From: Rhizaria sp. SCN 62-66 | Taxonomy: Eukaryota | Length of the DNA stretch: 64,000 nt | Assembly: GCA_001724265.1 (NCBI GenBank) | Contig: MEDY01000069.1 | Span: 1-64,000 of the forward strand | Direction: 5' to 3' | Shown here: piece by piece, positions 1 through 64,000 of the stretch | How the letters are laid out: the number at the start of each line of letters is the position of its first letter | Numbering within the stretch: position 1 is the first letter of the stretch | The notes under the pieces: generated by a model | Databases searched by the model: none | Told to the model about the DNA's origin: nothing | What the model saw: the letters and a program-made list of their open reading frames with translations, nothing else | Program-made: the position numbers and the translations under genes

Positions 1-1
1 G

Positions 2-3000
2 GCTGCGGCTGCTGCGGCCGCGGCGTCCGCCGCCGCGTCCTCGAGCGCGGGGGGCGCTCCTCCCACGGCCGCCGCGACCGTCGCCGCCGCCAACGCCGCC
101 GCAGCCGCGGCAGCCGCCGGCAGCGGAGTGACCGTGTTGTCGCCGGCGCCGAGAGTGCTGCGCGCGGGCTCAGCCCCTGGGGCGTCCCCCGCGGCCGCCG
201 CAGCCGCCGTGGCCGCCGCTGCCGCCGCCGCCGCCGCTGCCTCGGGCTCGCTGCCGGGCGCCGGAGCCAGCTCCGGGCTGTCCTCCGCCGCCGCAGCCGC
301 AGCCGCGGCCGAGGCCGCCGCTGCAGCCGCCGCGGGCGTCTGCGCCATCTCCATCGTCGGTGGACCTCTCCGCATCCTCGCCAGCAACGCCAATAGTGCG
401 GGCTCTAGCTCCAGCTCCAGCTCTAGCTCGACTGCCGCTGCTGCTGCTGCTGCTGCTGATGCGGACGCTGGCCGGTGGCTGGACGACGACGACGCCGCTG
501 CCGCCGGCCTGGGCCTGGCGCCATCCCACGGTCCCGGCCAGGCCGCGCAGCGCAGGCTGCTGTGTCCCGCGCCGACCGCCTTCTTCGCCTCGCTCGCCGC
601 GGGCGCCGTCACGACCGCACATTCGCGCGCGCAGTCGCAGGAGCAGCAGCGCCAGTCGCGGTCCGGCTCACGGTCATCCGCCTCCATCTCCGCCTCGCCG
701 TCGGCCTCGCCATCTCGTCGCAACGCCTCTGCCACTGTCGCAGGCGCGGGCACTGCGCGCTCGCGCTCAGCCTCGCGCTCCCGGTCCAACTCCCCCGCCT
801 CAGCCTCGGGCTCTGGTGCTGGTGCTGGGACCGCTGCGTCCGCGTCTGCGTCCGCACTGGCCGTAGTGCCGGAGACGTGGACCGTCGTCGGCCGCGGGCT
901 CGCCTACACACCCACGGGCGCTGACGTCGGCTGCGCGCTCCGCGTCGTCGTCTCCCCCGCCTGGCTCGTGCCCTCGGCCGCCGAGGTACGCACGCTCGAC
1001 GCCGTCGCCGCATGGGCCGCGGCCGAGTTTGCGCACGCGCTGGGCCACGCACCCGCCGCGGCCGACGGGCTCCCCGTGCACCTGCTCTCGCCCGCCGCCA
1101 ACGCGGCCAACGCCACCGCCGCCGCTACGGCCGCCGCCGCCGCAGCCAACGCGCTGTCGCCACTGACGCTGGGCGCCAACGTCGCCGCCGCGGCCGCGCT
1201 GATCGCCGCGTCGCTCAAGTTCGGCGTGCCCGATCTGGCCCCCGCAGAGGCCACGGGCGCCGCCGCGGCCGCGATGCCCGTCATCCCCGCCGTCGCGCGC
1301 GCGCCCGGGGCCAAGCCGCCGACTGCGGCGGCGACGGCTGCCGCTAACGCCACCGCGGCCGCCGCCGCAACCGCAGTCTCCACGGCATACGGCGCGACGG
1401 TGAACACCCCCGCCACTGCCGCGGCCGCTGCGAACGCTGCCGCAAACAGCAACAGCAACGCGTACAGCAGCGTGTTTGGCGCCGTGCAGTCCCCCGTCGC
1501 CGCGGCCGGAGCCTCCGCGCTGTCTGCCGCCGCGGCCGCGCTGCCGCCCGCGCCGGTCGTGGCGCTGCGCGGCGGCGGGCTGTACGCGCGCGCGCTGGTG
1601 CAGGCCTACTGTGACCTGCCGCAGGCGCGCGCAGCCCGCGTCACAGCGGCCGCCGCGGCCTTCAGAGCGGCTGACGCGACCGGCCCCGGCGAGTTCTGGT
1701 GCCCCGCGGCGCCGCTGCCGGGCCGTGTGCCCGGCTTCTTCAAGTCCCCGCCGCCCTTCGCGCTCATCCGCGCGCCGCCGCCGCCGCCGCCCTCAGCCGC
1801 CGCGACGGTGGCTGCCGCGGCCGCCGCGCGCAAGGCGTCGGCCACCGCGCTCAGCGTCGGCAGCGCGTCGCAGCGCAAAAACGCCGCCGCGGCCAACGCG
1901 GCTGCCGCTGCCGCAGCAGCAGCCGCGGCCGCAGCAGCCGCGGCTGCGGCCGCGACGCCGCACGTGCCAGGACGCGAGCTGGTGGATTGCGTGCTGTCCG
2001 GCGCGCCGTTTCCGCTGGTGGACCCGTTCCCGCGGCAGCGGTGGCACGCGCTGCCCGTGCCGACTGTGGTGCCCTTCCCCGCGCCCGCGCCCGCGCGGCC
2101 CTGGCTGCGGCCGTCGCCGCTGGCCGTGCGGCCCGCGAGCGCGGGCTCGCCCTTCACGGTGCTCGATTACAACATCCTGGCGCAGCAGTACGCGACGTCG
2201 ACGCTGTACCCGTACTGCCCGCCCTGGGCGCTGGGCTGGGACTTCCGGCTCCGGCTCATCCTGCGCGACATCACCGAGCACAACGCCGACGTGGTGTGTC
2301 TGCAGGAGGTCCAGGCGCTACACTACGCGCAGCATCTGCAGCCCGCGCTCGCGGCGCTGGGCTACGCGGGCGCGTACAAGCGCAAGGTGCGGCACTGGCA
2401 GGGCGACACGGACGGCTGTGCCATCTTCTACAAGACGGCGACCTTCAGCCTCGTGTCCAAGCACGAGATCGACTTCAACGAATGCGCGCACCTCCACGCG
2501 CAGCAGCAGCAGCAGCAGCCGGGCGCCGTGCCTCTGTCGCGCCAGCAGCTCACCCGCCTCTGCCGCGGCAACATCGGACTCGTCCTCGTCCTCCAGCTCA
2601 ACAGCAGCACCGGCGGCGGCGCGAGCCTTGCGTCGCCCACCGTCGCGTCGCCGCCCTCGGCCGCGGCCGCAGTAGCCGCCGCCAGCGGGATCCGCACCGT
2701 CATCCCCGCGCCCGGCACGCCCGTCTCCGCCGCGTCGCTCTCCGCCGCCGCCACCGCCGCCTCGCCCGCATCCGCCGCCGCCGCCGCCGCCGCGGCCGCC
2801 GCAGCTGCGGCCGCGTCGAGCGCGCGCGCGCGGCAGGTGTGCGTGGCCAACACGCACATCTACTGGGACCCCGAGTTCGCGGACGTGAAGCTGTGGCAGA
2901 CGTGGCAGCTGTGCCGCGCGCTCGAGGCCATCCTCGCGCGCGCTACCGCGGCCCGCGCTGTCGCCAGCCTGTCCTCGGCCTCTGCTGCCGCAGCAGCAGC

Positions 3001-3547
3001 CGCCGCAGCAGCAGCAGCCGCCGCCGCCGCGGGCCCGATGTCCCCGCTCTCGCCCATCTCTGGAACTAGCACTGGCGCGGGCGCTGGCGCGGTGAGCGGA
3101 CTATCGTCGCCAGTGCCGCCGACGCCGACCTCCGCGGGCGGCGCCGCGACGCCCCCGCTGATCCTGTGCGGCGACTTCAACTCGGTGCCCAGCTCGTCCG
3201 TCTACGAGCTGCTGTCGACGCGCCACGTGTCGCGGCACCACCCGCTGCTGCGCGCGGACAAGGAGGGCTACAGCCTGCTGCCGCCCGCGTCGGCGCTCAC
3301 GCACCGCCTCTTCCTCTCCTCGGCCTACCGCGCGCTGTCGCCGGGCGGCGAGCCGGCGTACACCAACTACACGGGCCACTTCAAGGGCGCGCTCGACTAC
3401 GTGTTCTACACGGACGCGCAGCTGCAGTGCCAGGCGGTGCTCGCGGTCGAGTCCGAGGCCGTGCTGGGCGAGTTCGGTGCGCTGCCCTCCGTGCGCAAGC
3501 CCTCGGACCACGTGCCGCTCGTCGCCGTCTTCGACTGGAAGGAGTGA
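2..3547 (+). CDS. CCR4: CCR4-family poly(A) deadenylase (EEP superfamily) with PDE12/plant-CCR4-like N-terminal segment; 5' end lies outside the window
   Basis: Frame open from base 2 to TGA 3545-3547. EEP motifs FTVLDYNILAQQYA, YCPPWALGWDFR, ADVVCLQEVQ, DGCAIFY, VANTHIYWDP, ILCGDFNS, YTNYT..F.GALDYVFY, PSDHVPL. ETWTVVGRGLAYTPTGADVG resembles the N-terminal motif of plant CCR4/PDE12. Long poly-Ala insertions between motifs. Confidence 0.9.
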   Translation, partial: AAAAAAAASAAASSSAGGAPPTAAATVAAANAAAAAAAAGSGVTVLSPAPRVLRAGSAPGASPAAAAAAVAAAAAAAAAASGSLPGAGASSGLSSAAAAAAAAEAAAAAAAGVCAISIVGGPLRILASNANSAGSSSSSSSSSTAAAAAAAADADAGRWLDDDDAAAAGLGLAPSHGPGQAAQRRLLCPAPTAFFASLAAGAVTTAHSRAQSQEQQRQSRSGSRSSASISASPSASPSRRNASATVAGAGTARSRSASRSRSNSPASASGSGAGAGTAASASASALAVVPETWTVVGRGLAYTPTGADVGCALRVVVSPAWLVPSAAEVRTLDAVAAWAAAEFAHALGHAPAAADGLPVHLLSPAANAANATAAATAAAAAANALSPLTLGANVAAAAALIAASLKFGVPDLAPAEATGAAAAAMPVIPAVARAPGAKPPTAAATAAANATAAAAATAVSTAYGATVNTPATAAAAANAAANSNSNAYSSVFGAVQSPVAAAGASALSAAAAALPPAPVVALRGGGLYARALVQAYCDLPQARAARVTAAAAAFRAADATGPGEFWCPAAPLPGRVPGFFKSPPPFALIRAPPPPPPSAAATVAAAAAARKASATALSVGSASQRKNAAAANAAAAAAAAAAAAAAAAAAATPHVPGRELVDCVLSGAPFPLVDPFPRQRWHALPVPTVVPFPAPAPARPWLRPSPLAVRPASAGSPFTVLDYNILAQQYATSTLYPYCPPWALGWDFRLRLILRDITEHNADVVCLQEVQALHYAQHLQPALAALGYAGAYKRKVRHWQGDTDGCAIFYKTATFSLVSKHEIDFNECAHLHAQQQQQQPGAVPLSRQQLTRLCRGNIGLVLVLQLNSSTGGGASLASPTVASPPSAAAAVAAASGIRTVIPAPGTPVSAASLSAAATAASPASAAAAAAAAAAAAAASSARARQVCVANTHIYWDPEFADVKLWQTWQLCRALEAILARATAARAVASLSSASAAAAAAAAAAAAAAAAGPMSPLSPISGTSTGAGAGAVSGLSSPVPPTPTSAGGAATPPLILCGDFNSVPSSSVYELLSTRHVSRHHPLLRADKEGYSLLPPASALTHRLFLSSAYRALSPGGEPAYTNYTGHFKGALDYVFYTDAQLQCQAVLAVESEAVLGEFGALPSVRKPSDHVPLVAVFDWKE

Positions 3548-4672
3548 AGCCAGCGACATGGACTCAGTTTGCCAACAGAGTGATGCGACTGTGAGGGAGC
3601 AAAGAGAGACAATGGGTGAGCACAGATAGCAATGCCCACGATATATGGCTGCGAACAGCTTGTCTGGCGCAGTTTGTGCTGTTTGTTTGGTTTGAATTTC
3701 GTGGCAGTCTTTGCAACTGTCATTGGTGTCGTGTGACTGAGTGATGAGTGCGAGTACAGTAGACCTTTTTGTTGATGCACACGACAGCACGCGACACATA
3801 GTGAGAACTAATGGTTTAGAACGAGCATGTCATTTCATATGCGAATATATTGGTGATTTATTGATGATGGTTAATATTAGTACCTAAGTAATAGAAACGT
3901 GTATATTTCTTCGAAAGTGAACGAACTATTTCAGAATACGAATGTGCACTGCGTCTTGCAAACAAAGTCGATCAAACTATTGCTGAATTTTGTTTTTAAC
4001 AGTTTGTTGTATTTGTATGAACAAAACATCCCTCGTGAACTAAAAACTATCAAACTTTGTGTCGAGTTGCTTTGTCATAAATAAAATATTGAGTTTGTTT
4101 TCACCTATATCGCCATCCGTCACCACGCACGGTGACGGACACAAGACGAAGCGCAGCGAGCGCGCGTTGTGCGCCTCGGCGCTACCCACACGCACACAGT
4201 CAGTCCTCCGGGGCTGGGCGGCGGCTGGGGTGGGGGCGGGGACCGGGGCGCGACGGCAAACGGCCAGTCGCGCCGCAGAGCCCACCGCCCGGCGCGTCCT
4301 CTAGGTGCCAGAATCTTCTTCCAGAATCGTCTTCCTCCTCCTTGCCATCCTTTGTATCGATCGTCGTGGTCGCTTATGATGCACGCTAGTCACTCCTGCA
4401 CTCTGCACGTAGCGACGTACAGACACGCACGAACGCGGTCTCCGGAAATTAGAGGGAGATGCGCCCGTCGTGTTGTATGTACGCGACCAACATTATAGAC
4501 CATGCGCGCAAGTGCAAGTGACGGGCGACAGCGACAGGCAGTCGACAGTACAGCCAGCATGTCCGTTAGCGGGCTGTAGCGACCACCGTAGCCGCTCCCT
4601 GTCCTCCATGACACGACTGCTGCTATTGCTCCCGTCGTCGGCGCAGTTGTCGCTGTTGTATCGTGGAGCGAC

Positions 4673-5263
4673 TTAGATGCGGTTGGCCTTCTCCTCCTTG
4701 GTAGCGGGCATGTTGGGGTTCGAGGTGTGGGCGTAGATGGGCGGCACGGCCTCGGCCGCGACGGCGTCGCGCAGCTTGCGGTACGAGATCCACTTCTTGG
4801 CGAGCACGAAAGTGAGCGGGAGACGGATGGGCTCGCACAGGTCCGTGATGAGCACGGTGGAAATAAGGTTAGCGGAGCTGGGAAACTCCTCCTTTGTCAT
4901 CTTGACAAGGTCCTGGATGATGCCGACGTCGATCGACTCGATTGCGTGGAGCAGGTAGTCACCGGTGCCGGTGGCCGCCACGCCCGCGTACACGACGGCC
5001 ATGTTCGTCGCGTACAGAGAAGCGTAGGTGACGATGCCGGGCACACCGTACTCCTTCATCTTGCCGAGGAAGCCCTTCTGTGCCGCGGCGTCAGCGGCGT
5101 CCTTGTTGATGGCGTCGACCTTGGCCTGCAGCTTGGCGTCGCCGGTCGCGGGCGCGGCAACGGGGGCCGCCGTCGCGCCGGCGGCGGAGAAGGCGCGGAG
5201 GGCACCGGAGCGGGCAGCGACGGAGCTGACGCGCGAGGTAAGCTTGAGACTGCGGGACAGCAT
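4673..5263 (-). CDS. FAM210/DUF1279-family mitochondrial inner-membrane protein (196 aa)
   Basis: ATG at 5263; Arg/Ser-rich presequence MLSRSLKLTSRVSSVAARSGALRAFS; MKEYGVPGIVTYASLY..MAVVYAGV and EPIRLPLT match the DUF1279 pattern (KEYG..TM.. P.R...T); strong codon bias; TAA at 4675-4673. Confidence 0.7.
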   Translation of the reverse strand: MLSRSLKLTSRVSSVAARSGALRAFSAAGATAAPVAAPATGDAKLQAKVDAINKDAADAAAQKGFLGKMKEYGVPGIVTYASLYATNMAVVYAGVAATGTGDYLLHAIESIDVGIIQDLVKMTKEEFPSSANLISTVLITDLCEPIRLPLTFVLAKKWISYRKLRDAVAAEAVPPIYAHTSNPNMPATKEEKANRI

Positions 5264-6513
5264 CTGGAACCTGGGAAGCAGACATTGGGAAAGTGGGCAA
5301 TGACGGTGCGGAGGAGACGAACGTGAGAGGACGGTGAGGTCAAGCAAGGGTACGAAAGTCAACGTGAACGGGCTCCTAGACTCCGACAAACAACAATATC
5401 GAAAACAAAACGAAGACAATAGGGGATAGGCGCTTAAAACGAATTTAATAAAGATGCTTAAGTCATGTCTGCGAGGCCACAGAGCGACTTTCGGGCACTT
5501 GGACTGAGCGGCTTATTTTCGTTCCTCACCAACCGAGCCCACGGTCACCTCGCCAGTCTGAATCACCGGCGTGCACCTTTTGCAGAGACCATATCTCAAG
5601 TAGATCGTATGTCTTTAGGGTGGTTTGTAGATGTATGTTATTCCGAATGGCGGGTATACTTTGTTGCTTTTTATTTGCTTCGTAGCCTTGATTAGACTGC
5701 CTGAGGCGCCTGGGTTGTCCAGCACGGAGAAGAGTCACGCTATGTACTACAGCATCATAAGATGCTTTCAGGATATACATTGGCGCGCGCGAGGGTCATT
5801 TTGTAGTGGATCACACAACCATGTGTGCCATTACACGTATGTGGGAATTGTTCTCAATGATTGTTGTCTTGCTAGTCTAAGTCCTCTGAGTTTGGCTGAC
5901 ATCATGATATAGCATGCATTAACCTCATTGCAGACTATCTAAGCACTCAGTTCTAGCACAAAAGACTGTGTGGCACGCTTGATCTAATCTATTAGTATAC
6001 GCAAGGAGGTATAACGTCAGAATTGCAACTCAAGAAGCCCAATTTAAACTCGACATAAGCGTGACGGAAGAACACAATGACGATTATATGTCGTATAATT
6101 TCATACTATAGAAATAAAACCGTATGGGTAATATAAATTAAGCTGCAGCACATAATATGAACATACATCTTTTGGCAAATGTGTCTGGTACGCCTGACAT
6201 CCAAGGCGAAATGCTGCGTCGCCCACGGTCTGCCATCGCTGCCAACGGCGAACGGGGGGGTAGAGAAGGCACCGAGCAGCCTCGCGAAAGCAGTACGGCA
6301 ATGCAATCGTGCGTCTTTGGGAGTCGTGTAGCCGCGATATTACACCGCATTTCGAAGTCACCATAGTGAATTTTATTATATATCTTCAAATTATTTCTAT
6401 AGCGACTTCAATAGGTTCTCTATTCTCCTCTTCGCACGCTGTGCTCACCAACTACTTTGCTCTTGGCCTTCTGTTCCCGCTCGCCGCCCTCTGGCACTTC
6501 CAGACCGCTCGCA

Positions 6514-9060
6514 ATGGCGTCCACTCTCGCTGGACTGTTGAAGGGCACTCAGGGCTCTGCCTCCGCCAAGGAGGACAAGTCTCTGTACTTTGACCAGACG
6601 ACGTCGTTCACAAAGCTTGGTTTGGACCGGCGTCTGTTCAAGGCCGTGGCCAAGACTGGCTACATCTACCCTTCGCTCGTGCAGACCAGCACCATCCCGC
6701 TCATCCTCGAGGGCCGCGACGTGCTCGTCCGCGCCCGCACCGGCACGGGCAAGACCGCGGCGTACCTTCTCCCTGTCCTGCACCAGATTCTCGAGGCCAC
6801 CGCGGACACCGCAGCCGACGGCGCTGTCGTCTCCGCCGCAGCCGCCTCGGCCGCGGCGTCCTCGGCCTCGGCGGGCGTGCGCGCCATCATCCTAGTGCCC
6901 ACGCGCGACCTCTGCGATCAGGTCCGCGACTCGGTGCGCACGTTCACCCACTACGCGCGCGAGGCCGTGACTTGCGTGACGCTCAACGCCGACTCGAAGC
7001 GCGCGCTCACGCTCGAAGCCTCGCAGCTCAAGCTGAATCCGAACCTCATCGTCGCCACCCCGGGCCGGCTGCTGCAGCACCTGGCTGCAGGCACGCTCTC
7101 GGTCAAGGCCTCTCTGCGCACGCTCGTGGTGGACGAGGCAGACCTGGTGCTCAGCTACGGCTACGAGGACGACGTCAAGGCGCTCAACGGCCACTTCCCC
7201 GAGTTCTTCCAGTGCGTGCTCATGTCGGCGACGCTGACACCCGAGCTGGACGCGCTCAAGGCGCTGCTGCTGCACAACCCGGCCGTGGTGAAGCTCGACG
7301 AGGGCGGCGGCGACAAGGTGACCTCTGGCGCGCTCGCGCAGTACTTCATGCTGTGTCCGCAGCAGGACAAGCTGTTGCTGCTCTACGTGCACGCCGCGCT
7401 GGGCATCTTCAAGGGCAAGACGCTCTTCTTCGTCAACTCGGTCGCCGACGCCTTCCACCTCAAGCTCTTCCTGGAGCAGTTCAGCATCAACGCTGCCGTG
7501 CTCAATGACGACCTGCCGTACAACTCGCGGCGCAACATCGTGCTGCAGTTCAACCGCGGTGTGTTCGACTACCTCATCGCCACGGACCTGTGCTCGGACG
7601 AGGTCGACGTCGCCGAGGAGCAGCGCGTCGAGTCCGCCGTCCGCATGCAGGTCTTCTCGGACGCCTCGGCCGCGGGCCGCAAGGGCGTCGACCTCACCAA
7701 GACCGCCGGCGCGAGCCATGGTGGCGTGATCTCCGACTCCGACTCCGACGGCGAGGGCGACGACGACAGTGTCGAGGTGAAGCCTGAGCCCGCGTCCGAC
7801 GACGTCGCCGTCAAGGCCGAGGTCATCTCCGACTCCGACTCCGACTCCGACTCCGATGATGACAGTGATGATGACGAGGAGGAGATTGCTCCTAAGGGCA
7901 AGAAGGCCCGCGCCGCGTTTGAAGTCGCCAAGGCTGCCAAGGCCGAAGCCAAGGCCGCGAAGGCCGAGGCCAAGGCTGCGAAGAAGGCCGCCAAGAAGGA
8001 GGCCAAGAAGGAGGAGGCCAAGAAGGAGGAGCACGGCTCTCTGCGCCCCTCATCATCCGCCTCCTCCGCGGACTCGCTACTGCCCACGCCCGCCAGCCAG
8101 CTGCCCACGCAGCGCGCCGGCGAGAGTGAGGAGGCCTTCCTGGCCCGTCTCGAGGCCTCTGAGGCCTCCCGCCGCGCGCGTGGCGCCGACGCCACCGCAG
8201 CGACCGCCGCCGCCGCCGCCGCAGCGACCGCCGGCTCCGTGGCCGGCGGCGCCCGGGCCGGCGCCGCCGCCGCGGGCGCGACGGGCCGGTCGAGCGACCG
8301 CGTGGGCGCGACGCGCGGCATCGACTTCGTAGACGTGCAGACGGTTGTCAACGTGGACTTCCCGCTGACGGCCAAGGCGTACACGCACCGCATCGGGCGC
8401 ACGGCGCGCGCGGGCAAGAGCGGGCAGGCTGTGAGCTACGTCGCCAAAGACGAGCAGCCGCTGCTCGAGGCCGTGATGGAGGCGCAGTCGGTCGTCGAGG
8501 TCGGCGGCGTCGTCACGACCAAGGAGCCTGAGCTCAAGCCGCTGCCTTTCGCGCTCGAGTCGGCCAACTCGTTCCGCTACCGCGTCGAGGAGTGCCGCCG
8601 CAAGATCACGGCCACGGCTGTGAAGGAGGCGCGGCTGGCCGCGATCCGCGCCGAGATGATCAACTCTGACCGCCTGCGCACGCACTTCGAGGACAACCCG
8701 CACGAGCTGGCGCTGCTCAAGCACAACAAGGCGCTTACGAGCCGCAGCAAGGTGAACCGGCACCTCAACTACGTGCCGGAGTACCTCATCCCGGCTGAGT
8801 TCCGCGCGCTGGGCGTCGCGGGCGGCAAGGTCGAGCTGGGCGCCTCGGGCGGCGGGCTCAGCTCCAAGGCCGGGCGCAGGCACCGCATGAAGGTGGACCG
8901 CAAGCGTGGACGCGAGCTTGACCCGCTGCAGTCCTTCTCTTACGACAGCGCTAAGCACGATGCCAACAAGGGCTTTAAGGCCAAGGAGCGCGAGGAGTAC
9001 GCGAAGAAGAAGAAGATGGGCAAATACAAGGCCAACGGACGCGTCAACAAGGACAAGTGA
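6514..9060 (+). CDS. DBP9: DEAD-box RNA helicase DBP9/DDX56 (60S biogenesis), 848 aa
   Basis: Q motif (F..LGLD.RL, PSLVQ), ARTGTGKT, LVPTRDL, VATPGR, VVDEADLVLSYGYEDD, MSAT, RGIDF, YTHRIGRTARAG; DBP9-specific C-terminus (FRYR, AVKEARL..IR.E..NS..L..HFEDNP.EL..L.H, HL.YVPEYL). Confidence 0.93.
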   Translation: MASTLAGLLKGTQGSASAKEDKSLYFDQTTSFTKLGLDRRLFKAVAKTGYIYPSLVQTSTIPLILEGRDVLVRARTGTGKTAAYLLPVLHQILEATADTAADGAVVSAAAASAAASSASAGVRAIILVPTRDLCDQVRDSVRTFTHYAREAVTCVTLNADSKRALTLEASQLKLNPNLIVATPGRLLQHLAAGTLSVKASLRTLVVDEADLVLSYGYEDDVKALNGHFPEFFQCVLMSATLTPELDALKALLLHNPAVVKLDEGGGDKVTSGALAQYFMLCPQQDKLLLLYVHAALGIFKGKTLFFVNSVADAFHLKLFLEQFSINAAVLNDDLPYNSRRNIVLQFNRGVFDYLIATDLCSDEVDVAEEQRVESAVRMQVFSDASAAGRKGVDLTKTAGASHGGVISDSDSDGEGDDDSVEVKPEPASDDVAVKAEVISDSDSDSDSDDDSDDDEEEIAPKGKKARAAFEVAKAAKAEAKAAKAEAKAAKKAAKKEAKKEEAKKEEHGSLRPSSSASSADSLLPTPASQLPTQRAGESEEAFLARLEASEASRRARGADATAATAAAAAAATAGSVAGGARAGAAAAGATGRSSDRVGATRGIDFVDVQTVVNVDFPLTAKAYTHRIGRTARAGKSGQAVSYVAKDEQPLLEAVMEAQSVVEVGGVVTTKEPELKPLPFALESANSFRYRVEECRRKITATAVKEARLAAIRAEMINSDRLRTHFEDNPHELALLKHNKALTSRSKVNRHLNYVPEYLIPAEFRALGVAGGKVELGASGGGLSSKAGRRHRMKVDRKRGRELDPLQSFSYDSAKHDANKGFKAKEREEYAKKKKMGKYKANGRVNKDK

Positions 9061-9812
9061 AGTGTTACGCGAGTCTGACTGAATGCAAACAACATCTGTC
9101 TTAAAATAAGCAAGATGCGAAAGCTTTGTCGTGGCCTCGATGAGTGGCCTGGGTTTTTTTACATATGTATCGAATCGCAAATGAAATCAATACAAAGTGA
9201 AATTAAATCAGTAGATTGTTCCTAATTAGATATGTCTATATTTTATGTTCCTGGGTTTGTTTTGCGCATTTGTTGAAGAAAAATGAATTCTCATTTCTAT
9301 TGGTGGTCGCGCTCACAGCAAAAATGGATGGATGTCACGATTTTTCTTCTGATTTCTGACGATACAAATATCGATCGCCTGAAATAAAAATGAGTCTTAT
9401 TCAAATGTCAAAAATGCTTGTACAAGAAAAAATATGTGAAGAACCTTTCGAAAACATCATTTTTAACTCAAAAAGTTAACTTTTATATCACGTCAAGTCG
9501 AGCTTGTTGAAGAAACAACAAACAGCTTTTTGACGTCGTGCCGATCGACCTAAAGTGACAATCAAACATGTTTGAACTGCTCAAATAAGCCAGAAATTGA
9601 ATTTCCTTTTAGGATTAGTCCTATTATTAGTCTCAAGAGCATTCTGTATTGTATGTCTACAATCTTAAGCAGCAATGCTGCCGGCAGCTAACAAAAGAAC
9701 TCAATATCATTGGCCCTGCACATCTAGTTACAACTCTGGCTCGGACACTACACACTTGTATCAAAGCACAATCTCCACAACATATCAGCACCATAACACC
9801 GTGTTTTCGAGC

Positions 9813-11039
9813 TCACCGGCGCGACTTCTGCTGCTTCTCAGACTGCTTCTCGGGCTGCTGCTGCTGCGCGTTGAGCCGGTCCTCCATCTCGGCCATCCGG
9901 CGCCACATGGCGGCCATGACACCCTGCGTCTCGACGACCTGCCCGGCCAGCTCCATGCATGCCTCGTGCGTCTTGACAATGCGCGCCTCGCGGACGCGCT
10001 TGAGCACCTCGATCACGACGCCCTCGACGCAGTTGAGCTGCTCGAACGACAGCGCCTCGAGCCCCAGCCCCAGCGCGTGCAGCGGCGACACCGACAGCGC
10101 CTCGGCGCGCGGGTCGATGCCGTGCACGTGCACGGCCGCGCGCGCCAGGGCACCGGACAGCCCGGCGCTCGCGCTCGCGCCGGTGTCGGCGCTGCAGCCC
10201 GCACGGGGCACTGCGTGGGCGTGGGCGTGGGCGAGCGCGCCACTGCCACTGCCGCTGTCGCCGTGGCTGCCGGCCTGGAGCGCGGCGGCCACCACCGACG
10301 CGGCGCTCGCGGCGCTGCTGCCAGAGTCGGCGGCAACGGCGGCGGAGGCGGTGGTGAGCGGGGCGGTGAAGAAGGGCGGGGGCGCGCCGGCCGCGATGGA
10401 GGCAAACGTGACGCGCTTCTTGCTGCCCGCCGCGCCAGCGCCCTCGAGCACCAGGGCGGCGGGTACGCGGGCGTCGGCCGCGTCGGCGTCATCGCTAGCG
10501 ACGACGACGGCGGCGTTGGTCACGACAGAGACAGCGGCAGCGGTAGCGGTAGCGGTCTTCTTGATCGAGGCCGAGAGAGTCTGGGCCAGGGTCGTGGCCG
10601 GGGCGGCCGCAGCAGCAGTAGCAGCAGCAGCGGCAGCAACCTTGGCATTCTTGCCCTTGCTGTCAGCCGCAGTCGCATCCTTAGCAGCAGCGGCCTTGTC
10701 CTTGTTCGAAGCCTTAGCAGCAGCCTTCTCCGCAGTAGCCTTCTCCACAGTGGCTTTCTCAGCAGTAGCTTTCTCAGCAGTAGCCTTCTCAACAGCAGCA
10801 GCAGCCTTGTCGGCGGTAGCCTGCGCCTGAGCCTTGAGCTTGTTGGCAGCAGTCATCGCCTCCTTGACAGCAACAGATGCAGCCTCCTTAGGCGCGGCAT
10901 CCTTGGGTGCGACCTCCTTCACCGCAGGCGCGGCAGCGGCGACAGACGCAGCTACAGTCTCCTTCGGGGCAACAGCAGCAGCAGACTTGTCCTTAGCATC
11001 ATTGGCCTCCTTCGTGTTCTTCTTGACAGACTCAGCCGC

Positions 11040-11107
<68 letters not shown>

Positions 11108-13130
11108 AGACGGCGACGGCAGCGGGGGTGGCAGCAGCGGGGGCGTCCGTGTCGACGGCGTCAGAGGCGACGAGCAAAGGCACGCCGTCGGCGTCAATCG
11201 TCGCCGCGGCCACACTCACCGCGCTCTTGGCGGCGGCAACAGGCGCCGACTTGCCGTCCTTCTTGGCAGCGACCTTGCCCTTGCCCTTGCCCTTGCCCTT
11301 GCCCTTCCCCTTGCCCTCGTCGTCACTGTCGACGAGCGATGCAAACACGGCGTCGGCTCGCTCGCGCGCGCGCTCCGCCCCCGCCTGCAGCGCGGCCAGC
11401 ACATCCTCGCCCAGCGCGTCGGCGTCGGCCGTGTCGGCGGGCACGCGCCCCGACAGGTCGTGCGTCGTGGGGTCCGCATTGTGCGCCAGCAGCAGCAACA
11501 CCACACGCTGCGCGTCGCGGAGCCGGGCCTCGTGCTCCGCCTGCTCCGCCGCGGCGCTGTCGACTTCGGCCTCGGGCGCGGACGCGGGCTCAGGCTCGCG
11601 CGGACCCAGGCCGAAGATGTCGGGGTCGTCGTGCTCGCCACGCGCCGCCTCGTCAACCACAGAGCACGCGATGTGCAGCGCGGTGGTCCCCGCGGCCGAC
11701 TGCTCGTTAACGAGCGCCGCGGTCGCCGCAGCCACCGCGTCCTCGGCCGCGGCCGGGCCGAAGAGCGACTGCCCAGACGTAGCGTCCGTGCCGGTCAAGC
11801 TCACGACGGCGGTCGCAGTCCCAGCGGGAGCCGCGGCGGCGGCCTTCTTGGCGGCGGCGGCGGCGGCGGCGGCGTTCTCGACGGAGCGGACGGCGCCGAC
11901 GATTTGCGCCACGGTGGCGAGGCTGCCGCTCTGGCACGCGCACATGAGCACCGAGAGCCCGTCGGCGTTGCTGCAGTGCAGCGACAGCGGGTGCGGCCGC
12001 CCGCTCATCGCGCCGCTGCCAAAACTATAGCCAGAGCCGGAGCCGGAGTTGGCGGACAGGGGCTGGCGCACTTTGGCCAGCGCGGCGACGGCGGCGACGA
12101 ACGAGGGCGTCCAGGCGGTGAGCTTGTCCACGAGAGCGCTCTGCGAGGCGTCGTCCTTCGGGGCGCGGGGTTCGGCGGCGAGGCGCTCGGCCTCGGCCAA
12201 CGCCGCACTGTCGTCGTCCCCAGCATCAGCATCGTCGCTGTCGCCAGTCTTGGTCTTGTTCTTGCTGTTGCTGGCGGCGGCGGTGTCGGCGGCGGCGGCG
12301 AGCGCGGCGGCGGCGGCGGCGGCGGCGGGATTAGCGCGCGCGTAAGCCTCTGCCTGGCGCTGGAGCTGCTCGAGCGAGGGCGGCGGCGTCGCACCCGCAG
12401 GCCCCAGCGCGTGCGCGGCCGCGGCCAGACGAAGCAAGTAGCGGACGACGTGGGTGCGGCCGGCCATGGCGGCGAACATGAGCACCGTGTCGCGGTTGCG
12501 GTTGCTGAGCGCCGTCTCGAACTGCGCCGTGGGCACGCGGGGCGCAATCTCGGAGAAGAGGAAGTGCAGCACCTCGAGGTGGCCCGCGGCCGCGGCGAGC
12601 ATCCACGCCGAGTTGCCGTTGTTAGTGCGCTGCAGCGAGTTGCAGCCGAGGCGCAGCAGCTCGAGCATCACGTCGACGTGGCCGTGGCGCGCGGCGATAA
12701 GGAACGGCGTGTGGCCGACCCCGTCCTCGGCGTCGGGGTGCAGCAGCGGCAGCGCCGTGCTGTCGAAGAGCGCGCGCACGGCCGGGGCGTTGCCAGCGAT
12801 GGTAATGGTGAAGAGGTAGGTCAGGCGGCGCGCGAGGTCGCGCACGTCCTCCTCGGGCATGCCGCCGTTGCCGGAGCCGTTGGAGCGGGAAACAACGCTA
12901 GAGCTACCGCGCGCGCCGGGGGTGACGAGGGATGCGTCAGCGCCCGCGGCGGAGGCGGAGTCAGGGCTGCTGTCGGCGCTGGGGTCGGCGCAAACGACCT
13001 TCTCGAGGTTCTTTTGTGTCTCGATGGCGGTCTTGCGGTCGACCAGCAGCGCGTTCTTGAGCACGTAGAAGTTGCTCTCGTCGTTGTCCGACGCCCGGGA
13101 GCCGGTGGAGGCGGAGGAAGGGTGCGACAT
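9813..13130 (-). CDS. Ankyrin-repeat protein with long Ala/Lys/Pro low-complexity region and C-terminal coiled coil (1105 aa)
   Basis: Ankyrin repeats GHTPFLIAARHGHVDVMLELL, GNSAWMLAAAAGHLEVLHFL, DTVLMFAAMAGRTHVVRYLL, GLSVLMCACQSG, GTTALHIAC, LLLAHNADP; start placed at ATG 13130 (MSHPSSAS) where coding-type composition begins. Confidence 0.8.
11041..11106. repeat. (GCAGGA)11 hexamer tandem repeat encoding (Pro-Ala)n in the ankyrin protein
   Basis: Perfect GCAGGA repeat read directly from the sequence; translates as PAPAPA... on the minus strand. Confidence 0.9.
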
Positions 13131-14110
13131 GGGGCGGACGCAGTCACTGGGCGGCGGAGCGGGGCGGGCGGTGCGCAGCGGTCGGGGGAGCGGGCACTGC
13201 GGAGGGCTGGAGAGGGGTGGCGCAAAGCGAGTAGTGCGCTGCGCTGCTGTAAAGCCTGGAAAAAGCGGTGGTAGAAGGATATGTGCAGGCCGTGAGAGTT
13301 GGGGACCGAGAGCGAACGATATTGGGATTGGCCGAAGAGCCGGTTGAGACGTGGGCGGTAGGTCGTCTTGCATCCGAGAATTTCAGGGGTATAATTCAAG
13401 TAGTCAGAATATTCTTTTACAATTGTATCAATTAAGAAGTCTAAAATTCGTTTGCAGTTGCACATCCGTATCCTGACGACAAATTCAGGCCTACCGGCTT
13501 AACTGCGCAAGCGAAACCTGGGCCTGCAAGCCGATTCCCAACGGAAGGCTGCTGTGTGTGCTTGCTTGCAACAAGTCAGGTTAGAGTTTTATCACTGAAG
13601 ACATAAAACTAGGATAACAAAGTTCAGCGGAAACACAGTTCACATATCTTGTTATCATGTTTGATTGCTATCCTTATAGAGTTGTAAAAAGACACAATGG
13701 CTTTATTCTGCATGCTTTATCCGCATAAATTAAACACGAGCCGACAAATCAAAATCTTCCCGACACAGCCGTCGCCCTTTGTGCGTAGCAGACGCCCGCC
13801 ACCGCCATTGCCGTCGTCGCCGCCGACAACAGTGAGTGCCGCTCGTCACCAACACAAAACCGCAACAAAAAACAACCACATTGTTCCGTTGGTGTTGTTA
13901 TTCCCCCTTCCCCTTTACCCTCTTCAAATCCGTCTATCTCCTTCTTGTAGTAGTTATTAATTAATTAGCTCTTTGCTTAATACTATCATAACTTACGTTG
14001 CCTCCCGTCATGATCTGTGCATCATATCGCATCGTACAGCACGGCATCGCCGCGCACCTCGAGCGCTCGATGGACACAAGACACAAGCAAAGTTGAAGCT
14101 GTTGCTTTGC

Positions 14111-16536
14111 TTACTCGAGCTCGATGATGAGCTGGTCAGCGGCCACAGTGTCACCCTTCTTGGCGTGGACGGCCTTGACGGTGGCGGGCTTGACGGCGCG
14201 GATGCTGTTCTGCATCTTCATGGCCTCAATGACCATGAGCTCCTGGCCACCGACGACCTTGTCGCCGGGCTTGACGTTGAGCGAGAAGATGGAGCCGGGC
14301 ATGGGCGACATAATGGTCTTGGTCAGGTCCACGACCTCGCGGACGGGCATCAGGGGCTTGAGCGCGGCCTCGACCCAGGTGTTGACGGAGAAGTTGTACT
14401 GCGAGCCCATGAAGCCGAGCTGGATGTCGGCGCCGTTGTTCTTGACCGTGACGGCCTGGAGCGTGTGGTACTGCTCGCTGTCGTTGACGCGGAGGTCGAA
14501 CACCGTGTGCGAGGGGTCGTAATTGGTGGCGAAGGACACCTCGGTCATGCCCTCGTCGGAACTGGGGAATGCGTTGACGGAGGGGATCTCGATGTAGGAG
14601 AAGTCGCCGTTCTTGAGCGTAGGGTTCACGCTGCCGGGGACGCAGAAGAAGTAGCGGTCCTTGCCCTCGAGCGTGGCCGTGACGACGAGGTTGTGCGCGT
14701 TGGCCTCGAACGCGCGGCTCGCGGCGGCGGGGGTGAGGATCTTGTTGCCGAGCGTGGACTTGGTGATGGCCTTGAGGGCGACGACGAGCGCGCCGGAGAT
14801 GAGGGCGGTGAACTCGCTGTCGGTGACCTTGTGACCCGTGAAGCCGTGGGGGAAGTTGTCAGCGATGAAGTTGGTGGTGAGCTGGCCCGCCACGAACTTG
14901 GGGTGCTGCATCACCTCGCGGAGGAAGCAGATGTTGTGCGACAGGCCCTGGATGACGGTGGCGTCGAGCGAGCGCTCCATGTGCGCCAGCGCCTCCTTGC
15001 GGGTCGGCGCGTGCGTGATGACCTTGGCGAGCAGCGAGTCGTAGTGGATCGAGATCTTGTCGCCCTCGACGAAGCCCAGGTCGACGCGCGTGTCGGTGGG
15101 GGGCTCGAAGCGGGTGAGCGTGCCGATCGAGGGCAGGAAGTCATTGAGCGGGTCCTCGGCGCACACGCGGGTCTCGACGGACCAGCCATTGATCTTGATG
15201 TCGTCCTGGACCATGGGCAGCGGAAGGCCGGCGGCGACGCGGATCTGCTGCTCGACGAGGTCAAGACCGGAGATCATCTCGGTGATGGGGTGCTCGACCT
15301 GGAGACGCGTGTTCATCTCCAGGTAGTAGTGCTGGCCGTCCTTGCCCATGAGGAACTCGACGGTGCCGGCGTTCTCATAGCCGGAGATCTTGGCCAGCGC
15401 CACGGCCTCGGCGCCGATGCGCGCGCGCTGCTCGGGTGTGAGGAACGTCGACGGGGCCTCCTCGACGAGCTTCTGGTTGCGGCGCTGCACGGAGCACTCA
15501 CGCTCGTGGATGAAGACGGCGTTGCCGTGGGAGTCGCCCAAGACCTGGAACTCGATGTGGCGGGGGTCCTCGATGAACTTCTCGACGAGCATGACGGACG
15601 AGTTGAAGGCCGTGCGGGCCTCGTTGAGCGAGAGGCGGTAGCCGGAGCGGCACTCCTCGTCGTTGTTGGCACGGCGCATGCCCTTGCCACCGCCACCGTG
15701 GGCGGCCTTGACCATGACAGGGTAGCCGATCTTGTTGGCGACCTCGAGGAGGTGCTCCTCGTCCTTGATGGCGCCGATGAAGCCGGGGATGGGCTTCACG
15801 TGGGCCTTCTCGGCGACCGACTTGGCGGCGATCTTGTCGGCCATCTGCTTGATCGTCTCGTGGCGGGGGCCGACGAACTTGATGCCGGCGTTGTGCAGGC
15901 TCTCGGCGAAGGCAGCGTTCTCGGAGAGGAAGCCGTAGCCGGGGTGGACGGCGTTGGCGCCGGTCAGCTTGCAGGCCGCGAGGATGCGCTCGGGGAGCAG
16001 GTACGACTGCAGGGCAGGCGCGGGGCCGATGCAGATGGCCTCATCAGCGAGCTTGACGTGCTGAGACTGTGGGTGAGACAAGCGTCACCCAGCACGAGGT
16101 GGAAGTTGAAGTGATCGAGCGAGGCGGGCAAGGGGGATATGACCAGAGCCAAGATGAGCGACAAAAAAAGGATATGCGTAGAACAAAGAAGGAGTTGCAT
16201 GGGAAAAAAGAAAATGTGAGGTGAGAAAGAGGTCTTAATCTACCACGGTATGAGTGTCAATGAGTCAGAAAGAGCTTATAAAGGTGTAAAAATGAGATTT
16301 GAAGCGTGGGAAGAACGTACGTTGGCATCGGCCTCGGAGTAGACGGCAACGGTCTTGATGCCGAGCTTCTTGCAGGTGCGGAAGATGCGGCAAGCAATCT
16401 CACCACGGTTGGCAACGAGGAGCTTGTTGAAGAGGGGCTTGCCGGTCTCGGAGGAGAACTGGCGAGTCACGGCGACCTGGGCGGAGCGAACAAGCTGCAC
16501 AGCAGACTTGGCAGCACCCTTGCTCGAAGAAAGCAT
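14111..16536 (-). CDS. PCCA: Propionyl-CoA carboxylase alpha chain, mitochondrial (2 exons: 16536-16321, 16066-14111; 723 aa)
   Basis: Presequence then [13 protein letters not shown]; splice join gives [66 protein letters not shown], biotin site [17 protein letters not shown] and HNICFLR favour PCCA over MCCA. Confidence 0.9.
16067..16320 (-). other. GT-AG spliceosomal intron in PCCA (254 nt, phase 0)
   Basis: Donor AAC|GTACGT at 16320, acceptor CCCACAG|TCT at 16067; removal restores the conserved biotin-carboxylase N-terminus. Confidence 0.9.
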
Positions 16537-17560
16537 CGTGTCCTACCGCGGGCGACAACAAAGATGGCAAGAACAAAAACAGAAAGATTCACACATGAAC
16601 GACCTGTACCAACAATTCAATGCATATTCCTATCCCCACTGCAGCGCTTTGGCCCGTCCCCAAACTCATTTGGACTGCCACACAAAGATCTGTTCCGTCA
16701 CCCTGCATATCACGTGCGATTCAAGCCGCGTCCACAAACTCCCAACAGACAAACCAACATAACATCAAACACAGCAACTCCCAATCTTTCATCAGCACCC
16801 GTTTCCAGGCCTGAACAACTTGTACATACCCTCATAAAACACGCCTTACAAACTATTCTTTTCGCCAGTTCTCCATCCCGCCACAGCCCTGAGAGCTCGG
16901 TCGGCCCTCCCGAGAAAAAGTAAGGGGGCCGCTCACGGTCGCCAGCTCTGTCTCACTCGCCCTCGATCCCAACGGCTCTCTGTGGACTGGCTGAGCCTTC
17001 TGTTGGTCTCATGCGAAGGTAGAAAAGTGGAACTCTCTCCTTCGAGTGTTTACGGATTTAAACGGTATTATCACATTGAGTTTATCAAGGTTATTTTCAT
17101 GCCAATATTTTAAATTTATCTGCTCGGACGGTTCGGATGAGTCGTAGGCTTTCAAGTTCACGACTGCACCATTGAATTGCACCACGACGTTGAGTATTTG
17201 AATTTTACTCTGCGAAGAGACGCCCACAGAGCATCGAAACGCACATATCAGAGCAAATCACTTAGAACTCACTTGTTTATTGTCTGTCCTTTTCAATTTT
17301 ATTTGATTCATCGGCGTTTGCGCGTGCTGCAGGGTCACGTAGGTGAGCCCCAACCCCCAACCCCCAACTTCTCTGTTCGTTTGAAGCGCACAAACAGCCG
17401 CTCTCACCAGCCGCCGTTGTCGTCGTCGTCTTCAGCCCACACGAGGCGCGTTCCCCCCCTTTCTAGCTTTTTTTTAGCAACTCCTCGTCTGGAGCAGCCA
17501 ACGCTGGCCCCCGCTTGTGTCGCTGCCGACGCTGGTCGTTGTTGCTTGTATAGACTGCTA

Positions 17561-20500
17561 ATGCCGCTCTCCCGCCCCCGCCCCGCCCGCGGGTGTCTGC
17601 TGCTCCGGCAGCTGCTTGCGCTCGCGGTGCTCGTATGCGCCGCGGCGCTACTGCCTATGGTATCCGCACAGGACCCGACGCTGGGCACGAGCTCGAACCC
17701 AATCAAGTTCGGCGTGTCGGCCTCGATGTCCAACGCAGAAGTCACAGCCGTGCAGAACTTTTTCGACACGTTCAAGCTAGACTCATTCTACGTCAACGCC
17801 GTGCGCTCCACGGACCAGATCTCGGGCCTCCAGTCCGGTTTGCTTGACGTCTCAGTTCTCGACGCCGCGCAGGGTTACCTCGCCTGGCGCCGCTTCGCCC
17901 ACCAGGTGCGTCTTACATCCTTAACTTTCGACGAGATATGTCGTATATGTGTGAGCGGTAGAAGCTCAGACTGTGCATTCTGTTACGATTTAACTTGATT
18001 TATCTAATTCCACTAAACCTATTTCGTAAATCCTACATTGTGCCTCGCTGCATATCTTTTGTTTTATTCCTGACTGACTCTTCAGGTCGTGGTGGTTGAG
18101 GGCGCGTCTCAGTCCGCTGGCGGCACCTCCTACACCAGCCAGATCCTCACCCGAGCGGCCACCGGCATCACTTCCTTTGCCGGCCTCGCCAGCACCTCGG
18201 TCTGCGCGCCACAGTTTTTCGGAACCGACATGCTGATGGCCTTCCACTACGGCGTCTCGACGGGCGCCATCACCACGGTCGCGGCCACTGGCGCCACTGC
18301 GCAGAACGTGCGCGTCGACGCCTGCCAGTCTTCCTTCGCCAACTCCATGCGTGGCTTCCTCACCGCGGGCGCGTGTCTGGCCCCCGCGGCCGCCGACCAG
18401 GCCTCGCAGTGCTCCGCCTGCGGGCTGGACACTCTGCTACCCACGGCCGGCTCCTCGGCCGCCACGGCCGGCGCGTGCGACACGGCGCTGCGCACCTACA
18501 CGGGCCGCTCCTCCGCGCTCCAGCGCCTGTCCGAGGGCGTGTGCGGCGCGGCGCTCATACGCGACTCGACCTACCAGCGGCTCTGCGTCGACCCCGTGAC
18601 GGCGAACCTGGCGGCGCCGTCGTGGTGCCCCGAGGTCGGGCCGTCGTTCTTCTCCGTCGTGTCGGCGGGCGGCGTGGGCGGGCTGGGCACGTTCCCCACC
18701 AACGTCATGATGATCCGCCAGTCCTCGCTCTCGGCTTCGATGCTCACCACGCTCTACACCGTCCTCCGCGGCGGCAACTCTAACCCCGCGCTGCTGACGG
18801 CGCTGCAATGGTCCGGCATCACCGCGCCCGGCTCCACCGTCGGCACCGTGGGCCCCATCGCAAACTACGGCACCAACGTCGCCTCGCAGACGCACTTTGC
18901 GCAGTCGGGCTTTGACACGGCCATGTCCGCCGTCGCGGGCGTCGCCGAGTTTGTCTCGTGCACGGGCTGCACGGTCGCCACGCCGCTGTGCGTGCGCGGC
19001 GAGTCGGCCGCTTTCCCGCTGCGCCTCGCGCTGCCCGTGTCGCTTTCGGACACGGCGTCGGTGGCCGCGTTCGACCAGTACTTCGCATACCTTCGCGACG
19101 CCAACTTCACGTCGCCGCCCATCTACATGGTGGGCGTGGCGCCCGAGCTCAACACCATGGAGGCGCTCGAGCTGCGGCAGGCCGACATCGCGTGGCTCGA
19201 CGGCGCGCAGGCCTACCTGGGCTACGCCAAGTTCGGCCACGTCGCGCTTGCCATGGAGCAGGTCATCGACAACCGCACGGGCACGCCCACGGTCGCCACT
19301 TCTTACGCCGCGTCAGTCTTCGCCACCTCGAGCGTTGCCGCCGCCATTGGCAGCTCGTTCGCCGCGCTCAAGACCCAGTCCGCGTGCCACGGCGCGCTTC
19401 TGTCGCTCAACTCACTCACGGCCTTCGCGGTCGGACTGGCCAACCCCACGACGACGCTCATGACCTACACGCCCAACTCAAACCCGCTCAAGTCGTCGTT
19501 GGGCCAGACGCTCGAGTCGTGCCGCTCGCCCGTGCTCGACGTCGCGACCTCGTTCTTTGCCACCGCGTCGTGCGCGCCGCCGCTGTCCGCGGGCCAGGTT
19601 TCGCAGTGCGACTCGTGCACGGCGGCGTGCACCGGCGACAGCATCTACGGCCGCCACTTCGGCGCCGTGCGCGGGCTCGCCGAGTCCGCCTGCGCCGTCG
19701 CCTTCGCGCGCGAGTTAACTTACGACGAGTGGTGCGGCTCCAGTCCCATCGGCGGCTCAGTCGCATCGTGGTGCGCCTCCGCGGTCAACCGCACGGTGAC
19801 CAAGGCGGCGCTGTCATTGGGCACGATGCCGTCGGACGCCTTCATGGCGCGCCCGGCGATCCTGCCCACGACGCTGACGCCCGTGCTGCCGACCGCGATC
19901 GCGCTTCTGTCGACGAACCAGTACCTGTCGATCAACGCGCTCCCGCAGTTCGGCTACCGCGGCATTGTCGCCGCGGCCGCCGTCAGCGCCACCACCACGG
20001 CGACCCACCTGGCCAACGCGGCGACAGTGATCACGGGCACTGTGGGCGGCCCCGCATCGCTGGCGGCCACCGACCAGCCCGCGCTGACTGACGGCTACCC
20101 CGTCTGCGGCACCGTCACGGCTTCGGGGCTCGGCGCGACTGAGAGCAACCCGCTCAAGGTCGCCGTGCCCGTGGGCGCCGACACCGAGGCTCTCGCGGCG
20201 CTGAGCCGGTGGATGACGGCCACGCGCACGCTACAGGCGACGTCGCAGCCGGTCTTCATGTCCTCAGTCCCGCTCAAGGGCGCGGGCGCGGTCGTTGGCA
20301 GCGTCACCACCGGCGTCACCGGCGCCGCGCTTGACGCGCTGCGCAACGCCAAGGTCGACGCCGTGCTGGTCGACGCCGCGACGGCGTGGATGGGCTGGCA
20401 GCGCTTCGGCTTCCGCGTTATTGCCGTGGAGCAGCGCGTGACGGCGCTCAACCCGTCGGACGCGACCGACTCGCTTGCGGCCTCGCGCCCTGTCATGCTC

Positions 20501-23500
20501 GTCAAGTCGTCCTCCACCAACAGCTCCAGCACGGGCCCCACGTTCGCGTCACTGCGCGGCAAGCGGCTGTGCTCGGGCACCTTCACCTCGGCCAACACTT
20601 GGCTCGTCGCCGCCTGGGCCAAGCTCAACAACGCCACCACGGGCTTCGGCGTCACGCCAACTGGGTGGAACTCGGCTGTGAACTACGTGCCCGACGCATG
20701 CAACGCCGACGTGTACACCGACACGGCGTCCTTTTTCTCAGGTGGCCTGTGCGCGCCGCCGATGACCGAGGGCGAGGTGGGCACGTGCCAGACCTGCCCG
20801 TCGGGCGTGACGTCGTGCTCGATGCAGAGCGAGTACGCCGGCAACGAGGGTGCGCTCAAGGGCCTCGTCGACGGCGTCTGCGACGTTGCGCTCGTCCGCT
20901 CCGACACCTACACCAGCGCCTGCGCCTACACCACGACGGTCCTGCCCACGGGCGTGTCAGTCACCACGCGCCCGTCCTGGTGCCCCGACGAGGGCCAGCT
21001 CGCCGCCGTGTCCGACTTCGCCGCCGCGGCCGCGACCGTGGGCCGCGCTCCCACGCGCGCGTGGATGGTGCGCGCCAACTCGCTCTCCGACGCCGTCGCC
21101 GCGGGTTTCATGCAGGCCGTGGTCGCGATGGGCGACTTCCCCGACGTTGCCGACGTGTACCAGCTCACCTCAGTCGCGCCCGTCTACTCCGCGCCCGGCT
21201 CTACCACGGCGCTCACCCCCGGGTCCGAGCTGGCCACGTCGACGCACCTGACGCTGCTCTCGCAGTCGGGCGTCTTCACCTCCGTGCCGGCCATCACGCC
21301 CTACACGTCGTGCTCGACCGCGGCCTACACGCCCTACTGCGTGGCCGCCGTGCCCGACACGTGTCGCAACAAGGGCTCATCGGCGCTGTCCCCGATCCAC
21401 TTCGCGCTGCCCGTGTCGGCGTGGACTGCCGAGGGCGTGGCGTTGTTCCAGGACTACTTCGACCGCCGTGTCGCCACCGCGCTCGCCAACAACGCCGCCG
21501 CGACATACATCAAGGCCATCATCGTGCGCGACGTCGCTGGCGCGCTGGGCAACTCGCTCGAGGCGCTGGTGCGCCAGCTCGTTGACGTCGTCGCGCTCGA
21601 CCCCATCCCGGCCTACCTGGGCTGGCAGCGCTACGGCCACCAGGTGATTATGCAGGAGCTGACACAGCTCACCGAGGCGCGCTCCTACCGCGTCACGCCT
21701 TGGGTGCGGCCCGACTCGGGCTACACCACCTTCGCCAGCCTGCGCGGCGCTGTCTCGTGCCACGGGTCCTACCTCTCCTTCCCCGCGCTCGGCGCAGTGG
21801 CGTTCGGCCTCAACAACTGGCGGAGCACGAGCTTCAACGTCACCGCGTCCGACTCGCCGGCCACGGCGCCCGTGTCGGTGGCCGCGCTGGCCACCAAGGC
21901 CGTCGACGCCTGTGACGCCGACGCGCGTGAGCTGCTCGCGGGCTACTTCGGCCGCTCCTGCGCCGCGCCCGACTCGGTGGGCCGCGCGGGCCTCTGCGAG
22001 AGCTGTCCCACGATGACGGACCGCGGCATCACGTGCGACCTGTCCAACGCCTACGCGGGCCCCTGGGGCGCAATGCGCGCGCTGGCCGAGGGCGTGTGCG
22101 ACGTCGCCTTCGCGCGCGAGTCCTCCTGGGTCGACATCTGCGGCGGCGGCAACTCGGAGCCGCCCGCGTGGTGCCCCGCCACACCGCTCGTGGCCATCAC
22201 GCACGACACGGACCCGCTGATCCCGGCCGCGACCGGCCTCGCGCTGGCGCCGGGCCACGCGCTCATGGTGCGCCCCAACTCGCTCTCGGACACGGCGCTG
22301 CAGGGCCTGTACGGCGCGCTGGTGGGGCTCAACTCGAATCAGACGCTGCTGCGCATGTTCCGCTTCCCGCGCGGACTGGCCCCGCCGATCGACGGCCAGG
22401 TCGCCACCGAGGCCGGCACGTCGCTCGCACTGAGCCCCGTGGCACCCGCGATCGCGGTCGTGCCGGGCATTGCGCAGTTCATTGCGCAGACCACCGCGCA
22501 GCTCCCGCCCGAGACGTGCCAGTCCGTCCCCGGGCTCGGCCGCTCGGGCTCGCGGCCCACGACCACGACGTCGACCACGACGACCTCGGCTGCGGGGCTG
22601 CTGTCCTTCACGCGCGCCACCGCTACCCCCGCGCTCGGCGGCGGCCCGGCCAACGCGCTGCGCTTCGCCGTGCCCGGGTCCGTGGACCTGGCTGTTCTGC
22701 GCGAGTTCCAGGCGTACTGGGACTCGGTGGCAGATGTGTCGGGACTCTACGTGCAGGCCGTCACGGGCGTCAACTCGGCCACCGCGCTCGAGGCCGGCGA
22801 CACCGACGTCGTGTTCCTCGACGCCTCGGCCGGGCTCATGGCCAACGTGCGCTATGGACACCAGATTGTGGCCGTCGAGGCCGATTACGAGGTGACGTCG
22901 CGCTACACGACCAACCTGACGACGACGCTTAGCAGCGGCGCCGTGGTGCGTAACGAGACTGAGGTTGTGGACGCCATCGTGTACACGCGCGCGGGCTCGG
23001 GCGCGTGGGCTCTCGCGTCAGAGCAGCCCGTCTTTGGGCTCTACAGCTGGAGCGACCTCCGCGGCTCGCGCGTGTGCATCCCCGAGATGCTGTCCTCCTC
23101 GGGCACCGTGCTGCCGCTGATCAACGGGCTCAGCAACGAGATGAACTTCACCACGCTCGCGCAGCCCACTGTACCGGACACGACGCCGATCAACAACACT
23201 GTGCTCGACGCCTGCAACTCGCCCATCGTCAATGGCTACCGCAACTTCTTCGGCGCCGTGTGTGCGCCGCCGTCGGTGGCGGGCGAGGCCGGCGTGTGCG
23301 ACCTGTGCTCTGCCAGCGGCACCTCGATCAACATCGCCGCGTCCGCCTCGGCCTCGCTCAACGTGTCCTCGCCGACCTGCGACGCGTCCAACCTGCACGC
23401 GGGCGAGCGCGGCGCGCTGCTTGGCCTTTCGACACGCGTGTGCCAGGTCGCTTTCATGCGCAACGACACGGTGAACCGCTTCTGCGACCCCGTATACCAC

Positions 23501-24262
23501 CCGCTGGGGACCAAGATGACGGGCTTCCTGTCGCCCTTCGACGTGCCCGACTCGATCCTGGGCAACACCTCGGCGTCTGAGTCGGCGTCGTCGTTCGCGC
23601 CGCCGTCGTGGTGCCAGGCGCTGACCGACTACGCGTACATCGCGCCCGACTCCGACATCTCCACCACGCTGCGCAACACGCGCGCGCCCACGTCGGCCTT
23701 CATGGTCCGCAGCGGCTCCCTCAGCACCAACACGACGCGCCAGCTGTTCGAGGCACTCGAGGCGCTGTCGTCGCGCCCCATCATGCTCAAGTACCTGGGC
23801 GCGTACGGCGTGACGCACCCGTCGGCCAACGGCGGCACGATCACCGTGGTCAACACGCGCATCACGACGACGACGAGCAGCGGCAGTACTGCCGTGTCGA
23901 CCTCCAAGGTCACCTCGCCCGTCGTCGCGCCCGCGGCAACGCTGCTGGGCACGCAGGCCGCGACCGACGCGCACCTGAGCACCTGGCAGACCGTCATGGA
24001 GAGCTACACGCCCGGCTTCTCGCAGTTCCTCACGTGCCAGATTGAGACGCAGGCGCTCATGCTCTCGGCCAACGGCCCGTCGCAGGCGCAGTGCTCCATG
24101 GGCGCGCCCCGCGATTGCGCCACGATCGGCCCCGCGCGGTTGTACCTCACCGACAACTCCAACGCAGCCTCCGCGCTGGCCGTCGGCTCGCTCGGCGCCA
24201 TGCTCACGGTTTTCGCCGCGGCCATCGCACTCGCGGGCGGGCTCGAGGGGCTCACCAAGTGA
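17561..24262 (+). CDS. Secreted, probably GPI-anchored protein with five tandem transferrin-like (PhnD/transferrin fold) lobes (2 exons: 17561-17905, 18086-24262; about 2173 aa)
   Basis: Signal peptide (LLRQLLALAVLVCAAALLPMVSA-QD); five internal repeats, each with A[L]...[AV]D...[LV]D, F.SLRG..SC[HS]G-like, F...CA[AP]P..C..C, Y.G..GA...L.EG.C.VA[FL].R and P....M.R motifs matching transferrin lobes; C-terminal small-residue site plus hydrophobic tail (SNAASALAVGSLGAMLTVFAAAIALAGG). Confidence 0.8.
17906..18085 (+). other. GT-AG intron in the transferrin-like gene (180 nt, phase 0)
   Basis: Donor CAG|GTGCGT at 17906, branch-like CTGAC near 18070, acceptor TTCAG|GTC at 18085; join RFAHQ/VVVVE matches RYGHQVIMQE and RYGHQIVAVE in lobes 4 and 5. 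Confidence 0.88.
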
Positions 24263-24698
24263 GATCAATAGTGAGCTGTCTTGGAGATGAAGTGCGGGAG
24301 GCCACTTACATGAGTGTTTGTTAGTGACATTTTGGACGCCAACTACTGCTGACACAATGCTGTTGTATGATTGGTGTTCGATGGTTAGATTAGTAGTTGC
24401 GGTTGTGCTCTATAAATTAGTATATGCAAGATAATGAAGATTATTTGGTTTTGATGGGGCCGCCGCCGCGTTCCGACTGCACGAAAGGAAAGTGCAAGAT
24501 GCAGCACGAGTTTGGTCACGTGCGCAGCGAACGGTATCGCGCGTTATCGGGCCACCGAGAGTTACTAATATGAATAAACGTAATATTAAAAAAGAAAATA
24601 CATTTATTTTTTTATATACTCGTCAATAATTGCCAATAATAACCATTACAACTCTACGCTGGCCACGTCGTTGACCAACGGCAACTCATGTTTTTATC

Positions 24699-27600
24699 TC
24701 ACTCGCTGCTCTTGTCCGCGGCGACGCCAGCCTTGTCCCTGCTGCCCCCCATCGCGGCGCAGAGTGCCTCGATGCCCCGGAGCGCGTAGAACTCCCTATA
24801 TACGCCGACGGGCAGCGCGGCCATCGCGGCGACGGCCTTCTGCGCGTGCACCAGCACCACCGCGCCGGCGACGACGTCCTTGTTGCCGTAGACATCCTTG
24901 CCCGCGTAGACCTCGGGCAGCAGGTGGCGCCAAAAGACGTTGACGGACACACCAACGTCGCCCGGCAGCGTTTCGACGTGGTGCAGCCAGAAGGCCGGCA
25001 GGAAAAGCACGTCGCCGGGTTCCAGCACGCCCTCGATGCGGCGCGCATGCGCCGACTGCAGGTACCGCGCGGGCAGCGCGCTGTCCGCGTCGCTTTCAGC
25101 GGCCGAAGGCAGGCGCGTGAAGGGCGCGGAGGACGCGTCGGGCGCGGCGGCGATACCCAGCGCACCGGCGTGCGCGGGAGCCCACAGCGTGACGCGCTTG
25201 CGGCCGCGCACGTGGACAAGGAAGTTGTCGGCAACGTCGAAGTGCGGCCACAGCTGCAACCCCGGCGACGACACGCGCAGCACGGAGCTGAACGCCGCGG
25301 CCTCGGGCACGAAGGCCGGCACGGTGATGTCGCGCGCAAGCTCAGGGAACGTTTCGGCGATGTCCGCGACGCTCTTGCGCGCGTCGGCGCCCACGGAGCG
25401 CAGGTACATATACTCCGCAGCGGCAGCGGCGCCCTCAGAAGAGCCCTCAGAGGAGGCCTTGCCCGCGGCGAGCAGCTCGGCCATGCCAACAGTGCGGAAG
25501 CTGTAGTTGCGCGGCTGCATATTCATCAGCGGCGTGTTGGCCACGTGCACGGGCAGCTGCACGCCCTGCGTGGCGCGCGTGAGATACGCGTCGTCCGCCC
25601 AGCGTGCCACGCACGGCCCCACGTCCAGTCCGCGCAGAATCACAGGCGCCGACACAGGCAGCACCAGGGCCGCAAACTCGGTCGCGGTGCATCCAGTCAC
25701 CACGGGAAGCTCGCGCGCAACACTCGCGCGCGCTGCTGCGCAGTCGCTTGCGGGAACGTCCGCAAAGACAGGCGGCACGGGGATGGGCTCAGCGGCCGCG
25801 GCGACAGTGGCCATCGCGGAGGCGATGCCATGCTCGCGGGTCCCGGGCGTCTGCGCACGCGCCAACAAAGAGGAAGACGGGGTCAGAGCTGCACCGCAGT
25901 CGGAGCGCACGAGCGCGGATAGCGGCAGCGACGGCGACTGCGGCAATGACGCCGGGATGACTGGCAGCGCGTTCGATCCAGTCGCAACAGGTGTCGCAGC
26001 AGCCGTGGCCCTGGAACCACTACCAGACTTAGCCACAGCTAAAGCAGTGGTAGCCGCAACAGTCACCGCAGGAGTGTTCGCAGCGGCGGTCGCAGCGACA
26101 TTAGCAGCGAGTGCGGCGGCAGCGAGCGCCTTGACTACCGCGGGAGGCAGCTCAGCAGCGTCCTTCGCGTCAGGTGAGAATGCAGCGATGTCGACGACGA
26201 CGTGCTCGACCTGCGGCGCGTAGGACTTGACGACCTCGACGTGCGTCACCTCGAGTGCCCACTCGCGCTTGCCCGCGCTCAGCAGCGGCGCCGCGGGCGC
26301 GGGCGCGCGCAGGGATGAGAGCGCGAGCGCGGGGCTGGCCAGCACGGCGCCGGCGGCCGGGTGGACCGTCAGGCCGCGCGGCAGCACCACGGCGGCGCTG
26401 TCGCCGCTGCTCTTGCTGTTGGCGGCGCCGTGGGCCGCGGGGACGGCGACCGAGTCGAAAACGACCCCCTGCTGTTCGGCCGTCTCGCGCGCGACGTCGG
26501 AGTCGAGCAGCGCGCGAAGCGCCGGGAGCAGCGTGTTGCGCGCCCACGCGCGGCCGCCGCCGCGGGGCACGTTCATGTGCACGTGGAGCATGCCGCCACG
26601 CGTGCGCAGCGCGGCCAGCGCGGCGAGCCAGCCGTCCTCGCTGGACGGGATGAGGCCGAGCGACACGCGGTCCGCGGACTCGCGGACGAGCCACCGCACC
26701 GCGGCACGCCGGTTGTCACCGGGCACCACCGTCACGCGCGACGACGCCGGGGCCACTGCCGCAGCGCTGTTGTCAATGGAATCGGTGGTGTTGCGGCGCA
26801 GGGCGCGGCGGAGCGCGACGACCGAGGGCGGGTTAAGCTCGCATGCGAACACGTGCTCCGCGCGCGCGCGGACGACGTATGGCAACGTGAAATACCCTAC
26901 GCCCGCGTACAGGTCAACCATGGTCTCGCGCGCGCCCAGCGCGGCCGTCAGCGCAGCGGCCGACGCGCCCGCGAAGGGGCTCGCAAAAGCAGCAGTAGGA
27001 GCAGTGGGGGCCGAGGCTTTGGCGAGCGGCAGCGCGGCAGCGGCGGCGGCGGCGTCAGCGGCCGCGAGAGGTGCGGGCATCGCGGCGGCGCGGGCCTTCT
27101 CGGTGGTGTTTCCAGAGGAGAACATGCTGCGCAGCACGTCGAGCGCGTACACGATGCCGTTCTCCTTGTGCAAGACCCAGCACGTGTCGCGCGCGAAGCC
27201 CTCCGCGGCAGGCGCGGGCACGCACGCCTCGGCCGCGGCGCCCGCGGACACGCCCGCGGCGACGGCGTCGGCGGGCGCGGCGGCGTAGATGTCGTCGTCC
27301 TCCGCGGCGGCGGCGCGCGCGGCGGCGGCGACGGGCCCCGCGGCGCCGCCCTGCGTCCACAGCAGGCGGGCGGCACTGGAGCGCACCAGATCTCCTGCCA
27401 CGGGTGCCTGGCGGGCGAGCGCGGCGACGCGCAGCGCGGCGGCGATGAGGCCGTACACGGTGTCGGCCGCGAGCGGGGCGAAAGAGGACGGAACCGGGGG
27501 CAGCTCGGCGGAGTCGGCGGCGGCGGCAGCGGCGCGAGACGGCTGCTTCTTGTTCTGCTGCTGTTGCTGTGAGGGCAGAGGGGCAAAGTAAGACGTCTCG

Positions 27601-29657
27601 CCTGCGGCCACGTTCTCTGGCTTCTTGATCGCAACAGCCCCGGCGCCACCAGCCGCAGCATCCGCGGTTTCAGGGGCAGCCCTGTCGGCGGCGCGCTCAG
27701 CGACGGCGCCGGTGGTCAACAGCTCCCAGAGCCCGCCCACGGCGCCGATGGGGGAGCTGGCCGGCAGCAGGGCCACGTGGGCCCCCGCCACAGCGTCCTC
27801 GTCACCGGTTACGCTGTTGGGAGCGTTGGTGTTGGCGAGAGGGAGGAGCGAGGTGCGGCCGAGGACCTCCCAGCGGTGCGGCGGCAGCGCGCGCATGGCG
27901 GCTTTGTACAGCGCGTCGTGCGGCGCGAGCCCGTGGCGCGAGAGCAGCGCCGACAGCGCGGACGTCAGACGGGTCAGCGGGGAGCTCGTGCCGCCGCCGG
28001 CCGCCGTGGCCACAGCCGCAGTCGCGGCTGACGAGGCAGCAGCAGTGGCGGTCGCGCTCGCAGGCGCAGCGGCCGGCACGGGAGCCGCGGTGGCGGTGAG
28101 GGCGGACACGGGGAGCACGACGGCTGTCGCGACGATCGCACCCGCGTCGGCAGCGGCGTTTGCACCGAGAGCGGCGAGCGCAGCGGCAGTGACGCGCGCG
28201 TGCGCGCCGTCCTTGTCCTTTGGCTCGAACTTGGCGGCGGGTTTGACCGGTGTGCAGCCCGAGGTGCTGACGGCGGCGGCGAGCGCGGCGGCCGCGGCGG
28301 CGAGCGCGGCCGTGTAGCCGGCGCTGGGGCCCGCGGGGGCGCTGACTGCGAGCGCGGCGTCGACTGCGAGCGCGGCCGAGACAGAGGCAGCGGCAGCGGT
28401 AACGCTCGCGCTCGAGAGTGCAGTGTGCGGGAGAGCGACGGAGCGCGCGAGAGCGAGCGCGATGGAGCCGGCGGGCGTGAGCGGGAGCACGGACCAGGGC
28501 TCCGACGACACCGCCACAGGCGCGATCGCACCCGGCACACCCGAAGCCGCAGTCGCAGTCGCAGAGGCAGAGGCAGAGGCATCATCAGCGGTCTGAGCGA
28601 GGAAGGAGGCGATCTCAGTGACCGCGGTCAGTGCCGAGCCGGCGTCGATCGCGGCCGCTACGGCCTCACCAGTCAGCGCGCTGAATGACGCCGTGTTGGC
28701 GCCGCTGGCGGCGCTGGCGTTGGCGGCGGGGCGGTCGAGCGCGAGCCAGCCGCGGGCCTTAAGGCTGTCCTTGTAGAACTTGGTCAGGCGGCGCGGCACG
28801 GCGACAGCCAACGGCGCGGTCACGGCCGCAATTGCAGCGGGCGTCGCCGGCTCTGTCGCAGCGCGCGCATTCTCGCTAGCGTTGCCGCTGTCGCTGTTGC
28901 TCTTGGCCGCGGCGGCGGCGGAGCGCGAGGAGAAGAGGTGCGAGACGGCCTTGAGCGCGTCGGTGAAGGCGTCGATCTTGGCGAAGTTGCGGCGCTGCTT
29001 CGCGTTGGCAAGCGCAAGCACGGAGCGCACGTACGCGCAGTTGACGACAAGGCGGCCCGCAAGCACGACGGGTGCATCCACGCGGAGCGCGCCGCGCACG
29101 TTGACGATGTACCGCTTCGCGACGGCCGTGATGCCAGAGTCACGGTACCCGCACTGGTGCGCCAGAGTCAGGAAGTGCGACGCGGCCTCGAGCGTGCGCG
29201 CCTCGATCGCGAGGATGAAGCCCTCGTAGCGCAGGTGGATGTTGCCCTCCATGTCGTCAGCGTTAGCATCCGAGTCTGCGTCGGCGTTGTCACCAGAGAC
29301 TGATTGCTCGGGGATGGCGGCGGGCTCGGAGGAGGGCACAGCGGGCGCCGGGAGCAGCGCAGCGTCGGTAGAATTAAGGTACGGGCGCAGAGCGTCGAAG
29401 ATTTGGGACTCAGTGGCGTACGAGTGTTCAGCAACAAGCCACGTGCCGCCCTTGTCGGCGCTGCCGTCGCGGAACAGCGTGACGCGGCCGGAGCAAGAGC
29501 TCGTCGTGTAGATGTCGTCCTGCGAGTTGATGTACGAGACGAGGTCGAAAACAGGCGCGTCAATCGACCCCTTGGGGGATTTGTCTGTAATACCCTGGCG
29601 CAGACCCTCGAGCACGGCGAAGCGGCGCTGGTCGAAAGCGCACTTGTCGCGGCTCAT
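24699..29657 (-). CDS. TYW3-TYW2-TYW5: tRNA wybutosine biosynthesis triple fusion: TYW3 methyltransferase + TYW2/Trm12 aminocarboxypropyltransferase + TYW5 JmjC hydroxylase (1652 aa)
   Basis: TYW3: DKSPKGSIDAP, YTTSSCSGR, GYRDSGI. TYW2: LPPHRWEVLG, ENGIVYALD..SMFSSGN.TEK, VDLYAGVGYFTLP, ACELNP, GDNR, ADRVSLGLIPSS, VKSYAP. TYW5: PVILRGLDVGPC..RW, YLRSVG.DARK..ADI...FP.LA.DI, FSSVLRVSS, LWPHFDVADN (HxD), LEPGDVLFLPAFWLHHV, SVNVFW, KDVYGNKD. Single uninterrupted ORF. Confidence 0.88.
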   Translation of the reverse strand: MSRDKCAFDQRRFAVLEGLRQGITDKSPKGSIDAPVFDLVSYINSQDDIYTTSSCSGRVTLFRDGSADKGGTWLVAEHSYATESQIFDALRPYLNSTDAALLPAPAVPSSEPAAIPEQSVSGDNADADSDANADDMEGNIHLRYEGFILAIEARTLEAASHFLTLAHQCGYRDSGITAVAKRYIVNVRGALRVDAPVVLAGRLVVNCAYVRSVLALANAKQRRNFAKIDAFTDALKAVSHLFSSRSAAAAAKSNSDSGNASENARAATEPATPAAIAAVTAPLAVAVPRRLTKFYKDSLKARGWLALDRPAANASAASGANTASFSALTGEAVAAAIDAGSALTAVTEIASFLAQTADDASASASATATAASGVPGAIAPVAVSSEPWSVLPLTPAGSIALALARSVALPHTALSSASVTAAAASVSAALAVDAALAVSAPAGPSAGYTAALAAAAAALAAAVSTSGCTPVKPAAKFEPKDKDGAHARVTAAALAALGANAAADAGAIVATAVVLPVSALTATAAPVPAAAPASATATAAASSAATAAVATAAGGGTSSPLTRLTSALSALLSRHGLAPHDALYKAAMRALPPHRWEVLGRTSLLPLANTNAPNSVTGDEDAVAGAHVALLPASSPIGAVGGLWELLTTGAVAERAADRAAPETADAAAGGAGAVAIKKPENVAAGETSYFAPLPSQQQQQNKKQPSRAAAAAADSAELPPVPSSFAPLAADTVYGLIAAALRVAALARQAPVAGDLVRSSAARLLWTQGGAAGPVAAAARAAAAEDDDIYAAAPADAVAAGVSAGAAAEACVPAPAAEGFARDTCWVLHKENGIVYALDVLRSMFSSGNTTEKARAAAMPAPLAAADAAAAAAALPLAKASAPTAPTAAFASPFAGASAAALTAALGARETMVDLYAGVGYFTLPYVVRARAEHVFACELNPPSVVALRRALRRNTTDSIDNSAAAVAPASSRVTVVPGDNRRAAVRWLVRESADRVSLGLIPSSEDGWLAALAALRTRGGMLHVHMNVPRGGGRAWARNTLLPALRALLDSDVARETAEQQGVVFDSVAVPAAHGAANSKSSGDSAAVVLPRGLTVHPAAGAVLASPALALSSLRAPAPAAPLLSAGKREWALEVTHVEVVKSYAPQVEHVVVDIAAFSPDAKDAAELPPAVVKALAAAALAANVAATAAANTPAVTVAATTALAVAKSGSGSRATAAATPVATGSNALPVIPASLPQSPSLPLSALVRSDCGAALTPSSSLLARAQTPGTREHGIASAMATVAAAAEPIPVPPVFADVPASDCAAARASVARELPVVTGCTATEFAALVLPVSAPVILRGLDVGPCVARWADDAYLTRATQGVQLPVHVANTPLMNMQPRNYSFRTVGMAELLAAGKASSEGSSEGAAAAAEYMYLRSVGADARKSVADIAETFPELARDITVPAFVPEAAAFSSVLRVSSPGLQLWPHFDVADNFLVHVRGRKRVTLWAPAHAGALGIAAAPDASSAPFTRLPSAAESDADSALPARYLQSAHARRIEGVLEPGDVLFLPAFWLHHVETLPGDVGVSVNVFWRHLLPEVYAGKDVYGNKDVVAGAVVLVHAQKAVAAMAALPVGVYREFYALRGIEALCAAMGGSRDKAGVAADKSSE

Positions 29658-29957
29658 GGTGCGGACTCTGCCTACAGGTTGGAAAAAGAGGTTGTGATCG
29701 TCAAGTGAGAGCGTTATATTATACAAGAAGATAAGACTACCTTTTATATTTAAATGCTAAATTATACAAGCCAATTTCCCCATTAAGGCCTTCAGCCAGC
29801 ATTTGCCACTTGCCCTCTGTAAGACGACGTGCACATGGCGATGCCCACTTTGCCCACACCTCACCCTGACTTAAACCACTCAATGTTTCTCACTGTATGT
29901 GCGCTTTATGGAATTTCCATACCTTTTTACGCCTGTTTCCACTTGCTGCTGTCCAGA

Positions 29958-30411
29958 ATGGATAAACCTGAACCTCCGTTGCCAACTATGGCCACTGGTG
30001 CTGATGCCACGAACCTCCTCTCCCACATGTATTCACCCGCGTTCGCGCCTCTAGTTGACCAGGGTGCGATCATTCATGTCACAGCATGCTACGAGCACCC
30101 TGCACAGTTAGCCAACGGCGACCGCTGCTACTACACGCTGCAAATCAACCAGCACACGCCTAAGTCAGACTGGGACTTTTTCGTCCTCAACTCGTCCCGC
30201 GCCGTCGCCGACGTCTCCCTTATCTCCGGACAGCTGCTGCGCGACGAGCCGCATCTGCACTGCGGGATTCAAGGCCGTCCCGACGTTGTTGCGGCACTTT
30301 GCGATTTGCGCAAGCAGCGCATCGCTCACAATCATCCTAACTTGACGACTGTGCCTGAAAGTGCGACTGAGGCAAGTACTGGTTCGAGTGCTCCTGCAAA
30401 CGCCGACGATG

Positions 30412-30442
<31 letters not shown>

Positions 30443-31574
30443 GACCACTCGTCCTCTGGGTACCCTATCCTCTGGTCCCGACTGTTTCATTGTCACCCGG
30501 TTGTACAACTGCGATTTTACCGACAGCGCCTCAGCTTGCGCAACAGAGGCCGAGTGCGTTCTTCCGCTCACACACTCGATCTTCTCTGTGCAGCCGCCCG
30601 GTTCCGTGACGTTCATCGCCCCGGCTGCGGCTGCTCAGCGCTTCCTCGGCTCCACTGTTCCCACTCTGACACACGGAGCCCGCGTCGCAGTCACCGCCTC
30701 TGCTAGCACGTTGTTGGCGCAACGCGGCGTGCGCGTCTCCGCCGTAACAAGCCAGCCGAGCAATAACACCGCAGCCAACGCGGGCAGCATGCTCAGTGCA
30801 AGCGCTATCATCAACAGCATCCGCGCCGCGGGTGCCCGCATTGTCTCCATCGAGCTCGGTCCGAACTCGACCCACATGTGCTACGCGCGCGCCCCGTTCC
30901 CCACCCTCGCGAACATGAGCAACAGCAACGCTGCGATTGCGCGCGATGGATCGGGGTGCTCGAGCTCGAACTCGATTAGTGCTGCACTGACGACTGAGAC
31001 CGCAGGGGCGAGCGCTTCTGGCGCCGCCACTGAGACATTGGTCGACGTGCTGATGTTCTCAGTGTACCGCGGGCCCCTCAACTGTGCCGTCAGCGACGTC
31101 ATCGTGCCCGACTGGGCCGGCGTCAACTGCTCGAGCTGGGGCGTTCCCGCGTCGCGCTGCGCCGAGCCCACCAAGAGTGACGGCGACGCGACGACCTGTA
31201 GCGGCCCGAGTTTGCGTTTGGACTCTTGCTCGACTACCAATGCTGGTTTCCACCCGTTGCCAGGGTACGCTCTTGGCTTCACTTTGCAGCAGTTGCACCG
31301 CGATTTCGAGCTCATCAACGCCCCCTTCAACCCGCGCTATTGCGACTTTGGCATCAAGACCCCCCCCGTGGCCGCTACGCACGCGAGTGTTGTGCCGGCT
31401 GCGAGTGGCACTGAAGCTCCAGCGGCGGACCGCGCACAGTGCCCGTGGGGGACTGACGGGGCGCACCTCTCGTACGAAGGCTGGACTTTCTATCTCCTCA
31501 AGCGCCGCGGACACGCGCAACACAGTGATGTTTCCGGCAGGGCTGACAGCTGTGACAGTTGCAGCAACGCCTGA
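29958..31574 (+). CDS. Hypothetical protein (538 aa), no recognisable domain
   Basis: Long ORF with ATG at 29958 immediately after an acceptor-like CCAG; contains a poly-Ala tract like neighbouring genes; weaker codon bias; TGA at 31572-31574. Confidence 0.55.
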
Positions 31575-32463
31575 ACGCTTGTATAAACGCAAGCGCGACT
31601 GTATTCCGAATGTACATTACTCTCTTGCAACTGTTGAAAAAACCTTGGCCGTCGCTTCACAAACGGTCCAGGGTTCATTGAATAAACTTTTACGTCATGA
31701 TCCTATTGTATGTGATTGTTGTCGAAATCGACATAATTGAAGAAGAATTAAAAAACATCACATGTGCTTCTTCGAACAGGCTTATCACAAAATACACTGA
31801 AGTCAAATAGTAATGAAACCTTTTCTGTAAGTCATGTGTATTGAGTAGTATTAAAAAGGCTTCGCTGATTTGTCACATCACAGGCGTCTTATCACGAAAG
31901 AAGACGGGTGAGTATAAAGCAAGGCACCCGTTTACACAGATGCATAATACACCATCTATCACAAAGCGATCGCAAGCTGTAGCGATAGAGACCATTGGTG
32001 TACCACGGAATGAGGACAACAACCATCAGATATGTGAGTAAGCTTACGAACATAATAGTCATGTCAGACAACCCCGCTGGAAGGATAGTAATACAGCGGT
32101 TCGTGCCGGACTGCCACGGATGAGAAACGAAAGAGCCGCAAGTACAAAGGACACGGTTAGGACAAACCGTACTGGATTGCAAATTCTCTGGTGACAGTAG
32201 TCAAACTAATGTAAAATGACATGATCTAAAAAACCCCACATCGTCACAGGAAGTCACGCTCTTAGACATTTGCACTAGACATTTGCACTCTTCAAAGAGC
32301 CAGTAGCTGATTGGCTTGAGTACACATGCCTCATATCTTCTTCCAAATATGTACATGAACAAATAGTAACAACCGCAAGAGTCCACATGCAAGCCATGAC
32401 CATCTCACCGCAGCATACTCACTAAGATACGTGAGTTGCTGATCGGTGGGTTGCGCAGTATTC

Positions 32464-35400
32464 TTAATGTGCATTGACGTTCTCCGCGTATACGGTGCCG
32501 AAGACCTCGAAGCCGGAGAGCGCGATATACTCGTGGTCGTTCGAGTTGAGTCCCGTCTGCACAAGCTTGAAGTACCGCGCCGCGAACGTCTTGCCGTCGC
32601 CGTTGGCGCACACCTTGGGATCCAGCTTCCACACGACAGCCTTGCCGCGGGTGTCAAGCTTGGTGTCGTTCTTGTGGCGACTTAGCACGCGCCAGTGCAT
32701 GTTATCGTCCGACCCCAACAGGTCCCACGACTGCAGCGCCTCAGTGTCGAACGAGCTGTAGTGGCGCAGCGCGTAGTGCGTCGGCTGCACCCACAGCCCC
32801 AGGTCCCAGGCGAAAAAGCACGGCTTGTCGCTGCTCTCGGCCGGCGCGGTGAGGCAGCGCAGCGGCGTGCGTGAGAGCGTGCCGTAGGCCGGAATGCAGT
32901 CGCGCGTCGACATCTCGGACGACGCGACGTTCATGCGGCCAGTCAGCACGGGGTTGATGTACCGGGCGGTGCTGGAGCTGGGGTCGCCGTAGCCGGTGCC
33001 GATGAAGTACACGGCGCCGCCAGGGCCGAAGGGCATGTTCTCGTGCTCGGGCTTGAAGCTGCACTCGACGGGCCAGCTCGCACGCACATTGGCCTTGGAC
33101 TCGCTGGGGCGCGGGCCCATGAAGGAGACGCCGTCCTGCTTGCGCGCCTCGACCCAGGCCGAGTCGATGTCGGGGAACTTAACCGTCTCAGTGGGCAGCT
33201 TCACGGTCTCGAGACTGCGCGTCAACTCGGTGATCGCGGCCTCGGACATCAACGGCACCGCACGCGTGTCGCACGGGTCCTCCACCTCCTTGATCGGCAT
33301 CGTCAGCAAGTTGTAGTCGCTCGCGCTCGCGCCAGTGCCGGCGCACGGGAACGGGAGCGGCGACAGAGGGACCTGCGCAGAGAGAAGCTTGCCGTAGAGC
33401 TCCAGCCCGGACAGAGGGAAGAACGTGTTCTTATTCGAGTTGGGACCGATCTGGTGGATAGCAATGAAGCGGAAGCCCTCCTTAAGAGCGACACCCTGCG
33501 AGGTAATCGAGGCCGCCTTAGACGTGGAATCAATGTCGCTGACTTCGCTTTTGTAACGGTCAATCGTCCACGTCGCCGTGGCGCCCTTGCCGTTGATGCT
33601 GGTGTCCTTGCGGTGCGTCACGAGCACGGTCCAGCTGACGCCGTTGAGCGAGCCCAACATCTGCCACGACCGCACGCACTCAGTGACGTGCGACACATAG
33701 TGCCTCATCGTGTACGTCTCCGGCACAAAGCGGTTATACGGCCCCAGGTCGACACCAAAGTACGCAGTCTGCTTGGTCGAACGCGTGACGCAGCGTACCG
33801 TCTCGCGGCCGCAGATGGCGGCGGCGGTCTGCGACGGCACGGGCGACACGGCGAGCTCGGAGCTGAAGGCTTCGACGTACCACGGCGACGGGGCGCGCGT
33901 CGGGGGGCGCACACCGGGGGCGTAGTCAAAGGGATTGCCAGCAGGATTGCTCCATTCAACAGTGCCACCCTGCGTGCCGAGGAAGTAAAACAGACCCTTG
34001 GTGTCAAAATCCTTCGTGTGCGTGAAGTACCTCTGCGTCAGCGTCGGAATGTGCTTCAGCAAAGCCTCCGACAGCTTCTCAGGCAACCTACCATTGGCCA
34101 TTGGGCCCGCGGGGTGGGTCACCCCGACCGCCCAGCCGCTGTCCGTGAGCGACGACACGGACAAAGACGAGGCACCCAGCGACCCCGGGTGCTGGAATAC
34201 GCGGAACCAGTCGAGCGGAGGCGGGGAGTACGGTGATTCGCCTCGAATGGCAGTCTTAATGGGAGTGAGAGACTCCAAGAGCTTGTCCCGCTGACTGGCG
34301 CGCAGCAGATGTTGAGTCGAGGGCACATCAAGCGAGTAGCACAGCGTACCAAAAACTTCGAATCCGCTTAACACCATTGCAGTGCTCTTGGCCGCGTTCT
34401 TGCCGGTCATCCGCAGCCGGAGGAAGCGCACAGGCGATGTGGAGGGGCCACTGCTCTCTGCACCACTGGAGCTGCTTTGGAGATCGTCAAGGAGATTGAA
34501 GTATGCCTCGTACGGCCGCAGCGGCGTGGTGCCCGCAACGCCTTTGAGCTCGTTGGCAGCCTTTGCAGACTGGTCCATAGACAGTTCAGTATTGGCCTGC
34601 CAGTGACGCAAAGGCTTCCATGCCTGCAAATTGAGTGGATCTGAGCCAGAGTTGACTTCGAACACAAAGCACGTCAAACCAACGCCTTCCGGCTGACGTA
34701 CTGCAAATCCGGTTGGCATGAGACGGAGCTGACCGAGATCGATCATAACCCACGGATATTCACCACTGTTACTGCCAATACTACTAAGCACATTTGTGTT
34801 GATTGGGCCGGTGGGCGTGATGGTGACAGTGGTATTGGTGGCATTCTCATTGGCCGCCAGCGCGGCGAGCTGTGACAGGGAAGCTTTGCTGTCTGCAGCG
34901 AGCTGTGAGCACAGCAGCGACACAATACCCAGATCCACCGGGTTTGCCGGAGTCTGGAGATTCGTCTTCATGTCGCGGTTGAGGAAGCCCCGGGAGCCAA
35001 GATAGCAAAGAACACCACTTGCGTTGAAAGGGCTCTGAAACTTATGAAGCTTCACCGGTTCCAAAAGAGGCTTTGAAGTCTCCTCTTCATAAAAGGACGA
35101 CTTGAGTAAATTATTAAGTTCGTCGACGCCAATGCTTGCCTTACCCATCGACACAGCAACCCTCTTAAGTTGTCCCACAACCACATCGCCATTGGCGTTG
35201 CGCTGTCCCGACGCGCGTTGGTCCTTCGCTTCCGTAGAGGCCGTGGTTGCGATATTGCCCGTGCTCAAGTGGATGTTGGACGACAAGTTCAGCACGGAGG
35301 CGGGCGCCGGCAGCACAAGAGCGTTGCCGACCTCGACGTCAACCTTGGACGCCTGGCGGAACAGGTCCTTGAGCGTGGGCAGCACGAGCTGACCGTAGAG

Positions 35401-38400
35401 CTCGAAGCCCGCCAGCGGCAGGAAGTGATTGTTGAATGAATTGGGACCCGTTTGAAACACGCGGATGAAGCGGTGCGGGCGCTTCGCGGCCTCATGGAAA
35501 GTAAACGGCAGTTGCGGAGAGGATTCGCCGCGCGAGGGCAGCACCCAGGTCTTTGAGGTAGACATGCCGGAGATAGACGTGTCGTTCTTGTGTGACACGA
35601 TGACATCCCAGTTGTCGGTTTCCTTGCTGCGGCCCTCGAGGTTCCACGAGCGCAAACACTCGCCGTCCCAGCTCGTGTAATGCCGCATGGTAAAGGCCTG
35701 CACCAGCAAACATGCCAGATGGAGGTCGAATTCAAAAAACGAGTCCGGCTTGGACTGCGTGACACAGCGGCCGGGTGTGCGGTTGAGTGCGCCCCAGGGC
35801 TGCAGCGAGTCGGCGGGCCGCGAGGACGACGTCACGGTAACGAGGCCGCGCAGCGCCGGGTTCACCCAGGGCTGTGTGTACGCGCATGTGCCGAGGAAGT
35901 AGAAGAAGCCGTTGCGGTCGAAGTCGTGGTCGGGGCGGAACTTGATCACCCACGCGCCCTTGTCGGGCTCCGTCTGCGACCGCATGATGGCGACGTTCGA
36001 CGGGATGTGCGGCGCCTCAAAGCGCGTGAGCGTGCAGTTGACCGCGTGTCCACTGGGGACGACGGTGGCAGTCGCCGTGCTGCACAGCTTCTCGAGCGAC
36101 AGCATGAGCTCGACGAAGGACCACAGCCCGGCAGCCTTGCTCTGCTTCGACAGCGAGCACAGCGGCGTCTGCAGCGCGCGGTTGATCATGTGACGGAACG
36201 GGGACACTTCGTCGCCGCCCACGTGGGGAACTAAGGTGCGCACGCCGCCCGCGGAGCCCGCCTCGCAGACCGGAGATGCGGCGGCCACAGCGGCGTTGGC
36301 GAGCGCGGAGCCGCTGCCCGCGATCGCCGGCGCGCCCGCGGCGCCGCCGGCACCGGGCGCGATGGAGCTGTCGCACATGACGCAGCCCAGCGCGTACTCG
36401 ATGCCGTTGGGCGGGTGCGGGCGCTTAAGCGGGCACTGCTGTGGGTCGGCCTCAAGCTTGGCGAGCTGCGCGTTCTGCTCCTCCTCGCTCGCGGCCGCGA
36501 ACTTGGGGTCCTGGCGCAGCTTGGTGATCTTGGAGGTCAGCGCCGCGCACTGCGGGTAGTCCCAGATGCGCTGCTTGTTGGCGCCCGTGCGGTGCACGGC
36601 GAGGTTCTGCCACACGCCCGACTTGTGGCAGTCGTTGCAGAAGTGCGTGTTGCCCCAGCACGACCACGACGACGGCTGGCAGCAGTAGCGGCACTTGTAC
36701 AGCAGGAATTCCTTCGAGTGCACCTTACACTCACCCAGAGACGACGGCTGGCACGTCGCGCACAAGAGATCCTTGACCTTGACGGTGCCCGCAGCGGGGT
36801 CATTACACTCGTAGCCGCCGGCGAAGTACGGCTGCTTGCACTTGAAGCACTGCTGGAACACGAACGAGTGCATCGCATACTCGAGCGGCTTTTTGTACCA
36901 CGGTGAGCTGTCGTTGAGCAGTATTTCGTCCTTGTCCATGCTTTCATATACGAGTCGCTCCAGCGCCATGGTCTGGATGCGCTGCTCGAGCGAGATGACC
37001 TCGAGCAGCGGCAGCAGCAGACGCTGATGGAAAATGGGCAGACGGCACGTCGAGCACACGCGCTTCTCGAAGCTCAGCCGCGCCGCAGCCTCGTCTCCGG
37101 GCTCCATGCGAGGCTTACCGTCCTCGCGGCCCTCCTCGGACACAAGCGCGACGGCGGCGGCCGACACAGCCGGGTCGCCCTTAGAGAGCATGGTCATGCC
37201 GTCGATGCCAGGCGTGGTGCGCAGCATCTGCATCGTGCAGTGGAAGTGGAACATGTGGTTGCACGTCTCCGAATCGGGAAACTCGGCCAGGAGCGCCGGC
37301 ATGCGCAGTTGCGACCGTTTGCTGTCCGTGCCTGACTGCGGGGGCAGCGAGGAACAGCCGGACTTGATAATGGGGGCCGCCTTGAGCGGCTCCGTGAAGC
37401 AGAGCACGCAGAGCTCCTCGCGCACGTCGCCCTGTGCGCCGTGCTGCAGACACGGCGGGCACTCGAGCTCGCCCAGCACGCCGGGGCACGCGCATCCGCA
37501 GGCGAGCGTCTTGTGGCACGCAAAGCGCGCGCGCGCCACGCAGTCGCGGTCGCCGCAGACGTTCTCCAGCACCTTGGGCGGCGGCGACACCGGCAGCGGG
37601 AGCGTGCCGATGTCGTGCGGCAGCAAACGCTCTACCTCGGGCGCAGTCAGTAGCTCGCGCGGTTGGCCCTGCGGCGGCAGCTTCGCCTGCAGGTCCGTGT
37701 GCGCGCGCTTCATCTTGTCCGCGGCGTCCTTGCAGATGCTGACGTAGTTGGGCCTGTTGGGACGGATGGTTTTCTCGCAGAAGCGGCACTTGGGCGCGAT
37801 GAGATAGGCCTGGTAGTCTTCACATGTGAAGCCCTTGTGGTACGGCGTGGTGTTGCAGAGGCTGCAGAAGACGGTGCCACAATTGGACTTGTAGTTGTAC
37901 CGCCTAAAGTGCTTGTAGGCCACGGGCGACAACGTGATGCCATCATTGTCCTTTTCTGTGATTGCTTGGTCCACGCCCAAGTGGAACTCTTTGTCGTCGA
38001 CAGTGTACTTTTCCTTGCATTTGGGACAGGAAATCTCCTTCATGCCAGCCTCCCGGAGAAATCCGTTCACCTGAGCCGTCTCAAGCTCTGATACCAGCTG
38101 ATTTGTCACGAGGGACTTAACGTGGGAATCCGCAATGGTCTTCCTACACACGGGACATTTGATGCCGCCCATGACGGCGTCGGCGCGAATTGCATCCGAG
38201 ACAGTCGCGGACATGCACTCCGGACAGTATTCGTCGTAACACACTTCAGCCACTGCGCCGCGTTGCTTACTGTATGGCGCCGCACGTTTCTGACACCGAC
38301 AGCACGGCAACATAAGCTGCGGCTGCTGCTGCTGCTGCTGTGCTTGCTGAGGCTGCTGCTGTGCTTGTTGAGGCTGTGGCGACACCGCCTGCGGCTTTCC

Positions 38401-38884
38401 CCCTCCTCGCATTTCAGCCGCAATGCCATCGACCTTGATGCGAAACGAGTTTTCATTGTACGCCGCAAATGCGCGCTTGACTTTTGGCGCGAGCTCGAGA
38501 AACTCGACGCTCCACCAATTATCTGCGCTGACATGGCTCGGAGTTTCGATGTTGACCTTGAGCGTGCGCGATGTATTCTGCGCAAGCGAGCAGGCGTGAG
38601 CGTTGTGAACACAGGCGGCATCATGCAAAACAGAGGAGGGAGGATGGACAGAGGCGAGATGAGTGATGAGATGACAACAATTGTGATAGGTTGAGGTGGA
38701 GTGGAGCTGATGTGGCTTGTTGGAGATTGGTGGTATCAAGAAATCTTAAAAAGCATGCAAGCAAGCGGATGAAAAAATATTGCGTATGACGTGCCGTTAT
38801 CTCAGTCTTTGTTAGTCCCCACTTCTCGGATTCATTCATAAACTCGATTAGTGAGCTCCATGTTAGGCCTTGACCGGAGGACAT
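32464..38884 (-). CDS. E3 ubiquitin ligase: N-terminal RING/IBR-like zinc fingers + MYCBP2/PHR-type RING-Cys-relay domain + four HECTD1-like SUN/galactose-binding (F5/8C-like) repeats (probable exons 38884-38795, 38577-32464; about 2067 aa)
   Basis: CPECM..KCPVC, CPKC..CGTVFCSLC..PYHKGFTC; MYCBP2-like CRFC..VCGDRDC..ACHKTLACG..C.GV.GE.ECPPCL, C.LC.TE.L.AAP, HMFHFHC, YAM..F..CFKC..YF.G..EC, KCRYCC..SCWGNTHFCNDCH, CPL..HPP.G.EYALGC..C; four repeats with D.NG..Y.LGT, VNP, RHY, W...GS, H.ND, GFE.[YF]G. First exon is inferred. Confidence 0.82.
38578..38794 (-). other. Probable GC-AG intron (217 nt, phase 0) near the 5' end of the E3 ligase gene
   Basis: ACG|GCACGT at 38794 (GC variant of the GTACGT/GTACGC donors seen elsewhere); long pyrimidine-rich tract ending GCGCAG|AAT at 38578; joins a 30-codon ATG exon in frame. 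Confidence 0.5.
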
Positions 38885-39931
38885 GGTACTTTGAGACCGA
38901 CCTGTCTGGATGTGTGCGACCCGCGCGCGCGGCCGTGTGAAATGAAGAGAGTCGACCTGCTTAAGAAAAGTTCAAAGGATATACGTAGCTGAACAGCTCT
39001 TGCACAACACTAATGCGATGCAGGCAGCATTTGGTGGACAGACATGAATGGAGCCAGTTGGTTCGGTTAGTTGGAGGTCATTTCTTGGTTCTTGATTTAC
39101 ACACTAAACGATGCACTTCTGTCACTTTCAGAAACACAAATGAAATAGAAAGCAATAAAAAACCCCACAACACACGAGATGTCCAATACTAACGTTCGCG
39201 TCGCCAATTGTGTTCGTTTTTGTTTGCCTCACCAACAAATTCTGTTGGGCCTCGTGGCTGCGCAGCGTTCCCAGTGGCTGCAAGAGGCGAGTCCGATCAA
39301 CATCATATTTCGTGGACTAACGACCGTTTATCGGATACTTATGCGACTTTGGGACTTGTTTTGACATCATTCACAGTGCATTTCACACGATCCATTATTA
39401 ATTGTCCAACATGAGCGTGTATGTTTCTCAAAAGGCACGGATTTACGATCCACCTCAAACGCGTTCTAGACACTCGGCATAGAAAAAATGCGTCGCTGTA
39501 GAGAGCTCACATCAGCCAGATGAAAGAAAATCGTGATTTTAAATAATATTCCCACACTAATAAAAGCATTGAAACGACGTAGAATAGAGGCACGCAATAG
39601 AATACCCTGTATCCAGGAAATGTACGGTCGTTTTCGCCGAGAAGGATAACCTACACCGCCCTCGTTTGTTCACGACAGCTATCCTGAGGGACACTTCAGA
39701 GGGATGGTACTGGTAGGCAGTTGCGAAGCTGCGCGTTCGGAGGCTCTTTAGTTCAATATTGCACAATGACGCATATTACGGACACTTCTGAGTGACAAAT
39801 AAACATTACTTGAGCATTAATAATAAGTAGTCTGCAGCAGAAATGTTCCCACTCAGTGCTCCATTGATTTTGAGGACAAGCACAAACGAAGTCACCAGTG
39901 ATGGTTTCTTCCAGTATTATGTTCACTTACT

Positions 39932-42900
39932 TCACTCAGCCTCGCGGTCATTATTGTTGGTGTTCACGCCACGATTGCTGCCGAGGAACGAACTCACACT
40001 GCTGTCTACCACGCTCACCACAGCCGCTGCACCCTGCTGTTGCTGCTGCTGCTGCTTCAACTGCTGCTGTTGGCGGACCAAAGTCCGGGCCATGGCGACG
40101 CGCTCCTGGCGCTCTTCAAGCGAGGCCGCAACGAGCCGCGCGCGCTCTTCCTCGGTCGCCGCGGCGCGCTCCTTGAGCGCCGCCTCGTGTTTCTCGAAGT
40201 AGTACCCCTTGGCGGGCGCGTCGCGGGCCTTGGCGTCAAACTGCGCGATGGCCTCGCGCACGCGCTTGGGGTTGAGCGAGAAGTTGCCCTCGCCGTCGAA
40301 GGCGATGCCGGAGCGCACTGACGCAACCGCACGACCGGAGCCGATGGCGGGGTCCAGCATCCGCAGCACTTCGCCGCCGGCCACCTTGAGCTGGGGCTCA
40401 TGGCGCAGCGCGCCCACCGTCATGAGCGCCAGCGCGGCGTCGGCCACGCCCTGCGCCTCGGGCGCCGTCTCCCACAGCGGGGAGATGGCGATCGCAGACA
40501 AGTCGCGGTGGTAGAGGTTCTCCCAGCCCGCAATCTCGTGCTCGCGTCGTGCCGCGGGCATCGCCTCCTTCTGCGCGCGCGACACGGCGTCGGGGCGCGA
40601 GAGCACGACCTTGGCAACCTCGATGGCGGCGTTGTGCTTGCCTGTGCGCGCGTACAGCCGTGCCAGCGCGCCCGCCGCAGCGATGTGGTTGGCGTCCTTG
40701 TCCATAGCCTTGCGCAGCAGCTCCTCGGCGCGGCCTGCATCCCCGGCGGCCTCGGCCACGCGCGCGGCGAGCACGTACGGCTGCGGGCGCTGGTGCTGCA
40801 GCAGCATCAGCTCGTCGGAGTACTTGCGTGCGCCCTCCAGGTCGCCGCGGCGCAGCAGCAGGTCGGTGAGCATCGACATCACCTCGAACTCCTTCGGCGC
40901 AGGCTTGAGCGCTGTGGTGACCGTGGACACGCGCAGCCGATCGAGCGTGGCCTTGTGCGGCGCCACGCCCGCCGACGCCTGCTCGAGCAGCGTCGGCCCG
41001 TGCGTGCGGTGGTACGCGATGATGGCGTCGGCGGCGCGCGTGAGCAGCAGCTCAGCCTCCTTGACGGCGATGCCGCGGGGGCGGCGCGGGCTGGGACCGG
41101 GCGCCAATGCGTCGGCCGCGGCCTTGGCGTCCACGGTCGCGGCCACGGCGGCGCGGCCAACGGCAGTGAGCTCGCTCGCGACGTCCACGGTACTCGCGTC
41201 AACGAGCCCGACAGTGACGCTAGGCGCACTGGCGCTAGCATCCGCCGCAGCCTCGCCGGCAACGGCAGCAGCCTCAGCGTTGGCGACAGCGACGGCGATC
41301 TCGGTGGCCGCGGCCTCGGCGTCCTTCTTGGCCTTGCGGCGGGCATGGATGGCCTGCTCACGTGCGAGCTGCGCAGGCGTGTAGTTCTTGGCGCCGAAGT
41401 CGCTGCCGTTGACAAGTGCGCACGCGACCTCATAGGCCCACCCGGGGTGGCTAGCCTTGTTCTTCATCAGCAGATCGTACTTGCCGGGCAGCAGCAGCAG
41501 CCCCAGGCCCTGCTGCTCGATGCGCTCCACGAACGACGAGCCCGGCTCGCCGGCAAGATTCTTGGGGCTGGCGCCGTGCTCGGCCCAGGACTCGAGCAGC
41601 GCGGCCGACTGCTCCTCGCGCTGGATGATCGTGAAGGCGGGTGCCAGCAGAGCGAAGCCGTAGACGGTGACGTTGTTGTCGTCGTCACGGTACATCTTCA
41701 TGCCCTCGTTGTACATATGCGCGGCGATGGCACGCGTCATAGTGGGTTCCAGGTACTCGACCGTGTCGAGCAGGAAGTTAGGCCGGCGCAGCGAGTACTT
41801 TTTGATGAAGTCGATAATGAGTCCGTCAAAGACGAGGTTGCGGTCGGGCAGGTCGCGCATGATCTGCTGGATCGTCTCCGCAGAGGGGTGCTCTTCGCGC
41901 AAGTGCTCAGGCACCGTGGCAAGGAAGCGGCCGCGGTAGGTGAGTAGGCCAAGCACCCAACCGTGGTCAAAGTACTCGAGCATGTCGTCGCTGCCGAGCA
42001 GCGTGTTGATGAGCTCCATGGTCATGATCCGGATCTCAGGGTCCGCGGCGTCCAAGCGGTCGAACACGCAGCCCCACTCGTCCTCCCAGTTCTTGACCTG
42101 ATCGATGAAGAAGCCGTACTGCGCAAGCGCCTTGAGCAGGTGCGCGCCGGCTGCGGTGTGCACGTAGTCGGTCATGTGGTCCGCCGCCATGAGGCCGGCG
42201 AAAAAGTCGATGCCCCACACGGCGACGACCCAGCGCGCGAAGGGCTCGCTCGAGGCCATGTACTCGGCCACGGCCGCCACGGCCGGGAGACAAGTCTCGT
42301 CGCCGCGGGCGATGCGCGTCGAGAGCCGGCCCGTGGCGGCCGAGGCGTACATGTAGAGCAGCTGCAGGCCCTTGAAGACGAGCACGGCACCCACGGTCAT
42401 CGACACGGCCTGCAGCAGCCCGCTGCGGTAGTACGCGATGAGCTTGCGGAGGAACGTGAAGAGGTTGCGTAGGATGCGGAACGAGTTGCCGCGGCGAGAT
42501 TTCTTCATTGCAGCCTCGATGTCGACCTGGGCTACTTCCTCTTCCTCCTCTTCGGCGGCCTTCTTCTTCTTCTCTTTCTTCTTCTTTTTCTTATCCTGAT
42601 TCTCACCGGCGCCTTCGCCCTCACCCTTACCCTCGCCTTCAGAACCAGCGCCAGCAGCGCCGTCCTTGCCGTCCTTGGAGGCGTCGGCCTTGTTGGCGTC
42701 GGAGCTAGCGCCAGAGGCAGCCTTGTCCTTGTCAGCAGAGTCGTTTGGCTTCTCAGTGTTGTTGTTCTTGTTGGTGGCGTCGGAAGAGAAAGCTCGGACG
42801 TGCGCAGGCTGCAAAAACTGCGCGCCGCTGTTGCGAACGCTCTTGCTGCTGCGCGCGCCATTGCCGAGCGTCACGGCGGTGACCGGGAGGCGTGCGAAGG

Positions 42901-43270
42901 CGGAGAGGACGCGCGTCTGCGCGGCGAGCGCGGAGCCAGTCAGCGTCGTCGAAGACAGCGTCGCGAGCGTGCGCTCAAGTTGCAACAACGCCGAAGAGGA
43001 TACGGACTTAGACGCGACGCGAGCCCGAGCGCACGCCGCGAGAGAGACCACAGGCCGCGGGGCCGCGAAGGCGCTGGAGGCAGTGGGCTGCAGCTGGGAA
43101 GAGGCGGTGGAGTGGGAGAAGCGGACCGCTGCGCTTGTGGGGGGTAGCATAGGACCCGCAAGAGCGACTGCACGCAAGGCGTCAACCGCGTGCGCAACAA
43201 CGCTGACACCCGCTTTGGTTGCACCAGAGACTGCCCCGGAGCGGGACAGCTGGCCGTGCCGACGGATCAT
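39932..43270 (-). CDS. Mitochondrion-targeted membrane protein with helical (ARM-like) region and C-terminal TPR repeats (1112 aa)
   Basis: Long Arg/Ser/Ala-rich acid-poor N-terminus ending HVRAFSSD; hydrophobic segment LLQAVSMTVGAVLVFKGLQLLYMY; TPR-like helices (LTDLLLRRGDLEGARKY, LAARVAEAAGDAGRAEELLRKA, ALARLYARTGKHNAAIE); strong codon bias. Confidence 0.65.
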   Translation of the reverse strand: MIRRHGQLSRSGAVSGATKAGVSVVAHAVDALRAVALAGPMLPPTSAAVRFSHSTASSQLQPTASSAFAAPRPVVSLAACARARVASKSVSSSALLQLERTLATLSSTTLTGSALAAQTRVLSAFARLPVTAVTLGNGARSSKSVRNSGAQFLQPAHVRAFSSDATNKNNNTEKPNDSADKDKAASGASSDANKADASKDGKDGAAGAGSEGEGKGEGEGAGENQDKKKKKKEKKKKAAEEEEEEVAQVDIEAAMKKSRRGNSFRILRNLFTFLRKLIAYYRSGLLQAVSMTVGAVLVFKGLQLLYMYASAATGRLSTRIARGDETCLPAVAAVAEYMASSEPFARWVVAVWGIDFFAGLMAADHMTDYVHTAAGAHLLKALAQYGFFIDQVKNWEDEWGCVFDRLDAADPEIRIMTMELINTLLGSDDMLEYFDHGWVLGLLTYRGRFLATVPEHLREEHPSAETIQQIMRDLPDRNLVFDGLIIDFIKKYSLRRPNFLLDTVEYLEPTMTRAIAAHMYNEGMKMYRDDDNNVTVYGFALLAPAFTIIQREEQSAALLESWAEHGASPKNLAGEPGSSFVERIEQQGLGLLLLPGKYDLLMKNKASHPGWAYEVACALVNGSDFGAKNYTPAQLAREQAIHARRKAKKDAEAAATEIAVAVANAEAAAVAGEAAADASASAPSVTVGLVDASTVDVASELTAVGRAAVAATVDAKAAADALAPGPSPRRPRGIAVKEAELLLTRAADAIIAYHRTHGPTLLEQASAGVAPHKATLDRLRVSTVTTALKPAPKEFEVMSMLTDLLLRRGDLEGARKYSDELMLLQHQRPQPYVLAARVAEAAGDAGRAEELLRKAMDKDANHIAAAGALARLYARTGKHNAAIEVAKVVLSRPDAVSRAQKEAMPAARREHEIAGWENLYHRDLSAIAISPLWETAPEAQGVADAALALMTVGALRHEPQLKVAGGEVLRMLDPAIGSGRAVASVRSGIAFDGEGNFSLNPKRVREAIAQFDAKARDAPAKGYYFEKHEAALKERAAATEEERARLVAASLEERQERVAMARTLVRQQQQLKQQQQQQQGAAAVVSVVDSSVSSFLGSNRGVNTNNNDREAE

Positions 43271-43710
43271 CAGGTTGCGAGGTGTGGCCTACAGAAGCAA
43301 GCAATATAAAGGCAAAGGCATCACCTATTAGAAGTACAACAACATGCAATAGCAATAAAACAAACAATTTAAAATAATAATTAAATTACATGTTCTAACA
43401 AAGAGTTTGTAGTCACTTTCGACATGGTTTTGCTCGAAACTGCGGTGCCAACCGACTGACTGACCGACCCACGTCCGCAGGCCCGGTTCGTGAAAAACCG
43501 AGTTCGACTGCTCCGTTCTTCTCGAGAAGGTCCCCTCATGGCAGAACTTCAGCGGTTTCGAACGTATGATTCCCATCGACAATGTAAGAAATGCGCACTG
43601 ATTCAAGATGCAATGTTTCATGTAACTTTAAGTCCTTAAATATATATTTCTCACACTGCTGTTTCCATGCCACACTCCGCGCTCTGCGCCGCTCCCTTAT
43701 CCACGCACAG

Positions 43711-44352
43711 ATGTCAAAGGTCACCTCGGTCAAGAAGCGCAGCCACCGCCAGGAGGCCCCTTACGCCGCCCCTGCCCCCGTCGCGCAGTCAATGGCCGAT
43801 GAGGATGCTCCCGCGCCCGCTGCCACTCCTGCCAAGGGCAAGAAGGCCGCTGCCGCCAAGGCCGCCGCCCCCGCCGCCGCCCCCGCAGTTAAGGCCGCCA
43901 AGGCCACGAAGGCTGCCACTGGCAAGGCGGCTGCCGCTGCCGCCGCGGCCGCGCCCGCGATGATGGGCGACGTCGACGACGTGGAGCTTGAGGCTAAGGC
44001 CGCGGCTGCGGAGCTTATCCTCGGCCCCCTGGACCTCGCCGAGGACCCGCGCCCGCGTCACCACGAGGAGCTGCGCAAGATGAACGCCCTCTTCGACGCC
44101 ATCAAGAAGGAGCGCGAGGGCTACACCAAGGCCTACGAGCAGCAGCTTATCCGCAAGAAGCTGACGAAGAAGATGCGCATCATTGAGGAGACGTTTCGCG
44201 CGCGCTGCAAGAGCGAGGTGGAGCAGTACCTCGCGTCCCTCACCCCCGAGCAGATTAAGAACGACCCCTATCGCATCTGCGCCATGAACCACATCGCCCA
44301 GCGCCGCTGGTACGACCAGCTCGGCAAGGGCCGCCGCTTTGGCGCGTACTGA
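43711..44352 (+). CDS. Small basic Lys/Ala-rich protein with charged helical C-terminal domain (213 aa), function unknown
   Basis: ATG at 43711 directly after CACAG; very strong codon bias (AAG, GCC, GAG) typical of highly expressed genes; TGA at 44350-44352. Confidence 0.7.
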   Translation: MSKVTSVKKRSHRQEAPYAAPAPVAQSMADEDAPAPAATPAKGKKAAAAKAAAPAAAPAVKAAKATKAATGKAAAAAAAAAPAMMGDVDDVELEAKAAAAELILGPLDLAEDPRPRHHEELRKMNALFDAIKKEREGYTKAYEQQLIRKKLTKKMRIIEETFRARCKSEVEQYLASLTPEQIKNDPYRICAMNHIAQRRWYDQLGKGRRFGAY

Positions 44353-44988
44353 GTTGGCCGGCTACAACAGCAGGTTCAACACCAGCGCAGTGCTGCACAG
44401 ACAAGCCGACAGTCGTTCTGACTGTCTGCCCGCCGCTTTCTTTTCATCTGCTGCCTTCGTCTAAGATTGCTGTCTCCACTTGTTCTGTTTTTCGTAGTTT
44501 GTTTTCATCAAAGCTTCATCTCGACCCACCTGTCTTTTAAACGTACGCTTAAGAGTCCGCTGAGTGCAGAGAGTTACAGCTTTCCTCTGTCTTTCATATC
44601 GAGACGCTTCTTTGTGCGTCACTCTTTAGCGCGCTTCTTTTGAAAGGGATTTGATACATAGCTTATTCAACCTTCACGTTTTATCTAATATGTATTCGCC
44701 CATTGATAACACGTTTCTGTCCTGTTTCAAGTTGTGAGCGACTTTTTCAGTCCTGCGCACAGTCACGGGCTGGAAGCACCACTTGAAAAGTTCGCACTAA
44801 CTTTAGCTTGATGTTTAAGTGAATGTTGATGAAATATAGCTTCTATAAGACATGGAAGTAACTCGGAACAGTATGTTATAATTAAGTATTGACTGATTTT
44901 TTTTTTAAATATCTTCACATGTAAGCTTATCTCGCGTTTGTCCCGGCTTTGCTTGTTCTCGTGCTTCCTCATCACCAAGGCAGGCTCG

Positions 44989-47900
44989 ATGTCGGACCAC
45001 TTCTCCGACTTTGAGCTCATCACGAGCCGCTCTCCATCTAACCAAGAAACGCCGCCACCTAATTCCCAGCCTTTGTGGACCCAAACCAGTCTGACTGGTT
45101 CACCCACTGACGGTTCTCCGCTCAGCCCGCCGCCTCCGCCGCCGCCACCGTTTCTGCCTCCTCAGCCGTTGCGATCGTTCGAGCTCCCGTCTCTGCTACC
45201 GCCTCCGCCTCCTCCGCCGCCGCTCAACATTTTGCCGACTGGGCTTCGGACTGCGGCGGTTGATGCAGCGCACCAGGCTCTTCACCGTGCGACGGCGCTG
45301 TCAAGTCCGACGCAGCGGCGCCGAGTGACGTTCAGCGAGAGCGTTGGCGAAGGCAGCGACGGTGATGACGCTTCCCCGTTTGCGTATCCGCTGCCGTCAC
45401 CGCTTGTTACCACTCACAACACTACGGAGAGCAAGAGTGGCGACAGCACTAACACAGCATTCAACAGCAACTACTACTATAACCGTCAAAGTAGCACTAG
45501 CCATGGCATCAGCGAGCAGACGAGCAGCAGCTTGACCACGAACATCCGCAACAGCGGATCTCTCATTCGCGACTGGCCTCGTATCATCAACAGTTCCGTG
45601 GCGGCCACCTATATCAACGCGCGGCACCACGACAGCAGCGACGATAGCGAGTGGAGCGACGACTGGACTGGTGGCTCCAGCAGCGACAGTGGCGGCGTTC
45701 TTGGCTTAGAGTGCATCGGCACTTCGAAGCCGATCTACTCGCTGCTTCCCACTTCGCCCAGTGCCGCTAATGCGGCAAAGACTACAGAGGACCACTCGGT
45801 TCTTGCACAGGAGGAGCTCGCAGTGCCCATCAGCGCGTCCCCAGCCGCGTTTGCAGCAGCATCTGCTGTGTTCGCATCACGCCTGCCGAGTCCGCCCAGA
45901 TCGGGATTGCAGTCAGCCGCAGGGCCACAACAATCGTGTGGAGGCGAATCACAACAATCACAGCTGAATGTGTCTCCCACCCCTCCACAGACCCCAGGTG
46001 CGTCATCGCAGTCTCCTCAAGTGAACAGCGGCGTCAACCCGAGCAGCAGCAGTGTCAGTACTCGCACACCGGCGCTGTCGTCGCTCGCTCGCGCTCTTGC
46101 GGCACAGCAATAGCAGCTGCTGCAGCAGCATGAGCAGCAAGCGCGGCAATACGAGCAACAACGGCAGCGGTCTGAGTCGATGCTCCAGCAGGCTGCGTCA
46201 CGCCTTGAGTACGAGACCAACGCACTGCTTCGCAAGTTTGATGCTATTCGTACAAGCGCAAGCGCAACCGCAGCCAGTCACGCAAACAGTACTCTTCCCA
46301 GCACTGCAACACATACTGTAAACACGCATCCTCGCCCGTCGCTGTCATCGCTGCAGTCAGCGTTCAACAATAGCCTTTACCCTATTCAACTCAACAACAC
46401 AGCAGCTTCCAACAGTGTCAGCACTGCTTCCACAACTAGCACAACCACCACAACTAGCACAAGCACACCACGGGTTCCTCCTCCGCCCCCTGTTGCGCCG
46501 CGCGTTCCCCCGCTGCCTCCAACAATGACAATCACGACTGCGCCGGCCGCAGGCGTCACTGCGAGCGAGTTGCCTCCGTCGCTTCGCAGGCCACTTACAG
46601 TCGATGTTGGCAGCACCACAGAGCACCACAAGCTCCGCCTTGGTGAATGGCTCTGCCTGCGCCGTGCTAACGCCAAAGCTGCTGTCGACGCTGCTGCCGC
46701 ACATGCCGTTTCTGTGACTGCAAGTGCTGTGGTTAGCCACGACGCCGATAGCGGAGACACACCGCTCTCACTGCCAGTTGTGCGGTTTGTTGCGCCTCCG
46801 CCGCCTCCGGCACCGGTGCCCGCGCTGCCCACGCCGCGCAAGTCTCCAGCATTCACGCGCGCGTCACAGCAGAACCAGTACTGCGCACCGACTGGCGCGC
46901 GGGTAAGCACTCACGGGGCTGATGTAGGTACCTCAGCTGTGCGTAACAGCTCAATCGCGCCTCTGTGTCTTCGTGCCACAGAGCTCTGGGGCAGCGCTGC
47001 ATCTACACCTGTGATTGTTACATGTAGTCCTGACACGACTCCGAGTAGCCACGCTTCTGGGACTGACGTTTCCGCCAAGCCGCAGCCTGCGATGTTGCTC
47101 TCGGGTCCGCTGCCTATGTCAGACCCAGTGCGTCCGTTTCCGTTTCCCTTTGCAGCGACAGGCCCAAGCATGGTCGCATTTGACAGCACGTCAAACACCA
47201 CGGGCAGTGCTACTATGCACGTGTTGCCTTCGTCTCAGCCACAACAGCAACGCCGGCCGCCACCGCCTGCAATTCTCATCTCTGGACCATTCCCAATTCC
47301 AGACGACAAGTATGCGCCAACGCTTCCTGCAAGCCTACTCTCGGGCTCTCTCACCATGCCGCTGCTGAGCCCCCGCTCACCATCACCGCCAACGAGCGCC
47401 GGCTCCGGTCTGTCGGCAGTGCCGCGGGACACAAGGACGCTGCGGACCCCAACGCAACAAGCCTTCTTGCTCTCAGGACCGCTGCCAATGCCGCATACGC
47501 AACTCTCGCCGCCGCTACCGCTGCCGCCGTCACCGCCGCTGCCGCCCACATGTACACACAGATACTTGAGCTCTAACTACACAACCTCGCTGTCTCAACT
47601 GCCGTGGCAATCACCGTGGCAGACCCAGTCGCAGTCGCAACCTGGGAAGCAGCGGTCAACGCATATGCATTGGCAGTCTGGCGCTGTGTCTGTTGTCCCG
47701 CCTCTGCATCAGCAGTCGGCACAGTCACGGTTTCCGCCACAAGGTATGATGCGGCCGCAATCCCCGCCTGTGCCAGCACTGGCGCGCAAGCTGCGTTCTG
47801 CAGCGTTCTGGGCAAACTACACCGCTCCCGAAACCAACCGCGACCGCATCAGAGACAACATCTGCACGAACATTGTCAGCGCATTTACATCAAGCAAGAC

Positions 47901-48798
47901 TGACGCATACACCAGCTTTGCGGTAAACAGGGGCATGCAGACCACGACTGCACTTACAACGCGCTCAACAGGCGTTAACACCACACATAGCGCTCTGTCC
48001 CCCCTCTCAACCACTGTCGCTAACAATGCCAATGGCACCAAGCGCAAGCGCCGCGTTCGCGTCTTCAAGCGCTTCAGTGTTGTCACATCGAGTCCACCGC
48101 GCATTAGCACTGAGCGCAGTGCGCTTGCACGTCTGCACTCAGGTCTCACTGTCGGCCTCGATCTCGTGTTGCGGCGCTTCATGCCCGCGCCGGTCAGCAC
48201 GACAGTTAATGGAAGTGGTGGCTCAGCGCGCCAGTGGCGTGCACGCATGGCAGGCTTGCGCGCGCGCTTGCGGCGCGCCATCGACAGGATGCTGACGCAG
48301 GAGCGCGAGCGCGAGCAGCGGGCTACACGCCGGGCCGTCATTACCGCTGCCGCCGCTGCGGTGACAGGCGCGGGCGCTCAGCTTTGTCACGACGCGGACA
48401 CGGTGAGGCTGGTGCGTGAGCTCATGCGCACGCCAACGTGGGCGCAGCGTCAGGACGAACAGCTCCAACTTCAGCAGCAAGAGCAACGCGCTGAGCAACA
48501 GAAGCAGAGACTCATTGAGTCGAAGGAGCATGTTGTATTGACAACAACGGCGATCGTTGCGGCCCTACGCCAGCGGCAATCACGTATCTCACCGCCCTAT
48601 TCTCAGTTGGCCAGCAACACTAGCAGTGCACGCGTAAACACTGGCACTGCGAGCGCTGTGGCTCCAGGGCATAAGAAGCTGGTTACTGTGTGCGACAACG
48701 CGTCCGCGACTGTGTGCGACGAGGACGACGCGGACATGAACGATGATGATGCAAAGAGTGACAATGGTTTGCGTGCTCTGTTTAGTGGCATGTGGTAA
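44989..48798 (+). CDS. Pro/Ser/Thr/Gln-rich hypothetical protein interrupted by a single in-frame TAG at 46111-46113 (readthrough gene, nonsense allele or pseudogene)
   Basis: ORFs 44938-46113 and 46180-48798 are in the same frame; the junction reads AAQQ*QLLQQHEQQARQYEQQRQRSESMLQQ with no other stop; low GC3 bias. Confidence 0.5.
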
Positions 48799-49454
48799 AT
48801 TAAAGTGGGAATTCTCTCGCTCGGCGGTCCTGCGGCAGTGGAGCAGGGTAAGTGAGACGTGAAGAGTGACAATTTGTTACGGACCGTTTGTCTGGTTACA
48901 TTTGCATCTTTCGCTCTTTGCACTAACTATTTCAACCACCCAGCATCCGTTCCGCAGCGTTAATCAACATTTTTCTTGAAGTGACAGTGATGTGGACTGC
49001 TCACTGCTTGTGTGCGACGGTGGGATGTTAACGTAACCGGACATACATGTGAATTGAATGTAACACGATTTGTATGAGTAATTGTCGATGAGACTAACGT
49101 TGAAGCACATTTTAGGCTTAAGCTTATGAAGATACATACATATAAATTTCGTAATATATTGTACTTAATGAATTATTGTGGTTTATCTTTGTGCAGTTGA
49201 AAACTTAAACAAGTCGAAGCTGCTATTATATCTCTTAACTGATTGCAACTCAGAAATTGGCATGAATCATCTTATAATCATCAGACGCCACAACATTTGG
49301 GGCATAATTAAAGTATTTTTAGAACTCCATTTTATTTTCGAGCGTTAATCGCTTTCGATTGTTGGACACCTCGCGATTGCGCTGTATCATGTACTAGTAT
49401 CATCCTCTCGCTTATTGGATATCAGCATCACAGAGAGTGAGTGTTTACTCCAAC

Positions 49455-49777
49455 TTAAGCTAAACTCGCGCAAGAGAGTCTGTCGTTGACAAAGAAGACA
49501 CTGTTTGTGGTGCCGCCCTTGAGTACCCACTTGAACGCGCCGTGAGGACGGCCCCTGCGCCAGGTGCCCGTGTAACTTCTGCCATCAGGACGCGTCAGCG
49601 TGCCCTCGCCGTGCGCGGGGCCGTGCTTCCCCTCGCCGCGGTACACGCTGCCGTCGGGCCGCCGCTCCGTGCCGTACCCGCGTCGTACGCCGGTCTACTC
49701 GCCGTCGAGCTCGCACCCGCGCCGGTCGCGGAACACGCCGCGCCCCGCCCACACGTTAACCCGCCACTTGCCTGTAG
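49455..49777 (-). pseudogene. Decayed MORN-repeat gene fragment
   Basis: Minus frame reads TGKWRVNVWAGRGVFRDRRGCELDGE*TGVRRGYGTERRPDGSVYRGEGKHGPAHGEGTLTRPDGRSYTGTWRRGRPHGAF; TAG (49697-49695) sits at the conserved Trp of the MORN motif; GC-rich island with no start exon inside AT-rich DNA. Confidence 0.7.
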
Positions 49778-50070
49778 TGGACTGTGATGCTTCTCGGTAA
49801 AATCTTGTTTTGTGGTTGTTGAAGGTCACAATGACGATTTTTATTAGCGGGAGTACTGTACTATTAAACTATCAATATGTCACACCCATGCATAATTATA
49901 TATCTTTCAAGTTTGTCCAAGCAAGACACATTTGAAGCATGCGCTTCGTCATTAGCAGTGGTGACATTTTACATGTACACTGTACAAAGAAATAAAAATG
50001 AACGTTACACGAAAAATAAAGCACACACATGTCATTCACAAAGCGACAGTCGCCGACTTGATTAGGTGAT

Positions 50071-50072
<2 letters not shown>

Positions 50073-50101
<29 letters not shown>
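50073..50101. repeat. T29 homopolymer (A29 on the minus strand) 20 nt downstream of the giant gene's stop codon
   Basis: Read directly from the sequence. Confidence 0.9.
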
Positions 50102-50103
<2 letters not shown>

Positions 50104-50121
50104 TCTTTTCTACAAGCACGC

Positions 50122-53100
50122 TTAGGCGCCGGGCGGAGGCGGGGGAAGCTGACGCGTCTTGTTGAGCGTGAGCGGGGCCACCGAGGTCAGCCCAGGGCCG
50201 AAGCCCATCGCAGCACCGGGCGGCGGCGGCGGGGCGTGCGGGTGCGCACGCGGCGGCGGCGGCGCGCCAGTCGGCACCGGCGGCAGCGCGGGCGCCACGA
50301 CAGCGGCCGTGGGCGACACAACGTTGCCGGCCGATGGCGAGCGTGGGCGCGGCGGCGCCGTGGGCGGCGGCGGGGGCAGAGTGCCCGGGGGCGTGCCGCC
50401 ACCAATCGACGGGCGCAGCGGCGCGGCGGGCGGCGCGTTGGGCGGCGGCGGCGGCAGCGGGCGCGAGCCACCTGCCGGGGGCGGTGACGTCATCGGCGCG
50501 GCCGGCACGGGGGGCGCGAGCGGCGCGACGCTGCCGCGCGGGGGCAGCGAGGGCATAGACGGGCGCTGCAGCGTGAGCGGCGTGGGCGCGGCACGGGGCG
50601 GCGGCGGGCGCGACGAGGGCGTGTCGTCGGGCTGCTCGACACCGCTGCCGGCGGCGGCCGCGGTCGCCATGTCGTTGTTGAGGAAGTCGTCCATCGACAT
50701 GAAGGCGCCGGGAGCGTTCTGCGGAGAGGACGACTCGGCGAAGCGCGTCTCCATCACCTCCTTGCGCAGCACTGAGGTCTGGCCGACCTCGTGGCCGGCG
50801 GCGGAAGCGGCGGCAGCAGCGGCGGCGGCGCGCGCGGCGCGGACGTCAACGCCGGCCTCGGCCTCACTCTGGCCTTCCGCAGCCTTGTTGAGGCGGTCAA
50901 CCTCGGCCTGCGCGAGGCCGACACCGCGCGACGCCATGAACCGCGGCTCCACGAGCTCGTAAAACGGCCCGATGGGCTGCTCGTGACCGTTGTGGAAGAT
51001 CGCGAGACCGAGCGAGTTGACGACCCAGATGGAGCCCTTGCGGCCGCCAGTACCGGCGTCGGTCCAGAGCAGACGCGGCGGGACCGTAGCCTCGCGCACC
51101 CAGCGGCGCGGCAGGCAGCGCACGGCGTCGGGCTCAGGCTCGGAGTTGGTGGTGGTGCACACCATGCCCATCGCGACGTACTCCTTAGAGGGCGAGATTG
51201 GGCGCCACGCGTACAGCGGGGACTTGCCGCGCTGCATCCAGACCTGGTGGTACTTGATCGGGTACGGCATCAGCTTGTTCACGTGCGCCTCGTCGAGGTT
51301 GCCGGACTTCATGACGCCGAACTGATCCATGTCCGTGAGTTCCAGGTATTGAGGCTTGAGCCCGTCCTTGCTCTTGTCGGGGTTCTTGAATCCCGTCGCG
51401 GCGTAAACACCGAGCGCGACGCGGAACTTGTTGCGCTTGCCGACGGCGAGCAGCGAGAAGCCCTTCTTGGGCAGCCACAGCGACACATCCGTGCGCGCGA
51501 GCGTGCCCTTGCTGTTCCACACATCGGTCCAGGCCTCGACGGCCTTGAGCTTCACCTTGAGGTTGTCGAGCACCGTCACAGGAATCTCGGCCTGCAGCAC
51601 GGCGTAGGACTTCTTCTTCGGTACCACGAGCTCCTCGATCGCGCGCGGCGGAACCTTGAGGTTCTTGAGTGCCGCGCGCTCCTCAGGAGACATCGACGTG
51701 GTGATGGACGCGAAGGTGCCGTGCGCGGCGAGCGCGTTGGCGCCGCCGGTGGCAGTGCCAGCAGTCGCAGCCGTCGCGCGCGCCTCGGCGTCGGGGTCGC
51801 GGAACACGCTGGCGAACTCCTCGTACGTCAGCTGGCCCTTGCCCTTAACGTCGGCGTGGCGGACGATGGTGTACACGTCCTCGGCCGTGGCGGCGCCGAG
51901 ACCAAGGAAGCCGAGGCCACCGTAGAGCTCGGAGCAGTTGAGCATACCGTTACGATCGAAGTCGAACGCGCGGAACGCGTCGAGCAGCAGGAGCCCCATG
52001 CGGTTGAGGTTGAGACGCACGCGCGTGACAAGCGCCCGGTACTGCAGTAGCGAGTACTCGTCGGGCATGCGGAACACGGTCGCGACCGCAGTCGTCTCAA
52101 CGGGCTTGGGCGAGCGGCGGCGGCAGGAGCGCACGGCCTGGAACCACTCCAGACGCGAAGGCGGCGGGTTGCGCTGCAGAACACGCAGCAGCATCGACAG
52201 CTCGCGGTCCGCGTAATGCGTCTCGCAGTCGAGGAACTTAAACACCTGGTGCTCGGTCTGCAGGTGATACGTCGGCGCCGCGCCGTACAGGTACGAGCAG
52301 TCGAGCAGCGCGTTGCCGAAGTGGATCGTGCGCAGCGCGACCGTAGTGCGGCCGGGGCGAATAACGGGCGCGGTCTCTTCGTGACGCGCGAGGTCCGCGG
52401 CAACGGCAAAGACGGAGTCGGTCGCGTTCACAAGCGCCGCCGTGATCTTCGATTCGACCTTGGTGTTGACGCTGGTGGTCGCGATCATTGACGTCTTGAT
52501 CGCCGCGTTGGCGTCGACCGTGCTGTCAAGTCCGACCTCAGTGGTCGTGAGCAGGTCCTTGCCGCGCGTGAGGTGCAGCACACCACGCAACGTTTCGGCC
52601 TCCTCCAGCGACAGCGCGACGAAGAAGCGACCTTCCTCGATCTGGCCCATCGCGCCCGCGACGAGCATCTGGCGGAGCTCGTCGTATCCGAGTCCTTCTG
52701 CGTTGAGACGTCCGTTGTGGTCCAGTGCCTGCACGCGCTCGCGCAGCACAGCCTCGTCGTTGACGTCGACGTCGACGGCGCGGAGCACTTCGCGCAGGTC
52801 CGCGAGCTTGATGCGGCCCGTGGAGGACGAGTCGAACAGGGCAAAGGCCTTGCGAAGGTTGGCGTCCTGCTCTGCTGTCAGCGCAGTCGAGGCCGTGGCG
52901 GCGGCGCCGGAGGCGAGGACGCCGCCGGAGCCCGTGATGCGGAGGTCGCCGACTTCGGGCACCCACTCCATGACGACGGCGACGTTCTTGATCCTGCGGT
53001 GGCCCATAAGCGACCACTTGGTGTGGAAGTAGTTGCTCGACACGAGGCAGTACTCCGGGAAGTCCAGCGGCGCCACCGTCGACCCGCCAGGGCCGCGGAA

Positions 53101-56100
53101 GAGCTTGAACTTGGACAGGGGGTAGAAAGTGCTCTCCTCGAGCAACTTCTTCGGGGACGCGAGGTCGGCCACGTTCCAGCGCGTCGTCGACTGCCGGTCT
53201 GTGTTGTACTTCTTCTTCTCGAACACGTCCGGCTCCTCGGGCTCCTCCTGGTTCTCCTGCTCTTGCTCCTGCTCCTGCTCTTGCTCCTGCTCTTGCTCTT
53301 GCTCCTGCACCTGTTCCTGCGAGAACACCTGCTGCGCCTGCTCCTCGGCCGTCTTGTCACGCTCGCGCGACTCGTCGTCCTCGCGGCCAACGTCCAGCCC
53401 CAGTCCCCGCGACGCGCTGCCGCCGGCAGGGCCGCCCGTGGTCTCGTGGTCGCGCCGGTCGAACTCGCCCATCAGCTCGCGCGCCTTGGCTTCGCGACGG
53501 GCCTTCTCGGCGACGGCGTCCGCGGTCTGCGCAGCGGCGCCGCCGACCATGCGGCGCACGCGGTCGACGACCTGCTGTTGCGCGGGCTTGGTGATAAAGC
53601 TCGTGTGCGTCTGTACCAGGCCCTCGAGCTTGTAGTCGAGCGAGAGACCCTGGGGCACGCAGTTCTCGACCGTGAAGTCAATGCGCTCGCGGAAGACGTC
53701 GACGCACGTGCCCAGCACTTCTGCGCGGTCCTTGTTGTCGGGCGTCTTGTGGCCCAGCAGCAGGTGCGCCGATGACTCGGTGAGCGAGGCAAAGGCGTCC
53801 TTGCGCCAGACGTTCTTGAGCGACTGGTCGCAGAGCATGTTGAACTGGATCTTCTCCATGCGCATCGAGTTGATGAGTAGCCACGCGACGACGTCGACGA
53901 GCAGCTGACGCACGGCGCCCTCGTGGTGCGCGCGAGAAGTCAGCATCGCCTGCGCACCGCCCGCGCCGACGGCGAGGTTGTTCGTCGCGGACTGCGGGCG
54001 CAGGCGGCCCTCGCCGAGCGCGACCTGCGTGGTGATCAGACGCTTGATCTCGGGCGCGAGTAAGATCTCCAGAGTCTGGCCCTTGGCGATGCCACGCATG
54101 CGGAACGCGCCCTGGGCGTAATCACGGAATGTCATGTTCTTACCGAGCGTGATGGCTGCGCGCGCGTTGATGGCCTGCTTGATATCCATACCCGTGGTGT
54201 GGACCTGGTCGTAGAACGAAAAGCGCTTACTGCGGTCGATACCAGACTGCTCAAGCGGCATCGACTTCATCGTTGAGCGCACCAGGATCATCTTCCTATC
54301 CTCCTGGTCAAGGTAGACCACACCTTCCATGTCGTCGAGACCGGCAGTGAGGAGATAGCGCGCGACGCCCTCGTTGGAGAAGCCCGTGATGAGCGCGCCC
54401 GTGTCGATCAGCGCGTGATAAGGCACGCCACCCGCGTCGTGCGCGTCCGCGTGCGCCGAGCTGCGTCCCGCGGCGGCGCGCGCCTTGGCATAGCCCGTAC
54501 ACGCGATCGTGTCGAGCACGCTTGTGACGGTCCATCCCGTGGGCAGCTCCGCGTACGACATGATGTGTGGCGCAGTGAGGTACGTCAGCATGCGCGCGTC
54601 GGTGCCGCGCTCGTAGTGGCACTCGCCGAACTCGACCGGCAGCAAGTCGGAGGGCGTACCCGAGAAACCGAGGCGGCGCTGCACGAGCAGGTTGCCGCCG
54701 AGCTCCTGCCCGCAGGCGGAGATCTTGAGCGCCTGGTGGCGCATCACTTCGGGGAAGACGTACGTGTCGAGGTAGTGATACACCGGCTCCGGCACCGAGG
54801 CCAGAAGCTCGTACAGCACCTCGAACTGCTCCTGGTCCTGCAGGTCGACGAGGCGCAGCGGCCAGACGTCCGTCGACAGGTTGACGGCAAACTCGTCAGC
54901 CAGGTCACCGTTGGCAAGGCCGACGAGCTCGTAAGCGTCCGCGGCGTCCGAGGACGACGTCGCGGAGGTGTCGGCGCGGGCGGCCTTGGTGCGGTTGTAG
55001 CCAGCGTCGGCATAGATTGGCACCAGCGCGCCGCTATCCTTGCTATCTTCCGCGGCCTGCGCCATCAGGATGCGGTGCTTCTCCTCGCGTCGACGGCGGT
55101 CGGCGTCGACCTCGGCCTGGATGCGGGCGACGGACTCACCGTTCCACTCCTCCCAGTCCGAAGCGCGCTCGCCGAGCTTGGGGCCCGCGGTTGCGGTCGC
55201 GAGATGCGGGTCGGCGTCAGCGCCCGCGGCTCCGGCACGCAGACCAAGGCCGGAGCCACGCACGCGGCCGCCAGCGAGCTCGACCCAACGCACGAAGAGC
55301 TTGGATGACGGACGCAGGTGCACAGGGCCAGACTCGTCCCACATCGACTTCTGCAGCTCACCGAGCACGTAGGAGAAGTCAGTGCGGCGCAGGCCTTCGT
55401 AGCGGAAGGCGAGGATGGTGAGGCCGATGGTGATATCGGGATGCGAGAACTCAGACGAGCGCGAAGGCACGTCCTTACCGACGAAAGGCACGGCGGTGAG
55501 GCGACGCGACTTAGGCATGTGGGGGTCGAGCGCAAGCGCCTGGGCGAGGTCGGACGGGGACAGGAGACCGAAACCGACGCGGTTGATCTTACTGAGGCAG
55601 TGGGGCAGGAACGAGTGCAGCCAGTCGTGCGCGAGGTTGAGCATCTTGATGAACTCGTCGTCGTAGGCCTCGACGTTGACGGTAGAGCCCTTGGGGCGGT
55701 CGAGGAGGTACTTGAGCACGTCCTTGTCCGCCATCGTCGACACGGGCTGGCATGAGAGCCAGAGCAGCAGCCATTCGGCCAGCAGCGGGCGCAGCTCCTT
55801 CTTGTAGAAGGCGCGCGATAGCACGACGATGTGCGGCGTGCGCTGGATCACGTTGAGCGTCATACCGCGCTGCAGCGCGGCCTGGATCTGCGTCAGGATG
55901 CTGTGCGCCTGCGCCGACTCGGCGAAGGGCACCGTGAGCTTGCCCGTGAGGCCGAAGAAGATGGCGTCGAGCAGGAACCACGGGATGTGCCAGCGGAGAC
56001 CGTCGCCGGCGCGGTTGTGCGTGAGGTCGAGCTCGTACTTGGGGCCGATGGGGAAGTTGAGCTCGGACTTGAGCGGGTGCAGAATAAGGTCGACTTCGTC

Positions 56101-59100
56101 CATGAGCAGCACACCGGTCTTGAACACAGAGAGCACACGGTGGCAGATGGCCGCCTGCTTGCGCCAGGGCTCGAGCATGCTGCGCTTCTGCTTCGTATCC
56201 TTATTCAGACGCTCGAAGTCGATCAGGTGCAGAAGCTCAACGTACTTGAGCATGAACGACTTGATCGCAGTGGGCGTCGAGACCATGATGGCACGCGTGT
56301 TGCGCGCGCGCGTGATCTTGCGCAGCAGCGCGGGCGTCACCGTCTTGAAACGGTCGAACGAGAACGTGTAGATGGGCTTGCGGATGATGGCCGAAAACCT
56401 CTCACGCAGCGTGGCGCGCGAGAACTCGAGCAGTGCCGCCGGCACGCACTGCGTGACGAGCGACTTGCCGTCCGCGAGCAGCAAACACAGCAGCGGGCCG
56501 ACGACGGTGGTCTTGCCCGCACCCATGATCATCTGGTGGCACAGCGAACCCAGCTGGTCGTACTCGACGCTGTCAGGGTTCGCGCCGCCGGGCGCACGTT
56601 CGGCCACGCGCGCCACGGCCGTCATGAAGAGCTCGACGAGCTCGACCTGCGCCTGGCGCAGCACGATGGCGTATGTGAACTCGAATAGCAGCAGGCGCGG
56701 GTCGAACACGACGGCGCTGCCGCCGGAGGGGTCGCCGCGCACGTAGTGACGCTGCGTGGTGACGCGCGTGGCGACGTCGTCGGCCTTGAGCACCAGGCTC
56801 TGGAACACCGTCGGGTCGCCCTGCGCTTCGGCCGGTGACAGACGGGCGAGCTTCTTAAGCAGCCGCTGCAGGTCCGTGGCCGCGGTGAGCGCCTGGCGGA
56901 TCTGCGCAACACGCGTGGCGCGCGCCATGGTACCGACGAGCAGCGAGTCGAGACGCGCGAGCGCCTGCGACTGCGCCTGCGAGCCCGCAGCGGCGACGGA
57001 CTGCGCAACGGCAGTGTTGTTGTGCGCCAGGAACGGGTTCAGCAGCAGCAGGTCGCGGTGGAACGTGGTGCTGAGCAGAGAGCCGGCGAGGAACTCGAAC
57101 GACACAGTGGCCTCGCGTCCGGCGACGCGGCGCAGGAGGAAGGCGACCACGTCGCTCTCAGTCTCCGCGCCACCGAGGCGCGCGTCCACGGGCATGTGGT
57201 TCGCGATGCCTACGGCCTCGTCGACGCCCTCAAGCGAGAACTTGAGGTCGGCGGCGTGGAGCGCGACGAGCTCGTTGATGAGACGCGTCACGAGCTCGAG
57301 CAGACGGTCCGTGGCGGCGCCGGCGGGCGCGGCGAGCATGGTGTGCACTTCCTGGTCGAGCATGCCGATGAGCTTGGGCACGCGGGCCGAGTTGTGCTCC
57401 TCAGCGAAGCGCGCGACGTCCTCCTGCAGACGCGCGATGAGGCCCTGCGCAACGTGCGACAGCGCCGCGGAGTGGTTGGACACGTCGAACGGCAGCGTCG
57501 ACGCGACGACGGAGTCGCAGCGCTCCGACAGCGAGCGCGCAGCGACGAAGCGCTGCAGAGAGAGCGGCTCGAGCGGGGTCGATGCGAAGTGCGCGAGGTC
57601 GGCGTCGGTCACGGCAGTGTGACCGGCACCGACGGAGGGCGCGATGACGCACGACGCCTGCGAGTAGTTGCTGATACGGGGCAGCACAAGGCCGAAGTTG
57701 CGCGGGAACACCACATCGCCGATAGAGACGGCGGTGGCGGAAGAGCACGCAGTCAGCGCGTCGGGCCGCGGGGCGTCGGGGTTGAGGGTGACGGTGCCGC
57801 GGCGCGTGCCGGAGAGCGAGGAGAAGGGCGTGTACGCGTGCTTGTGCTGCTCCATGGTCTTGAGCAGCAGCTTCGCGGTGTGCGGGTCCGGGTACTGCAT
57901 GTTCCACGTCAACGACTTCTGGCTCTGCGCAAAGTCGCGGAAGTTCTTGAGCAAACGCGAGAAACCGTTGTCGCCGGCCTTGAACATGGTCGTGAGCTTG
58001 AACGAGCGCACGTCCTCGTACTTCGGCACGGTGGGCACGAACGCCAGTGCGGGGTTGTAGATCAGCACACGCAGGATCGACATGAGCGAGCCCGTGCCGA
58101 GGTAGTGACGCGCGGGCAGGAAACGCGCCATCATCGACGCGAGGAAGTAGCTGTTGTCGCGCGCCGTGACACGGATGTTGAGGGTGTTGGTCATCATCTC
58201 GTACAGCAGCAGGAAACCGAGGTCGTCGGTCGAGCCCGTCACGGAGAGTCCCTCAGCAAGACGCTCGTTGAGCCAGATGATCGCGTCGGGCCCCATGAAG
58301 TCGCGGTTGGGCCGCACGTACGACACCTTCTCGAAGGTGTTGAGTACGGAGCTCTCGAGCGTGATGGTGCGGTCGACGACAGAGTCGAACGAGTTCTCGA
58401 TTACCGGCTTCGGCGGGTACACGACGGGCGCGGAGATGAGGTAGTCAAGCGGCAGACCGCTGTTGACAACGCTCGCCACGGGAGCGGCAAGCGCGCCGCC
58501 ACCAGAGGCGTGCGTGACGGAGTCAGCGAGCGTGGCGTCGCGCATCTTTTGCGTGTGGCGCATCGCGGCTTCGACGTAGTGCATGCGCGTGAGCAGCTCG
58601 GAGGACAGCGAACGCTGCATCTTCTTGGTGTCCTTGTTGCTGAAGATGCCCTTGACCTTGGCCTTGATGCGCGCGAAGAACGACTGCTTCTTGGCCGCCT
58701 CGCGCGTCGCCTGGAAGCCCTGGTCGGCCTTAAACGCAGAACCGTCCTCGCCACCAGTGCCCGCGGCCAGCGCCGCGAAGACCGCAGCGTCGTCGGCGTT
58801 GAGAGAGCCGTGCTGGCGGATGTCCTCACAGGCCTGCAACAGCGTGAACTCCTCCTCCAGCGACAGCCGGCAGTCGGCAGAGACCCAGTGCAAGCGCGTG
58901 AGGTAGCCCTCGACCTCATCCAGCAGGTCCCACGGCCAGTCGGACATGGCCGAGTCCATTGTGATGAGCGAGATGTGCAGGCGCGCGGCGAACGCGTCAG
59001 GGTGCTTATCGTGGCACACCAGCTCCAGCAGCTCGTACACACGCGCTTCCTCACCGAGCAGGTCCGTGTCAGACACACACGACGTGCACATGCGGACGAC

Positions 59101-62100
59101 ATCGGCGTACTGGCGCGCGATGAAGCGCATCACGAGCAGGTACAGCGCGGAGCCGAGCGTGGGCGTGAAGAGGAACGCACGGGTCAAGTGCACCGGGTAG
59201 ATGTAGTACGGCACGCGCATCGCGGCCAGCCACGCCTTGTCGGTGCGGTCGAAAATGACCTCGGTGCCGAATGCTGTGTCGAGAAGCTGCTCGCGGACGC
59301 CGACGCCCGCCACGCGCGCGTGCGGGGCCTGGACGGGGCGCGAAGGCAGCGTGGCAGGCACCAGCAGCAACAGCTCCTGCTCGGCGTCCTCGAGGATGAT
59401 GCCGTGGGGCAGGCCCACGAGCAGACGCGCGAGCGCGGGGCAGCGCTGGCGGGACACCTTGACGCCGTCGCGGTCGGCCATCCAGAGCGTCCACTCCGTG
59501 CGGCCCGAGCCGTCGACGCTGGGGCCGTAAGTGACGCGGAACGAGAGCCCGAGACGGGGGAACTCGATCATCGACGGGCGGACGAGGTCGCCGAGCAGAG
59601 GCCCGGGACGCGCCCACTCCTCGGCCTTGGCGGCGGCGACGGAGCCACGGTTGCTGAGATCCGAGAGGATGGACTCGGCGGACGACACGACCGCGCCCGT
59701 GGGGCCCGCGGAGGTGGGCCCCGAGGCCATGCCCGCGGCCTGCTTGGCGAGCTCGCGCTGCGTCTCGTCCGGCGTGTTGCGGAACGGGTTCGGGTACGGC
59801 ATCTCGGCCCATACGAGCGTGTGCGAGAGGTTCTCGAGGCGCGAGGTCCAATCGCACATCTCCCAGAGAGCAGACCGCTGCGCGGCGTGCAGCGTGTCGA
59901 CCAGCACCATCGTGCCCGGCACGTCGCGTAGCTCGAGGCGCTCGCCGACGAGGTAGTCCTCGCCCAGCTTGACGGCGTCGGCCGGGATCGGCACGCGCGT
60001 GACGCGGCCGCCCGTCTGCATGAAGTGGTCGTCGCGGCTCACGCGCACGTGCAGCAGGTACAGCTGGTGCGACGTCTCGCGCACCTCGGCGCGCGGGTAG
60101 CCCGTCAGCGAGTCGTCCTCGTTCTGCCAGAAGCGGTACGTCTCGAGCAGCACGGCGGGCAGCAGACCGGTCAGGAAGCGAGTCGGGACAAAGGTCTGCA
60201 GACCGTCGCTGGCGATGCCGAGGTTGCGCGTGATGACGAGTGACGACGCGGGGAGGTCCGCCGACGCCGGGGTGCCCGCGGCGAAGCGCGCAAACGTGGG
60301 CCAGGCCGCGGCGGCGTGGTGCGTCGGGGGCAGCTCGTGGAGACAGAAGCGCCAGTCCGTGGTGAAGATAAGCGTGCGGTACCAGCGGCGGCCGTACTCA
60401 CGCACGCTGTAGATGTTGACCACACCACGGCGGAACACGACGGCCTCCTTGAGCACGCGCTCCTGCACGAAACCGTCCTTCTCGGCGTCGAACTTCTTGT
60501 TGAGGCGGCGCGCGTTGTCGAGCTCGCGCGTGTTCATCTTGCGCGAGAACGAGTGCCAGCCCGCGAGGCGGATGTGCGAGTCCTCGTCCTTGAGCGAGTA
60601 CGTCGGTAGGAACCACTGCGCGACACTAACGCCCTGCGACTGGTTGCAGAACTTCTGCAGCGCAGCGGTGAACACGCTCGGCACCCAGTGCTCCGTTGCG
60701 GCCAGTCCCGACGGGAACGAGCGCTGGTTCATCACGCGCGGCTCGCGGTCGTCGGGGTTCCACAGCAGCACGTCGTGGCGACGGCCCGGCAGACGCAGCC
60801 AGTTGCGGTTGACGGTGTACTTGACTGACGCGGCTTGCACAGCCTCCTTCTGGCGGCCGAAGACAGAGATGAAGTCCTCGTTCTCGGCGATGCCCTCGGG
60901 CAGCTGCTCCAGACGCGAAGTCTTGAGCGTGAAGTCACCTGTCTGGATGTTGATCTCGGTTTCGACCGCGGTAGAGTACGCCTGCTGCGCGGCCTCAACC
61001 ATCGCGCGCTGCTCCGGAGTCAGCTTCTCGAGCGCGAGACGCTCGCGGCGCTGGTCCTCGGTCTCGTCTTCGCGCACCTCGTCCTCCTCTTCCTCCTGGT
61101 CCGAGATGTCCTCGCCGCCGAGCACGCGCTTCTTGCCGCCGCCGCCGACGGTCAGCGCGGTGCTGTCGTCGTTGTCCGAGTCGGAACCGTACTGGGCCTC
61201 GCGCGCGGCGTCGGCGTCCTTAAGCGCCTGGATCTGCACCGAAGAGCCGCGGCGCCGGCCGCCCGCGGGAACCGTGAGCAGCCCGGCGTCGTTGGGGTTG
61301 GCGTCGGAGCGGCCCGTGACGCGCGCGCCCGCCTGTCCGCCGGCGCGGCGGAGCGAAACGTGCTTCTTGGCCTTCTTGGTCATGTCGGGGATGAAGCGGC
61401 CGTCGCAGTGGCGGCCCTCCATGCTGTGCCAGACGCGCACGCCCATCGCTTCGCCAGCGTAGTTGCGGAGGCGCGTGCCCGTGAGCGTGACGACGCGGGT
61501 GACGGACTCCATGACTTCGTTGCCGAGGTTCGGGTGCGCGTTGAGCCAGTTGAGCAGGCCTGTGCGGTGCTTGGCGAAGAGCGCGAACACTTCCATGTCC
61601 GACACGCCGAGCACGGTCATCGACTCCTCGTCCTCGTTGGCCTCGAGGCGAGGCACGGGGGTGTCGCCGGGCGCGGCCGCGAGCGAAAAGCGGTGGCGCG
61701 TGGTCAGGAAGAAGTTGGCGCACATGATCGTCGACACGACGGCGAAGTTGTACTCGGCGGGCGTGAAGTTGAGGAAGAGGTACGCGAGGTGCGTGTGCAG
61801 GATGCAAGAGAGGTCGACGTCGTTAGAGCGAGTCGTTTTGTCGACCCAACGCTCGAGCATGGGGAAGACCTGCTCAGTGAGCATCTGGCGCATCTCGCGG
61901 CGCTTCTCCTTCATCAACATAACCTATGATATGAACAAAAAAAGGGGAGGAAGAATCAATACATGTGAGCAATTTGACAATGGATAAGATAGATTCACCT
62001 TGCGAGCATAGTCGATATGAGTTGTACTTATGCGGTAAACATCGTTGATTTGAGCGTACCTGGTGATCGGAGGAGTCGAGTCCGCGGACATAGGCCTCAT

Positions 62101-64000
62101 ACTTGGACCTGCTCTGGCAGCGGAGCCGAAGCTTGTCGATGGAGCGGTCACCGGAGACGATGTACTCGGTGTAGTCGTCCGTCGAGCGGTCGGAGCGCGA
62201 GTAGATGTGCGCGGCGATGTTGGAGCTGAGGTACGACTTAGAAAGTTGGCGGTACGAAGAGTCCGTGACGCGGGGCGCACGGTACTTCTTGCCCGTGCGC
62301 GCGCACTCGGCCTTGCGCTCAGCCTCGACACGCTCGACTTCGGCCTTGGCAGCGCGCGCCGCGGCCTTGATCTCAGCGTCGGCCGCATCAGCCGCGCGGC
62401 GCCACTCGTTGTGCTTGATGATGTACGTCATGAAGCCGTCGACGCGCACGCACAGACGCACGACGTAGAGCAGAATGGCACTGCTGCGGGGCGAGTACTT
62501 GCCCGTGTCGAGCTCGAGCGCGAGCGTGAGCAGCGAGGTGATGCACTTGACGATGCCATGCGGCGCCTTCTGCAGCTCGTTGAAGAGCAGACCGCACGGC
62601 GTGCCCAGGTGAGTGCGGTTCGGCGCCGGCACGACCTTGGGGATGTACGTCGCATACGCGTTCTGCCACAGGTCGGGCTCGAACAGAACGTAGTCGAGCA
62701 GCTCGCGCAGCTCGGGCGCGCCGAGAGCGAGGATGCGCTCGGGCGTGGCGAAGAACTGCAGGATGAGCGGGATGCGCATGTACGGCACGGTGAGGTATGA
62801 CGCCAGCAGCTCAGACTCGCGCTGGCGCAGACGGCCGCCGAAGTCGGGGAGCTTGGAGACGTGCAGCACGTCCTCTTCGTCGTCGATCTCGGCATTGCAG
62901 TACAGCGACGGGTCAGCGCCGGAGTCGGACTTGGGCTTGAACGTGGTGAAGATACGCTTGATGCGGCTGAAGAAGCCCTTGTTAGCAGTGGCGATCTTGT
63001 CAGACTTGGCGTTGGCCTTGTTCTGGTCCTTCTCCTGCTGCGCGGCGTCGGCGTCGGCACCGGTCTTGATGTCCAAGTTCTTGCCATTGCCGTCCTCGCT
63101 GTCACTGTCATCGTCGTCAGTCTCCTCACCCTCGACCTTGACCTTCTTGGGATCGAAGCAACGCAGGCGCTTGAGGCGGAAGCCGGCGACGTTGTAGCGG
63201 CCGCGGATCATGTGCTTCTGCGCCGCTACCTGCACTTTTTTGCCGTTCTCCTTGGGCTTGCGCTCGTGCTCAGGGCGCCACGACCACGCCAGCGTGGCGT
63301 CGTTGTGTGTCCACGCACGCAGATCAGGCAAGTGCTCCGACGTCGGGTTCATCAGGTACTTAAACATGAAGATGATATCACGGAAGTACCCGAGCTCTTT
63401 AAACAGCGACATCACCTCGGGGTCCTCGCCGGTGAAGTAGAGCGGGAGCCGCTTCTTGTCGGCGTTGAAGCCGATGTCCCAGGCGAGCTGCTCCATGAGC
63501 TGCTGCATGTTGCCCAGCTCCATGGTGCGCTCGAAGGCCATGATGAAGTGGTCATCGCGAATCATCTTGCGCTGCGCGAAGAAGTAGTCGAGCACCTTGG
63601 TACGGCAGAGCGCAAGCTCAGGCTGCGTGAAGATCATCGTCTCAGACTGCTCCGCGAAGTGGCCCATGTCGATGCCGAACGGCAGCAGGTGGAACCGCGG
63701 GTTCGGCGGCGACCGGCCTGCCATGTGCAGCGAGAAGAGCGACGGCACATCGCACGCAACCGTGCGCACTACGTTGTCGGCCATAGTCGCGATCACGGAC
63801 ATAACGAGGATGCGCGCGGCGTCGAACGAGCGCGTGGCCTTAAGCGACAACGAGCAGGCAGCGAAGTGGCGCGAAACCTGACGCAGCGAGTGCAGAATGT
63901 CGATCTGCGTCTCGTAACGCATCGGCTTGGACCACAGACACTTGTCTTTGTGCTTCGAGTCGTGCGGCAGCGGGACGGGGATAACGTTGGTGAACACGTG
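50122..64000 (-). CDS. Giant DUF3638/DUF3645 SF2-helicase-like P-loop protein with EF-hands, Vps62-like domain and Pro-rich tail (exons >64000-62060 and 61923-50122; at least 4580 aa; 5' end outside window)
   Basis: DPRLLLFEF..LRQAQV, HQMIMGAGKTTVVGPLL (Walker A), LLMDEVDLILHP (Walker B), DUF3645-like RRLTAVPFVGKDVPSRSSEFSHPDITIGLTILA, GFSGT, ALIDTGALITG, FYDQVHTTGMD, QGAFRMR, (EQ)n run; EF-hands FDSSSTGRIKLADL, FDFDRNGMLNCSEL, ADVKGKGQLTYEEF; LYAWRP..EYVAMGMV..P..DAVRCLP. Confidence 0.85.
61924..62059 (-). other. GT-AG intron in the giant gene (136 nt, phase 0)
   Basis: Donor CAG|GTACGC at 62059; pyrimidine tract then ATCATAG|GTT at 61924; AT-rich interior; joins ORF 61874..63997 to ORF 50122..61920 in frame. 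Confidence 0.88.

Follow-up and report, generated by a model that had tools for sequence, protein, structure and literature searches.

The window, a 64,000-nucleotide stretch of contig MEDY01000069.1 (Rhizaria sp. SCN 62-66), carries on its forward strand a gene of two exons whose spliced product is 2173 amino acids long. Its features are a signal-peptide-like N-terminus, five tandem repeats and a C-terminal anchoring signal (Table 1).

Table 1. Features of the two-exon gene and its product; positions refer to the window and residues to the spliced protein.
Feature	Position	Strand	Description
Exon 1	17561-17905	+	115 codons: ATG start codon at 17561, signal peptide, lobe-1 profile positions 1-80; GT donor at 17906
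Signal-peptide-like N-terminus	17561-17668	+	residues 1-36; Arg-rich beginning, hydrophobic core, V-S-A preceding Gln37
Intron	17906-18085	+	180 nt, GT..AG, pyrimidine-rich 3' end
Exon 2	18086-24262	+	open frame of 2058 codons plus TGA stop
Lobe 1	17687-19003	+	residues 43-421, split by the intron; leave-one-out score 165.1 bits
Lobe 2	19004-20137	+	residues 422-799; leave-one-out score 153.3 bits
Lobe 3	20138-21379	+	residues 800-1213; leave-one-out score 179.5 bits
Lobe 4	21380-22642	+	residues 1214-1634; leave-one-out score 210.4 bits; Thr-rich linker at 22559-22588
Lobe 5	22643-24181	+	residues 1635-2147; leave-one-out score 139.8 bits; long low-confidence inserts; Thr/Ser-rich stretch at 23864-23905
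C-terminal anchoring signal	24152-24259	+	small-residue patch (24152-24172), 24-residue hydrophobic stretch (24173-24244; residues 2145-2168), five-residue polar end (24245-24259)

The initial annotation had assigned the protein to 17561-24262. This interval is not a single open frame: in-frame stop codons begin at 17996, four of them being read if the intron is retained, and removal of the intron is thus required. The GC content of the intron is 38.9%, as against 65.2% and 70.6% for the exons. A profile scan of the window found the beginning of the lobe profile in exon 1, and residues 37-114 of the metagenomic orthologue P0153 align to the same exon, the alignment stopping exactly at the junction; in the alignment, orthologues cross the junction without gap or insert. 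The database protein P0001 corresponds to the exon-2 product (100% identity). In RNA contigs from run X1, a polyA metatranscriptome, and from run X5, the joint 17905/18086 was absent. Contigs of run X1 covered 22 of 30 bins of the gene, a figure to which DNA carry-over may contribute and in which the bins without coverage are given no weight, and a contig of run X5, for which the kind of library is unrecorded, reads through the intron unspliced. Two further joints seen in RNA contigs (20000/21525 and 20812/21584) were rejected, as they look like assembly artefacts with a short side of only 20-21 letters. A six-frame scan revealed no second copy of the gene in the window. As to the neighbouring genes, that for propionyl-CoA carboxylase has its best named match in Guttulinopsis vulgaris (EukProt; 78% identical across 59% of the query) and reaches at most 47% with animals, fungi and Balamuthia; the nearest named matches of the DDX56 gene are oomycetes (48%). 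With these matches an early supposition of a Fonticula-like organism was given up, and a cercozoan close to Guttulinopsis is a tentative lead.

The proposal of a signal peptide agrees with the hydropathy of the N-terminus (mean Kyte-Doolittle value 2.54 for the window of residues 11-37), and a similar N-terminus is present in the orthologues P0153 and P0004. The tail had been described as GPI-type. It is hydrophobic and, together with the N-terminal signal and the small residues upstream, fits the GPI pattern; yet the chain runs on for five polar residues past the hydrophobic stretch, so that the tail is not strictly terminal and either a GPI anchor or a short-tailed transmembrane anchor is possible. 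The tether is most likely a GPI anchor, to judge from the hydropathy pattern, and otherwise would be one helix with a five-residue tail. Orthologue P0004 and the relatives P0008 and P0016 end in a hydrophobic stretch without a cytoplasmic tail. In P0006 the C-terminus is less hydrophobic and rich in Trp and Leu, with three residues beyond, and hydropathy revealed no C-terminal hydrophobic stretch in P0013.

Five repeats of the transferrin fold

Repeats were detected with profiles, as BLASTP self-comparison returned no off-diagonal pairs at E <= 1e-3. When a profile built from four lobes was used to find the fifth, scores ranged from 139.8 to 210.4 bits, whereas the best score among 195-200 shuffled sequences per lobe was 4.3 bits. 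The five Cys-patterned repeats lie nearly where they had first been placed. Pairwise identity between lobes is 25-31%, and nine cysteines align in all five. Each repeat had further been credited with six transferrin motifs; this holds for relaxed forms of the motifs, found in every lobe, but the strict forms occur in three, two, one, one, one and one of the five lobes, and only lobe 4 contains all six together.

On the exon-2 protein, the transferrin profile PF00405 scored 45.6 bits (cut-off 20.3) in three stretches, and PF12974, the PhnD profile, was also above its cut-off. Lobe by lobe, PF00405 exceeded the cut-off for lobe 3 (27.6 bits) and lobe 4 (32.1 bits) and fell below it for lobe 2 (17.8 bits), with no match to the exon-2 part of lobe 1 or to lobe 5; the latter two belong with the transferrin lobes because the leave-one-out profiles link them. 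A profile of lobes 2-5 searched against the PDB matched melanotransferrin (6xr0, 2.2e-25) and ovotransferrin (1.1e-19), and all 60 matches listed were transferrin-family chains. A language-model search led to transferrin clusters at 0.93. Of the nine shared cysteines, several align with transferrin cysteines, in the S-C-H, C-A/V-P and C-x-x-C motifs, and others, such as that preceding D-V-A-F, lack a counterpart.

Structure models were made for lobes 4 and 5, the fold of lobes 1-3 being assigned by homology. The AlphaFold model of lobe 4 (pLDDT 82.1, pTM 0.84) gave only transferrin-family proteins among the Foldseek matches listed from the PDB, with target-normalised TM scores of 0.61-0.70 to single lobes; for lobe 5 (pLDDT 73.5, pTM 0.77) the matches listed were again transferrin lobes, with target-normalised TM scores of 0.53-0.61. 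Lobe 4 is the most transferrin-like of the five. Together, the family profile, lobe profiles, Foldseek and language-model searches bear out the initial description of a five-lobed, transferrin-like protein: it is a member of the transferrin superfamily and, to judge from its two ends, very probably secreted and membrane-tethered.

The iron and carbonate site

We compared the Fe(III) ligands of ovotransferrin, which we take to be Asp60, Tyr92, Tyr191 and His250, with the residues in the same columns of the sequence alignment; what follows thus describes alignment columns and not side-chain coordinates. Counting along the profile alignment gave agreeing ovotransferrin residues at 60, 92 and 191. 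The columns are validated by two other multi-lobed proteins, Nk52_evm17s1400 and the Clim protein, which show C-H-T-G-x-x-K, Y-x-G-Y-x-G-A and P-x-H at the same columns in all five and all four of their lobes, respectively.

In the window protein, the ligand Asp is present in every lobe. The first ligand Tyr is found in lobes 1 and 4 and perhaps in lobe 2, whose Tyr92 column is ambiguous, with a Tyr seven positions further downstream. In place of the second ligand Tyr the five lobes have other residues (R, H, N, P and E), and the ligand His is present only in lobe 4, so no lobe contains the full Asp-Tyr-Tyr-His set. Also absent throughout are the carbonate-anchoring Thr of the C-H-T-G-x-x-[RK] segment and the Arg/Lys of the same anchor, the latter being replaced by G, S, S, S and S. 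The Tyr of the Y-x-G-x-x-G-A motif, counted initially among the transferrin signatures, aligns to the non-ligand Tyr188 of ovotransferrin and not to the ligand Tyr191. The suggested multivalent capture of metal therefore finds no backing in the binding site. The protein is a member of the transferrin superfamily whose iron site has degenerated, and the replacement of most iron-holding residues suggests that its ligand is probably something other than iron.

Lobe 4 retains Asp, the first Tyr and His, as does the corresponding lobe of a 71%-identical orthologue, and has a neighbouring Tyr three residues upstream of the lost second one; in orthologue P0004 the lobe-4 His is lost as well. Insect transferrin-1 (PDB 6wb6) reportedly binds iron with an altered ligand set. 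Three of the four ligands, a nearby Tyr and such precedents make iron binding by this lobe conceivable, and lobe 4 at most might still hold a metal.

Conservation of the cleft was assessed in the orthologues, which share only 38% identity overall. All 15 lobes of the three orthologues have the ligand Asp, as do 27 of the 31 close-clade lobes with a residue at this column. At the other former ligand positions, all three orthologues have His and Asp in lobe 2 and His and Glu in lobe 5, while the residues vary in lobes 1 and 3. Retention of Asp, together with lobe-specific residues conserved at this level of divergence, argues for a cleft that is still under selection. The variation in lobes 1 and 3 is as compatible with drift, and hence with a merely structural function, as it is with pockets specific to each lobe.

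Relatives and lobe multiplication

The two metagenomic orthologues, P0153 and P0004, have five lobes that match those of the window protein position by position. A tree built from 45 lobes placed each of the five with the lobes of the same number from both orthologues (support 97-100; 100, 100 and 99 for the clades of lobes 1, 2 and 3). The nearest relatives beyond the orthologues (P0006, P0008, P0013, P0014 and P0017; 1e-49 to 1e-82) share the degenerate ligand pattern but differ in architecture: two lobes follow 2 to 15 He_PIG or 20 Big_5 repeats, whereas the window protein consists of five lobes alone. The last lobes of the two-lobe relatives grouped with lobe 5 (support 96-97) and the first lobes with lobes 1-4. 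The clade thus appears, on this lobe phylogeny, to derive from a module of two lobes, one N-type and one C-type; this module also stands at the end of long Ig-like arrays, and its N-type lobe would have multiplied to four in the lineage of the window protein. Prokaryote genomes queried with P0006 yielded no relative among 27 pattern matches. A scan of metagenome contigs with lobe 4 gave 178 pattern matches, of which one was a relative; it is the contig of P0002, 7562 bases long, and contributes no flanking sequence.

Transferrins are usually pictured as two-lobed iron carriers of animals with a few three-lobed exceptions, and a five-lobed architecture was, at the outset, not known to be described. 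Within the literature searched, which took in few of the architecture reviews in subscription journals, no transferrin with more than three lobes is described; two candidate reports (PMC13345962 and PMC4342544) proved irrelevant. In public protein sets, however, such proteins exist as uncharacterised entries: in addition to the orthologues, we found four- and seven-lobed forms in entries of Corallochytrium, Caulerpa and Bryopsis, and five tandem lobes in Nk52_evm17s1400 (P0003; EukProt; 1894 aa), whose prefix presumably denotes the nucleariid Parvularia atlantis. The architecture is therefore unusual but not unique. Like the window protein, Nk52_evm17s1400 has a signal peptide and a membrane anchor, but the two are only 23% identical and the Nk52 protein has intact ligands in all five lobes, a true transmembrane helix and a cytoplasmic tail of ~35 residues. 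Since its lobes cluster with canonical transferrins and not lobe by lobe with those of the window protein, the multiplication was independent. The Bryopsis and Caulerpa entries, green-algal and related to the TTf protein of Dunaliella, also keep what the window protein lacks, i.e. Thr, Lys/Arg and Y-x-x-Y.

Among characterized proteins, melanotransferrin (MELTF/CD228) was both the best solved-structure profile match and the first Foldseek match for lobe 4. Its anchor is a GPI anchor. It thus resembles the window protein in being membrane-anchored, and also in that not every lobe binds iron, the title of PMC7804310 giving a 'ferric N-lobe and open C-lobe'; it differs in being an animal protein of two lobes whose N-lobe has the full ligand set, which none of the five lobes has here. 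Saxiphilin (5e-13) and the inhibitor of carbonic anhydrase (1.9e-12) were also recovered by the profile search. They do not transport iron and are precedents for re-use of the transferrin cleft or surface with other ligands. Both have the transferrin fold with altered sites but are soluble, bilobal vertebrate proteins. The pacifastin heavy chain, which has three lobes, is a further transferrin relative with more than two (Macrobrachium AFQ98270.1, in the P0043 cluster; four profile stretches in P0043); this secreted protein of arthropods is far more weakly matched (2.3e-16 for P0043). ISIP2a, of the phytotransferrin (ISIP2a/FEA) group, is stated to be unlike canonical transferrins both in its sequence and in its predicted structure (PMC10372677); the window protein matches canonical transferrins.

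Competing readings and meaning

We consider it very likely that the gene encodes a five-lobed surface protein of the transferrin superfamily without the canonical site, and three other functions were weighed against a non-iron binding role. That the lobes bind phosphate, phosphonate or another oxyanion in the manner of PhnD could be read from PF12974, which outscores PF00405 on the exon-2 protein (65.1 bits, cut-off 27), and from the automatic name that one source gives to P0153 ('ABC-type phosphate/phosphonate transport system substrate-binding protein'). The same profile, however, matches the canonical transferrins Nk52 (1.7e-48), Bryopsis (3.8e-30) and amphioxus 'LTF' (2.4e-44) and occurs in 31-71% of the members of transferrin clusters among the matches listed, and therefore reflects a shared fold. 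With TIGR01098, a curated NCBIfam model, the score was 19.2 bits and so below the cut-off (112), and the solved structures matched by sequence and by fold are all transferrins among the matches listed. Phosphonate binding as the main explanation was rejected on the failure of TIGR01098 and the sharing of PF12974, and we leave this reading a very slight chance. A working multivalent iron transferrin, capturing Fe(III) at the surface with all or most lobes as Dunaliella TTf does, is unlikely. It draws on fold and homology, on the ligands kept by lobe 4 and its 71%-identical orthologue, and on tethering as in melanotransferrin and in TTf itself, a protein of three lobes. The latter (AAB36531.1, 1274 aa) comes, like the window protein, from a unicellular eukaryote and is multi-lobed and located at the surface, a likeness taken from its description; TTF-1 of Dunaliella salina is cell-surface, iron-regulated and implicated in iron uptake according to PMC13462969. 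Against the iron reading stand the loss of the second Tyr and of both carbonate anchors (Thr, Arg/Lys) from all five lobes, of His from four and of the first Tyr from two or three, the further loss of the lobe-4 His in P0004, and neighbouring genes among which, as far as scanned, no iron-uptake genes were evident.

We regard as doubtful, though with a better claim, a structural or adhesive surface coat in which the lobes are rigid, disulfide-rich, glycosylated blocks that bind no small ligand. The closest paralogue types, whose two lobes end He_PIG/Big_5 Ig-like arrays, are adhesin-like, the protein has 15 N-glycosylation sequons besides its Thr/Ser-rich linkers, and lobes 1 and 3 vary at the former ligand positions; the wide retention of the cleft Asp and the residues conserved in lobes 2 and 5 speak against it. 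On balance we favour the account in which a spliced gene encodes a tethered five-lobe protein of two-lobe origin with a dismantled iron site and a non-iron binding role at the surface. On this account one spliced gene encodes a secreted glycoprotein that is tethered to the membrane and made up of five transferrin-fold lobes in tandem, and that belongs to a divergent clade of the superfamily with a dismantled Fe(III)/carbonate site. At the cell surface the lobes may still open and close around ligands, their pockets being remodelled, specific to each lobe and no longer engaged in classical carbonate-dependent ferric binding, and the protein could serve to bind, capture or sense, as a surface array, a target other than Fe(III)-carbonate. 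That small ligands are bound in the clefts is a tentative element on which we lean slightly to the negative. A bolder reading, to which we give a small chance, would make this protein the first recognised member of a separate transferrin clade of uncultured heterotrophic protists, with fourfold multiplication of the N-type lobe and new lobe-specific sites forming an array for several metals or ligands; candidates for such sites are Asp/His/Asp in lobe 2 and Asp/His/Glu in lobe 5, found in all three orthologues.

The practical value of these findings is limited, as the host organism is uncultured and any function is a predicted one. For the family, they indicate that lobe number is far more plastic than in the usual picture, protists and green algae having forms of four, five and seven lobes, and that a five-lobed form evolved on at least two occasions, with an intact iron site in one case and a dismantled one in the other. 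The clade of the window protein would be a natural example of a transferrin scaffold serving a non-iron purpose on the surface of a microbial eukaryote, and may help to trace how the fold diversified outside animals.

Gene structure and five-fold repeat

The initial annotation had placed a single gene at 17561-24262, which holds once the transcript is spliced and fails as one open frame, as in-frame stops start at 17996 (translation from 17177). Without the 180-base intron the frame is kept, and the 2173-residue product terminates at the TGA of 24260-24262; intron retention introduces four stops. G+C is 38.9% in the intron against 65.2% and 70.6% in the two exons, and third codon positions of the coding sequence reach 92.5%. 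The predicted splice was accepted because the lobe profile continues across it (positions 1-80 matched in exon 1, 79-395 where exon 2 begins), because exon 1 aligns with residues 37-114 of the metagenomic five-lobed orthologue P0153 in an alignment ending exactly at the exon junction, and because the junction is read through gap-free in P0002 (whose cluster contains P0153) and in a further such orthologue, P0004. In the polyA metatranscriptome run X1 (labelled activated sludge), contigs of at least 95% identity lay on 22 of 30 bins, and the exon joint was seen in none of them; in run X5, of unrecorded kind, one contig continues straight through the intron. The match of one X1 contig begins only at 17521, 40 bases ahead of the start codon, and the 168 G+C-rich letters preceding it in the contig are unlike the window; this could stem from chimeric assembly or from a transcript whose 5' end is fused to other sequence. 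Across the whole window, G+C is approximately 65-78% in coding stretches versus 39-51% in introns and spacers, so that gene boundaries are visible in the composition profile.

Features in and around the transferrin-like gene
Feature	Position	Strand	Basis
Intron, 180 bases	17906-18085	+	GT at 17906 directly after Gln115 codon; pyrimidine-rich tract, AG at 18085
Thr/Ser-rich stretches	22559-22588 and 23864-23905	+	sequence composition
Propionyl-CoA carboxylase alpha gene	14111-16081	-	
Single ORF, 1652 residues	24699-29657	-	TYW3, TRM5/TYW2 methyltransferase, Cupin_8/JmjC domains
ORF, 3932 residues	50122-61920	-	DUF3638 + DUF3645 mid-protein; several EF-hand pairs near residues 3020-3375
Long ORF, 1199 residues	9675-13271	+	no Pfam family at E <= 1e-5
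Long ORF, 579 residues	29835-31571	+	no Pfam family at E <= 1e-5
Long ORF, 1982 residues	32464-38412	-	no Pfam family at E <= 1e-5
Long ORF, 872 residues	46180-48795	+	no Pfam family at E <= 1e-5

The cysteine pattern of the protein is periodic (~395-440 residues). Units cut at a recurring N-terminal motif measured 379, 378, 414, 421 and 536 residues, with 25-31% pairwise identity over 335-398 aligned columns. Five cysteine-patterned repeats, as proposed earlier, were confirmed by leave-one-out profiles: any four units gave the fifth 139.8-210.4 bits, against at most 4.3 bits for the best of 195-200 scored shuffles per unit. The six lobe motifs listed for each repeat occur in 5/5 units in relaxed form; their strict forms were found in 3, 2, 1, 1, 1 and 1 of the five units, and all six together in unit 4 only. 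The protein contains 15 N-glycosylation sequons.

Only two hydrophobic windows exceeded the threshold used, at residues 11-37 and about 2144-2168, the latter preceded by a small-residue patch and followed by five polar residues. The N- and C-terminal windows fit the proposed signal peptide and GPI-type tail, except that the tail is not strictly terminal. In both the window protein and P0153, five to seven residues come after the terminal hydrophobic stretch; in P0004, P0008 and the Bryopsis protein the stretch is itself the C-terminus, and in P0006 (like P0008 a two-lobe relative) a weaker stretch precedes three residues. In the many-lobed proteins Nk52 (EukProt Nk52_evm17s1400) and Clim (Clim_evm17s1), unlike the window protein with its five terminal residues, a helix is followed by a charged cytoplasmic tail. 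We favour, with some reserve, a predicted GPI anchor for the window protein.

Transferrin fold and iron site

The window protein is a member of the transferrin superfamily, as indicated by several independent lines of evidence. The exon-2 protein matched Pfam Transferrin with 45.6 bits (cut-off 20.3); taken singly, lobes 3 and 4 scored above the cut-off and lobe 2 just under it, while no match came from lobe 5 or from the portion of lobe 1 encoded by exon 2. At E <= 1, a profile of lobes 2-5 picked up 92 sequences of solved structures; the 60 matches listed were all transferrin-family chains, with melanotransferrin (2.2e-25) and ovotransferrin (1.1e-19) at the top. AlphaFold models of lobe 4 (pLDDT 82.1, pTM 0.84; 39-row alignment) and lobe 5 (pLDDT 73.5, pTM 0.77; 40-row alignment) supported the expected fold: every Foldseek PDB match listed was an entry with a transferrin-family chain, with target-normalised TM-scores to single lobes of 0.61-0.70 and 0.53-0.61, respectively. 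A language-model atlas returned transferrin clusters at 0.93.

In ovotransferrin 1aiv, positions 60, 92, 117, 121 and 191, counted along the profile alignment, are D, Y, T, R and Y, which we take to be the iron and carbonate ligands. The lobe consensus has a conserved Asp under Asp60 and Tyr under Tyr92, Gly at Thr117 and Ser at Arg121; its conserved Tyr aligns with Tyr188, and a non-Tyr residue occupies ligand position Tyr191. All lobes of the stored relatives were aligned to the five-lobe profile, and local segments were inspected.

Iron and carbonate ligands in the five window lobes, by profile alignment
Ligand	Kept in	Replacement
Asp	5/5	none
First Tyr	lobes 1 and 4	lobe 2: Tyr seven residues downstream
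Thr (carbonate)	0/5	
Arg/Lys (carbonate)	0/5	G, S, S, S, S
Second Tyr	0/5	R, H, N, P, E
His	1/5 (lobe 4)	

The same columns hold C-H-T-G-x-x-K, Y-x-G-Y-x-G-A and P-x-H in 5/5 Nk52 and 4/4 Clim lobes (Nk52 lobe 1 lacks only the first, non-ligand Tyr), indicating that the alignment reports the site correctly where it is present. At the level of sequence, the window protein has lost the canonical ligand set. The degenerate pattern is common to P0153/P0002, P0004 and other close relatives, with the ligand Asp kept in 27 of the 31 clade lobes having a residue at that column. At former ligand positions, His and Asp of lobe 2 and His and Glu of lobe 5 are conserved in 3/3 orthologues, and lobes 1 and 3 are variable; the lobe-by-lobe conservation of some of these positions holds across orthologues only 38% identical overall.

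Relatives and lobe phylogeny

Among 1.84 billion representative proteins, searched exhaustively with a profile, only 222 matched at E <= 0.001, of which 16 reached E <= 1e-30. By the lobe profile, five full lobes were found in P0002 (71% identical), P0004 (38% identical) and Nk52, and P0153, which represents the P0002 cluster at full length, has five as well; Clim has four. The long relatives carry two lobes at the C-terminal end, preceded by 2 to 15 He_PIG repeats or 20 Big_5 repeats. Pfam Transferrin stretches number seven in Bryopsis GMH39771.1, five in Nk52 and four each in a Caulerpa lentillifera entry, P0023 and Clim. P0016, P0019, P0005 and P0003 (Bryopsis, Caulerpa lentillifera, Clim, Nk52) are uncharacterised many-lobed canonical transferrins whose ligand motifs are intact.

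For 45 lobes from 22 chosen proteins, a maximum-likelihood tree was computed with IQ-TREE (quick search, SH-aLRT support only; unrooted; lobes with <240 filled profile columns left out; 12 rows flagged for odd composition). Window lobes 1-5 each grouped with the lobe of equal number in P0153 and P0004 (support 100, 100, 99, 100 and 97), and the fragments P0009, P0010 and P0011 were nested inside these clades. In the two-lobe relatives, the last lobe fell in the lobe-5 clade (support 96) and the first in the group of lobes 1-4 (support 89); Nk52 and Clim lobes grouped with canonical transferrins (support 94). We infer an ancestral two-lobe module, whose first lobe would have expanded to four copies before the lineages of the three orthologues diverged; as the tree is unrooted and from a quick search, the order of these events is tentative. 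The five-lobed Nk52 protein probably arose independently.

Genomic neighbourhood and possible function

The neighbours are ordinary eukaryotic housekeeping genes, and near-identical sequence is present in wastewater-type runs. Two neighbouring genes have distant named relatives, except for a Guttulinopsis vulgaris EukProt fragment; this best named carboxylase relative (78% identical) may offer a lead to the organism's lineage. The ATG-started carboxylase ORF lacks the N-terminal biotin-carboxylase domain, which is present in the database protein P0157 (656 residues). The TYW3-containing ORF resembles a fusion of three enzymes of wybutosine tRNA modification and is convergent with the transferrin-like gene across a 436-base spacer of 42% G+C. 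The 1199-residue ORF overlaps an ORF of almost the same length on the other strand, an expected effect of very high G+C.

The fold and its five-fold repetition are evident in the protein itself, as are predicted secretory and anchoring signals. The kept Asp and the conserved lobe-specific residues suggest that the lobe clefts may still work, binding ligands other than Fe(III)-carbonate. A structural or adhesive coat protein is a possible, if less probable, alternative. True iron capture appears unlikely. No iron-uptake gene was seen among the neighbouring genes scanned. The exon-2 protein also matched Pfam Phosphonate-bd (65.1 bits; cut-off 27), but this model matches canonical transferrins strongly too and occurs in 31-71% of members across the transferrin clusters listed in the atlas, and the family's curated NCBIfam model gave 19.2 bits against a cut-off of 112. 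The match is not specific to the window protein, and oxyanion binding is highly improbable.

The five-lobed plan had been put forward as one not known to be described. The literature searched, with its incomplete coverage of reviews of unusual architectures, yielded no account of a transferrin exceeding three lobes, but the plan itself is already present in uncharacterised database entries. What sets this conserved pentalobal clade apart, with its predicted surface anchor, is that its iron site has been dismantled.
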